From Somniosus microcephalus (lineage: Eukaryota), in contig CM126214.1 in NCBI GenBank assembly GCA_052327205.1, forward strand, positions 29,202,001 to 29,266,000: a stretch of DNA of 64,000 nucleotides, given 5' to 3'. The position numbers and the translations under genes were made by a program. This document shows, piece after piece, positions 1 to 64,000 of this stretch (position 1 is the first letter of the stretch; every line of letters begins with the position of its first letter). The notes beneath the pieces are model-generated. The model saw nothing but the letters and a program-made list of their open reading frames with translations. It was not told the DNA's origin and did not search any database.

Positions 1-542
1 ACAAAAACCTTGTTGGAATTAAAATAACTCTTGAATTTCCAATTAAGTATGCCTTTTCTTGCCCAATGTACCAAACCCAGTCACGTGATGAGAGAACGTA
101 TTTAAGTACAGGTGAAATGTCTTGCAGATGTACCAAAATGTTCCACAAATTTATGTTGTCCGTGCTTATATGGAGGTGAAGTACAGGCTTGCGCACAATT
201 ATCAAGAAAGGTGTAAGATTTAATGGCATGAACCATAAAGTGTGAAGTTGTAATGTTTTCTGTATAAAAGGTAACTTAATTTACCGTGCGAGTAATAGCT
301 TTTATCAGTGCCTCTTAAATGATTTTTTACTTAAAAGTGAGCCAAGCTTTTTAAACTGCGTTGCTTATCAAGTTGCAGCCTTCAAAATTGTGTGAATATT
401 AATTCCTTCTACTATCATAGTATATTGTTAGTAGTCAATGCTTTTGTACAGTTCAAGTATTTGAAGTTCACCGTGTGATTGCCTCAATGACTTGCACTTG
501 ATACTGTGTACTTGAGGGATGTTTTTATTGTATTTTGGTCAG

Positions 543-775
543 TAGTCAAGATGATGACGAACACCTTCCCCCAGAGCAAAAAGCAGAAAGAGAGCGGGAG
601 AGGAGAGTAGCTAATAATGCTCGTGAACGCCTTCGTGTGCGTGACATCAATGAGGCCTTCAAGGAACTTGGACGCATGTGTCAACTCCACCTTAACAATG
701 ACAAGCCACAGACAAAACTGCTTATTCTCCACCAGGCTGTGTCAGTCATTCTCAACTTGGAACAACAAGTCAGAG
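543..775 (+). CDS. TCF3: TCF3/E2A mutually exclusive bHLH exon, E12 isoform
   Basis: Translates (S)[77 protein letters not shown], the E12-type bHLH. Acceptor AG at 541-542, donor GTCAGT at 776; 233 nt. Confidence 0.95.
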
Positions 776-1199
776 GTCAGTTGGTCATAGTGATATCAAC
801 TGGCATGGGGCTGTCTGTACTTGTGAAATAAAACATGCCTAAAGGCTTGTCTTCCCCATTCATTCTCAAGATGCCAATCCTATTTTATACAACTCTAGCA
901 CTTGCATGCAATGCATGTCATTTGTCCTAGCATTTTATTTCACAGCAAATTAGATATAAAATGAACAATCAGTTTCGCGTTCGTGCTTTTCTTAACCGCT
1001 TAAATGGTGAAGGTGGCACGAGCTTGATGCTTATGGTTTTTTTTATACAGTTTGTGAAACAGTACATGCAGGCATGTCTGGTCCAGAAGTTTTACCCAGC
1101 ATAATTTGGGGAAAAAAATAAGATGACTAAATAAATAAAAATTTGCCCTGGACTGAGAGCCATTCAAAACTCATTCATCAAAAATTCTGTACAACAGCT

Positions 1200-1530
1200 C
1201 CCTGCTAATGAGGTGTAGACTTATACCAAACCGACCAGAAGGCTACCGGTTTCATTCCCAGTTAGCTGATCTCAGGCGGGGCAGCGGTACCCTTGGGCTA
1301 AGGAAGAGAAACTATTAGACCGGTTCCTGCACCCGATTTCTGTCCGTTGGGCACCGCTTGATACGTACACCTCCGGAAATTGCACGAAGACAGGATTGGG
1401 CTTGCCCGTGATGCAACATAGTCAAATAGCCTTGCACAATGAAAATAGGCATTTGGGCAAGTTACCAGAGGCCTACTGGTACTCGCAAGAGTCGCCACCT
1501 TCAGATGAGGAGGGGGAAGAAAAGGAAAGG
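1200..1530 (+). repeat. Ancient SINE-like interspersed repeat (decayed)
   Basis: Shares scattered motifs (GTTAGCTGA, GGATTGGGCT, AATAGCC, purine-rich end) with about 7075-7410, 8330-8670, 40125-40400 and 42950-43200. Family not identified. Confidence 0.4.
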
Positions 1531-3720
1531 ACATTGGGAGAAGGAGAGAAGATGCTACATAATGTTGTTCTTCACACACTTGCTGCTGGAAAGTAGCGCC
1601 TCACTGCAAGTTGTGAAGAAGTTGAACGCAATCTTTTTGTGTTCTCTTCACCGCATCCCCTTTTTTTGGATTTTTTTTTTTTTTTTTACTGAATTTGCCT
1701 TCTATATCCCAGTTGACATGTGTGGCTGTACATATGCGAAGCCTAATTTTGAAGAGCAGTAAATGTTGATTACTCTTCTAGCTAAATTAACATCACTTTC
1801 ATCACACCTCAAACAATTTATAAAACCTGTGAAATTCCAAGAGTAACATCAGGAAAGAAATGACTGCATGATAATTTGTTAGTCCATATTATTGGGCTGC
1901 ATTCGGCCTCCATGCTTTTGAAGGTTGCCCAAAGGTTAACCTGGAGTCCTTGGTCCTCTTAAACATGACATCTTTGCTTAATTACTATGTCATTTAGTGT
2001 TTCTGTTGCACCTACTTAGAGGTGTCTTGGGTTATAGGGTCTGGAGAATATTTCCTATCCATCTTGCCCTCCACCTTGCTTCTGTGCTCTTCTTATCCCC
2101 TCTCCAGCCCTCCAAATTAAGTGCATGCTATGTATAGACATCTTGGCATACTCGTGCAGTTTAACATTTCCTTTGCAGTTCACTATAAACTTGGATTTGG
2201 GAGTGTTTGCATACAGCCAGCTTTTGCTCTTAGTCATGTTCTTTTGTCTGACTTCTGTAACAAATGTTTTCTGCTCTCCTGTTCTTAGCTTGGATGGTCC
2301 CAAGCCATGGTCACTCACTGGTTCCATTCTGACCTCGTACTTGCTGCTTGGCAGTGTTCAAAGCAGGAAATTGATACAAAATGTATGAATTATTCGATCT
2401 GACATGTCTGGCAGCTCTGATTTTATTGCTGATACTATAACCGTTCCAAGTTCTGATTTACCTGGGGTACTGGCTCTCTAAAATGTTAGGTTTCTACAAC
2501 TAACAAATTTACCGGACTTCTGTCCTAACCAGACCCTGTTTAAATTATAAAAGCATGCCTCAAGTTTCTTCTAGCTACCCCGAGCATTTAAAGGTGAGAT
2601 ATATAATTCCTAGTTGGCCTCACTTTGCACACCAGGCAAATAGCAGGCAGCTATTACAAAATATAGTTAGTAGATAATACAAATTGGCATAGTGTGTCAG
2701 GATGGTAGTTGCAAATAATCAAGGAAAGATAGCAAGGGGGTAAAAGTGAGAAAGGGAACATGGACGCGAGAAACAGAGCAATGTTGAAAGAAAAATCCAG
2801 CAAAGTCAAGTTTAAGAAACGAATAGGGTTAAGAAATTAAGAAAAATGAGTAGACTAGCACCCCCTGTGAAGTGTTGATGCAGATTAAGGAAATACTTGA
2901 TAGATTTATAAAGTTAGGTTGAGCTGTTGGAAATTTTGGGCTTTGAGTTGCTGGTTAGTTTTAGCTATCGCAATGAAAGGACCAATTCTGGCAGCTAAAA
3001 ATCCATTTTGAAGGGCTCGTAATAAGTGCAGAAAAGCCAAATCTGACAATAATTGGGCGCATCAGGATTTGGACATAAGCACTTCATAATTAAGAGCAGC
3101 TTTTTAAAAATAAAAATAAATTCTGTAAGTAAATTGCCTTTACTTTTGGGAGAATTTGAATCTGGCAAATGCTACTGATTTCATACTACCTTATTTTCAG
3201 TTTACATTTATTCTGGATCGATTCCAACCCTTGCAAGAGAATCTAAACAGTTACGGAAATGAATTGAGCAATTGATACAGTAGCTGCTCTTTCTCGTAAA
3301 TTTATAAAGACGTCGTTATGTGTGTGAGACTTTAGTATGTACATAGCAACTTCTTAGGGTTATATAATCTCCTGTACCTATCTCTTTTAGCAGTTTGCTC
3401 TGGGTGTGACAGTTTATTGCTTCAAAGGTTAAAAGGCAGTATATCCTTTTGTTGGCTTCCTTGGTTATATCTATTTACCACATCTGTTTGCAGTACTCTG
3501 GCATCTCACTCCACCAAAGTTAGCGAATTCAGAAATACAAACTGGTTTATTAAAACAAATTTGAGCACCTGATGAAGTTTTAAATTTTAAGCTACAAAAA
3601 AGGTGCATTGTATTACATAGGTTCGATAGCATTTATATCTTTATGCGCCTACAAAAGGATTACGGCTTCTTTAAAATTGCCATCCCTAACTAACACCTGT
3701 TCGCACTGTGAACCCTGCAG

Positions 3721-3944
3721 TACTGATGAAGGCTTTACAGGTGAAGAAAAAGAGATGAAGGACCGTGAAAGGCGAATGGCAAATAATGTCAGGGAGCGAA
3801 TTCGCATCAGAGACATTAATGAGGCTTTCAAAGAGTTGGGCCGCATGTGTCAGATGCACTTAAAAACTGATAAAGCTCAAACCAAACTGATCATCCTGCA
3901 GCAGGCCGTCCAGGTCATTCTCGGCCTTGAACAGCAAGTACGAG
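3721..3944 (+). CDS. TCF3: TCF3/E2A mutually exclusive bHLH exon, E47 isoform
   Basis: Translates (S)[74 protein letters not shown], with E47-diagnostic STDE and [12 protein letters not shown]. Acceptor CAG at 3718-3720, donor GT at 3945; 224 nt, same phases as the E12 exon. Confidence 0.95.
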
Positions 3945-5178
3945 GTAGTGTACAGTAACTAACGTTGTGCTGAGAGCAAACACTGACTGTTCCTGCCATT
4001 TTAAATGTGTTGTACTGATTACCACCAAGAACATTTAGACCAGTTGGAACTAGGGTAACCTCAGTGTTGAAAATGTATCTGTGAATTAACTTTAATCAAC
4101 TTTGACTTTTTGTAGTACACTTTTTTTTAGAAAATTCTTTATTACAAGTTCATTATAATTTCATGAACACTGGTAAGTCTGGAATTGTAGAAATTTGTAC
4201 ATTAGCACTTTTTAAATGAAATGGCACATTGTTTCTTAGTTGTGAAGTGAGTTTGCTAAAACCTGTTGCGTTGTAAATCTCATTTTGATCACTTAGCCGT
4301 CATGCAGCCAAAATGCTTGACGGTAACAAATGAGACTTTCTTTTAATTTGGGAAAAGGTGGTGAAGGGCCAAGGTCTAAAATGCAAGACGCCACCAAGAT
4401 TGAAAAAAAAGTAGGCGAGAAAACGAGGTAAATATGGAAAGTAGTGGTTAGATAATGCCAAGCTTGGATTTTTTTAAAGCTGAAGACTGAGGAAGATGAA
4501 GCGTTCCTGGGAAAGAATGTGTTAGAGCAGATGAGTCTCGATTTCAACACCGTGAGGGTGCAGGACAAAGGACTTATGTATGTGCAGTCCCAAAATTGTT
4601 TATGTTCTTGATGAATCACTTGCACACACACAATCTAAATGCTCTCCTCTTCTTCCCTTACCCAAAAAGTAAATCAAATGCATTGTTGTGTTGGCATGGT
4701 TTCTCTACCTGACTTGAAATTGTTTGAATTTTGGGTGGAGGAAGGGTGAGACAGTGGTTTGTAGTTGAAAGGATTCAAGACCTGGCCAGGAGCATTTCCC
4801 CACTACTCCTCCTCCTGAAAGTGGTAATTTATGGTGGCAGGAGTGCCAGCAGTCTTCTAGTATTTCATCCAAGTGGCCATTGTCTTGTGTGTGTGTGAGC
4901 CTGAACTGTGGCCAAATTCAATCTTGCCTTCATCTGACCTCTGCACAGACTTCCAGCAGGAGTTGCAGGATACCCTGCCATGATACAACATCATGTGGTA
5001 TATTTAGCTATAGAGTCAACAAGGCAGCTCTTCTGCGTTCCAACAAAACTGAAAGGAAGACCAACCAGATTGTACTAACCAGTTGGAAACCAAGAGTACA
5101 GTTTTACAGAACAGGTGTTTCAAAAGTTTGATGCAGGAAATATTTGATTCTTGGGGCATTCAGGCTAAGTTAAGAGAG

Positions 5179-5833
5179 ATTTTGGAAATTCAGTTGTTTG
5201 CGCCTCCCGTTAGCGCCTTAAGAGGGCGCTAATGGGGCGCAAAGCAACTAGCGCCTGGGCGCAGCTGTTTGCGTTGCTCGCAAAATTAACTAGACATTTT
5301 GCGGCAGCACTAAACACTACTGACACGATCTCCTGCGCCCGCAGATCGTGACATCAGTTGAGTGTGTAGCGCCCCGGACCTGATATTGAGTGGTGCCTCC
5401 TGCCTTACCGCCTGCCGCTAGCAATGACAGGTTGAGGGGAGCATTTTGCAGTCAGGAAGGGACTGGGGGAGCGCTATTTAAAGGCGACCGCTTCCTGCCT
5501 TTTTTTGTTGGTGACATTTTTGCACCACGCATTCTGAGACACACACTTCTGGAGAGATTCAACGCTGTGTGAAGGAGTTTTGGGTACTGTGCAGCACTTT
5601 GCAGGTTCATTTTGATTTGCCCTTCCTTGCTTCACCAGCGCTCTGAGGCAGTGCCTCGCTCCTCGGCCTTTGCGCCTTAAGACCGGTGTGAAGCGCCTGA
5701 TTTAGCGCTCCAATCACCTCCAGGGGCGATAAAAGCTAAGTTTGCTGTCGGAGGCGATAATTAGCGCCAGGTGCTAAACTTTGCGCACGGCCAATAATGG
5801 CGCCCCAAACGGGGCGATACTGAATTTTTCCCC
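5179..5833. mobile_element. GC-rich non-autonomous DNA element
   Basis: Imperfect inverted ends GAAATTCAG / CTGAATTTT; many GCGCC/GGCGC subterminal motifs shared with the adjacent element. Confidence 0.55.
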
Positions 5834-5928
5834 TTATGAGAAATGGGAATATTCTAGAATTGAGGACGAGAACCAGTACCGAACAATCTGAGGACATGCT
5901 TGCATTCACAATGTAGTTTAAACATAAT

Positions 5929-6621
5929 GGCCTAGAAATTGGGTTGAGGCGCCAAAGTTCACCTGGGTGCTGTTTTTTGCGCAGCGTTTGGAGCATTAAC
6001 GAACGTCAGAAATTCAGTTTCAGCGCCCCTAGAGGGAGACGGGGCGAGGCTCGAGGCGCTCCGCGCCCTTCTTAGGGCGCTGAAACTGAATATCGCAGCG
6101 CAACGTGCCGCAGCGCCACATGCTGCGGCACAGCACGCTGCGGTACTGCAGGCCTTCCTCCCATTGTTAAGGGGGAGGGGCCTGCAACAGCGCGATCCCC
6201 GATCGCGAGTGCTGGCAAAAGAGCCCGGCACCGAGAAGTGCCGGGCTCTCGGGAAACAGCCAGCAATGCTGCGGGGGGAGGGGGGTGGTCAGGAGGCCGG
6301 GGATGGAGGTGCTGGCAGGCGGCCGCCGAAAAAGGCGGCTGCCCCGCACCTCCACCTTAACTTGCGCCACTGCCGGCACAGCAAGGCCCCGTGAACCGGG
6401 CGTGGGTAGCGAACGGCGCTACAGCGGCGTTCGCTACCAAATATCGCGAATGGGGCACTGCGCACACCGATGACGTCATCGGTGGTGGCGCAGCGCAACA
6501 GGCTAACTCCACCATTCGCGCCCCCGCTGAATATCGCGGGAGGCGCGGCCAGTGGCGCTACAGCCACTGACTGCCCTCTTTAGGCGCTAATAGGTGGCGC
6601 AACATACCCAATTTCTCCCCC
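5929..6621. mobile_element. GC/CpG-rich MITE with 3-bp TSD (PIF/Harbinger-like)
   Basis: AAT|GGCCTAGAAATTGGG ... CCCAATTTCTCCCCC|AAT. Confidence 0.7.
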
Positions 6622-6870
6622 AATGTGTTGAAGACTACTATGAAGTGCATTATAGCCACTGCAGCTAATGGAGTAATCTCTAAAATTATTTATTTTTTGA
6701 GGTTATTTTTAGACTTCATTTCATCTTTTAATTACCATATTCAAAAATAGCAGTTAATGCAATGTCTCCAACACTGCACCACATTATTGTCCCATTGAGA
6801 TACCTGTACTGTGTTGTACTGCTCTTCCCGAGAGAGAATTTTTTAATTCAGCCCCACCAAATATTATGAG

Positions 6871-7004
6871 CAATGTTCCCTGTAATTATTTTTGACGCTG
6901 CACGGGCCATTCAAAATACAGCGCATAGGCAGTTTTTGCATCGAAAAGCCGGCTGCGCGGGGTCCCTGGAGCGCTGCACACCACGCAGCTTAAAGGGAAT
7001 ATTG
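6871..7004. mobile_element. hAT-type MITE
   Basis: TIRs CAATGTTCCCT / AGGGAATATTG; 8-bp TSD ATTATGAG / GTTATGAG. Confidence 0.8.
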
Positions 7005-8039
7005 GTTATGAGGTCTGTGTATATAAAAATTCAGTATTCCTTCCTGATCGTGCAATAGGTAGATGGGCCTTGTATGATACTGAGCCATAGAGTTAGGAAA
7101 TTTCTTGAGTTCTATCCCTAGTCTGAGGTGAGGTAACTGATTGAAGGTGAGGCAATTTGGCTGATTTTCCACTTTCTAATTCAGGGATACCATTGCTGGA
7201 GTCCCTGCTTCTGATAACTATCTGGGAACCCCTACTACAAAATGTGTGTGTAAACATTAGCTGTTACAATTAAGACTCGTCTGTCATGCCCTCTCCCCTA
7301 CAGTTGAATAGCCTGCCAACAGTCATTTTCTGGGCTCACATACTTATAATTACCACTTTGACGAAGTACCTACAGGAGGTGCCATTGAAACCATAGCCAG
7401 CGGGTGGAAGGAAAAGTTCAATTCCCTCCCCTTTAAAAGCATTCAGCAGCCTTGGAGTGAATTGATTGGATATGTGAGGGTGTTGGTAACCGCATCGCAA
7501 TAGATTGTATACCAACTGCTGGAACATTTTCAGTCTAACATTGTTTTCAGAAAATACAAAATGATTTGTATTAAATCTTTTGTTACCCTTTTATGAATAT
7601 TTTTGTATTGAATTAAAGCACAATTATATGGTTTATATATGATTCAAAAATATTCTTTGTTACATTTTGTATCATCAATCAGCGATCTGGCACTTGACAT
7701 TTTTCCTTACAAATTGAATACTTCGTGCAGAATGAAACACCTTTTGCTTCTCTATACAGATTATGCTACTTTAAATGCAGTGAAGCAGAACGATGCTTTC
7801 ACTACCTGCTTTTTATGGGAATCTGTAATTTTAAATTTTTGTCTAAAGAAATTAAGTCATTATAGTGTATAGTTCCTAATATATTTTGGGTTTCATTCGA
7901 ATCTTGACACATCTTTTAATTTTGTGAAAGGAAATGGATTGTAGTGAAGAATATATCAAAGGGTTGATGCCTAGATGTTTGTGTTTTATTATAGTTTGTA
8001 TTTTTTTATTTGAGTTTTTCTATATTGTTTCATCTCTAG

Positions 8040-8182
8040 AACGTAATTTGAATCCTAAAGCTGCCTGCCTTAAACGAAGGGAAGAGGAGAAGGTATCTGC
8101 AGTAGTAGGAGAGCAGCCACTGCCCCTTTCAGCTGCACATCCTGGTCTCGGAGATAATCACAATGCAGTGAGCCACATGTAG
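8040..8182 (+). CDS. TCF3: TCF3 last coding exon
   Basis: (E)[46 protein letters not shown]. Acceptor AG at 8038-8039, stop TAG at 8180-8182, donor GTAAA at 8186 just after the stop. Confidence 0.95.
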
Positions 8183-9490
8183 GAGGTAAAATGTTACTCT
8201 GTAGAATGTGAGAGAAACTCATTTTTATGAATTTGATTAAAGTTATAAGTAGTGTAAACTGGTACAACTCAGTTCAGGTACTTCAGACTGTCATGTTTTC
8301 CCCCTTAACTGGCCTCAAAATAAACTTTTGTGCTAAAGGGCTCCCTGATGGGGCAGTGAATAATTGTACTGTTAATATTGAGTGGATCTCGGGTGGTCAG
8401 ACTCTACAGTTTGCCTTGGATCAGCAGGAGAAAAGTTGGCCAAGCTCCCTGATCTTGGTGGCTAATCTAGTGGTCCCTGCTGTAAAGCGCATACATGTAG
8501 GATTGGGCTGACTACGATGCCTCCTTCTTATGGTGGCACACCCTGCTGATAGCCGCTGGCTAGGCTCCTACATGAAGAATGACACTTCGGTTAAGTGCCA
8601 GAGATCTGTTGGTACCTTTGGAACAATGTTCCAATATGAGTCACTGCCTTTAGAAGAGGAGGGAAGGCATTTTTGTGGGTTAAAAATAAGTTTTCTATCT
8701 CAATTCATGTATTTTCACTCCTTTGAATATAAAATTGTGTAATACTTGTTTAACCCTGATAAGTTTTTAAGAGACCAAATAAAGTTATCTTTTCAACAGA
8801 TACAAATTGCATTTATATAGCGCCTTCAGTGTAGAAAAGACTGCATCATTTGAATTTGTCCAGTCTAACAAAGTAAGCAGATTAGTAACTTAACAATTTC
8901 CATTTGAGAATATAAAAAATTTTAGGAACAGGAAAATATCATTGGCACCAACAAGTTTGTCCCATTTTTGTAAATTCTCCCTCCTTCCCTCAATTTAATT
9001 ATCACCTTGAAGCTATTATTATTGTCACTTCACTGGCCTCCCCCGTAACTTACTCCACAACTCTTATTATACTTTGTGTGGAGAAAAACTTCACCTGCCG
9101 TTTGAAGTTTTTGTTTCCTCTGGTATTTGAAACCTTCATCACCGTGAACAATTTCCTTGGATCACTTTTGTCCATTTCCTTCATAATTTTGAAAACTTCA
9201 ATTGGATCACTTAAAGTCTCTTTCCAAACCCCCCCCCCCCCCCAAAAAAAAAACTGCCTTTTAACTTTAATTCCTGTTTCAGTGTAGTATGTATAATTTT
9301 GTAATGGAACATTTTTACTAATTTACTCTGAATTAATGATGTGACCATTTTGCAGAGAATTGGTTTCGCTGAGCTTTATAGAAATCTATGCAGTATTGCT
9401 TATAGTACGTGAATTTGCGTGTAGACCATTGCTAAAATGCTGTGCACAATGGTAAAATCCTCTAACGATTAACTTTTCTTTTCCCCCCAG

Positions 9491-11380
9491 CTCTATCTGC
9501 CTGGTTTAACTGAAGGTGGTGAGCAAGAGGGACACGTCATCTGTCATCTTTCTCCTTAAGGAAGAAACCTTGTTCTGCCAAAAAGATGATAAACTGACAA
9601 ATCCTTTCTGGATCAGAATTGCAAATGTGAACATGTGCATTTGCCATATCTATCTAAAAAGGGGGGAAAGTCGACACATATCGTTGAAGTACTGGATCTC
9701 TGTGCTGCAAAAAAGGTTTTTTCTACAGCCCAAAGAAAAAATCTTCCCCACAGTGGAAAAAAAGGAGTTTAGTGCCTAAGCTTATTTTAAATCCCAGTAT
9801 GTTTTAATGAAACTTACAAGGATGTGAGGTTGTTTTGGAACAAAATTTCAAAAGTCCTTTTTTGCTTGTTTTGTAAGCAATTGGTCTTATTGTTTAAAAA
9901 GAAAACTTTTGGTGTCCTTGGTTTGCAGCATTCCCAGCAAAAATATTTGTCTTACTCAATTGACACATGACCACTCCATGTCTCCCTGGTAGTTGGCTGG
10001 GAGGGATTGTTAGCCAACGGACAAAATATTCTACAGAGCTTCTCTTGCCCTGCCTTTACGATCAGGTATATCTGGAGGGCCAACATAATGAGTGCATTAC
10101 AAAAGCTAGTTCATTCATTTGTAGGGAGTTATTTTATGTAAAATGAGCAAAACTATATTTTTGCATTATTAGACTTTACATTGTAGTTTTTTAAGGTAGC
10201 TGGGCATAGTGTGTACTTAGAAATTGAAAGGTCTTTGAAGACTTTCATATTGCAACAGATATTGTTGCAGATTCTAGGTATTGTATGACCATAGGTTTGT
10301 CATGAACTTATTCAAGAGTGGGAAAAATTTCCACATTTTGTAGGATTCCTGCACAATGTACTGTTTAAATGTTTAAGATTCATATGAATTGGTTGTGGAA
10401 TCTAATAAGGATGTGAGCAACTTGTGTAACAGTGGCTTGCATTATGCCAAGCTGAATTCATTTCTGCAGCAGCCTGTGTACTGTGGAAACGAACCCATTG
10501 CAAATAAAACACGGAATCAGTCTTCCACTGAGAACATATTCACAGACTTTCACCAGCCAAGCAGAAGACACAGTACTTTTGACATAACTTTTTTTATTTT
10601 TAAAAAAAAAGATGTGAACAAGTGGAAAACGGGCAACAAAACCGTGGGACTGAATGAACAAAATTTTTGACATTTTAGGGTAAAATGCCTGACATTTCTA
10701 GAACTGCATTAAATATTGTGCAGTGACATTTCTCAGCTCATTTTGAGTATTGCAGATGTATGTAATAGTTAAAAAAAATTACATGTGGCCTTTTCATTCT
10801 TGTACTTGTGATGCAATGTGAACAGAATGAAAAATGACCAGTGCCTAACATTTCATTAAAAGCCTCTTTTTTGTCTAGTGCTTTTTTGCTAAGAAAAGAC
10901 TTGCAGTATACCCTTACAAAGTGAAATTTAAGGAAAAAAGTTGGCTTATTTTCACAACAGCGATCCTTTTATACCATAATTCTTGAAAATGTCTTGGATT
11001 CTGAATGTTACTTTTTGTAGATTTTTACTCGATGTCTGATTCCAGAAGTTTATTTTACTACATTTAGGTAAGGCTTCTTCTAGCACCCATACAGTACTTA
11101 AATGTTGCACAATTAGATTTCTGATTGTGTTGCTGAGTGCCTCAAGTTCCTTGTGTTTTTTTTTGTATTTGTACAAGCATCAAAACAGCTGGCTGGAGTA
11201 TTCAGAAAAGTAGTTTAAATCATTTCCTTTTGTCTTAGTAGCTAATGAGAACTGTCATGTATATAACAGTAATGTAGCAATAAATGTGCCATTTTTATAA
11301 CAGGAATGCCCCTCCTTTTTAATGTCCGTTTAATCTTGTATACCCAATGTCATTGTAATAAAGGGTTTACCTTAAATTTA
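9491..11380 (+). other. TCF3: Probable TCF3 terminal 3'UTR exon
   Basis: Strong acceptor (CTAAC branch-like motif, pyrimidine tract, CAG at 9488-9490). AU-rich sequence with no recognised repeats; AATAAA at 11279-11284 and 11357-11362. The 3' end is approximate. Confidence 0.65.
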
Positions 11381-11828
11381 AAAAAAAAAGAGCTGCCTTT
11401 AACTTTTTCACTGTAAATTAGCAAATATATATTGGGAGAAGAGTATTGTAATTTACATCTGTATCATTTACTTTCACTTTTTATTCATTTTGGAGAATAA
11501 GAGTAGAAAGTACCTTACTCAGAAATGTATGTCTTCTGACCTAATCTCTCTGGTCGCATTATCTGGCAATATACTTTCAAAAGCTTGTAATTACACCGAT
11601 TTGCTCGTTTGTAACTTTTTGTACATATTGATTGTGTCAGTTATGGCTTGTTAATTGAAGGATAATGTTGACCTTTAAAATTATTTGTAAAGTACTTGAG
11701 ATTTGAAGCTTTGCTACAGGTCAGTGGCTATGATTTTTTTTTTCAGCAAGTCCACCCAAAAAAATCTCCATTGGTTATGGATACTGGTACTGAAATATCT
11801 GCTCTCATTCTCATTGTCTTTCTCTTTC

Positions 11829-11835
<7 letters not shown>

Positions 11836-11887
<52 letters not shown>
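11836..11887. repeat. (CT)n microsatellite
   Basis: Uninterrupted CT run. Confidence 0.95.
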
Positions 11888-11890
<3 letters not shown>

Positions 11891-11897
11891 GAAGTGT

Positions 11898-12315
11898 AAG
11901 CCTTGGCTCAGTGATAGCACTCTTGCCTCTGAGGCAGATGTTGTGGGTTCAAGACCCACTCCAGAGACTTCAGCACGTAATCTCAGTTGACACCAATACT
12001 GTACTGAGAGTGCTGCGCTGTTGGCAGTATCTTCTTTCGGATGAGATGTTAAACTGAGGCCACATCTAACCCCTCGGGTGGACATAAAAGATCCCATTGC
12101 ACTATTTGAAGAAGAGCAAAGGGAGCTTCATGTCTAAACCTAGTGACCTGGTCAATATTTATCCCACAACCATCATTACTAAAACAAATCTTGTGGGACC
12201 TTGCTGTGTGAAAATTGCCTGCTGCATTTCATTTCCTTACATCACAACTGTAACGACACTTCAAAAGTATTTCATTGGCTGTAAAGTACTTTGGGACATC
12301 TTGAGGTTGTGAAAT
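11898..12315 (+). mobile_element. tRNA-headed Deu-domain SINE (SacSINE1/AmnSINE1-related)
   Basis: Box A TGGCTCAGTGAT, box B GGTTCAAGACC, Deu-like core GGATGAGATGTTAAACTGAGG..AAAGATCCCATTGCAC, and a tail shared with local L2 ends. Confidence 0.75.
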
Positions 12316-15300
12316 ACACCATCAATCTCTCTCCATCCCCACTCCCCTCACCATCTCGTCGTCTCCCCCCTCCCCTCCATGCCCTATCTCCATCTCTGCA
12401 TTCCTTCTCTGTCTCCCTCCTTTCCTTTTCTCTCTCCTTCCCCCCCCCCCCCCCCTTTGCTTTACTTCTGTCCCTCTCTTGCAATTTCCTTTTTCTCCAC
12501 TTACTGTTTTTGTTTCGAACATCTTGCTCCTGTTTGTCTCTGGAACACTCTATCCCACTTAATTACTGCAGCACTCCTGCTGCCTCACAGAAGTCCAGAG
12601 TGGGCCATCAGAACTTCAAAAATACATCCGTGCTGGAGGCTGACTTTTTTTTAAACTGCATCTTCTGTTGGGATTTCTGATTTGTACGCGACAGCCAATC
12701 AGGAGGAACCAAAATAGTTTTATTCATTATTGCTTCTGGTCCTCCCAGCCTTTGCCTCGTCCCACTTCATATCCCACAGCTGAGAACTAGTTGTCAAAGT
12801 GCAGAATACAAATATTTGATATAAATAATGGTTTATAATCTCCAGGTTTGAATGTTGTGAAGGCTAATTTTAATGTTCTTCCAGAATATTTTATGGCACC
12901 TGTACTATTTCCACTGTGGGAATTTTTGTATATATTTTCATTCTAGAAAAGGACGTTCATGCAAGAAGTATTTGATTGTCACTAAATAGTTCATTTGTGT
13001 TTGGATCACATGAAGTACTTGGATACAGCCTGGGTTGTCTTAGTGAATTCATTTTTTTTACAAATGTTCTCCTCCCCTTGATCCTAGGAATTGTTTTACC
13101 ACTGGAGTTAACCCAGTACTTTGGACATGCAGAGGAGGCATTAAAAGTTTGAGATATGCAATTCGCCTCAACCATTGTTGTGCAACATGTTGCATGATGA
13201 CCACCACAAGATGAAAATGAGGCTTTTCAGGCTTTCTTTAAAAATTGCTACTGTGACAGTAGCTAACTAAAAGACCAGTCCAATGTTGTTCAATTTCCAG
13301 ACAGTACACTTATTATGTAAAATTTGTTATGGTTTCTAATATTCTAAACTATCCAGTATTGGGATAGATTATAAAACAATTGTGCAGTATCAAAAAAGTG
13401 TATCATTGCTGTATTACGTTTTATATGCGACAATTAGTATTTGAAACATGCATATGGATGTCAGTGGCCCTTTTCAGATTGGTTTAGGGCTCATTCTTCC
13501 TTGCTATTTAAAACTTCCAATGCGCCAGTGGTAGAATGCAATCCTTTCACCTCCATTTCAGGTCAGATCCAACCAGGTCAATGGGGTGAAAGGTCTCCTC
13601 TTCCTACCTACTTTGGGGGGGGGGGGGAGAAGAGCTTGTAAAGAGAAAATAATAGAATTATTGTTCAATATGAAAACAAATTTGGGTGTGACAGAGCTTA
13701 GTTGCTAATTGACAAATGACAAAAAAAAAATTGTTGGGATATTATGTATTGCTAAAATGAAAGTTAGTATTGGGAAAGATATTGGTTTGAATTAAACTAC
13801 AGATCTTTTCATAAATCTCTACAATAAATGACAATTCAATATTTGTATATGCAACTTTGAAGTCCTGAAACTGAGCTTTATCTCAGTAATATTTAATAAT
13901 TTAGCCTAACACTATAACAAGATTATTTAAAGCACAAAACAAGGGTAAAATCTAAACATGGAAGTACATGAGTTGAGGAAGAATACTTCACTTTCCCTGT
14001 TTTGAAATTATTGGAAGTACAGTTTGAAAGTGTAACTATATTGTTTCTAAATAGAAATTTAATTTTTTTTGTCTCCAACAGTGAGCCATTTTACTGGAAA
14101 AACCTTTACGAAAATAATCATTTAAACATTCCATTCTCTTTATAAAAAAAAAAGTTACTGCTTTTATGGATGAATTTCAATCTTCAACTAAATGTATATT
14201 CATATTTTGCCTCCTGGAGTTATTATTTCTTCTATGACCTTGGATCATCTCTATCTGCGTACCATGCAGCATGCCACCTGGTGCCTTTTCCTTATAAAGC
14301 CTAGAGTCATTGAGATTGTACCATGTCTCCCACTCCCTCTAATTTTAAAAGGTTTTAATTTCCATTTTTTTCCCAAATCCCAAAATAGATGGACAAATTG
14401 GAATTTGTCTTGTGCCAGGAGACTCTAGTTTCTCTGGGGTGTTTTGGTAATGCTATCCAATGTGGGGAAAACTGCAAGTTTGTTTCCAAATTCCACCCTG
14501 CAGCTATTGTTAACTACATATGCTTCCAAGAAAGTAGTGAGCTGGTTATAGCTATTCCTGGGGACAATTCAATTGGCAATCGGTTGTGAAAGTTTCTGTT
14601 GCTCCAATAGAATGCAAGGTCCCATTTTTAATTTAGCAGGTGTGTATGAGTAATAGATAAAAAGACACATTAATAGATGCTTTCCCGGGCCTTCGACTAA
14701 AAATATTGCACCCTTCAGTTTTTCAGAGATGCGGTTAGAACTTGCTAGCATTGGTTTCTGTGTAGCCAAATCTTGAAAGATTTTAATTTGCTCTTTCAGA
14801 TACGAAAGTCACTCAGACAAGATTGTTTCATCTCTTGCACCCTGTAGAAAGTGCCCTATTGGACATCAGATTAGCATGTTCCTGTGAGGAAAATGCTAAG
14901 CTATTTAGAACTTTTAAAAAGCCTTCAAGTATTTTATTTCAAGTAGTTTTTAGAATAACTTTTATAAATTTCTGGCTCGTACCCTAACTTCCACTTTTCT
15001 TGCTGTGTAGCAATTTCTCCATGTGACACCTTCAGTTGTTCCCACCACCCTTCCCCCCCCCCCCCCCCTAACAATCACTTGGCATTGCTTTTGCTGTATT
15101 AACTTTTATAAAGGCCACAAGGAAAAAATAAGTATGCTTCCAAGAAAGTAAATTGGAGGTGTGTTATATATGCAGGTTTTTTTTTAACGGCACTAAAGTT
15201 TGTATCAATATGAAAACAAACTTTGAACTGGGCATGCGATGTTTTCGGTTGTAGGAAAGATACACTGCAGAATAAAAATGTTTAAAAAGAAAACCAAAAT

Positions 15301-15507
15301 CTTCTGTTGAATCTCCACATACAAGAGGGAAAGAAACTACTAGGCTAAACCCTCTTTGTTTGGTGCCAGATTGACCGTGTGACCTTTTGCTCACTACCAT
15401 AGTGTATATATGTATCTTATTTTCTCAACTTTGCGTGATGCTGGTGCTTAGTTTCAGACTTTGCGGATGGTACACTTCATGTTCTCTGGATATATCACAG
15501 CCAATAA

Positions 15508-15792
15508 GAAAGACTTGCATTTATATAGCACCTTTCACAACCTCAGGATGTGCCCAAAGCCCTTTACAGCCAATGAAGTACTTTTGAAGTGTAGTCACTA
15601 TTGCAATGTAGGAAACGTGGCAGCCAATTGTGCATAGCAAGCTCCTGCAAACAGCAATATGATAATGACCTGTTTTACTGATGTTGATTGAGGGATGAAT
15701 ATTGGCCAGGACACAGGGATAACTCCCCTGCTCCTCTTCGGCATAGTGTTATGGGATCTTTTACGTCTACTTGGTTTAACGTCTCATCCAAG
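15508..15792 (-). mobile_element. Deu-type SINE copy (5'-truncated)
   Basis: Reverse complement matches the 11.9-kb SINE core and tail. Further decayed copies at about 20985-21360, 35350-35680 and 49815-50190 (minus) and 41145-41300 (plus). Confidence 0.7.
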
Positions 15793-15824
15793 AGAGTTTT
15801 TCATATTAAGTTTCTTCTAAGAAC

Positions 15825-16447
15825 ATAAGGTCTCTGTACCTAAGGAAGGATATACTTGCCTTAGAGGGTGTGCAATGAAGGTTCACTAGATTGATTCCTG
15901 GGATGAGGGTTGTCCTATGAGAAGAGATTGAGTGGAATGGGCCTATACTCTCTGGAGTTTAAAAGAATGAGAGGTGATCTCATCGAAGCCTATAAGATTC
16001 TGAGAGGGCTTGACAGGGTAGATGCCGAGAAGCTGTTTCCCCTCGCTGTAGAGTCTAGAATTAGGGGTCATCCATTTAGGACTGAGGTGAGGAAAAATTT
16101 CTTGAGAGGATTGTGAACAATGTTTCCTATAAGCTGTATGGCCACGAAGCATTCAAGGTCCCACACAGCCGGTGAGCTAAGGGAGCATTGCTTGTGAATC
16201 TTTGGAATTCTCTACCCCAGAGGGCTGTGGATGCTCAGTCATTAAGTATGCTCATGGGCGAGAGCGATAGATTTTTGGACTCTGAAGGAATATGGGGATC
16301 GGTTGGAAAAGTGGAGTTGAGGTTGAAGATGGGGATCGGTTGGAAAAGTGGAGTTGAGGTTGAAGATCAGCCACTATTTTCTGGAATGGAGGAGCAGGCT
16401 CAAGGGGCCATATGGCCTACTCCTGCTCCTGGTTCTTACGTTCTTTG
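15825..16447 (+). mobile_element. CR1 LINE 3' fragment (with nested MITE and a short internal tandem duplication)
   Basis: YEKRLSGMGLYSLEFKRMRGDLIEAYKI..., followed by a CR1-type 3' tail similar to the 45.3-kb element. Confidence 0.88.
16118..16190. mobile_element. hAT-type MITE (73 bp) nested in CR1
   Basis: TIRs CAATGTTTCCT / AGGGAGCATTG; TSD ATTGTGAA / CTTGTGAA. Confidence 0.75.
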
Positions 16448-16459
16448 AAGAAACTTACT

Positions 16460-17202
16460 GGCCCAGAAACTAGGTTCGGGGGCGTGCCGCACGTGCAAGC
16501 CCCCGATGTGCACTTACCCGGCGTGCCGACAGCTGAAGCCTGGGCCTGCTTGGAATTCCTGTCACTGGCCCGGTTCAGCTGTCGGCGCGCTGTGCTTGCC
16601 TGATCCAGCGGCGTAGTTAGTTCGATGTGCCGGCTGGGATCAGGTGAGCACTGGGCAGCCAATCAGGGGAGGGAAAACTTCATGAGTTTGATAGTAAGAA
16701 CTGTCAAACTCATGAAAACTACGGGCGCCCAAAACACTACTTAAACTTTAAATAAATTTTTTAAAAACATCCCACTAATTAAATGAACTATAAATAACTT
16801 TTAAAAACTATTTTAAACAATCAATCAAATTTTTGAAAATAATTTTTTTTTTTTTTAAGAAATGGGTCTAAAAATACACTTACCTTACTGTAAAGTCCTT
16901 AAAAACAATAAAGCTGTGGGAAAAAATGTTATTTTAAATAATAGACCACTTACCTTTAAAGAATCAAGTCCTTACGTCTCCTTTTTACATTTCTAAAAAG
17001 TTGAGGCCCTTACACACGGGCAAACCTGTCAAAAAGAAGGAAGTTCAACGCGTGCGCGCAGAGTCCTGCGCGCATGCGTTGGAGTCTGAACCCCTTGGAG
17101 GAAATGCCGGTTTCCCGCGCATGCTGAAATCCGGCACTTCCAACGGGCCCACGCGTGAGTACCCCGTCCGTACTCACGCGTTGGGACCGGAATTATTGGC
17201 CC
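16460..17202. mobile_element. MITE of the same terminal type
   Basis: ACT|GGCCCAGAAA ... AATTATTGGCCC|ATT; GC-rich ends and AT-rich middle. Confidence 0.6.
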
Positions 17203-17562
17203 ATTGTTCATGTCCTCAGGATATCACAGCCAATGTTCAATGTAAGTTCTTTATTTAGAATTGATGAGTGAAATTGTTCAGGGATAAGATCTCTAATGAA
17301 ATTTATGCATATTTTCTTTTTGTAAATTTCTTTTGGGCCCAATTCACATTTGGATTTCCTGTTGTTCTGCCTTCATGTAGGTGATCACCGGTTGTGTATG
17401 TGCTACTGTTGCCACTTTGAGAGAAAGCAGAAACTGAAATGGAAAAAGAAACGAGATTTGACAACATGAAAAATTCAAAGACTCTTGGGTTGCAGCATTT
17501 GCTGTGGCTCAGCCCACTCTAGATGGGGAGCAGCATTGCTAACGTCACAGGCATGAATCTTC

Positions 17563-18900
17563 CAACAACAACAACAACTTGCATTTATGAAACGCCTTTA
17601 ACATCGGAAAATGCCCCTAGTATTTCACAGGAACGTAATCAGACAAGAATTGACACCAAGCCAAGAAGGAGAGATTGGGGTGACTAAATGTTTGGTCAGA
17701 GGTAGATTTTAAGAAAGGTCTTAAAGGGGGGAGGGGTTTCGGGAAGGAATTTCAGAGCTTGGTGCCTAGATAGCTGAAGGCACAGCTATCAATTGTGAAG
17801 CGGAGTGAGTGGGAGATGCATGCGGGGGCAGAATTGGAGGATTATGAAGTTCTAGGAGGGCTGAAGGGCTGGATGAGGTTAAAGAGCTGGGGAGGAGCAA
17901 GACATTGAAGGGATTTGAACACAAAGATGAGAATTTTAAATTTGAGGTGTTGGTGGACCAGGAGTCAATGTAGGGCAGTGAGCACAGAGTTGATGGTGAG
18001 CGGGACTTGTCATTGGTTAGGATAGAGGCAACAGAGTTTGGGATGAGCTCAAATTTATGGAAGCTGGGAGGCTGGCCAGGAGAGCATTGGAATAATCAAG
18101 TCTGGAGGTAGCAAAAGCATGAATGAGGGTTGCAGCAGCAGACAAGCTGAGGCGGGTAAAAGTACACAGTCTTTGCAATGCAGAGGATATGGGGTCAGAA
18201 GCTCCGCTCAGGGTCAAATAGGACGTCAACTTGCGAATAGTCCAGTTCAACCTGAGCTAATGGTCAGATGGAATCGATGGCAAGGGAACAGAGTTTGTGA
18301 TGGGGACTGAAGACAATGGGTTTGGTGTTCCCCATGTTTAATTAGAGGAAACTGCCGCTCATCCAGGTCTGGTCAGACGAGCAGGCTGACAACACAGGCA
18401 GTGGGCGAGATCAAGAGATGTGGTGAGCAATGTTCCCTTTAAGATGCGTGTCACTCTGGAGCTCCCGTGCAGCCGGCTCACTGGCTTTTAAATGGGAAAA
18501 CCGCACATGCGCAGAATTTTGAATAGGCCAGTTAAAGGGGCCGCATAGCCCAATGAAACATTAGAGGGAACATTGGTGGTGAGGTGTAAGGACTTTGGAG
18601 AGGAAAGGGAAGGTTGGAGATGGGGGCGGTATTTTGCAAGAACGGGGTTTATATGAGTTTTTTTGATGAGGGTTGATGGCAGATTTAGAGAGACTGTACA
18701 GTACCTGAGGAATGGTAACCATGTACAATGTTGGTGGGCTAGCCTAGGGGTTATGAAGAGAAGTTGGGTGTTCCGTATTAGTGAGAATAAGGTTGAGAGA
18801 GCAGGTACTGCGTCTTATGGATGAGATGAGCTCGGAGAGGTTATGAGGGCAGATAGGAGAGAAATTACAGACCGATGCTGTTTCAGGTCTAGGTATGGGG
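17563..18900 (-). mobile_element. L2 LINE fragment with (CAA)n tail, interrupted by a hAT-type MITE
   Basis: TLIHAFATSRLDYSNALLASLP is the L2 C-terminal motif; tail acaacaacaacttgcattta. Confidence 0.8.
18428..18575. mobile_element. hAT-type MITE nested in L2
   Basis: TIRs CAATGTTCCCT / AGGGAACATTG; perfect 8-bp TSD GTGGTGAG. Confidence 0.85.
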
Positions 18901-19235
18901 GAACCTGCAGCACATCGCCAGTCTCCACTGTTGTCTGGAATAGAGTGATGACTTAGAGTAGGCAATTGGAGCTGGTGGCTGAGAAAGGAAGTGCAAGTGT
19001 ACAGTGCAGTTTTCATCAGAGATGGTTGGCGATAAAGCACAACAGGTCACATTGATGGGTTCAGTTTCTTGCAAAGTGCTTTTTGGTGGGCTGTAGTTGC
19101 AGTGTCCAGACATGCTAGTGTGTTATGTTTGAAACTTGTGGCTCTCGTCAGTATACAATTTTCTTGGTTCTTGAACTTTGCTTGTTTGAGTGGTATAAGA
19201 AAGTAAATCCAGAATATTACTTCAAGGTAAGCCAA

Positions 19236-19600
19236 GACTCTCAAGATTCTGAAGGGGATTGACAGGATAGACGCTGAGAGGTTGTTTCCCCTGGCTGGAG
19301 TGTCTAGAACTAAGGGGCACAGTCTCAGGATAAGGGGTAGGCCATTTAAGACTGAGATGAGGAATTTCTTCACTCAGAAGGTTGTGAATCTTTGGAATTT
19401 TCTGCCCCAGAGGGCTGAGAGTGCTGAGTTTTGAGTATATTCAAGGCTGAGATAGATAGATTTTTGGACTCTAGGAATCAAGGGATATGGAGATCGGGCG
19501 GGAAAGTGGAGTTGAGGTCGATGATCAGCCATGATCTTATTGAATGGCGGAGCAGGCTTGAAGGGTCGTATGGCCTACTCCTGCTCTTGTTTCTTATGTA
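19236..19600 (+). mobile_element. CR1 LINE 3' fragment
   Basis: Same C-terminal coding and 3' tail motifs (GATCAGCCATGATCTTATTGAATGGCGGAGCAGGC...TTCTTATGT). Confidence 0.88.
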
Positions 19601-20575
19601 CTTAAGACAATGTAACAGGCCAGAACTTGTGGAAAATGAATTTTAGGACATATGCTAGAAGAACTTCTGTGACAGATGTGAGGTGTGTCCTGATTCAGAT
19701 TTTTTTAATGTATTATTTTTTTATTGTGTGCTTTATTCTGTAATTATATGAAATACATGATTTTTTTCTGAGCTGACTGTTAGGGGGGGAAAAGAAGCTT
19801 TTATTTTTTTCTCAGGCAGCAGCTGAGAACTGAGGCGTGTTGTCTCAAAGCAAGCTGGATTGTTTAATAAATCAGATGAGGGAAGCTCACACGTTTCGTA
19901 TTGAGGGGCATTAGCCTTTCGTGTGTAACATGCTACGTGTCGCTAGTTATTAAGATGGAATATATGCCTGATACCTCTTTTGATTTATAGTTTTGATTAA
20001 TTATGGAAGTACCCTTTTTTTAAATCTCATTTTGTGTCAGCTTCACTTCAAAGGAGAGAGAGAGAGAGAGAGACTAGCAGTTCAGGCTCTCCAGATCCCT
20101 TCTCATAATGTCACTATATGGGCCTGTGTAAAAGGTCCAAATTACAAAAGATACTATTTTGAAGTACAGATGAGAAATAAAGCATTCTCTTACTGCTTTA
20201 ATGGAATTGATGGCAGGAGTACTGTTCTGTAGTTACCAGTATCCAACTTTGATCCATTTTTTGTGGGCAGGCATGATGATTATAACTTGCTATTTAAATG
20301 GCCAAACAAAGATAAGTAGATGATCTGGGGTATACCTATTTCCTCAGATAGGATTTTCAGTGCTTATGTCCTATTGGGCATATTTTGTTCCTGTTTGGGT
20401 TCTAATGCCATGGAGTTTTTGATAGCTGATCTTGGACTTTAGATGACTTTTAATAAAATATGATTAACTCTACTGTATCTACAGATCTATACTTCATGGC
20501 TGCTGTTCGAGAGGAGGAATGCTGGAATTGGACCTGATGTAAACAACAAATTTGCCTTTTCCATGAGTCCTTGGA

Positions 20576-20920
20576 GCCTTCTGGGACTAGGGACAGGGTC
20601 ACTGGCAAGGCTTGGAAGCTAAGCAGAGCCAGGCCTGGTTAGTACCTGGAGGGGTGACCATCAGGGAAGACCAGGTGCAGAAGGTCACGGAAGGAGCCCC
20701 AAGGAGGGGCGGTTGGTGAGAAGGTCACGGGAGGAGCGGCTGGTGAGCAGGCCCGGGCGGTGGGCTGAAGATTGTCGGACAGGAGGAATGGTGGAAATGG
20801 AATGGCGGCGCACCGACGCAGCGGCTTTGCTTCTCCCAGTCATGGGAGCTTGCAAGATCACATTTCGTTGTTCATGTACTTGTGCAATGACAATAAAGTT
20901 GAATTATTATTATTATTATT
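20576..20920 (+). mobile_element. 5S rRNA-derived SINE-like element (SINE3 class), copy 1
   Basis: 20611-20685 aligns without gaps to the 3' part of 5S rRNA (internal control region). Followed by a GC-rich body and tail ...TGACAATAAAGTTGAATT(ATT)n. Confidence 0.8.
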
Positions 20921-23749
20921 CTTAACAACTTTTACAATTGAGTCTGTTTTACCTGACGACTTTTTCTAAGGACTTCACAACAAAGGCATTTATATAGTCC
21001 GTCCTCCACCATTGTTTTATAAGCAAACATGGCACTCAAACTGCTCTCAGTAAGGTTCCATAAACAGCAATGACATAAATGGCCAGTTCTAATCTGCTTT
21101 GGTGGTAGTGGATGACGAGTCGATGTTGGTTGGGACAACAGAAGAACTTCCTTGCTCTTTGAATGGTGCCATGGAATCTTTTACATCCACTTAAAAAGGC
21201 AGGTGCGGCTTCAGTTTAAGTATCGTTGCAAAGCCAGCACGTCTGACAATGCAACACTTCTACAGTATGGCTGGTGAAAGTTAACATCTCTGCTCGAGTC
21301 CTGGAATAGGGCTTTAACCCATAACTTTGAGTCAGAGGTGAGGGTTTCGTAACGCAGCCAATCTGTCCTATTGATTATACACTTTGGAGCTGTCTACAAT
21401 TGTACTTCTACCTGACTTGCGCATTATTTATTTTTAAATCAAATTAGCTTTCCTTATCCTTTCGCTTACCTCATCTTTCTCATCTATTAAAGCCTTGTTG
21501 GCGAATGCTGTAATTTCATTTAAATGAGGTCTCTGATCTGATACCAGTTTTTAACGGTGCGTTCAGTAGTAGAAAGTACAACTAACTTAATCTGAGCCCA
21601 ACTGAAATCGGAATCGTCAGTCTGCAACTGTGGTATTTACTTAATGGCTTGATCTGTGTGTTGCTGAGGATGCCAATGAATGCTGTTGCATGCTATAATT
21701 TTGAGCGACTTACCTGAAATTGAAGCTCAACTATGAAAATGCAGATTCTGTTGGTGGTAACTTGAGGATCTATTATCTTGCAAATTCATCCTCACCCGAT
21801 TTGTCTTCGGAGGGGTAAACCGCATCCTCCTGGCCATTTGGCAATGAGATATGAGTCGTCCCGCCAACAGTGCCCAGGAGATCGGTCATCGATTCCAGGA
21901 GATTCTTGGGCAAGCCGAGAGGGCTTGTAACCTCACAGAGGACATGTAGGTATTTACACCCTGGATTGGCTACATGCAGTGCACAAAGATGTTTTTCCCC
22001 GACCTTCCAGGCATTCCTGCCTCAGATCCTTGCAATATTATCTCAAAGTCTCGTTCCACCCTCTGACTCTCCTAATGTTCTCGTCTGTTTTCTTGCGCGC
22101 CCCGCAGCATCTTCACCCACCACCACCGCAGCCGCAAGGTGACCAGCCATGGGGACATTCCACCAGGGGCCAAGGAACACTTGACTGCAAGTGGAATCCA
22201 GCAGCGTTCAGCTGGGTCACTGGCAGCAGTGCTCGGGATACTCCTGGACAATTCTTGAGGATTAGCAACCCTAATAGTAATCCATTCTATACATTCACCA
22301 CCTGCTCTACAGTTAAATCAAAACCGACTTTTCACTCTTCCCTCTTCTAAGTTTACGGCTTTACCCCACTGTGACTGTGTTAAACATAGTGAGATTTATC
22401 TCATCTATACCCTTTGACATCTTAAATATCTATAAGTTCACTTAGTTCCGCCCATAGTCATATGATGAAATCTCCCGACATAACGTCCAACCAGTAACCC
22501 GAAACCTGACCAATATTCTATACAAATTCAATCCCTTCCTGAAATTTACTTTCTTGATTGCATTTTGATTTCCGAGAGCACACCAGAAATAATTCAGTTT
22601 AATATGACCTTGCTAAAGCATTTCTATTATATCAAAATGTAGACATATTTATGCCAGTTCCTTTCTTAAATAGACACTCGGCGATGGATGTATATATGAA
22701 ACTCGAGTAATTATCAAATACTTATTTCAAAATATGTTTTACTCGGTGCAACGTTACATTTAAGCCATTTCTAAAATGATCCCTCCACATAAACAAATGA
22801 CCCACTGACAAAGTGGGCAGTATATGAATGCGCCAATCTAACATCTCAGTGGGGTAGAATTTCCAGCGAATCTTTCACCGTAATTTCGGCAGAAGCCCCA
22901 GAGAAACGGCCGTTTACGCCATTTTGCCGGGTTTCCGCCGAAGATACAGCGGAAGACCGGGAGACATCCCGTAATTCCACAATTCAATGGGAATTTTTGA
23001 AGGAAAAAAAAAGTTTGCCAAACTTTTTGAGTTTGATAATGAAGAGCCCTGCGTATTTTTGGCCGATGCGAATGATGCCATGGTATCTTGAAAAGGATGC
23101 AATTACACTGTTCCGCAAAAACTTTCTCTCCCCCTCGCCAAACTCCTTTCGACACTGCTTCCTGGGGTACCCTGTACGAACAGATAGAGGACGGGATGCT
23201 GGAGTTGGACTTTCCCCTCTCCAACTTAACGCACCTCTGTGAAGTCCTAGTCTCAGTGACATGTTTATATTTTATTGCTTACGTTGAGTGCTTCTGTTTC
23301 ATAATTCAACTCTTTGTTTTTCGAAGCTATTCATTTAAAATATTTTATTAATAAAATCTCACTGATTGCGATATTAGCAAATACCATGCAATTGCGGGTT
23401 TTTTTTCTCCAGGATTTGTTTTCCTACCTGAAAAGCAGAAATGGCTTTGGTTAAAAAAAAAAGTTGACTTTTACAGTAGTAATAAATTATCATTTGGGCT
23501 AAATTGTGCTGTTTGAATGTGGAGCCAGTAGTTGCAGCAGTGCAGTCCAGCTGTGTTGGCACAGCGCTCTCTGCTGCAGCAAGCCCGGCACCTTCCAACC
23601 CTGTCCACAGGGGGCAGCACCGCTGGAGGGGGCACTGCTCTGGCAATGGCACACTATTTACAATTTTGGTACGGTGCCCAATGTATTTTTTTTTAAACTT
23701 GAAAATATATTTTTTTCTTTAAACGACAAATGTGAAAAGGTGTATTTCT

Positions 23750-24090
23750 GTGCTGAATTGGCGCCTATGTTTTGTCAGGCGCTGACTTGGCGCGCCTCTG
23801 GGCTGGGCTTGGTGCTGCCATTTTGCGGGTGTCGGGCAGTGGAGGGCGAGAGACGGCGCCGAGATGTTGGAGAAAGTCATCGGACCCAAATACATCCAGC
23901 TGATCAAAAACTGGTGAGGACGCGAGCCGGCGGCTGTCGTCAAAATGGCGGTGGCGGGCGGGGGGTTGTTTTTGTTGGAAGGTTGAAGCGTCCTGGCCCC
24001 GAGCTCTGGTGAGGAGCGGCGCCCGGGACCGCGGCTGCATTGCTGCAGGGTCAGCGGCTTCGGCCCGCGACTTGGAGCAGGCCCTGTAGC
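23750..24090 (+). promoter_or_regulatory. CpG-rich promoter/first exon region of UQCR11 with YY1-type motifs
   Basis: Local CpG/GC enrichment around exon 1. GCCATTTT at about 23817-23824 and CAAAATGGCGG at 23941-23951 match the YY1 consensus in opposite orientations. Confidence 0.7.
23864..23913 (+). CDS. UQCR11: UQCR11 (complex III small subunit) coding exon 1
   Basis: ATG at 23864 encodes MLEKVIGPKYIQLIKN(W), then donor GTGAGG at 23914. Resembles the UQCR11 N-terminus. Missed by the ORF track. Confidence 0.9.
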
Positions 24091-25019
24091 TGGATTAAAC
24101 TGTGTGTCCACCCTCACCCCTTCCTCCAGCTTTTAAACACGGTGTCCCACCCCATCACCACTGTTTCCTGCTTTGTCCTGTCTTTTTTTTAATTCAACAA
24201 ATAAAGTTCAGTTTTCTACCTATATACTTTACTGGTTCATTATTCCTCAGTTGGATATCCTAAAGTGTCACTGTGCTTCCATAATTATCCTAGATATTGG
24301 CTGTTTTAATTATGATTGGTATAATAATCAGTCCTGCCTCTGATTCAATTTGACCTTGAGTGAAATGCCCTCAGCTACAGAGTCTAATACTGTGGCTGTG
24401 GATTGGGCAAAGCATTTTTGATGATGGCAGTAATGAAAGTATATGCCCATAACAATTTGCAGTCTCTGCTGCGTAATTCTTGTTCAGTTCTGAGGCTGGC
24501 GTATGGCGATAACAAGTGGAGGAAAGTCACCTCCACAGTAACTGGTTATGGAGCAACATTGATTAATTCCTGTCTCCTTTCCATCTGGGAATAGTGCACA
24601 ATGTAGGAAACATGAGAAACTACAGGGGGACTTGCAAACCTATGTAAGGGCATATATTTGCAGTACTGTGTCCTGGCCTTATATTTTATTTGAAGGTTAT
24701 AATCTAATAACCATTGTGATCAGTGTATGACACAAATAGAATTTCTTGGTATAGCTTACAAGAGCCCACAGCTCAAGTTTGAATGCACTGTGATTGTTTT
24801 TAGTTGGGTAGAGAACTCGACTTGTAAATACTGCAACTCTTCTCCAGACCCGGTACTGCTCTCAGAGCTTGTAAACTCCTGTCCATAGTTCAAATAAATA
24901 GTGGTGCAAAGCCAGTTAAGAGAGGACGACTAAAGTTTTTTAATCTGTAAAACGCTGCCTGATGTGGATTGTGCCTAAAGGGAGTTTTGTAGCGGGAAGC
25001 TTTCCCTTGATTTTCGTAA

Positions 25020-25490
25020 TGGTGAGAAACCTAAGAACTGTGGAGGAGCAAAGAGATTTGGGTGTCCATGTCCACAAATCATTAAAGGCTAGTGGGCAGG
25101 TAGAAAAAGTAAACAAAAAGTCTAATGAAATGTTCTTTATCTCAAGCGGACTGGAATATAAAGGGGAGGAATTATGTTTCAGTTGTACAGAGCCTTGGTC
25201 AGACCCCATCAGGAATATTGCATTCAGTTCAGGACATCACACCAAGAAGAATATATTCACCTTGGAGGGGGTACTGATTTACCAGAATGATAGCGGGGCT
25301 TAAAGAGTTAAATTATGAGAACAGAATGCATAAATTGGTTTATTTTCCCTTGAGATTAAAGGGGTGAGGGGTGTTTGTTTAAAATGACAAAATGATTCGA
25401 TAGAGTAGATACAGAGAAGCTATTTCCTCTGGTGGTGGAATTCGGAACAAGGGGGCACAATCTTAAAATGAGAGAAAGACCATTCAGGAA
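25020..25490 (+). mobile_element. Degraded CR1 fragment in UQCR11 intron 1
   Basis: EEQRDLGVHVHKSLK matches the QRDLGVLVH block of the intact CR1 ORF2. Confidence 0.75.
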
Positions 25491-25499
25491 TGGCCACTC

Positions 25500-26763
25500 G
25501 TTCCCAAAGACCGATTGCTTCCACCTCTAATATCACCTGCCTGTGCCCCACCTCTAATATCACCTGCCTGTGCCCCAACCTCTAATATCACCTGCCTGTG
25601 CCCCAACCTCTAATATCACCTGCCTGTGCCCCAACCTCTAATATCACCTGCCTGTGCCCAACCTCTAATATCACCTGCCTGTGCCCCACCTCTAATATCA
25701 CCTGCCTGTGCCCCACCTCTAATATCATCTGCCTGTGCCCCACCTCTAATATCACCTGCCTGTGCCCCACCTCTAATATCACCTGCCTGTGCCCCACCTC
25801 TAAATCACCTGCCTGTGCCCCACCTCTAATATCACCTGCCTGTGCCCCAACCTCTAATATCACCTGCCTGTGCCCCAACCTCTAATATCACCTGCCTGTG
25901 CCCCACCTCTAATATCATCTGCCTGTGCCCCACCTCTAATATCACCTGCCTGTGCCCCACCTCTAATATCACCTGCCTGTGCCCCACCTCTAAATCACCT
26001 GCCTGTGCCCCACCTCTAATATCACCTGCCTGTGCCCCAACCTCTAATATCACCTGCCTGTGCCCCAACCTCTAATATCACCTGCCTGTGCCCCAACCTC
26101 TAATATCACCTGCCTGTGCCCCACCTCTAATATCACCTGCCTGTGCCCCACCTCTAATATCACCTGCCTGTGCCCCACCTCTAATATCATCTGCCTGTGC
26201 CCCAACCTCAGCCCACCTGGTACTGAAACCCTCATCCATGCTTTTGTCTCCTTGAGACCTGACTCTTCAGTGCCATCCTGCACCTTCAATAAACTTCAAC
26301 TCAAACCTCTGCTGCCCGTATCCGATCCTGCACCAAGTTCTGCTCCCCCATCACCTTGTCCTCCCGATCCTCCCAACACCGCAAATTAAAAATAGCAATT
26401 TAGTATTTAAATTCCTTCATGGCCTTGGCCGTGCTCCTCCCTATCGCTGTAAACTCCTCCAACTCCACCCCACCCCCCTCCAAACTATCCATTTCTTTGG
26501 ACTCTTTTGCACCACTTGCCCCCCCTGGGCTCCGTAATTGGCGATCACTGCCTAAGCTCCACAGTTCCCTCCTTATACCAATCTGCTTCTCCACATTCCC
26601 CTCCTTTAAGATACTTCTTAAAACCTATCTTAATAACCAGGCTTTTGTGCCCCTCCTAATATCGCCTCCTTTGGTTCTGTTGTCTTTTTCTGGGGCTACC
26701 TCTCTGAAGCATCTTGGGATGTTTTTCGACATTACAGGTGCTGTTTAGATGCAAGTTGTTGTT
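25500..26763 (+). mobile_element. L2 LINE 3' fragment containing the minisatellite
   Basis: ETLIHAFVS remnant; 3' end gctgtttagatgcaagttgttgttg. Confidence 0.75.
25522..26208 (+). repeat. 27/28-bp minisatellite, about 25 units
   Basis: Tandem CACCTCTAATATCACCTGCCTGTGCCC with few variants. Confidence 0.97.
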
Positions 26764-27619
26764 GGTTTACTCCTTCTAAACAAAGGTTCCATTTCCTTTT
26801 TGAAAATCTTCAGATTCAACATTTACAGCACTAGGCAGCTTATTCCACAAGTTAAAACACCCATACAATATCTCAAAGTTAATTTTAAACCATTTTCTGG
26901 CCTCATGACAATTTTGATAACATGTTTGCTGCTCCTACCTGATTTGATTCAAAGAGTTGTATATAACTCGCTTCTGTGTCCTGCAGCTGCTTTCTCGGTA
27001 AATGCTATTGTCACAGCTGTGTATATTGCAGAGCTATATTTACTGAGCATAAAATCTGTACGGAGGAGCAAATCACACACCATATTGTAAGTGGCTTTGT
27101 GTATGTTATGTTGGATATAGTGCTACCTGAGAAACATAGGACTGATACTGCAAATAAAAGATAATGGATTTAAGCCTGAACAGACCTGTAGATTTGAGTT
27201 GCTACACCAGCCGTTTTGTTTAGCTGGTGCAAATTTATTTCTCTCGTTCCTCATCTTCAACATTTCTGACTTTGTTCTCCAATGGCTCGTACCATTTTGT
27301 GTATATGTTGCTCATGGATAGTCTGGCAGCTGGAGGGTAGTTTCTGCCTAAGCACTCCAGTGGTTTGCCTATTGCCATGATGTAGCCAATTTACTGAAGC
27401 AGTAGATCATCTGACTGACATGCTTTAAGATGCACAGTAACTTTGTTCTTCCCTCTCCAGTTCTCAGTTATTTACATTGTAGAAATATAATTTCCCCCCT
27501 ACCTTCTATGGTGGATTTTCAACATTTGCTTAAGCTGCAAGTACTGTGTTAACTTGTCCTTTCTCCTCCTCCCCCCTCTCCCCAGCTCAAAAAGCTTTTT
27601 CTTCCAGTTATGTGAAGCT

Positions 27620-28125
27620 GCCCATCCCAGCTTACAACAGGACCTGGATAATGTCCAGGCTTGGGCTGACAGTAGCAGGTAACATTACTGCCACATTAGT
27701 GCCAGGTAATGGCCTAGAGCCCAGAATTTTCCCCATGACCTTAAAAGGCACCATCATCACCTAATCACCCACCATCAAGATCTTGAGGGTCACCATTGAC
27801 CAGAAACTTAACCAGACTAGACATATCAACACCGCTACAAGAACAGAGCAGGGCGGAGGCTGACTACTTTGTGATGAGTGGCTCACCTCTTGATGCCTCA
27901 AAGCCTCACCAACATCTACAAAGCTGAAATTTGGAGTGTCGTGGAATACTAACCACTCGCCTGAAGAGTGCAGCCGCGACAACACTCATGAAGCTCACGC
28001 TACTGATGACGAGAGTAGTTTACATGATTGGTTCCCCTGCTACTGGATTCTGTATCCACTCTCTCCATCAGCAACACACTGGCTGCAGCATGTGTGGTCA
28101 ACAGATGCACTGCAACAACTCACTC
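27620..28125 (+). mobile_element. Old non-LTR retrotransposon RT fragment (different CR1-group family)
   Basis: Frame remnants LQQDLDNVQAWAD and ILRVTIDQKLN, typical of the RT thumb region. Confidence 0.6.
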
Positions 28126-28130
28126 ATGTT

Positions 28131-29372
28131 ACAACAACAACAACAATTTGTATTTATACAGCGCTTTTAATGTAGTAAAATATCCCAAGATCCTTCGCAG
28201 GAGCGTAATCAGAGAAAAATTGACACCGAGCTAAAGGAGGAGACGTTGGGAAATGTGACCAAAAACTTGGTCAAGGAGGTAGGTTTTAAGGAGGCTGTTA
28301 AAGGAGGAGAGGTTTAGGAAGGGTATTCCAGAGCTTAGGGCCTAGGCGGCTGAAGGCATAGCCAACAATGGTAGAGCAAAGGAATTGGGGGATGTGCAAG
28401 AAGCCAGAATTGGAGCAACACAGTTCTCAGAGGATTGTAGGGATGGCGGGCGTTACAGAAATCAGGAGGCCATGGAGAAATTTAAACACGCGGATTAAAA
28501 TTTTTATATCGCGGTATTGGTGGACTGGGAGCCAATGTACATCAGCAAGTACAGGGGTGATGGGTGAGCAGGACATGTTGCGAGTTAGGAGACGGACAAC
28601 AGAGTTTTGGATGAGCAAGTTTATGGCAGGCGGGAGAGCAGCAGGGAGAGCATTAAATCAAGTCTGGAGGTAACAACAGCATGGTGAGCGTTCCAGCAGC
28701 AGATGGGCTGAGGCATACAGAGGTAGAAGTAGGTGGCCTTGGTGAGGAAGAGGACCTCCGCTCACGATCAATAGAACGTAGAGGTAGCGAACAATCTGGT
28801 TCAGATTGAGACCGTGGCCAGGGAGCAGGATGGAATTGGTGGCAGGGTGGAGTTTGTAGTGGGGGGCCAAAGACAATGGCTTCAAGCTTCCCAATGCTTA
28901 ATTGGCAGAAATATTGACTCACCCAAGACTGGCAACACAGGCAGCTGAGGAATCGAGAGAGGTCGTGTTGCTGTAGAGCTGGGTGTCGTCAGCATACTTG
29001 TGGAACCTGACGTGTTTTCAGATTATGTCGCCGAGGGGCGACATGTCGATGAGAAATGGGAGGGCGTCAAAGATATATCCTTGGGGGAACTCCCAAGGTA
29101 ACTGTGTGGGTGCGGGAAGAGAAGCCGTTACAGGATATTCTCTGGCTACTACTGGATAGTTAAGTGTGGAACCAGGCAAAGGCAGTCCCAAGTCAGCTGG
29201 ACAATGGAGGAGCGATGTTGGAGGAGGATGGTGTGGTCAACCATGTCAAAGGCTGCAGACAAGTCTAGAACAATGAGGAGGTATAGTGCACCATGGTCAC
29301 AGTCACATAGGATGTAATTTGTAACTTTGATTAGAGTTGTTTCAGTGCTGTGGCAGGATCGAAATCCTTGGT
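28131..29372 (-). mobile_element. L2 LINE fragment
   Basis: [33 protein letters not shown] and ITPVLADVHWLPV motifs; (CAA)n tail. Confidence 0.85.
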
Positions 29373-31277
29373 GATGTAGTTCTACAAAAGTCAAGTAAAA
29401 ACCACAGCTCCCATTATGCATCACTTTCACACAATTTATTAACAAGCTATGACTTTTCTGGTCCCATTAAAGATTTTTTTTCAATCTGGTCATCATGCCA
29501 CATTGATTGTTATGGTGAATTTTGGGTTTCCACTGTAGCAGGATGAAATCTATAACCCCCATTGACGATTCTCCATCCCATTTACTGAATGTGTCCACAG
29601 GTGCTGGAAATCCCCAGCAGGGCAGACCGGAAAGAAATGGTATTTTAGAAATTTGGTAACTTAATGGTTTTAGAGAGAATTAAATATTTTGTGATTATCT
29701 TATAGATGTTATTGTACCGCTATAAGATTCAACTGGGTTAGCAATAATGCAGCAGGAACCACTGGAAAAAGAAATTTAGCGTCCTTACTGAAATTCTAGC
29801 CTTTCAGGTGGTTGCTTTGGTATGTTTGCTGATTTATATTTCAACAAATCAGTATGGCTAAGTTCCTCCTTTGAACCAATGGGAAAAGCGTGACTGATTT
29901 TATTTTCCCCTGCTACAAACCAATTTTAATGTTGCCACTTTAGAGATTTAACATGTGATGTGCTATATGCAAGACTTCTGAATGTACGTAAAATAATCTG
30001 GTGTATCCTTTCTGAGCAATCTCATTAGGGATTTAGTGGGGTTTTTTTAAATGATGGATAATTGGCACATATAATCCCTGCGCATTGGTTTTGGGTGATG
30101 TGATTGACTGACAAAAGTCTCATCTCTCAATCATCAGTGCTAATTGGTGCTTACTGATCCCTCGCAACCATGTGAGCGTTACAAGGAACGACATCACCGA
30201 AACAAAGTAACCCCATGAAGCAGTTTCAACTCATTTTTCTTGGCCTACAAGAAAATTCTTTAAAAATGTGTTTTTGGGAGTCATAAAGAGAATATAAATG
30301 GTGGCGTTGAGAAATACAGCTATAGTATATTAAAAATCTTGTGTATGTGCGCGGTTCCTTTCTGTACCACTTGACATTATAACTCAAAATGCCTTTGGGG
30401 GAAAAAAAAAATCATGTTTCTTCCCTCCAAAACTGACATTTTTAATGTTCAAGAAAAAAGTTTCACCAAAATAAAAAATACATATTTCACAATAACATAA
30501 AATGTATTCATTGAATTGTCTTTTAATGCTTTAATTATAGTTTCCACTTAAAGGCCTCCGCCTCTCCCAAAATCCAAGCAGTGAACCTGATATTGCCTTG
30601 AGCTATGGTGCACTGAGCTGAATTTGGATTGTGCACTATACCTCATTTCCCTGGATCTTTAGCTTACAACAATTTCTGCTGAAAAGTTTTTAAATTATTT
30701 GATGCAAAGCTAAAGGGCAAATTACAAAAGGTTTACTGAGGTAAAATTCAAATGGGGTGTGTATAAAAACATTTTTTTAAATGACTTCTGATAGTACACC
30801 TGTTGTAGGCTTTTTTGTGTTCTATAAACTTTAGAAAGTGAGAGAGGAGAGAGACTGGGATCAAAGCGGTGGGGAGGTGAGAGAAAGGGGGCCATCGTCA
30901 TTGTTTGCCACATTTTAGTGTACAAATGGGAGCCCTGTTTGTCCACACTGCATTTCATTTTAGAGCAAGTAATTCATTGTATGTGAAGTTAATGAGGAAA
31001 TGCAGCTCACTTTCTTTAAAATAATGTATTGGAAGGAGGGAAATTATAATTATTTTTGAGCTATCTGTACAGATATATAGAAGTAAAGGTAATATATGAA
31101 AAAACACAACTGAAAGATTTAATTTTACAGTGAAACTATGCCCAAAAGACGTGGGGACTCTGGCCTGTTAATCTTATTGAGCAAAAATTAAGGGCATGGG
31201 ACAAAGACATTGTATTGTAATAAACGTGCTTCAGAATTCAATGAGATTTGTGCATTATATATAATTTATTTTTGTAG

Positions 31278-31395
31278 GATTCCAACAATGGCAACATGGG
31301 GAGCTGTTTGTAGTGTAGCACTGGTGTACGCTACAGACTGGAGAGTAATAGTTGATCGTATCCCGTACGTAAGAGGAAAATTCAAGACTGAATGA
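31278..31395 (+). CDS. UQCR11: UQCR11 coding exon 2
   Basis: (W)IPTMATWGAVCSVALVYATDWRVIVDRIPYVRGKFKTE*, with the WGAV..ATDWR..PY..GKFK signature. Acceptor at 31276-31277; 50+118 nt gives 55 aa plus stop; donor GTAAAT at 31415. Confidence 0.93.
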
Positions 31396-33375
31396 ACTAC
31401 TCAATGATTTAATGGTAAATCCTGGTTTCAATTTTTCCCTGAACTTGTTGCAATTAGTTGCAAACTCATATTGTGTAAGTTGAGTAAAAATGTTTCTTTA
31501 TTAATATATTTATTCAAACTAAAATAAGTATGTTGGTCTGTGCAAAGTGAGAGTTAATGAAGTGATGCTGTTATTAATGACCAGTGCGCTTTCTGACAGT
31601 CTTTGACATTTCAAGATGTTTTGGAAACTTCAGCTTATGTGTCAATAGTGTTCTCGCTAAAATAGCGGGCATTTAGTTTCTAGTAGATAGAAATTTTCTT
31701 TGTGACCTTATTTCATGTGTCCCTAAACCCAATGTGTAGAATTGGTTTCTGCAATGAATCTACAGTGGATGTTACAATTTACTGCTGGTGTGGAATGCCA
31801 GAAAAGTCATTTTCCTAGGTTAGGTGGCTTGTTTCAAATAAGTACTGCAATAGTTATTATTGACTTATTTTTCTGGCAAAAATGTTTGTGTCCTCATGGA
31901 TGATTTTGTGGCATTGCTGGGTGATTGCTTCCTCCCTTCAACCTAAAGAAAAGTCTTGATAAAAGTGGCATATTGTTTGAACCTCAGGTGATTCTTTCTC
32001 CCATTACACTACCCACTGCACTTGAGTTTTAGATAGCTCTAAATTCATTATCCCCGATGCATTCTGTGTCCTCCCTCCATTCTTTCTCAGGAACTGAAAA
32101 CTAGAAATTCTTGTCTCCCTCAGTCCTTTCTTCCACAATTTTCATGCTGCTAAAAGCCAAACTAAGTACCATTAATACTTCCCAATTTTCCTGGTCTTCT
32201 CATGCTATTTTCATTCTGCACTATGGGCATTGGTTCTTCACAGTTTTTCAGTAATTAGGTTTAAGCTCCCATCACAAGAATAACTACTCGAGTAAGGTGC
32301 TAGAGGGCAGGGCCTTAAATGACAACATCTTTAAGGTAGAAAATATCTCTATGTTCTTCAAGGGCATTAGGAAAAGCAGACACAGCCAAAGTAAGTTTTG
32401 GGAGGAGTGACAAAAGGCTTGGTCAAAGAGGTCATCTTGAAAGATGGTCTTAAAGGAGTGGTGGTAGGATTTGCAGAGAATTCTAGAGAGGAGCGTTAGG
32501 TGACTAAAGGCATGACTGCCAATGGTGGTTTGAAGCGAAGGGCAATGGTGACATCATAGGAACAAAGAGTTTGGGGGTGTTGTAGATGGACACAGATGGA
32601 GAGGAACAAGCCCATGAGGGGTTAAAGGTGAGGAAAATAATTTAAAATTTGAGTGTTGGTGGACCACGAGCCAGTGTGTCAGTGAGGTTGGGGGTAATGG
32701 GCAAACTTTAAGACGTTAAAAGTAAGTTTAAGTAGTATTTTACAGAGAATCTATTTTAAATTGTGGTGCATTGCAGTATTAATCAACTAATACTTCATGA
32801 TTGGTCTTTTCATAAGCTTACTCTGTTCATTTGGTTGGTATTTGTAGAATGCTGACCTCCGTATATCCATCTATAGGAATTAGAATGAGCAATCCAGATA
32901 GTCCTATTTGACTTGACCATATAGTTCTTTGGCTTGTCTGAAGTAAAGTCTGTGACAAAGTAGAGATTATACAAGCAGGAAATAACCACTCAGTCGATCC
33001 ATACTGTTTCATTTTCCTTGTCCTTCTTCAGGATCTAGTCTAATCACTGTCGTTTTTCCTATTTCAAATGCACCTCTCCTACTTTGCTCTCTGTACAGTT
33101 CCCCCCTCCGCTTGCACAATTTTTTTCATCCCATATATTGGATTATGCATCAAACCAATGGAGTACCACATTCTGAGTCCATAAGACTGCTCAATATGTA
33201 GCAGGCTCTTCAGTTTCAGTGCTTTCTCTGCACAAGCTATTCCTGTAGCCAAAAAATCAAGGAAAACATCTGCCATATAGAAATGTCATCAGTGTTGAGC
33301 TGTCTTGGCTAGAGCTAGCACTGTTGTGTATTAAATACATTTGATGGCTTATTTGTTTTGTTTTCTGTCTTGCAG

Positions 33376-33640
33376 GATGTAGATGAACAATCCAGGCAAG
33401 TGACCAATGGCTTCAGACAGCTGCACAATCAAGGTGTTTCCGAACTGAACATTTCTGTGTTTGAACTTTAAGGCTGGAGCAGGAATGCGTTTTAGCAGCT
33501 TTTGAGGGTGGCTGTGTTAATGTGAAACAAATCGATTGCATCCACTTGAACAATTTGTGTCTTAACTCCTCAGAATTTTTGTATCTTGCTCAAAATACAT
33601 CCTTCAGCTTCTAAAATAAAATATGAACACTTGTAATCTA
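33376..33640 (+). other. UQCR11: Probable UQCR11 non-coding exon 3 (3'UTR)
   Basis: Acceptor ttgttttgttttctgtcttgcag ends at 33375; AATAAA at 33615-33620. Confidence 0.65.
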
Positions 33641-34357
33641 TTGCTAAATGTTGAGTGTTTATAAATCTAGTGTCGCTTACAATTTGAGCACTCAAGTGGG
33701 ATCAGAGTGCAGTGAGTGCATACAATTAATTGGTGCTCCATCGCAGCGATAGCATCAGACTCTCCTAGGTTCATTATAATACAGTTGGTACCAAATATAG
33801 GCGTTTTTTGTTGACACTGAGATTATCCAAACAAATTGCTATTTTTCAAAACTTTTTCCATACCCAAGAGTAATTTATTGGGTCAGTTTTATCTCTCTCT
33901 AATTTGTATCCTTTTTTTCCATTGTCCACAGTTTATGGTGCCTAACAGGTTTTGAGCACCTGCCCTTTTTGCTTTCATTAACAACCAACATTCAGTGTGC
34001 AATTGTACACAATTTTCAGGAAGGCAAAAAGTGCAAACTCCTGGGACAGATCTCTAATGTTTAAATGCAGACTTGTAGCAAATGCACATGCATGGTACTG
34101 GCGATTAGTCATCAGAAAATAGGAATAATCCGCATCCCTTCACTAACTGATCTCGCCCCTAGGAAAAAAATGTAGAAGTTGTCTTTGATAGGAGAAATTC
34201 TTCCTACCCCACCACCATTTTCCCAGTGAGGAAGCAACCTGCTGGACACCTGTCATTTTGGACACTAGCCAGGGCTAAGCTTTTCAGCTGTATTGAGTGC
34301 TAGCATCAGCATCTTGGCATGGAAAGCATGCTGGTCCTTGCCCATAGTAGGCCAAGT

Positions 34358-34741
34358 ATAATAATAATTCAACTTTATTGTCATTGTACAATGCACAAGT
34401 ACATGAACAACGAAATGTGATCTTGCAAGCTCCCATGAGTCCAGTACAAATAACATTAACATTAAACGTAAATAGCACCGTCCTGGGAGAAGCAAAGCCG
34501 CTGCGTCTGTGCGCGCCACCATTCCTCCTGTCCGACAATCTTCAGCCCAACGCCCGGGCCTGCTCACCAGCCGCCCCTCCCGGGGCTCCTTCCGTGACCA
34601 CCTCACCAACCGCCCCTCCTCGGGGCTCCTTCCGTGACCTTCTGCACCTGGTCTTCCCTAATGGTCACCCCTCCAGGTACTAACCAGGCCTGGCTCTGCT
34701 TAGCTTCCAAGCCTTGCTAGTGACCCTGTCCCTAGTCCCAG
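34358..34741 (-). mobile_element. 5S rRNA-derived SINE-like element (SINE3 class), copy 2
   Basis: Near-identical reverse complement of 20581-20920 apart from block indels; 5S-like part at 34637-34711. Confidence 0.8.
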
Positions 34742-37678
34742 GTAAGACCTTTGCTTGCTACGAGACTTGGCATGGGGGAGGGGGGGGAGACACTGGCATA
34801 AAAAGATCTGAGGCACCAGAACTGAATTTTTTTTTTTAAGTAAGTGACTATACTGTATAATTTATCAAGTTAATGCTACAGATTTTACTCTCTCTGAATC
34901 CGTACTGATTCAATTTATAATTTATGAGGTAGAATTTCCGCAGGGTTCCATGATCACCAGCCACGACTTTGGTGGAAGATCAGCGGAAATCTGGGAGAAA
35001 TGGCCGTTTGCCTCATTTCTCCGGGATTTCCGTTGCAGTTGCATTGGATGATCAGGAGATTGCCCACAGAAATGACTAGTGTCTATTTTGTAAATGGGAT
35101 AGAACGTTCTACAATTTGAGCAATACAATATTCTAGTTCATTGGAGCTTTGCTGGGGGATGGGGAGCACATGCAAGTTCATCAAGAAATTCAAGTTTCTG
35201 TTGCACGCATTCCAGCAGCTAAATTAGAGCGTTACCAGTAGAGGGCAGACTGCTGACCTGCTCCTCAACTTGTTGGCTGCAAGACACATCACCCTGGCAA
35301 TTTTACATATTGCTATGTTGACCCATTTTTCGTCTTTTAAAAACTTTTATTTTTACAGCACTTTATCAGTCTCGGAAACACCCCATTGCACTTCATGCAC
35401 AATGGTTGTTTGAAATGCAGTCACATGTCAACAATGTGGCAACCAGTTTTGTGGACAAAACAGCAAAGAATGACCCGTTGATATTTTTTGGGGTGGTGTT
35501 AAGGAAAGAATTGTTAACCAAAGCAGCAGGAGAACGTCCTGCTCTTTAGATAGTGAGATAGGACCTCTAACACTGCAGCGCACCTTCAGCACTATTGCAC
35601 GAAGTATCAAAATAATTTTGTGTCCTGAAATAGGGCTTGAATACTCAACCTTCTGACTCAAGAATGCTATAAATGAGCCAAGCTGATCCTGTGATTACAA
35701 CAAATGATTTCCTATGATAAAGATCATGTCCTTGACTTTCAAATTCTGAATGCACCATAAAAAAGCAATGCAACATGCTTAATTGTGGAAGGGGAATTTG
35801 GCAAATTTTGAGTTTCCACTGCACATCTAATTATAATGAGTCACCATTTCTAATCCCTACATTGTAGCCTCAACAGGTCTTAAATACAATAGCCACCAAT
35901 TAGGAGTATGCCGTTTCTCGATTTGCAGTTGAAAAGAGTAGGAGAGAAGACGAGGTAAATGAAGCAGTAAGGATAAAGTGACACCAAATTTAAGAAGAAG
36001 GTACGGTGTTCTACTGTTTCCAGTTCCTTGGGAAGAATGAGTTGAACTAAGATGATGTGAGGAGTCTGGCTATAAGCAGTGAAAATACAAGAAGAAAAGT
36101 GAGTATGCTGCATTTTAGGATTGGTTAGGAATCCTCAAAAATTACAATGTGAGGTAAAAGTGCATCTGGGGATGAAAATGGGAAGACAATTGTGATCCAG
36201 GCTCAAAGGTATTATGCCTAAAATGTACACGTGCAGTCAGAATTGGAACTTTTGTTTCTTACTCTATTGTTTTGTGTACAAGATCATTTTTAAAAACTGG
36301 TGAAAAGCAAAATTGACTGATTTATTGAAAGATTGTATTTGATCCTATCTCCACAAAATCTCAAATTGTACTACTCCCTGATAATTGATCCATAAAATCT
36401 GATGACTGGTATGTAGTTGCCTCACAACATGTTTCTTCGGATACAACCAAAAACCACAGCGTATTAAGCGAACTGTATGCTATAACTAGAGTCCCCTTGT
36501 AAAATGGTTCCTTTGTTTTTCAAATAGTTCTCTTCCTATTTTCTGAACCCTTGCAGCCCATCTGTTTTAGTTTTTAAAAAAGATATGAGAATGAAGAAAA
36601 TCAGCTACAACTATCTTTTGAAGACTTTAGTTATTAATAGCATTTTTTTCTGTGTCCTCATTCTGCCTCTAGTCTTCTGAAGCACACTGGGCTCCAGCTA
36701 GCAACTTGTTAGAATAATCTCATCATAGCCTGTTTAAAAAATAAACATCGTGTTGCATACTGAGAATTTTAATAATTCTTGACTATTGTCACTTTGCTGT
36801 ATGTTCACTAAACATATTGGGAGAGATGAGGGAAGAATCCTTTAAGTTGTGACCATGTTCAAATACACTTTGCATTTGGAATGGCAAACATTTCTTCCAT
36901 ATAGGGAATTAAAAGATGGAGGAAACTTTACCTGAGGAAAGTATTTTGTGTATTTCCAGAGGAGGTAGGGGAATACCACATTTCTCAAAGCCCTGCCCAC
37001 TGCCATTGTTCATGGAAGTGGTGAAGTTTTTTCAATGTAAATAAAATTAAGTAAAGTCTTGGCCTTCCTTCAATTTTCTGCCATAGTTAGATTGAAGCTG
37101 ACTAGAGAGTGTAGTGAATGAAAATTGAAAAAGTAACTGGGGGTAGGCAGAACAAAACCAGGATATAAAGTGTTGTTCCTTGAATTCTATTCAATTCTCT
37201 TTGGGGAAAATACCATCTGCTTATTTTGTATGAATACTCATCCATATTTTAATGTTTTTTGTGCCGTTTGTTCTTGGCTCATTAGTTAATGGGATACTGG
37301 AGCAGTAGAAGCTGCTGTATACTGATTTGAGGAACAACAATGGGATCTTGCTGAGATGCACCATAAGCTTTGTAGTAAATTGTATGGAATGTAATAACTG
37401 GGAGAACTGAATAGCAGTCATATGAACTAAAGTAAGCATTTTGCTGGTACAATGGTAGGGTCAAATCTGTATAGAAAATCTTGCATTTAGTGTGTGCCCA
37501 TTACAGTTCAGAGTATAACTAGCATTAGAAAAACAAGAAGACAATCAATTTACTGCTAGTTTTTCGACCTTGGGATTTACAAATGACTGACAATCTACAA
37601 AAAACTGTTACCTATGAATGACCTCCGGATATGCCTATTTACCGCAGCAGAATAATACATAGCGTTAGATTATATAAT

Positions 37679-38412
37679 GGCCTAGAATTTACTGCCAAAA
37701 TAAAGGTGAGTTTAACATGGTTCGCAGTTATTAATGTGTTAATCGTCCAGCAACTTGTGGCGAGGAAGAGATACTGTGTGAATTGCAAATTGTCACAAGT
37801 TGCTGGACGATTTACGCTGCTCCGTCATTGGCCTCACGAAAATGGCAGCTTACCCTCAACCTCTATGGGTTTGATGAAATTGCTGCATTTGCGCATTAAT
37901 TGCCAATTAAACTCACCGCAGACAGTTGGGGCTGCTACTTAACAGCGCAAGTACATTTTTAATGACAAGATTTATGTTCCTGTAATGCCACTCAACTGCT
38001 CTGGCCCAGAAAGGGGAACAATTTAAACTGGAGTCTCATGCCTACAGGTAATAAATTGTTTTAAAAATTTTACATTTTAAAATATTTTTCTTTTCCTTTC
38101 TGTCTCTTTTCTCTCAATCCAATCTTTTTTCCCTCTCTATTTCTCTTTCTGTAGCTGATTTTGACTCTATTCACCCTATTTCCATCTGTCATTCCTCTGT
38201 TTCTTTCTCAATCTTTAAATCTAGTTGGTTAAGGAGATAAACTGTTGGTCCAGTCGTTCACCAAGGTCCCAGATGCCACGTTGCCCTCAACGCACTGTTA
38301 TCAGCTCGCACTTCCAACAACTTAGAGGGCAAAATATTTTTAAGCTGAAGGGTGGGGGGAAAAGTCTAATGGGGCATGCTGCGAGGTGCCCAGTTCCAGC
38401 AAAATCTGGCCC
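37679..38412. mobile_element. MITE of the same terminal type
   Basis: AAT|GGCCTAGAATTTACTG ... CAGCAAAATCTGGCCC|AAA (12/16 inverted match). Confidence 0.65.
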
Positions 38413-38439
38413 AAAACAGTGCATCTTCCAACTTACCTG

Positions 38440-39020
38440 GCCCATAACTGGCCTAGATATCTATAATCAGATGTGCTTGATCACACCTTTGCTGTCCTCG
38501 GTGCAAACCACCCATGATTCCAGGCTCATCCATAAGAATACCTCGCAGCTTTTATCTATGACATTCCACCCCATTTCACCAACCCCTCTACCTTCACCTC
38601 AAAAACCTCATGGATTTTTTGTCACCAAGATCAAGACTAGATGTGCAGCCACCCCTGGTGCACCCTCTCCTTGCCTCAGGCCCCTCCCCAATTCCCCACC
38701 CCCTCCAGCCCTGAACTGTCTCTGCAGCTTCTCCCTTCCCACCTTTTTCCAAGCTCGTCTTGTAGGAGGCCCACCTCCTTTTCCCTTGATCCTCTTCTCA
38801 CTCAACTCCTGACAACACAACTTCCTTTCCTGGCCCCATGTGACCTGTCATTGTCTGTTCCCTCCCGGGCACCATTTCCCTTCAAAACTGCCATTATAGC
38901 TTCCCCTTCTCAAAAAAAAAAACATACCCCCGACCCATGCGTCCTTGCCAATTACCATCCCATCTCCAAGGTTTGGCGAGGTTCAGTTGCCTCCCTTCAT
39001 GCCCATCTCTCCTGTAACAT
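38440..39020 (+). mobile_element. Degraded L2 fragment
   Basis: FKTAII..PDPCVLANYHPIS remnant. Confidence 0.6.
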
Positions 39021-40705
39021 TTATGTAATGATACAAAATAAAGATCATGCCTGTTTTCCTACATTGATAGATAGTCTTACTTGATTTAAATAAGAAGGAT
39101 CTCTACACACACACACACTGCCTGACTTGCTGAGTGTTTCTAGCATTACTTTATTTTGGCAGAGCTTCATATTTTATTCAGCGTTCTGTTGAATTCAAAG
39201 TTTGTATCATAGTCCATTATTGTTTTGGATGGATTTAGGGCATATAAATTATTTTAAAAATAGATAGGATCCAGAAAAGCTTAAGAGCATGTTACTGTAT
39301 AAAGTAGAAGGAAATGCTTATTTGTACATGTATACATTGAACTCACCTTTTCTCTGAGAAGGAACTTTTTTGATAAGACCTGGAACTTTCTAAAATTCTT
39401 AGCCAGAATCCTGCTTTGTTCATTACAAGGTGCAGGTAATTTATACTTGAACTTCACCAACTGTACTGTAAATATTAAATATTTTTCCTATTTCAGTAAC
39501 ACTAGATGGTAGCATTGAGTTGGTTCCAGTGGGAAAAATACATTCTAGATGGAGAATTAACATACTATTAAATATTCAAATAACCAGACTATTGAGCTTG
39601 CAGTTTTCATATTAAACATTGCCAAACATGTCTTTAAGCCATGAAACTGCTTAAAATATTGACTAATCCAATTTCTTTTAAGTTTTTTTTATTGTATCAT
39701 GAAATTGATTCATCTCTTACAGAATGGTGTCATGTTTGTCATCAAGAACTAATGTTATTTCTTGAAAGTGCACTTTAGGTGAATGCTGCAAGTTCTCCTT
39801 CCAAATACCAAAATGTGTTTTTTTAGGTAAAGGAGGATCAACTGTCTATATCGATCCCACCTGACACATCTGTACAGGAGAGATATCCAAATAAGTGGCA
39901 TTTTCCAAAAAAAAGTTCCTAAAAGTGGTCTTTTCCTAAAAAGCTCCAGGCATATCCTTTCCATTAGAAAGAAAATTGCATAAATGAAAATGTTCCTTCT
40001 GCACATGTACAACACTATCTATTTCTATACTACTGTCCATTTCTTTACTATTGTTTTCGAGTTATTAGCGTGCTAGCGCCAGTTTAAGGTTAAAAAGTTC
40101 AAATCCAACTCCAATGGTTCTGTGAGATCCAGTTAGTAGCTGAGTCTTAAAGCTAGGAAGGTCCCAGGTTTAATCCCTGGTCTGTGATGAGTTAGCTGAG
40201 GTGGCAGCAGAAGCACACTACAATTGATGTCTGGGGTCCATAGGTCTGGAAAGGTATCTGTTCCTGTTTGCAACCCAGTGGCTTGAAATGTATAAATGTT
40301 TGATGAGAACAGCACTGAGTTTGGCTGTAACACTCACTGTCAAGGCTAAATTATGGCCTCTTGAGTTGACTGGTATCCTAGAAACCATAGCAGAGCAAGC
40401 AGTCAACCCCTTGGGCAGGGGAGGACATTACCAAGAAAACGTGTTTTTTTCAAGTTGCTATCCTCAGAAGCCCATTCAAACTTCAAAAGTGGATTTGAGT
40501 ACATTCTTAGCAGTGATGCAGCCTTAATTCTACACGGCAAAGTTTCCAATTTCAGCTGCATTGTCGTGAGGAAAAGCTCAGCATTGGCCGTGTTCATCCT
40601 TGGGTAAGTGGTGGGTTATCACTGGGCCATACTCACACAGCTGGCATTGGGCACAGATTAGCCAGGAATGATAAGGGGAAGCAACTTAAAAACACAGGTA
40701 CATAC

Positions 40706-40925
40706 TAGGGTTGTCAACCCTCCAGGAATTAAAGATTAATGTCACTGATATTGCTGCGAGCAAAGCCAGGAGAGAAACCATTGGGGCATTAAAAATTGTG
40801 CTGCTTTTTCAGTTTTTAAAAAAAACTTTTGTTTATTAGTTACAACAATACTTGAGGGTGTGGGCTGTATTATAGGGAGAGGAGCTTGTGATGAAACCTG
40901 CATCAACCAGAATTGACAACCCCTA
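40706..40925. mobile_element. Non-autonomous hAT-like element
   Basis: Ends TAGGGTTGTCAA / TTGACAACCCCTA; TSD not resolvable. Confidence 0.55.
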
Positions 40926-41339
40926 TCACCTGCACATTAGACCTGTATACCTGTACAAATCAGAAGCAATCACAATACTACTGTACTTCCTTTGCTGTCT
41001 TTAAAATAGTAACTACTAAACTAAATTGAATTCATTTACACTCTCAATCCATTGCCTAAAAATGACTGTAGAGACCTGGGATCCGATTTAGCTGATGGTT
41101 GGTGGGGGGGGTTGGTGCTTAATTTTAAAAAAATAGTAATAATCTGGTCATTATCACATTACTGCTTGCTGTGTGCAAATTGGCTGCCGCGTTTACTACA
41201 TTACAGCGGTGCCGACACTTCAAAAAGTACTCCATTGGCTGTCGAGCGCTTTGGGACGTGCCGAGATTGGTGAAAGGCGCTGTAGAAATGCAAGTCTTTT
41301 TGCAAAACTACAGTTTTAAAATGCAGATTTTTTTTTTTC

Positions 41340-42010
41340 GGGAAAGCACGGTTTCCTCTCCGTGTGCGTGGCTGACGACGGGAGTGAGTCATTGTGTGCA
41401 CAGCGAGTGGGTTGCACTTGCAGTGAGAGCAATAGTCGGGCAGCAGCAGCAGGGGCCGCTGCGCTGGCACTTTTTCTTTTGCCGTGCGCGGAGTGAGGCG
41501 GGCGGCGTGGTGCGCGGAGGAGTGAGGCGGCTGATTGTGAGCGGAGCGCGGGGCAGTTGGACGGGCGCTGGAGAGAAAAGGAATAAACGGCCGGTGACCC
41601 GGGTACAAGCTGACAGTCTCCCTCCCTCACCACCTCCTTCAAAGGGTTTTCCACCACATAAATCAGCAATCCTGGAGATGGAAAGGAAGCGTTTCGAGTG
41701 CTCCGCGCTCCCCTCCGGCTGGAAACGGGAAGAAGTGACTCGAAAGTCGGGCCTGTCGGCGGGCAAGAGCGACGTGTATTATTATAGGTGAGTGAGTGAG
41801 TGAATGACTGGCCGGGTGGGGAGAGACCGAGGCCTCAGTTAAAAGACAGCCTTGGAACCAAGAGTGGCTTCGGGGTAGGATGGTGGCCGCCGACCCCCAC
41901 CACCAACCGAGCCTGTAGTACCGGGGATGTGAATCCTTGCACTCGGCCTTGTGCACTTTTATCCGCTCTCTCCTCCCCGGTGAGCGGGGGTGCAAGGATT
42001 GCAGCAGCTG
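41340..42010 (+). promoter_or_regulatory. CpG island/promoter of MBD3
   Basis: GC- and CpG-rich stretch (including GGCGGGCGG) around coding exon 1 in an otherwise AT-rich, CpG-depleted context. Confidence 0.7.
41678..41787 (+). CDS. MBD3: MBD3 coding exon 1 (N-half of MBD domain)
   Basis: MERKRFECSALPSGWKREEVTRKSGLSAGKSDVYYY(S); good Kozak context gagATGg; donor GTGAGT at 41788; 110 nt. Confidence 0.93.
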
Positions 42011-45000
42011 CAGCTTTGTGCATTGTTGAGGCTCATTGTGGCTCTGGCCAGAGTGAATTCAGTTTGCTTGGATTCGAACAAAAACAAACCAGTTTAGATC
42101 CGCCTGTGCTTTAATCTTGTATTGCATGCGATCGGTGTAGTAACAATTAACCGTGTCATTGGTGCTAACGTTCCACAATCGCATCCTATTGTTGGGCTTT
42201 GCATTGTCACTCAATGCACCGAAGTCTTCCATTTAAAAGGCAACGTTTGACATGGACGCTTCTGAAAGTTGCTTTCTACTGGGCTGTTGGGACAGTACTT
42301 ACTGCAATGTTGGCAGTTATGTTTGCACCATAGGGGGTTTAGCACCTTGTATCTGCACCGGAAGCATAATGGCGAATTGATGTAAATGAAAATTGATTAA
42401 TATTTTGTCACCTTCTGTATATTGTACGTTTTAGTAACTGGAGCAGTGCCAGTAGTAGTTACACACGTGGCTGTCAGGCTCATTCTGTATTCGGACTTAA
42501 TGCATTAAAAACAGGATTTTTTTTTTAAATAAAACTTTTCACAAGTTTGTAATTCTGTTGTTCCCTCCAGATTTGTGTCCAATATTAATTAACTTGGTTG
42601 GGTTGATGGGACAGTTTAGCACGTGGAAGTTTGTCAGTGCTGCTTTTAAGTTAAATTTACTGTAAACTGCAGAACTTTAAAAAGTTGTGTAGTATTTCCT
42701 GATGGTCATCGTGCTTTGCAAGCTAACCAGTTGATAATGTAGAGCAGATCTTTGAGACTAGTTTCTTCCAGGTTCACAGACGGCTGAGTACTTTGTCCAG
42801 GTGGCCATTCTTGATGTGTGAGTAGAGACAGTGAATGTTAGTAGACTGTTTGACCATGAGGAGGTATCACAGCCAAGCAGTAGACATGATGTCCACCCAG
42901 AGTTGCAGAATAGTGACCAGGAAAGGGAATCTTGGTCTTCTTATCCTATTCCTGCCCCCTCCAGAGTGCTGAAGTTAATTGGCTTTGACCCTACCACTGT
43001 GCTAGCTAACACAGCAAAAACCTTTCAGACATTCATGCTTGACATGAATGTTGCATCTTGCCATGCAAAAAGTGATGCCTGTAGAATCATGCTCCAATGT
43101 AGCTCCTTTGGAACTGGCTAGATGGATTGCAGTGGTTATTTCCAGCCCAAGAAATGCTGGTAATCTTAAATCGCTGTCTTCGGGAGAGGCAGGATGGGAA
43201 AGCAGATTGAGGGAAGAGTGATACTAGTTGTAATTTAGTTAACAAGCCAGCACTTTTTACTGGGACTTAATTTTTTTTTAATGAAACTTAAAGGGATTGT
43301 GAGCTGTCATTTATTAATTGCCAAAAACTAATAATTTGTTGATTTTATAACCTAAATTGCAAACTATGCAGTTAACTTTTTTTTAAAAATTGTTGCATCC
43401 AGTCTGGGCAATATCCATGACTAGTACCTCATACCTCTGCTCACTGAAAGTGATATGGCTCTGCACTTCTGCCTACACTCTATTTCCCAGTGTATCTTGG
43501 AACCATCAATGCAGTAGGCTTACAATTACATCTGTCATTCTACCTGCACAAGAAATGTAAGGAATTATATAGGAATGGCTCAGTTGAGGGTGTATGTACA
43601 GAGTTATCTCATTATAACTGGGGGGGGGAAAGATCTCCCTCGTAGAAATGCATAATTGAAAATTTAAATATACCACTCCTGTAAAAAGATGGGACAACAT
43701 CCTTTTTATAGTGATAAGTCCATGGTAAAGTTATTTTTTTTTGCTGCCACACATTGTAAATAAAAAAGACATATAAATTGAAATATATAATTATAGTCCT
43801 AATCTGCTTAATTTGTGTTATCTTTAGGTGTGTCAGATGTACCAAAACCACTATTATTTGTAAAGTATTTAGGCCTGCTCTTTGTACAAACAAATGTGCA
43901 CTTTTAAAATCAATGTGCAGAAATTCAAAAATGTATCCAATAATTATGAATATATATCACAAAGAATTTCTATCTCGCAGTAGTCATGATAATCTGATTG
44001 TGTAATTGAAATGATGGCTTAACCCAGTAGACTGCCAGTAGGTTCAGAGAAACTCCTATCTTGTTGGAACAATTTTTTGTTTGTTTGCAATTCATGTGGT
44101 GTACTGCTGGGGGGCGGGGACAGCCATATTACAGCAGGATTTATTTAGCCCCCTCCCCATCCCAAGAATCCAAGAAGTTGTGCAAGGGTGCCCTATGCTG
44201 TCATATAACATTTGTCTTGTAGTCCCATAACATGCTTTAAATCTGAAATCAAAAGGCAGTGCAACTTCCAGCAGACTTTACAAAAAGATATATAAACAGA
44301 AAATTCCCAACTGTATTTAAGATTGAGAAGTATGAGACCTGCCATTGGTCTGAAAAGGGTCAATTCATCTAATGATGAAAGATTCACCAACATGGAAGTG
44401 ATATATAAAATGGTAGAATATTTGAGAAGCTTTCTGTGCAATCTATAAAGAGAAGTTCAGAAATTGTACCTTCTGTTCCCACAGTGGATGTAAACACTGT
44501 ATAAAATGAGCTTGGGACATATGACAAACTGAGTCCATCAAGCCAGTTTTGTATTGCACCATTCACAGGAACACACAGCTTTCAGAAACTGGGTGGGAAA
44601 ACTGAAAATATACGATTGTGCTTTCCACAGATCTTGCGAGCCCACCAAAACAAATCAAGCAGGCATCTGTGTTGTAAATGTTGAAAGTAACTGTTGAGTC
44701 TGCATCCATTACAGTGGCTGCACAGTCTGAGAGTTGCTATGAAATTATGGATTTTTAAGTGAAGAGATATTTGATATTTGTAATTTTGTCTGCATGTTTG
44801 CCCGTGAAGCCATTGATTATTTGAGCACTGAGCAAATGATAGATCTCAGTTATTCAGAAGTGCCCTAAAATAGGAGTAGATGCCATTGTGCAGCAACTGT
44901 ATCATTTTGTCCCAGTGTTGCTTAAGAACAGCCTACTACTGTTGCTTCAGGTAGCACTGCCAGATTTTCAGAGCACAAGATTGCATTATTGTATGAAGAT

Positions 45001-45012
45001 CTATGAAACCTT

Positions 45013-48000
45013 GGGGCCGGAATTTGTGGTCAGCTTTAACTTTATCGACCTTAATTTGACTGTAGCGCTGTCAAAAGGGGATCCCTAGCGTACAGCAGCA
45101 GTGATGCCATCAAGCTGTCTAAGCAGCCAGTCACATTGAAGAATTCTCAGTTAGCAAACCAAGAGATAAAAAGCACTGATTCAATTCACTTTTTAAAAAT
45201 TTTACAGAGGGCGAAATAAAGATTGGGACATACACATGGGGTTAAGGTGAAGCTGAAATATCAAACTTTTAAAATAAAATTTAAAAATATTTTACATTTT
45301 TATCATGGAGAAATTTGACATGCCACAAATATAAGAACATAAGAAATAGGAGCAGGCCAATCGGCCCCTCGAGCCTGCTCCGCCATTCAATAAGATCATG
45401 GCTGATCTGATCCTAACCGCCAATCCACTATCACAGAACCATCTCCTGAAACTAACAGAATTAGACACACGAAATAGGAGCAGGATCAGGCTACACGGCC
45501 CCTGGGCCCGCTCCGCTACCCACAGGGCCATGACCGATCCAAACCTAGACTCATGTCCAAATTCCTGCCCGTTCCACGTAACCCTTAATTCCCTTTACTT
45601 CTAGGAAACTGTCTATTTCTGTTTCAAATTTATGTAATGATGTAGCTTCTACAGCTTTTTGGGGCAGCATATTCCATGGACCTACCACCCTCTGAGTGAA
45701 GTAGTTCCTCCTCATCTCAGTTTTGAAAGAGCGGCCCCTTATTCTAAGACTATGCCCCCTAGTTCTAGTTTCACCCATCATCGGGAACATCTTCCCCGCA
45801 TCCACCCGATCCAACCCCTTCACAATCTTATATGTTTCAATAAGATCGCCTCTCATTCTTCTGAACTCCAATGAGTAGAGTCCCAATCTACTCAACCTCT
45901 CCTCATATGTCCATCCCCTCATCCCCGGGATTAACCGAGTGAACCTTCTTTGTACTGACTCGAGAGCAAGTATGTCCTTTCTTAAGTATGGACACCAAAA
46001 CTGTACGCTGTATTCCAGGTGCGGTCTCACCAATACCTTGTACAACTGAAGCAATACCTCCCTATTTTTATATTCTATCCCCCTAGCAATGAAAGCCAAC
46101 ATTCCATTGGCCTTCTTAATCACTTGCTGCACCTGCATACTAACCTTTTGAGTTTCGTGCACCAGGACCCCCAGATCCCTTTGTACTTCAGTACTTTCCA
46201 GTTTCTTGCCATTAAGATAATAACTTGCTCTACGATTTTTCCTGCCAAAGTGCATAACCTCACACTTTCCAGTATTGTATTCCATCTGCCAAATCTCTGT
46301 CCACTTACTTAGCCTGTCTATGTCCCCTTGCAGGTTTTTTATGTCCTCCTCACTCACTACTTTCCCTCCCATCTTAGTATCATCTGCAAACTTTGATATG
46401 TTACACTCGGTCCCCTCCTCCAAATCGTTAATATAGATTGTAAAGAGTTGGGGACCCAGCACTGACCCCTGCGGAACACCACTAGTTACTGATTGCCAGT
46501 CTGAGAATGAACCATTTATCCCAACTCTCTGCCTTCTGTTAGATAGCCAATCCTCTATCCATGCCAGAATATTGCCCCCAATCCCGTGATTTTTTATCTT
46601 AAGCAATAATCTTTTGTGTGGCACCTTGTCAAATGCCTTTTGGAAGTCTAAATACACTACGTCCACTGGTTCCCCTTTATCCACCCTATACGTTACTTCC
46701 TCAAAGAATTCCAGCAAATTTGTCAAACATGACTTCCCCCTTCATAAAACCATGCTGACTTTGTCCTATTAAATTATGATTATCCAAATGTCCTGTTACT
46801 GTCTCCTTAATAATGGACTCCAAAATTTTACCCACCACAGATGTTAGGCTAACCGGTCTATAGTTTCCAGCCTTCTGTCTACTGCCCTTTTTAAATAAGG
46901 GTGTTACATTAGCAGTTTTCCAGTCTGCCGGGACCTTTGCCGAGTCCAGGGAGTTTTGGAAAATTATTACCAATGCATCCACAATCCCTACCGCCACTTC
47001 CCTCAAGACCCTAGGATGTAAGCCATCAGGTCCAGGTGATTTATCTGCCTTGAGTCCCATTATTTTACCGAGTACCACTATTTTACCGAGTACCACTTCC
47101 TTAGTGATTTTGATCGTGTTTAGCTCCTCCCCCCCCTTTAGCCCCCTGTTTGTCCAGTGTTGGGATATTCTTAGTGTCTTCTACTGTAAAGACTGATGTA
47201 AAATATTCATTCAGTGTTTTTGCCATCTCCATAATTCCCACCATTAATTTCCCGGTCTCATCCTCTAAGGGACCAACATTTACTTTAGCCACCCTTTTTC
47301 TTTTTATATAACTATAAAAACTCTTACTATCTGTTTTTATATTTTTTGCTAATTTACTTTCATAATCTATCTTCCCTTTCTTAATCAATCTTTTTGTTAT
47401 TTTTTGCTGTCTTTTAAAGTTTTCCCAATCCTCTATCCTCCCACTAGATTTGGCTACCTTATATGCCCTTGTTTTTAGTCGAATACTACCCTTAATTTCT
47501 TTACTTAGCCACGGATGGCTGTCTTTTCTTTTACACCCTTTTCTTCTCAGTGGAATATATATTTTTTGGAAGTTGTAAAATAACTCCTTAAATGTACACC
47601 ACTGATCATGTATCGTCTTACCCTTTAATCTATTTTCCCAATCCACTCTACTCCATTCCGCTCTCATACCTTCATAGTCTCCTTTATTCAAGCTTAGCAC
47701 GCTTGTTTGAGATCCAACCTTCTCACCCTCTAATTGAATATGGAATTCAATCATGTTATGGTCACTCATTCCAAGGGGATCCTTTACTAGGACATTTTTA
47801 ATTAATCCCCTCTCGTTACACAGGACCAGATCTAAGGTTGCTTGCCCACTGGTCGGTTCAGTTACATACTTCTCAAGAAACCCATCCCTAATACACTCAA
47901 TGAACTCCTCCTCAAGGCAGCCCTGCCCAATTTGATTTGTCCAATTAATATGATAGTTAAAATCCCCCATAATTATAGATGTTCCCTTATTACAAGCCTC

Positions 48001-48925
48001 AACTATTTCCTGATTGATACTCCGTCCAACAGAGTTGCCACTGTTCGGAGGCCTATAGACTATGCCCACTAGTGTTTTTTTCCCCTTATTATTCCTTACC
48101 TCCACCCAAACTGTTTCATTATCCTGATCTTTTGACCCAATATCATTTCTCTGTATTACAGTGATTCCTTCCTTTATTAACATAGCCACCCCACCTCCCC
48201 TTCCTGCCTGTCCTTCCTGATCGTTAAATAACCTGGTATGTTTAATTCCCAGGCATTGTCACCCTGCAGCCATGTTTCTGTAATGGCCACGAGATCATAC
48301 CCATATGTAGTTATTTGTGCCATTAACTCGTCTATTTTGTTACGAATGCTACGTGCATTCAGATAGAGAACTTTCAAAGATGTTTTGTGACACTTAGTTC
48401 CTGCTTTTGCCCTTTTTATTACTTTACCTTTTACTCCATACCCTCTGCCCCTTCCTGACACGCTCTGGTTTTTAATTTCCCCACTGCTACCTAAGTCTAT
48501 GACCTTCTCTGTTGTCATTTTTATTATTTGCTCTCTAGGAACCTCCCCCCCCCACTAGTTAGTTTAAAGCCCTCCCTAAAATTAGTTTTTCAGGGCAAGA
48601 ATGGTTGTTCAGCAGTCAATATACCGTTAAAACCCCAGTTACCCCTTTCCATCAAGTCTTAACTTTTTCTGGTTTTATGAGATGTTTAACAGCAATATTA
48701 GATCGGAAAAGCTTGTTTCCATCAGTTCAACTGATTTCACAGATTGCTGACTATGGGGAGTTCCACAGCGCAGCCTGTGGAGGAGCAGGGAATGACTGAC
48801 AGCAACTTCAGGATTTTCACGTTTATCTGCGCATGCGCTAAATCCTAAAGTTAGTCCGTTTCAGCGGGGTAATGACGGCGAACACTGACAGTTTCACTGT
48901 CATTACCACTGCAAAATCCGTGTCC
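45013..48925. mobile_element. MITE of the same terminal type split by the young CR1
   Basis: Left end GGGCCGGAATTTGTGG, right end GCAAAATCCGTGTCC; halves at 45013-45329 and 48576-48925. Confidence 0.5.
45330..48575 (-). mobile_element. Young CR1-clade LINE, 5'-truncated near the end of ORF1; ORF2 (APE+RT) split by a few frameshifts
   Basis: Consecutive minus-strand ORFs 48177-48518 (YLNARSIRNK..AITETWL), 47101-48189 (YRPP, MGDFN, SDH), 46701-47096 (SPGPDG, NYRPVSLTS) and 45551-46726 (YLDFQKAFDKV, GVPQGSVLGP, FADD). TTCTTATGTTCTTAT tail at about 45330; RALN* ORF1-like end at about 48560-48573. Confidence 0.95.
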
Positions 48926-50983
48926 TTCTCTTCTAGGAAACTGAGTTGAAACATGGTGGTTACTTTGTTGCACAAGTCAAGGAAGTACAAAACCTGTGCA
49001 TCATTTGCTTGGTGATAACTGAGCAAAACAAGTTTGTTTCAGAGACGCAAGTTGCACTTGTAACAGATTTATTTAAGTTTGCCATGTATGGCACAACATG
49101 CTGTGATAGTCATTTATCTGCAACCCAAGCCAATCTTGAATTGGCAGATCCAATTTTTTTTTTTAAGTACTTAATGAAATCAGTAATAAAGAGACAGTAG
49201 CCAGGATTTTTGCCTGCCATTTGCATTGACTATGCTGTAGGAATATTTGCTCAGTTGACACATTAGCACCTCTGACTTTTAAAACAACTGCAAAGCCATT
49301 TGAGAAGAATTGTGTCTGTTCTCTTCAAGACACTATTTTTTGCTTTGTATCATGTTGAGCACAGGGCATTTCCATGTTGGTGTATTTCCCTCTAGTTTTT
49401 CTTGCAATTGTGCACCATCTGTTATCATTCCAAGGCACAGAACATGCCCTTCATGTAACCTTGAAATAATTGAATGCAGTAATGATTCAACTACTTGTGT
49501 ATGTTGGATTTTCAGGATTAAATCTGGAGGATTTTGACCATAAATTTAAATTTCCTAAATCTGACATTCAAAAATTTTGCCTTGATACTACCCAGTGGAC
49601 AGGACTCTGCTCTTAAATTGGGTATAATTGCTTTGTTAATTGTGTCCGAAGATGATCTTGCCTGCTAATATTTTCAACAAAATGCCTCCTTATGAGACAT
49701 GTTCTTTTTGTACTATATTGCAGTAACAGGCTTGTCCGATGCAATGTGGGAATGATCCATTAGCAAAATGGTTCTGGTCAAAACTTGACTACAGAATCAT
49801 CTTATGGAAGAACACCTTAATGACTTACTTTTACAATGAATTGCTTTTGAAGTGCAATCACATTTTTGTAGGTTAAAGACAGCAGCCAATTTGTGCACAG
49901 CAAAGTCCTTCAAACCACAATGACATAAATGACTAGTTAATTGGTTTTGGTAGAGTTAGTTGAAGAATGAACACTGACCAGGCACTGGGGAGCTTTCTCC
50001 TCCTTCAAAAAATGTAATGGTATGTCCACCTAAACAGGCAGATGGATCTCCGTTTAACAACAAATCCAATCTGAAGGATGGCACCATTGACTGTGCAGCA
50101 CTCAGTCAGTATCACGGAAATAACAGCCTAGATTATGTACAAGGGCTCGAAAATTAAACCTTTTGACTCCGAGGTAAATGTTACCAAGTGACCTTTTATT
50201 AGATATTGAAGGGTCAGATGATCTGCCACCATTAACATTGCAAATACTTACTGGTGCATTCAAACATCACAGTCCAAAGATTTCATTGTAGGTACAGTAA
50301 ATGGAAAAAATTGATATTTATTTTTAAAAAATGTCCAGTATAATCCAGATTATTTTATTTCTAGTGGGGAAGTGGTTCTTATCTTTCCTCAAGTCTCCCT
50401 ATATAAACCCTGCTATATCTTAATAAAGGTGCTAAATTAGCCTAAATGTAACATTGATGTTCAGCTGATGAGAATAAAATTTGTACAATTTGTCTCTTTT
50501 TTTCTAGCCAATGATGTAGAATTGGCACATTTTTCATGACTGTATGGCAGGCACCAGCTATGCCACTTCATGTGGTTAGTCGATGATGACAAAAAATCAT
50601 TATAGTTTTGGTTATTTACTTCAGCCTTGTTTTAATTGTAATTGGGGGAAAAATAAGTATATGGTAAGTATAACCACTCCTTTTCAAAAAAAAAAAAAAA
50701 AATAATCTCTATATTTGAACTGGTGTGTTTGCACACATGTCCTGTATTATATTCTGGCATCGTACTTTGCTGATTTGCTCAAATTTCACATTTGTGAAAC
50801 AGAAATAAATTAGAACTCTGGTTCAGTTTTTTTTTAAGTGGTACATTTTCCTCACAGCTCTATCAAACCGCTCAAGCTGATTTTGAAAAACCTTTTATCT
50901 CGCATTTTTCTTTACAAACTTAAATATTCAGGGTTCAAAACAAAGTTTCTAATACAAGACATTAAAAGTTACATTTCACAATA

Positions 50984-51315
50984 CAGGAAACTTCACGATA
51001 TCCGGCACCGACGGGACCCAACTGCTGCCGATCTATCAAACTTTCCGGATAGACCAGCGCTAATGTTGAAGGATACGGAGGTTTTCATCTCCGTATCTGA
51101 CAACAAACACTTGCTTAGCAACAGCTTGTAAACACTCGGCCCGTACCTTGGACGCGTCTCTGAAGCTGTTGCTAAGCTACAGAGACGCTTTCCAGAGCCT
51201 GACTTTTTTTTAAAAATGCTAGGAGAAGAAAAAAAACCTAACCAAAACGGCTGCTGATTTCTGCCGTTCGATCGAGGTTTCCGGACATACAACCTCCGGA
51301 TAAACCAAAGTTGCA
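50984..51315. mobile_element. Tc1/mariner(pogo/Tigger)-type MITE, copy 1
   Basis: TA|CAGGAAACTT left end, decayed right end; shares blocks with copies 2-4. Confidence 0.6.
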
Positions 51316-53338
51316 CATAACATTTTTTTGTGTCTGCATGCCTCCACTAAAGTATTCCCCTGAAGAGGAGGGGGGGCGGGGGGGGGGGGGGAAAGGAGGT
51401 GATTGTGAGAAACCACAGCCTCTCAAAAGAAGTTGCTGTTTTTCATTATTCCCAGGGCGCGCACACAGAAATAGCTTAAAATATAACTCTTTGAATATCT
51501 TGTGAGCCAATTATTGACGCGCAACAATTTTCATTTAAATAGCACCTTTAACATAGTAAAACATTATGTAATTTGGGTTCTTTATATATGCAATTAGAGG
51601 TGTTTATCAACTGTGTCTGAAGGAACTGATTTCTAAGAACCAATCTAAAAACAGTTCATTATCTCTGGGGAGATCTTTCTTTAAAAACTTCACTATATCT
51701 TCCCCCCACCCAAACACTGTGCTACCATACCTAATATTTTCTACCAAACTCCAGATTCCTCTTCCATAGTGCTACCAAACCACAAGACTCCCTTCTAATG
51801 CTGTTAAACTCCAGGACCTTGTATCTGTTGTTGCAAATCCTAAATCCGCCTCTCCCTTCCAGTGCAACAAATTCTCAGAACCCCCTTCTTCCAAATTCCT
51901 GGAACTCCTCCCATATCCCCAGTGTTACGGAACACCAAGTACCTTCTTTCCACTTGGTTAGTTCTAGTCATACTAAAGATCCTGGAATTTCAAAAAGATG
52001 CATGATAAACATTGAACGCAAGGAACGTATAATAATTACGACTGCTGATTTACAACTGTCATAGTATTTCAAAATTCAATTAAAAAAAAAAAGTACAAGT
52101 TCCTGAATACAATTATACTTCGTAAGTCTGTAGCCCTGTTGTATGGCATAATTCCCAATTGTTAAACAGCATATTCTCTGATTCACTGAACCATGCCATA
52201 GGAGATTCACTATTCTGTTTTATAATTCTTGTGGGGGTGGGGGGCCTTTATTCCATTAAGTCAGTTTTGTTTTTACTGGTAGTTGCCATCATTGCCAGCC
52301 CCAGCTGTCAGTATGCTCTGTCATTGATGCTTGATGTTTACAAATGAGAGTTCATGATTGGATTGTAAGGTTTTGGCAATTGATTAAATTGGGAAATTTG
52401 GCAGTTTGTATGTGTTCAATTTCTGTGCGTGAAATAGAAAACTATAGGGTTTTTTCATTTAAAAATGAGAATTGCAGTACATTATCAGTAGTTATGACTA
52501 ATTTACTCCATTTTTAGAAGGTTTCTTCCCAATTTTGTCAGGTCATCCACAGTAAGTAATATACAGCATTGGGAGTCTCGCTGAGAGACAGTGATAAAGT
52601 GTATGGATGAAAATTCAAGCCAAGCACCCCTGCTATGCATTTGCAGGTCTCATCTTGAGATTTTAAATTTCTGGTGAGTAGGAAGCCCAAATGCTCCTAA
52701 CTAGACCTATGATCAGTACAGATCTTAAATACATTGAGAAATTAGGCTGATGCTTGAAAGAGAAATATTTCCAGCAAAGAATAGTTCAAATATATATGTT
52801 TATTATCTACATTATTTGTCATTTAAATTACTATTAGACCAATCCCTTGCTGTCTAAAAGTGCTATCATTCTGAAGTTCTGGATTATCTCAGTGAAGGTG
52901 ATGGGGTGGGAAGAATTCGAAATGCTTAATTATGTTCCATTTCCATCCCCCATTTTAAATTGTGTTTCTCCCCTCTTGTTTAGGTTGCCTGTACATCACG
53001 CACCATTCCCTGGCCAAGAAGAGAGGCAGGTGATCTGCTACCAGGCCTCTGCCAATGTAGCTCTTGAGCTGTCCACTAGGAGGTGCGTGAGAGTCCTTTT
53101 TCTTCCCCATGGGGAAGCGTGTGACACCTTCTCCTTCTCTAGCGTGATTGAGATCAGGAGATTGGTATGTGGGGGATCATGGGGCCAAACGACTAACACT
53201 GTAGAAGTTCTAGAATTTCTGGGACTGTGTAAATGTTGTTACAAATTTAATTTCCTCAATTTTCAGCTTTAATATATTTTTCCCTTGAAGTCTCCCTGTG
53301 CAGTTCACCTTTTCTGGCTGAGAAAATGTTGTGGTGTT

Positions 53339-54470
53339 CTGCTTCCAGGCCTCTGTCAATGCTGCTGTATAACCAGCTGCTTGGCGGTGTGTGAGAATAG
53401 CCTGAGAAATGGCACTTTTTTTCTCTTCCCTTCCCTTTGGTGAAGCTCCTGGCCATTACTTTGCATGGCTGTGATCAACATCTTGTTATGTGGCACATTG
53501 AGTGCTCCAAAATGTGCTATTGTGCCACGCCAGAAGGTTAATTGTTAGTGATGTCCACTAGTGTGGATTCTACATGTTCTCTTGGACTGTCATGACTGGT
53601 CCCCTAACCTAAAACTGAAAAGTAGATAATAAAAATATGATCATAACATACCATTAGATCAGCAAGTGGCTTTCAAACTAGATTGCTGTTTAGTTGACTG
53701 GTAGTGTTATCTGTGACCCTGTAGAATGATGGTTTCAGTAGCATATCTACAGTACCTGCACTTGTGTGTGTGCCATGTTAGTCAGTAGGTTTTAGTTACT
53801 TTGAAGTTAAGTTCTAAAAAAAAAATGTGGCAGTATCTTATGTAATGCAATAAGAAACACTTTTTTTTTTTGTTTGCATCACTTTAGCCCAAGTGGAAAG
53901 AAGTTCAGAAGCAAGCCACAGCTTGCGCGGTACCTGGGGAACTCTATGGATCTGAGCAGTTTCGATTTCCGAACAGGGAAAATGCTGATCAGCAAACTGA
54001 ACAAGAACAGACAGCGGCTGCGCTTCGACTCTGCCAACCAGGTCAAGGTATTTGCGATTTCGCCATTTTCACCAGTTTATTGCATTCCACAGTGATTTGA
54101 AGAATGATCCGTGTGCCCTTATCTTAATCCCCGATATTGATTTTTTATCAATTCAATTGGCTTTTATATATTTAAGATTGGAAGCAAAATGGAATCTGTT
54201 CTTTTATGCCTGTCCAAGCCCAAGTCATGTTACACATGCTCCTCAGAGTAGACTCGGTGAAATTGCTCTGTAAACCTGAGAGTCGTTTCACTTCTTTGAG
54301 CTCAGCATGCCAATGAAAGCCTTGGAGACCTGCTACCAGACCTCTACCAATGCTGACTGTATAACCAGGTGCTTGGAGGTGTGTGAGAATTACCCGAGAT
54401 ATGGAATGTTTTTCCTTCCTCCTTTTTGGTGAAGCTCCTGGCCATCACTTGGTATGGTTAAGATCGGCAA
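53339..54470 (+). repeat. Direct repeat of about 140 nt on both sides of MBD3 exon 2 (53339-53480 and 54330-54470)
   Basis: Collinear shared blocks CTGTATAACCAG, TGCTTGG, GGTGTGTGAGAAT and TTTGGTGAAGCTCCTGGCCAT. Confidence 0.85.
53888..54047 (+). CDS. MBD3: MBD3 exon 2
   Basis: (S)PSGKKFRSKPQLARYLGNSMDLSSFDFRTGKMLISKLNKNRQRLRFDSANQVK; AG at 53886-53887, GT at 54048; 160 nt. Confidence 0.94.
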
Positions 54471-56178
54471 CTTGCCAGTTTTGAAAATCGGATATCTTCA
54501 ATCGTGTGGAATCTGTTGTCACTGGTGGAAATGCTTGGGGAAACTAGAATATCAGCATGCAATGACTTTTACATAAGATAATGATTTCTTTTTCATATTA
54601 ATGTTCATTCTGTCCTTTGGGGATGAACAATATTCCTGGACTTGCACTCCTTTTAATTTCCCTCAAAATGGCCCACTTATTGCAGTATCATCCTGGCCAG
54701 CAAGGATAATCTCTCTCTCATTTTTATCTTCTGTTACCTGCCTATTTGGGTACTTTAGCTGTCACTTTAAAATTTGAATTCCAAAAGAAATTGAACTTGC
54801 AGTACTGAAATAATTAGTTGGACTGAGCATTAGAAAGTGTTATCTGACAACATACAGGATAACCCATTATTAAAAGTAGATTAGTATCTTCATTTTGTTG
54901 AAGGGATACTTCAGAACTATATTTGCAAGTCTAAACCCAAACCATACAATTTTCTTGTGTAAAAACAGAGATCACAGTTAACGATGATGTGGAGGAATTT
55001 TTGATGTTGGGCCCGGTAATTTTAACATTTTAATTGTATGCTGACCTCACTGGGCTCGTTGAAGTTGGGTAGCAGGGACGTGGTATCCATTTTAGATTGG
55101 TGCAGGATAACTACAATGGCAACACAGGTCCCAACACACGGGTGATGGGCAATGTAAAGTTACAAGAGATAAGTGTAATGTTGCAGATTTTACACATGAA
55201 TGGGTTTAGGTTCACAAGTTTTGTTGCCCTTCCATTGGATAATTTATTTCAACTATTTATATTGTGTAATATTCAGTACTTGCTGCAAATTTATAGGACA
55301 TTTGAGTGTGGTTTGTGTAACAAGAATTTTCAGTTGATATTCCTATAAGACACCACTCAAAGCATGCACAACTCACAAGGATTAAGTGAGCCAAATACTG
55401 CTCACAGCCTATTTATCTGAGGAGTGGAGGCATCACAACTGATCAGGAAGCACTCGGTCACACTTTTTTTTCCTTTTTAATTTTCTCCCCATCTCAAGAC
55501 TGTGACCATTGCTCCAGTATAATGGTGATGACTGTCAGCAGGCATTTGAAGGTGGAGGGCATCACATGAGGATGATTCTGTCTGCTCATGCATACTATGC
55601 AGCAGAGGTGACTTGGGGAGGTGGGGAGAAGGGGGGGAATTGGTGGCTGAAGTGTAAAAATAAACAAATGCAGAGCAGAACTGTCAGATTAGTTAAGAAA
55701 ATAGATGACAAACTAACTTGAGACCCCACTGAAATCAGCAGGGAATTTTCAGATTATTGGACCTTGCTCTACGCCACTGAATTCCAGGGCACTCAACAAG
55801 AAATCATTATCTGTGTGGAAAATGCAAAGCTGCTGAGCTCCCCATATGTACTGAATTGTTTGGTTAATTTAATATGGAAAAACACTGAATACAGTATTTG
55901 TCATATACCATAAACAATCATCATGTGGCAGTATAGAACTGTGCATTATAATAGTGTCTCAAAGTTTTTAATCTTGTGGTCAGATTTAACATATAAAATA
56001 TACAAGATTAAGATTTAAAGTTAATCTCTGGATTCTGATGAAATGTATTCAGTAGCACATAGTCTAAAATGCATAAAATTGTTGCTAGTTGCAGCTCGGA
56101 CATATTTATTCAGTGGTCACCTAACCCTAACTCCATTTGTTAAGTTATCCGTACTCAAGAACTGATTGATTTTTACAG

Positions 56179-56316
56179 GGCAAACCAGATCTGAACACTT
56201 CACTACCTGTTAGACAGACGGCTTCAATTTTCAAGCAACCAGTTACTAAAGTGACCAACCACCCCAACAACAAAGTAAAAATGGATCCACAGAAAGCTGT
56301 AGAACAGCCACGGCAG
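56179..56316 (+). CDS. MBD3: MBD3 exon 3
   Basis: GKPDLNTSLPVRQTASIFKQPVTKVTNHPNNKVKMDPQKAVEQPRQ; AG/GT boundaries; 138 nt. Confidence 0.93.
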
Positions 56317-56658
56317 GTAGCTGATGTTTAGTATTGTACTTGTAGATTGGCACAAATTGCAACAACTTTTGGTTTTTCTCTCTCAAATTTTATAAATATG
56401 TAATTGATATCTATATTTGTTTTTCCCCTCTTTGCCTCTCCCACCCCTCTTCCCAAAGGCACTGATGCTTGCAGGGGTGCTGTTTTAATGGCATCAGTAA
56501 TATTCTGGCACCTTGCCAAAATGAGGATTCTTCATGTGTAAATCTAGAGTGTTAGGTCATTTGATCAAGCAGGACATTGCTTCTGAGCTCAATTCTGTCC
56601 TCACCCAACCTCTGCACATGCATGCTTTTCAGCAGGCACATTGGGTAGTAATGACCTA

Positions 56659-56983
56659 CAGGAAACTTTCGATTTACCGGCACCCAAATAACCGGAAATC
56701 TCGGTTAACCGGCAAAATTCAGGAGTAGGTTCATACTTCATATTACTTGCCTTCCTCCATCTGTTGCTGTGCAAGGGTGTGGCTGCAGCTGTTGCTAAGC
56801 TACAGAGACGCTTGTAACTTGTGGCAATTGTTTTGAACCTGTTGCTAAGCAACAGGGTTTGTTGCTTTATACGGAGCTCTCAGCTCTCCGTATCTTTTAC
56901 TATAGCGCTCGGTGATCCGGAATTTTTGATGAACCGGCACCACGTCAGTCCCATCGGTGCTAGATTTAAAAAAAAGTTTCCTG
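56659..56983. mobile_element. Tc1/mariner(pogo/Tigger)-type MITE, copy 2
   Basis: TA|CAGGAAACTTT ... AAAGTTTCCTG|TA. Confidence 0.8.
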
Positions 56984-57234
56984 TATATAGTTTAGTATTG
57001 CCACATGTTTGCATTTGCTCATGGTTTGTAAACTCTTTCCATTTTTATTTGCCTTCAATTTCTGTTCAAATCTCAACTCAAATTAAACTGCTCTTGAGTT
57101 TAAGATAATCCTGCTGTGTTTCTAATTAAAATGTTTCTTCAACAAATTTATATGTAGCAAATTTGCAAAACTATTGAGTTTTTTTCCAGTTTACTCTTTG
57201 AAGTATTTACTCCTTTCCTTCACTTGTTTTTTAG

Positions 57235-57325
57235 TTATTCTGGGAGAAAAAACTTACTGGATTGAATGCCTTTGATATTGCAGAAGAAATCATCAAAACT
57301 ATGGATCTACCTAAAGGTCTGCAAG
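57235..57325 (+). CDS. MBD3: MBD3 exon 4
   Basis: LFWEKKLTGLNAFDIAEEIIKTMDLPKGLQ(G); AG/GT boundaries; 91 nt. Confidence 0.93.
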
Positions 57326-58099
57326 GTGAACACACATTTTTGTATCATTGCCTGCTTTTTTTATTTGGGGTCAGGGCAGAGATTTTTGAAAATCTTGTGG
57401 AATGATTTTGCAGTTTGTGTCTCATGGGCACAACCATCTGAAAATAATTTATCGTTTTGTGTACTAAAGTTTGGAAAGTCATAAGTTTGGAAGTTCATGC
57501 TATGCTATGTTTCTATTCCTTTAGAAATAGGCAAGCTGCTCTCAGCTTGGTTTTAGCCTTCCAACAGCTTCTCCCCAATTTTCACTGCATGCATCAAGAC
57601 TCTCTCTTTCTCTTCCCATCTCCACCTGTGCTTCTAGGAGCTTACTCTACTCTCCAAAACCCATGGCAATTCAGCACAATTAGAACTGCTCTTTGTAGCA
57701 CAGATCACCTCTGCAGACACATTTCCCTCTTCTACCTCATGACAGCAGAAAACTCAGCACGCCTGCATGACCTGGCCACCCTCTAATGAGAGGACAGGAA
57801 AAGAGTAACAACCTTACAGGTTGCTGACCCCTGCCCCCCCCTCCCCCAGTCCTCAAATAAGCTGGACAAATGAACCATGTACAGTCTGAAACAAATAATG
57901 CACAGGTTGAAACTAGAGCTGGGAAAGCGCTGGGAGATTTTCTGCTTTGTTCCCTTATGCCTCAGTGAGCAGAAATGAAAACAATATTCAAGGTGCAGCT
58001 TGACCAGAGCACTATACAGCTTCAGCATGATGGCCTTAAACTTCACTGGTTAAATGGTTCACCATCATTGGATATTGTCCTCACTTTCAAAAGCACCAT

Positions 58100-59392
58100 C
58101 ATCACCCCCTTCCTCTTTATAAAAAAAAACACTGTTGTCCCCATGCAAACTACTGCCCCATCTCCAACCTCCCTTTCCTCAAGTCCTTAAATGTATTGTT
58201 GCCTCCCAATTCCATGCCAATGTTTCCCACAACTCCCTTTGTTTGAATCTTTCCGATCAGGTTTCCACCAGTGTCACATCATTGAAATGGCTCTAACCAA
58301 AGTCAGAAATGACAATCTCTGACTGACCATGGTACATTATCCCTCTTTGTTTTCTTCAATCTCTCTACAGCCTTTGACTCCGTCAACTACATCATCACCA
58401 TCCTCCTCCAACACTTCTCCATTATCCAGCTCACTGGCACTGCCCTCTCTTGATTCCACTGCTACCTATCCATAGTAGCTAGAACATCTCCAGCAATGGC
58501 TTCTCTTCCTGCCCTCATACCGTTAGCTCGAGTCCCCCTAAGGATGTATTCATGGCTCCTTCCTCCTCTTCGTTTATATGATGCTCCTTGGTGACATCAT
58601 CTGCAGATATGGGGTCAGCTCTACCTCTCCACTGCCTCTTGACCCTCCACTGCCTCTATTGTCAGACACCAGTCTTGTCTGAGACATAGTTTCCTCCAGT
58701 TAAATATTGAGACAGAAGCCATCGTCTTCAGCTCCCATCACCAACTCTGTACCATTACCACTGTTTCTCTCCCCCTCCCAGGCTATTCTATTCGGGCTTA
58801 ACCACACGGTTTGCAACCTCTGTGTCCTATTCAACCCTGAGCTGCGCTTCTGCCCCTATATTCTCCATCACAAAGACTGCTTAATTCTCCGCCTGTCCTG
58901 GCTAGCCTCCCATCTTCCATCCTCTGTAAAATTCAGTTCATCCAAATCTCTGTTGTCCCCGTCCAATCTCGCACCAAGTCCCGCTCACCCATCACCCAGT
59001 ATTTGCTGACCTACATTGGCTGTTGGTCCCCACGCCTCAAGTTTAAAATTCTCATCCTTGTGTTCAAATCCGTACATAGCCTCATCCTACCCAGTCTCTA
59101 ACCTTCTCCAGCCCTACAATTTCCCCACCACCATCACCACTCGCCTTTTACGCATCCTCCCCTCCCTTTACTCCACCATTTGCAGTCATGCCTTCTGCAG
59201 TCTAGACCCCATGCTCTGGAATTCCCTCCTTAAACGTCGCCTCCACTCCCTTTAAATCCTCCTTAAAACTCCCCTCTTTGACCAATCTTTTGATCACCGT
59301 TTCTTATTTGGCTGAGCATCTTTTTGATTACACCTTGGTGAAATGTCTTTGGATATTTTGCTACGTTAAAGGCGCTCTATAACGAAGTTGTT
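58100..59392 (+). mobile_element. Degraded L2 fragment
   Basis: Resembles the reverse complement of the 17.6-kb and 28.1-kb L2 copies; ends gttaaaggcgctctataacgaagttgttg. Confidence 0.7.
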
Positions 59393-59399
59393 GATCTGG

Positions 59400-60000
59400 T
59401 AATATAACTCTATTCTCTTTCAAAGAGCCAGCACAAGCATAATAGGCCAAATGGCTTCTTTCTGGGCTGTATCACTCTATGATTCTGTTTTGCTTTGTTA
59501 ATTGCTGCTCTACAATGACTGGACAAGTCAGAGTTGAGTATTTTACCACTCCCAGATCTCATGATCTGTCCCATAGCTAGTTTGACACCATTGTTTAAGT
59601 GCACCCCACACTTTTTCCCTTCCATTTGAATGAATTTGCACTTGTCTGTGTTGAATTTCATCTGCCATAGTTTTGCCCACTTGCAGCATATTGTCTAGGT
59701 CCTTCTGTAATTCCTTGCCTGCTTCATTAGACTCGCCGCCCCCTTGTTTCTGAATACAAGTAATTTATCCAGACTAGGACTGCAAAGGCCTCCAGCACTG
59801 ATCCATGGGGCATTCTGCTCAGTACAACTCACCATCCCAACAATTACTTCCTGAACTAGTATCCACTGCGCTCTCTTTAGACAATTCCTTATCCATTCCC
59901 ATGTTTTACCCACTGCCGTAAACCTGTGGCACCTTATCAAATGCTTTCTAGAAGTACAAGTATACTATATCATAGAGCTTTCCAATATCTAATTAGGATG
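59400..60000 (-). mobile_element. Degraded CR1 fragment
   Basis: MKFNTDKCK and WEWIRNCL remnants plus a CR1-like tail on the minus strand. Confidence 0.6.
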
Positions 60001-60270
60001 TCACTGTCAACAAAAAAAAACCCAGGAGTTATAAATGATCTCTTCACGCATTGATCCATAAACCATTTACAAGTTAACTTTAATCATCTAAAGAAACTGG
60101 CAGTCTTGCTTCTAAAACTTTTTTTCCCCCCAAGTTATCTAAACTGGGATATCCATTACTTAAGAAAAGCAAGTGCCATAGGACGTGGGAAGATGACTTA
60201 TTGTTAACAGTCTGGTTCATGAGAAAATTGTGATTAATAACTAAAACTACTTGCATATTTTCTTTTGCAG

Positions 60271-60448
60271 GTGTGGGGCCAGGATGCACAGATGAAACTT
60301 TGTTGTCTGCTATTGCGAGTGCTTTACACACTAGTTCCAATCCAATCACTGGCCAACTCTCTGCAGCAGTGGAAAAGAATCCTGGTGTATGGCTGAATAC
60401 CTCTCAACCGCTCTGCAAAGCTTTCATGGTCACCGATGAGGACATTAG
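60271..60448 (+). CDS. MBD3: MBD3 exon 5
   Basis: (G)VGPGCTDETLLSAIASALHTSSNPITGQLSAAVEKNPGVWLNTSQPLCKAFMVTDEDI(R); 178 nt. The coiled-coil exon was not found in the window. Confidence 0.93.
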
Positions 60449-61484
60449 GTAGGAACACTAATTGTCCTGTGCTCAGTAACTATTACGTGAGGTATACTAT
60501 TAAAACATATGAAAGTATTGTGAACTGTAGCTATAATAATATTTACTGTATTGGTTTGGAAAATAATTTTCCTTGGACATCTTGGCCCCTGGCAGTGAGC
60601 AGAGACGGGATCTCACTGAAGACGAGATTTAATCTTTCAGTTGGAGTCCAATACATTTAATGGTTACCTGCTTATTGAAAGATGGTGATTGTTATAGCAG
60701 GGCGTCGAGCTTTCAGTGGTAGATACATTGATTCGTTCCTACAGGACCTCCAATAATGGAGATAATAGTACCAAATGGGAAATATTTTTGCATTGGTGGT
60801 GTTCGAAATTGGTTAGTTCTATCTCATGATGTTCCTTCAGATTCTGGAGCAACCTTCAGCATTTGACATTGGTTTAAAAATCATTTGTTATTTAGGTTTG
60901 TGTTGCTGTTATTTCTGTTTTCCAGGATACTTTTGTGTTTGAATCATTGGAGGATAACCTGTTTTATACACATTGACACTATTAGCATTGGTTTGGCTTG
61001 CGGAAGTGATTAAATGCACGCTTTTAGTTTAGTCGTGTTTGTGGCATTCTGACTCTAGTAATACTTTAGGATTGTTTGTTTTCTGTGATTCAAACACGAT
61101 AGACACTAAATGAATGGTTGAGTGCATTCAGTACAGCCACTACCTTGTAGGGGAGATTGAAGATTTTTTTACTCACTCCACAGCTGATTCATGGGCCTCA
61201 CTCACTCACATGCTAAAAATTACTTTCCAGAATTAATTGCAGAACACAATAATGCCTTTGGAAGTTCAGTCCTGACAGTTGTACAATTCCTCCATAGGGG
61301 CTTTACCATCTCTTTCTTTCCCCACACCTCACCCAGTACACTGAATGGTACAACTTTAATATGTTTTGCTGGTGTGTGAAGGAGGCTTCCATGAAGAAAG
61401 ATTGCCTACCTTGTAGGATCATACTTCTTTGAATATTATGTATTCTTCACATGTCACACTCGGACCTTTCCACCTCCACAGGTA

Positions 61485-61811
61485 CAGGAAACTTTTTTTT
61501 ATCCGGGACCAGCGTGGTGCCGGTTTATCAAAAAGTCCGGATTACAGAGAGGTATAGTAAAAGGTACGAGGGCCCCGTACATGGCCACAGAACCAGGTGT
61601 CCCTGTTGCATGGCAACAGGTGCAGGAACCCCAGCCACAGATCCAGGCGTCCCTGTTGCATAGCAACAGGTGCAGGAACCCCGGTTACACGGCCACAGAC
61701 CCAGGAACGGCCACTAATATGAAGTAAAAACTTACCTGAACCTACTCCTGAATTTTGCCGGTTAACAGAGATTTCCGGTTATTTAGGTGCTGGTAAATCG
61801 AGAGTTTCCTG
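61485..61811. mobile_element. Tc1/mariner(pogo/Tigger)-type MITE, copy 3
   Basis: TA|CAGGAAACT ... AGTTTCCTG|CA; internal tandem duplication of about 50 bp. Confidence 0.75.
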
Positions 61812-62299
61812 CACTTGGATATCTTTTTTTGATAGGGGTGTTAGAGGTGAATAGTGAGTCAATTTCAGTTTAGCTTCAGGTCAAAATGAACTGGTGCAAT
61901 TCCTGTGTCCTTGTGTAACAGAAGACCAAATGTGCACCACCCATCTGCAACATAATGACATTTTCTTGTGCATAAATCATACATGGTTTTCCCAAAAAAT
62001 TAAGTTACTAAAAGTTAGGCATACACTCTCTTCCTGTACGGGAGACTTTTAAAATCCATTAGTTCTTGGATCTTGACAAATGAAAACCTGATTTACTCGG
62101 GTTGCAATTGTTTTTTTAAAACAGTGACTAGAAAATGGGCATGCCAATTACTCTTAAATACCACGCTTGTTGTTGAGTGATTTTGAGATTCAATTGCTGA
62201 AGGGTTGGATTTGGATCCAAGAACAAGTTTGATTTAGAAACTAATTTACAATAAACTTGCTTTTGGCATTATAAAATCAATTGAAATTAGTCCCAATTC

Positions 62300-64000
62300 T
62301 AAATGAGCTATAGAAGTTTACAGCACAGAAGGGGACTCATTTGACTCTGTCTGTGCTGACTCTTTGTTAGTGCAATCTAAAACCAATCCCACTGTCCTGT
62401 TCTCGCTCCAAATATTTATCCAATTTTCTCTTTAAAAGCAACATTGGTCTCAACCACTCCCTGTGGCAATAACCCACTGTGTAAAGAAATTTCTCCCAAC
62501 CTCCTTCCTTGCATTCTTGGTGATAATTTTAAATTAATGACCCTTATCACCAACTCCCTAACAAGAGGGAATAGTCTTTCCCTATTCACTCTTATCAAAA
62601 CTCTTCATAATTTTAAAAACATCCTATTAAACCTACCATTAGCCATCTATGCTCCAGTGGAAATAGTCCCAGTATCTCAAGTTTTCTCATAACTATAGAA
62701 CCTGGCATCATCCTGATGAATGTCTGCTCTCAAGTCATAGTTTGGCATGCTCAACTCTGCACACACTACACTATCCAGTGTTTGGTATAAATTCATCAAT
62801 ACTTCTTTATTCTTGTACTTTATGCTCTTATTTATAAAAAGCCAACCATCTTTGGCTTTTTTATAACTTTACCTACCTGCACTTGTACTTTTTAAGGATT
62901 TAGTATTTGAACTCCTAGTTATCTGTTCATCCACACCCTTCAGCGTCTTTCCAGTGACTGTGTACTCCCATTTGTTTTTCGCCACATTAATTTGCATCTG
63001 ACACCTATCTGCCCATTCCACTAACCAGTCTTCTGAAGTTTCTTGCAGTCCTCACAGTTTGTCAAAGCTCCTACTTTTGTGTTGTCAGCAAATTTTGGGA
63101 TTGTGTTCCCTATACTCAAGTCCATATTATTATATTCATATAAGAAAACAAAAGCTGGCCCCTGGGGTACATGACTTCTAGTCTGAACAACATCCATTTA
63201 CCCAATTCTTTGTTTCCTGTCCATCAACCAGCTTTCTATTCGAGCTGCTACATTTTCTCCTAGACCATACGCTTCTAATAAGTTTCTTATGAGGCACCTT
63301 ATCAAAACCGTCTGAAAATCCAAATATGCTACAGGAAACTTTTGTTTAACCGGAGGTTAAATGTCCGGAAAGCTCTATCCACCGGCAAAATTCAGGAGTC
63401 GGTTCCGATAAGTTTTTTTACTTCTCGTTGCTTTTTTTCCTCCATTCGTGGCTCTGCAAGGTCTAGCTGAAGCTGTTGCTTAGCTACAGAGACGCTTGCA
63501 AGCTACGCCGACTGTTTTGAAGCTGTTGCTAAGCAACAGGGTTTGTTGCTTCACACGGAGCTCAGAAGCTCCATATGTTTTAACATTAGCGCTGGTTTCT
63601 CCGGCAGTTTTGATGGAACGGCAACAGCTCGGTCCCGTCAGTGCCGGATACCAGAAAGTTTCCTGTACATCTGCATTCCCTCTATCTGTCCAATCAAGTA
63701 ATTTTATACTTTAAAAACACTTAATTACATGACTTGCATTTCTAATTTCTTACTAATTTGATCTCGAATTATGGCTTCAAAGAGTATTCCCACACTGACA
63801 TTAGATTAACCGGTCTATAGTTTCCTGGTTTATCTTTCTCTTTGTTGGTGCAACAGTGTTACATTGGCTACTCTCCCAGCACAATTTGTATAATGCACAT
63901 TTTGTTTAATTGTGGCTAGAGCCTCAGCTAGCTCTTCTGATTTTTTTCAACACCTGAGGGTGCATGTCAACGGGTGACTTATCCACTAGAGCTGTTAATT
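62300..64000 (-). mobile_element. Degraded CR1 fragments interrupted by a TA-flanked MITE
   Basis: RVNRERLFPLV remnant; AACCGGTCTATAGTTTCC at about 63808 matches the NYRPV block of the young CR1. Confidence 0.65.
63332..63665. mobile_element. Tc1/mariner(pogo/Tigger)-type MITE, copy 4
   Basis: TA|CAGGAAACTTT ... AAAGTTTCCTG|TA. Confidence 0.8.

Follow-up and report, generated by a model that had tools for sequence, protein, structure and literature searches.

What is the 5S rRNA-like sequence at 20576-20920 of a 64,000-nucleotide stretch of the Somniosus microcephalus genome (the whole stretch is called the window here), and by what route did it spread? The element is a real, young and non-coding SINE3, one of thousands of copies, and a second copy lies in the same window on the other strand. 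The parts of the two copies are as follows.

20576-20578, + strand: GCC, host flank outside the element (present in contigs of organism D that have the orthologous site empty; runs X11 and X14).
20581-20599, + strand: remainder of the 5′ 12-bp hairpin (consensus nt 10-28), with its first 9 nt missing (hairpin z -3.5; pair probabilities 0.67-1.0).
20600-20610, + strand: non-5S linker, predicted to form a second local hairpin with the box A region (fold prediction).
20611-20684, + strand: head derived from 5S rRNA nt 44-117 (64/74 to host 5S gene L122; Rfam).
20617-20631, + strand: box A, within the 5S head.
20634-20639, + strand: IE, within the 5S head.
20647-20664, + strand: box C, within the 5S head.
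20674-20761, + strand: tandem 40-41-nt unit that begins in the end of the 5S part (full copy at 20674-20714, shortened copy at 20715-20741, then a partial third).
20762-20800, + strand: spacer with short AATGG repeats at its end (unmatched in the LINE and in the 5S array unit).
20801-20837, + strand: extreme 5′ end of the partner LINE, comprising the start codon and first 12 codons with a 2-nt deletion (score 47-50 against a shuffle maximum of 32).
20826-20856, + strand: predicted stem of 11 bp in two helices, 20826-20838 with 20843-20856 (pair probabilities 0.63-0.98 in the window copy).
20840-20902, + strand: 3′ tail common to the SINE and its LINE, very probably of Rex1 type, at about 80-84% identity (sequence comparison).
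20903-20920, + strand: (ATT)6 terminal repeat (sequence; many LINE copies carry the same repeat).
34358-34742, - strand: second SINE copy, long form, first 8 nt missing (extra 44 nt between the LINE 5′ and 3′ pieces).

An earlier reading of the letters alone (the sequence-only reading) had correctly picked out the tandem unit of about 40 nt, of which the related SINE of organism D has one, and the (ATT)n ending; it overlooked the extreme 5′ end of the partner LINE at 20801-20837. Both copies are flanked by an E-protein-type bHLH exon (3584-3955, + strand) and the start of an MBD gene (about 41680-41788, + strand), which we take from synteny to be probably TCF3 and MBD3. The window also contains a near-perfect minisatellite array (25521-26209) and a young CR1 copy whose endonuclease and RT frames are long (45554-48554, - strand). 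Among named sequences, those closest to the CR1 RT come from sharks and rays (56-71% identity), with turtles and birds at about 50%, which makes a cartilaginous fish the likely host.

The head aligns without gaps to nt 44-117 of host 5S rRNA, at 64/74 and 62/74 positions for two host variants, and the former value lies above the SINE3 threshold, 60% identity or more with 5S rRNA across a minimum of 60 nt. The ungapped match proposed for 20611-20685 therefore holds over 20611-20684, with 10-12 mismatches in place of the estimated 15 or so. With promoter boxes that we place by assuming their positions in Xenopus 5S, box A is identical at 14/15 positions (13/15 against the other host variant), IE at 6/6 and box C at 13/18; this bears out the proposal that the match covers all three, as does the 13/43 identity upstream of 20611 for the proposal that the roughly 35 nt before the match are not recognizably 5S. 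The Rfam 5S model scores 20576-20686 at 31.9 bits, below its gathering score of 38, and has a second weak match at 34646-34689, which is the minus-strand SINE copy. Three majority differences that separate organism D's relative from the host SINE fall in the box C region and give the host 5S base.

Exact 24-mers from the SINE tail and head occur 2,370 and 1,976 times, respectively, in the 6.45-Gb genome, and the reversed controls not at all. All 30 tail-selected loci (the first 30 of the 2,370 matches) are SINE copies, 22 of the long form (402 nt) and 8 of the short form (342 nt); all 30 head-selected loci are SINE copies with a body, and this body, together with common diagnostic changes, rules against 5S pseudogenes. 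Because the exact tail word is present in 20 of the 30 head-selected loci, the 2,370 tail matches translate into about 3,500 copies; the tail-selected copies diverge from their consensus by a mean of 1.4%. The young, multicopy, 5S-headed SINE of the sequence-only reading is thus upheld, at a copy number far above two. No SINE or LINE match turned up in a random genome sample of 14 x 10 kb, which is too small for copy counts. With lengths of 342 and 402 nt, copies in unrelated flanks on many contigs and 2,370 exact tail words, the family falls within the SINEBase definition used here, a short (<1 kb) interspersed repeat with at least 100 copies (available text of PMC3531059). Sequencing runs of organisms A, B and C contain near-identical sequence, and those of D to G a related family; among the indexed sequencing runs, no RNA data matching the SINE were listed.

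The copies integrate with little trace of target duplication. Direct repeats of at least 6 nt flank 8/90 copies, against 9/887 control pairs, and repeats of at least 8 nt flank only 2/90, one of them within a tandem repeat, so target-site duplications are mostly absent. Most tail-selected copies reach the head (23/30), and the other 7 are cut at nt 179-283. Many of the 90 copies end within the first 14 nt, that is, inside the 5′ hairpin. A short repeated TTCCT stands at the 5′ junction of 5/61 copies (L005, L016, L022, L090 and L228), and the base before the SINE start is A in 16 of 27 full-length copies.

Where does the element begin? The sequence-only reading took GCCTTCTG (20576-20583) as the 5′ end, paired it with CAGAAGGT (20678-20685) as a helix I kept by double compensatory change, and derived the element from a variant 5S rRNA gene. 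The pairing does form when the single window copy is folded together with its flank, which also yields the 31.9 bits on the 5S model, but the first 20 nt of the full-length consensus have a probability of at most 0.003 of pairing with CAGAAGGT. GCCTTCTG stands at the 5′ end of 1/90 copies, namely the window copy, and is missing from the consensus, an outcome that the sequence-only reading had itself named as counting against it. Full-length copies instead start with GCCCTGTTCC (22/90), and consensus nt 1-28 fold as a 12-bp hairpin (z -3.5). The window copy begins at consensus position 10 (20581), and two samples of organism D from a single study (runs X11 and X14) yield insertion-free contigs that match 20150-20578 and then again from 20961, with 46 letters separating the two aligned parts; because these contigs align through 20578, the GCC at 20576-20578 is flank. 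GCCTTCTG is therefore not the element's 5′ end, and the proposed compensatory change is partly host flank. The SINE at a second locus, L004, is likewise absent in organism D. Some 190 nt upstream of the SINE, the sequences of organisms B and D are longer by 22-23 bases at 20387, which indicates a small deletion in the window's genome.

Two candidate explanations were rejected on these data. Helix I covariation fails on the local 12-bp hairpin that starts full-length copies and on the GCC in the orthologous empty site. Origin from a variant 5S gene, which we now regard as extremely improbable, fails on the SINE body in 30/30 head-selected loci and on the search for a head followed by a T4 terminator, a pattern that gave 3 matches at 2 places in the genome, neither of them 5S-like; the SINE head itself has neither helix I nor a T-run terminator after nt 119. 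Host 5S genes form a tandem array on G000:C19, and the 47 that were scored are ordinary tandem copies. This array (G000:C19:22.6-23.9 Mb; L111-L140) has a 2.5-kb unit and two gene variants that differ at 4 positions, found at 10 and 19 of 29 loci.

A diverged 5′ end is not unusual for a SINE3, as the 5S matches of CoeSINE5 and SINE-1_Pmo begin only at nt 18 and nt 29 (PMC5786205, supplement as available). Both the hairpin (consensus nt 1-19; window 20581-20590) and the 5′ end of host 5S have GCC at the start and ACTAG near nt 15. This weakly hints that the hairpin might have been remodelled from 5S by fold-back copying.

The body of the SINE holds both ends of one LINE. The first 39 (short form) to 60 (long form) nucleotides of the LINE lie there in frame with the first LINE codons, and the match scores well above shuffled sequence (maxima 31-35) in the long form (47/60; 68 against a maximum of 32) and the short form (58-61 against 35). 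The AAGATGG start of the LINE is kept in organism D's relative, and 27 reads of run X23 that align to the SINE continue into LINE sequence at the 5′ piece. A natural LINE deletion copy (L178; 1/30 LINE loci) joins the 5′ 368 nt to the 3′ 54 nt. The donor, with no 5′ UTR and with PF09004 and Rex1 primer-site motifs, is neither RTE nor Vingi. In the accessible text of Kojima 2018 (PMC5786205), LINE 5′ pieces in SINEs come only from RTE and Vingi, and two-ended derivatives are given only for RTE, Ingi, Vingi and R2, with Rex1 unmentioned. By sequence, then, this SINE likely extends the two-ended design to a Rex1-type donor of the CR1 group.

The partner LINE was found through PF09004, a domain that we take as a Rex1 marker: the genome search gave 13,752 candidates, of which 150 were scored. 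About 80 nt of tail are common to the SINE and 28 of the 30 PF09004 loci fetched, at 78-87% identity among the matches listed, in agreement with the proposal of a tail shared with a Rex1-type LINE. Of six longer stretches, three contain a full-length LINE of 3.1 kb with a single 981-aa ORF (RVT_1, E 1e-29; PF09004; endonuclease, E 1.5e-4, below the Pfam cut-off), and its 5′ 24-mer occurs 310 times in the genome. Across 30 loci conservation starts 3 nt before the ATG, so the LINE has neither ORF1 nor a 5′ UTR. An AP endonuclease upstream of the RT in one ORF (here a weak match), no ORF1, and a conserved 3′ UTR followed by oligonucleotide repeats are all stated features of Rex1 (PMC6274825 and PMC13343379, as accessible), a clade that the same sources describe as abundant in rays.

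The diagnostic Rex1 primers RTX1-F1/R1 give a product of 573-575 bp (PMC3728117, accessible part). Read as protein motifs, their sites in L092 lie 575 bp apart, with 6/7 and 4/7 residues identical, and the spacing is 572 or 575 in 86 of 120 LINE homologs; as DNA, the Rex1 and Rex3 primers match the LINE no better than shuffles (RTX1 13/21 and 13/24), and the top 120 homologs include no named Rex1 sequence. From these sequence features we place the LINE, with strong confidence, as Rex1-type. Its RT region (L092:2627-5569) is 62-74% identical to teleost proteins, with no cartilaginous fish named in the top 120, which accords with reported Rex1 transfer between rays and teleosts (PMC13343379, accessible part).

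Two further features of the LINE start were observed. Several copies have an A-run just upstream of the start AA(A/G)ATGGCGGCG, a motif that overlaps the start codon and is kept in distant relatives (L171-L200; L234, L239, L243 and L244). It resembles a YY1 site, judged by the consensus that we assume for that factor. The ORF then opens with a hydrophobic stretch that resembles a membrane or signal segment, and a YSRQ-type motif comes next (L092:2627-2750; L239, L242 and L243); both are present in distant relatives too.

Why would a SINE keep both ends of its partner? At +33 the LINE reads CTCCCGAGA, whose reverse complement opens the LINE's own tail, and the two ends pair in the minimum-energy fold of 3/3 full-length host copies. 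We collected 80 LINE relatives from metagenome contigs, 32 of them near full length and 21 of these with an AATAAA tail; dropping 3 without a 5′ end and 2 duplicates left 16, which with the host LINE make 17 families at most 72% mutually identical. A motif-blind scan of these gave an own-pair residual of -4.0 kcal/mol (p=1e-5, or 3e-5 without the host), with an internal control at p=0.20; the 5′ window outdid all of a family's own internal windows in only 8/17. A motif-anchored test was made on the 13 families with a conserved start motif, in fixed windows chosen after two earlier pairing analyses had been seen. Here the own tail came first in 12/13 families (permutation p<5e-6; upstream-UTR control p=0.92), and 12/13 beat both shuffles at p<0.05, with paired segments only 39% and 31% alike between families. 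By computed pairing, then, complementarity between the two LINE segments kept by the SINE extends to 12 of 13 divergent Rex1-type families. The pairing is interrupted, and perfect complementary runs outside the host family are short, no longer than in internal controls. A hairpin formed by the tail alone has no support (z -0.6 to 0.3). Both LINE pieces of the SINE are predicted to pair, and the pair may be what the copying enzyme recognizes; for the SINE 5′ piece, however, the LINE tail is a stronger pairing partner (-20) than the SINE tail (-15).

Expression data bear on the SINE only within longer RNAs. In two RNA-seq runs, 557 and 985 reads map to both strands of a full-length copy, and 29 and 34 reads enter it from unrelated upstream sequence, with no pile-up of starts listed at the 5′ end; reads on both strands and from the flanks indicate SINE copies inside longer transcripts, not Pol III activity. 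At L004:1696-1809, reads of run X24 on the 3′ part are biased by strand (about 380 against 18; library orientation not given), perhaps reflecting one host transcript that carries a truncated SINE copy.

The explanation that we consider probable as a whole is a SINE built from a 5S promoter, a hairpin and both LINE ends, likely transcribed by Pol III, likely copied by the LINE enzyme and with ends predicted to pair. Its 5′ end lies 45 nt upstream of box A, the 5S spacing minus 4 nt, and a TFIIIA/TFIIIC-type internal promoter would, with high probability, have Pol III start at the G there. The 5S 5′ domain would have been lost, with local hairpins in its place. Pol III would read through to a T-run in the flank, giving a SINE RNA without T4 before the flank; TTTT is absent from both SINE consensuses, as it is by chance in 16-35% of shuffles, and present in the first 75 nt of 24/30 LINE 5′ ends. 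A Rex1-type APE-RT would then, we are confident, carry out target-primed reverse transcription from the (ATT)n tail with short or no target duplications. More tentatively, at a little short of an even chance, the 5′-3′ stem would be part of what this enzyme recognizes, hence the keeping of both ends. As to origin, an internally deleted LINE would have gained a 5S head, and the short form would have arisen later from the long form by deletion. A broader reading, possible if on balance doubtful, is that Rex1-type LINE RNAs are closed by a conserved, covarying 5′-3′ stem read together with the tail, the SINE being a minimal closed copy and a parasite that needs both ends.

These proposals have to be weighed against other accounts of the same parts. 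The LINE 5′ piece could be a passive relic, its complementarity serving the LINE only (through translation or RNA stability) or favouring internal deletion, with the SINE needing the tail only. We give this a sizeable chance, though one that falls below even. A stem predicted to be weaker in the SINE (-15 kcal/mol) than in the LINE (-24) would fit it, as would sense and antisense pairing that score alike (p=0.5), the 44 nt taken out at the LINE 5′ piece in the change from long to short form, and the abundant relative in organism D, whose form has lost the CTCCC strand (the upper 5′ strand), even if, by eye, the lower TTGC/GCAA helix could remain. It sits less well with the retention of part of the 5′ piece beside the tail in all three master forms, with an 11-bp stem that pairs in both host forms and the window copy and shows one G-C to A-U double change, and with the preference of the SINE tail for the SINE 5′ piece (-15) over that of the LINE (-12.5). 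The immediate partner may also be a different Rex1-type family, closer than L092, L093 and L095, since the LINE tail is only about 83% identical to that of the SINE, whose copies have diverged by 1.4%. Identities of 78-89% over tail and 5′ piece, and the scoring of 150 out of 13,752 PF09004 candidates, leave room for such a family. We nevertheless think it rather unlikely, as none of the 30 loci taken from the 2,370 matches to the SINE-type tail 24-mer is a LINE, and the LINE found has near-intact copies, nearest neighbours at 95-99% identity, the same (ATT)n and 5′-end reads in RNA run X23; published SINE-LINE pairs, moreover, are 69-91% identical (Table 1 of PMC5786205, accessible part).

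The 5S head might itself be a passenger, the SINE spreading by Pol II read-through or from a promoter of the LINE piece. RNA-seq reads do run in from flanks, and type 1 promoters reportedly rely on signals further upstream (PMC3272025, accessible part). Yet full-length copies have one common 5′ end 45 nt upstream of box A in unrelated flanks, 23/30 tail-selected copies reach the head, and between the host and organism D no majority difference is listed in consensus nt 1-74, whereas flanks differ by about 7%; a passenger head is thus very unlikely. We retain the Pol III-driven, two-ended SINE as the preferred reading.

RSg-1, named below, is an element that we assume to belong to the Rex1 clade. 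The salmonid OS-SINE1 shares the 5S head and takes its tail from RSg-1, but it is a DeuSINE with about 70 bp of LINE tail and no LINE 5′ piece mentioned, compared here by description only (PMC3747384 and PMC3272025, as accessible). CoeSINE5, SINE-1_Pmo, HaSE3 and Ped-1 come closest in design, each with a 5S head diverged at its 5′ end, a LINE 5′ piece and a LINE 3′ tail; their bodies, however, derive from RTE, with pieces from the 5′ UTR that are often internal, whereas the present piece is the extreme 5′ end of a Rex1-type (CR1 group) donor and coding, start codon included (PMC5786205, accessible text). A Rex1 tail also ends SINE2-5_NV, paired with Rex1-24_NV, although this sea anemone element has a tRNA head and, as listed, the tail only; zebrafish SINE3-1 and AmnSINE1 have the 5S-derived Pol III head but a Deu body and CR1-type tails (PMC3747384, accessible text). 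The shark SINEs HE1, SacSINE1 and CmiSINEs, from the same host group, are all tRNA-headed with HER1, CR1 or L2 tails (PMC3747384 and PMC5499810, as accessible). A shark SINE3 or a two-ended Rex1 SINE was not encountered in the literature searched, with Repbase, Dfam, the SINEBase family table and subscription papers outside its scope. Within the same literature, again excluding subscription papers, pairing of the Rex1 5′ end with the tail, predicted here for the partner LINE, was not reported, and the accessible descriptions of Rex1 LINEs do not mention it (PMC6274825 and PMC13343379).

Young SINE copies that are absent at orthologous sites in a relative could serve as phylogenetic markers, and a 342-nt SINE with near-intact partner ORFs makes a stem-breaking and rescue assay straightforward. 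Kojima 2018 noted that only few LINE clades yield two-ended derivatives, 'for unknown reasons', and a Rex1-type donor with complementary ends offers a testable reason for this bias (PMC5786205, accessible text). Should the stem prove to be a recognition element, such LINEs could no longer be viewed as recognized through their 3′ tail alone, and this may bear on the biology of an ORF1-less and often horizontally transferred clade.
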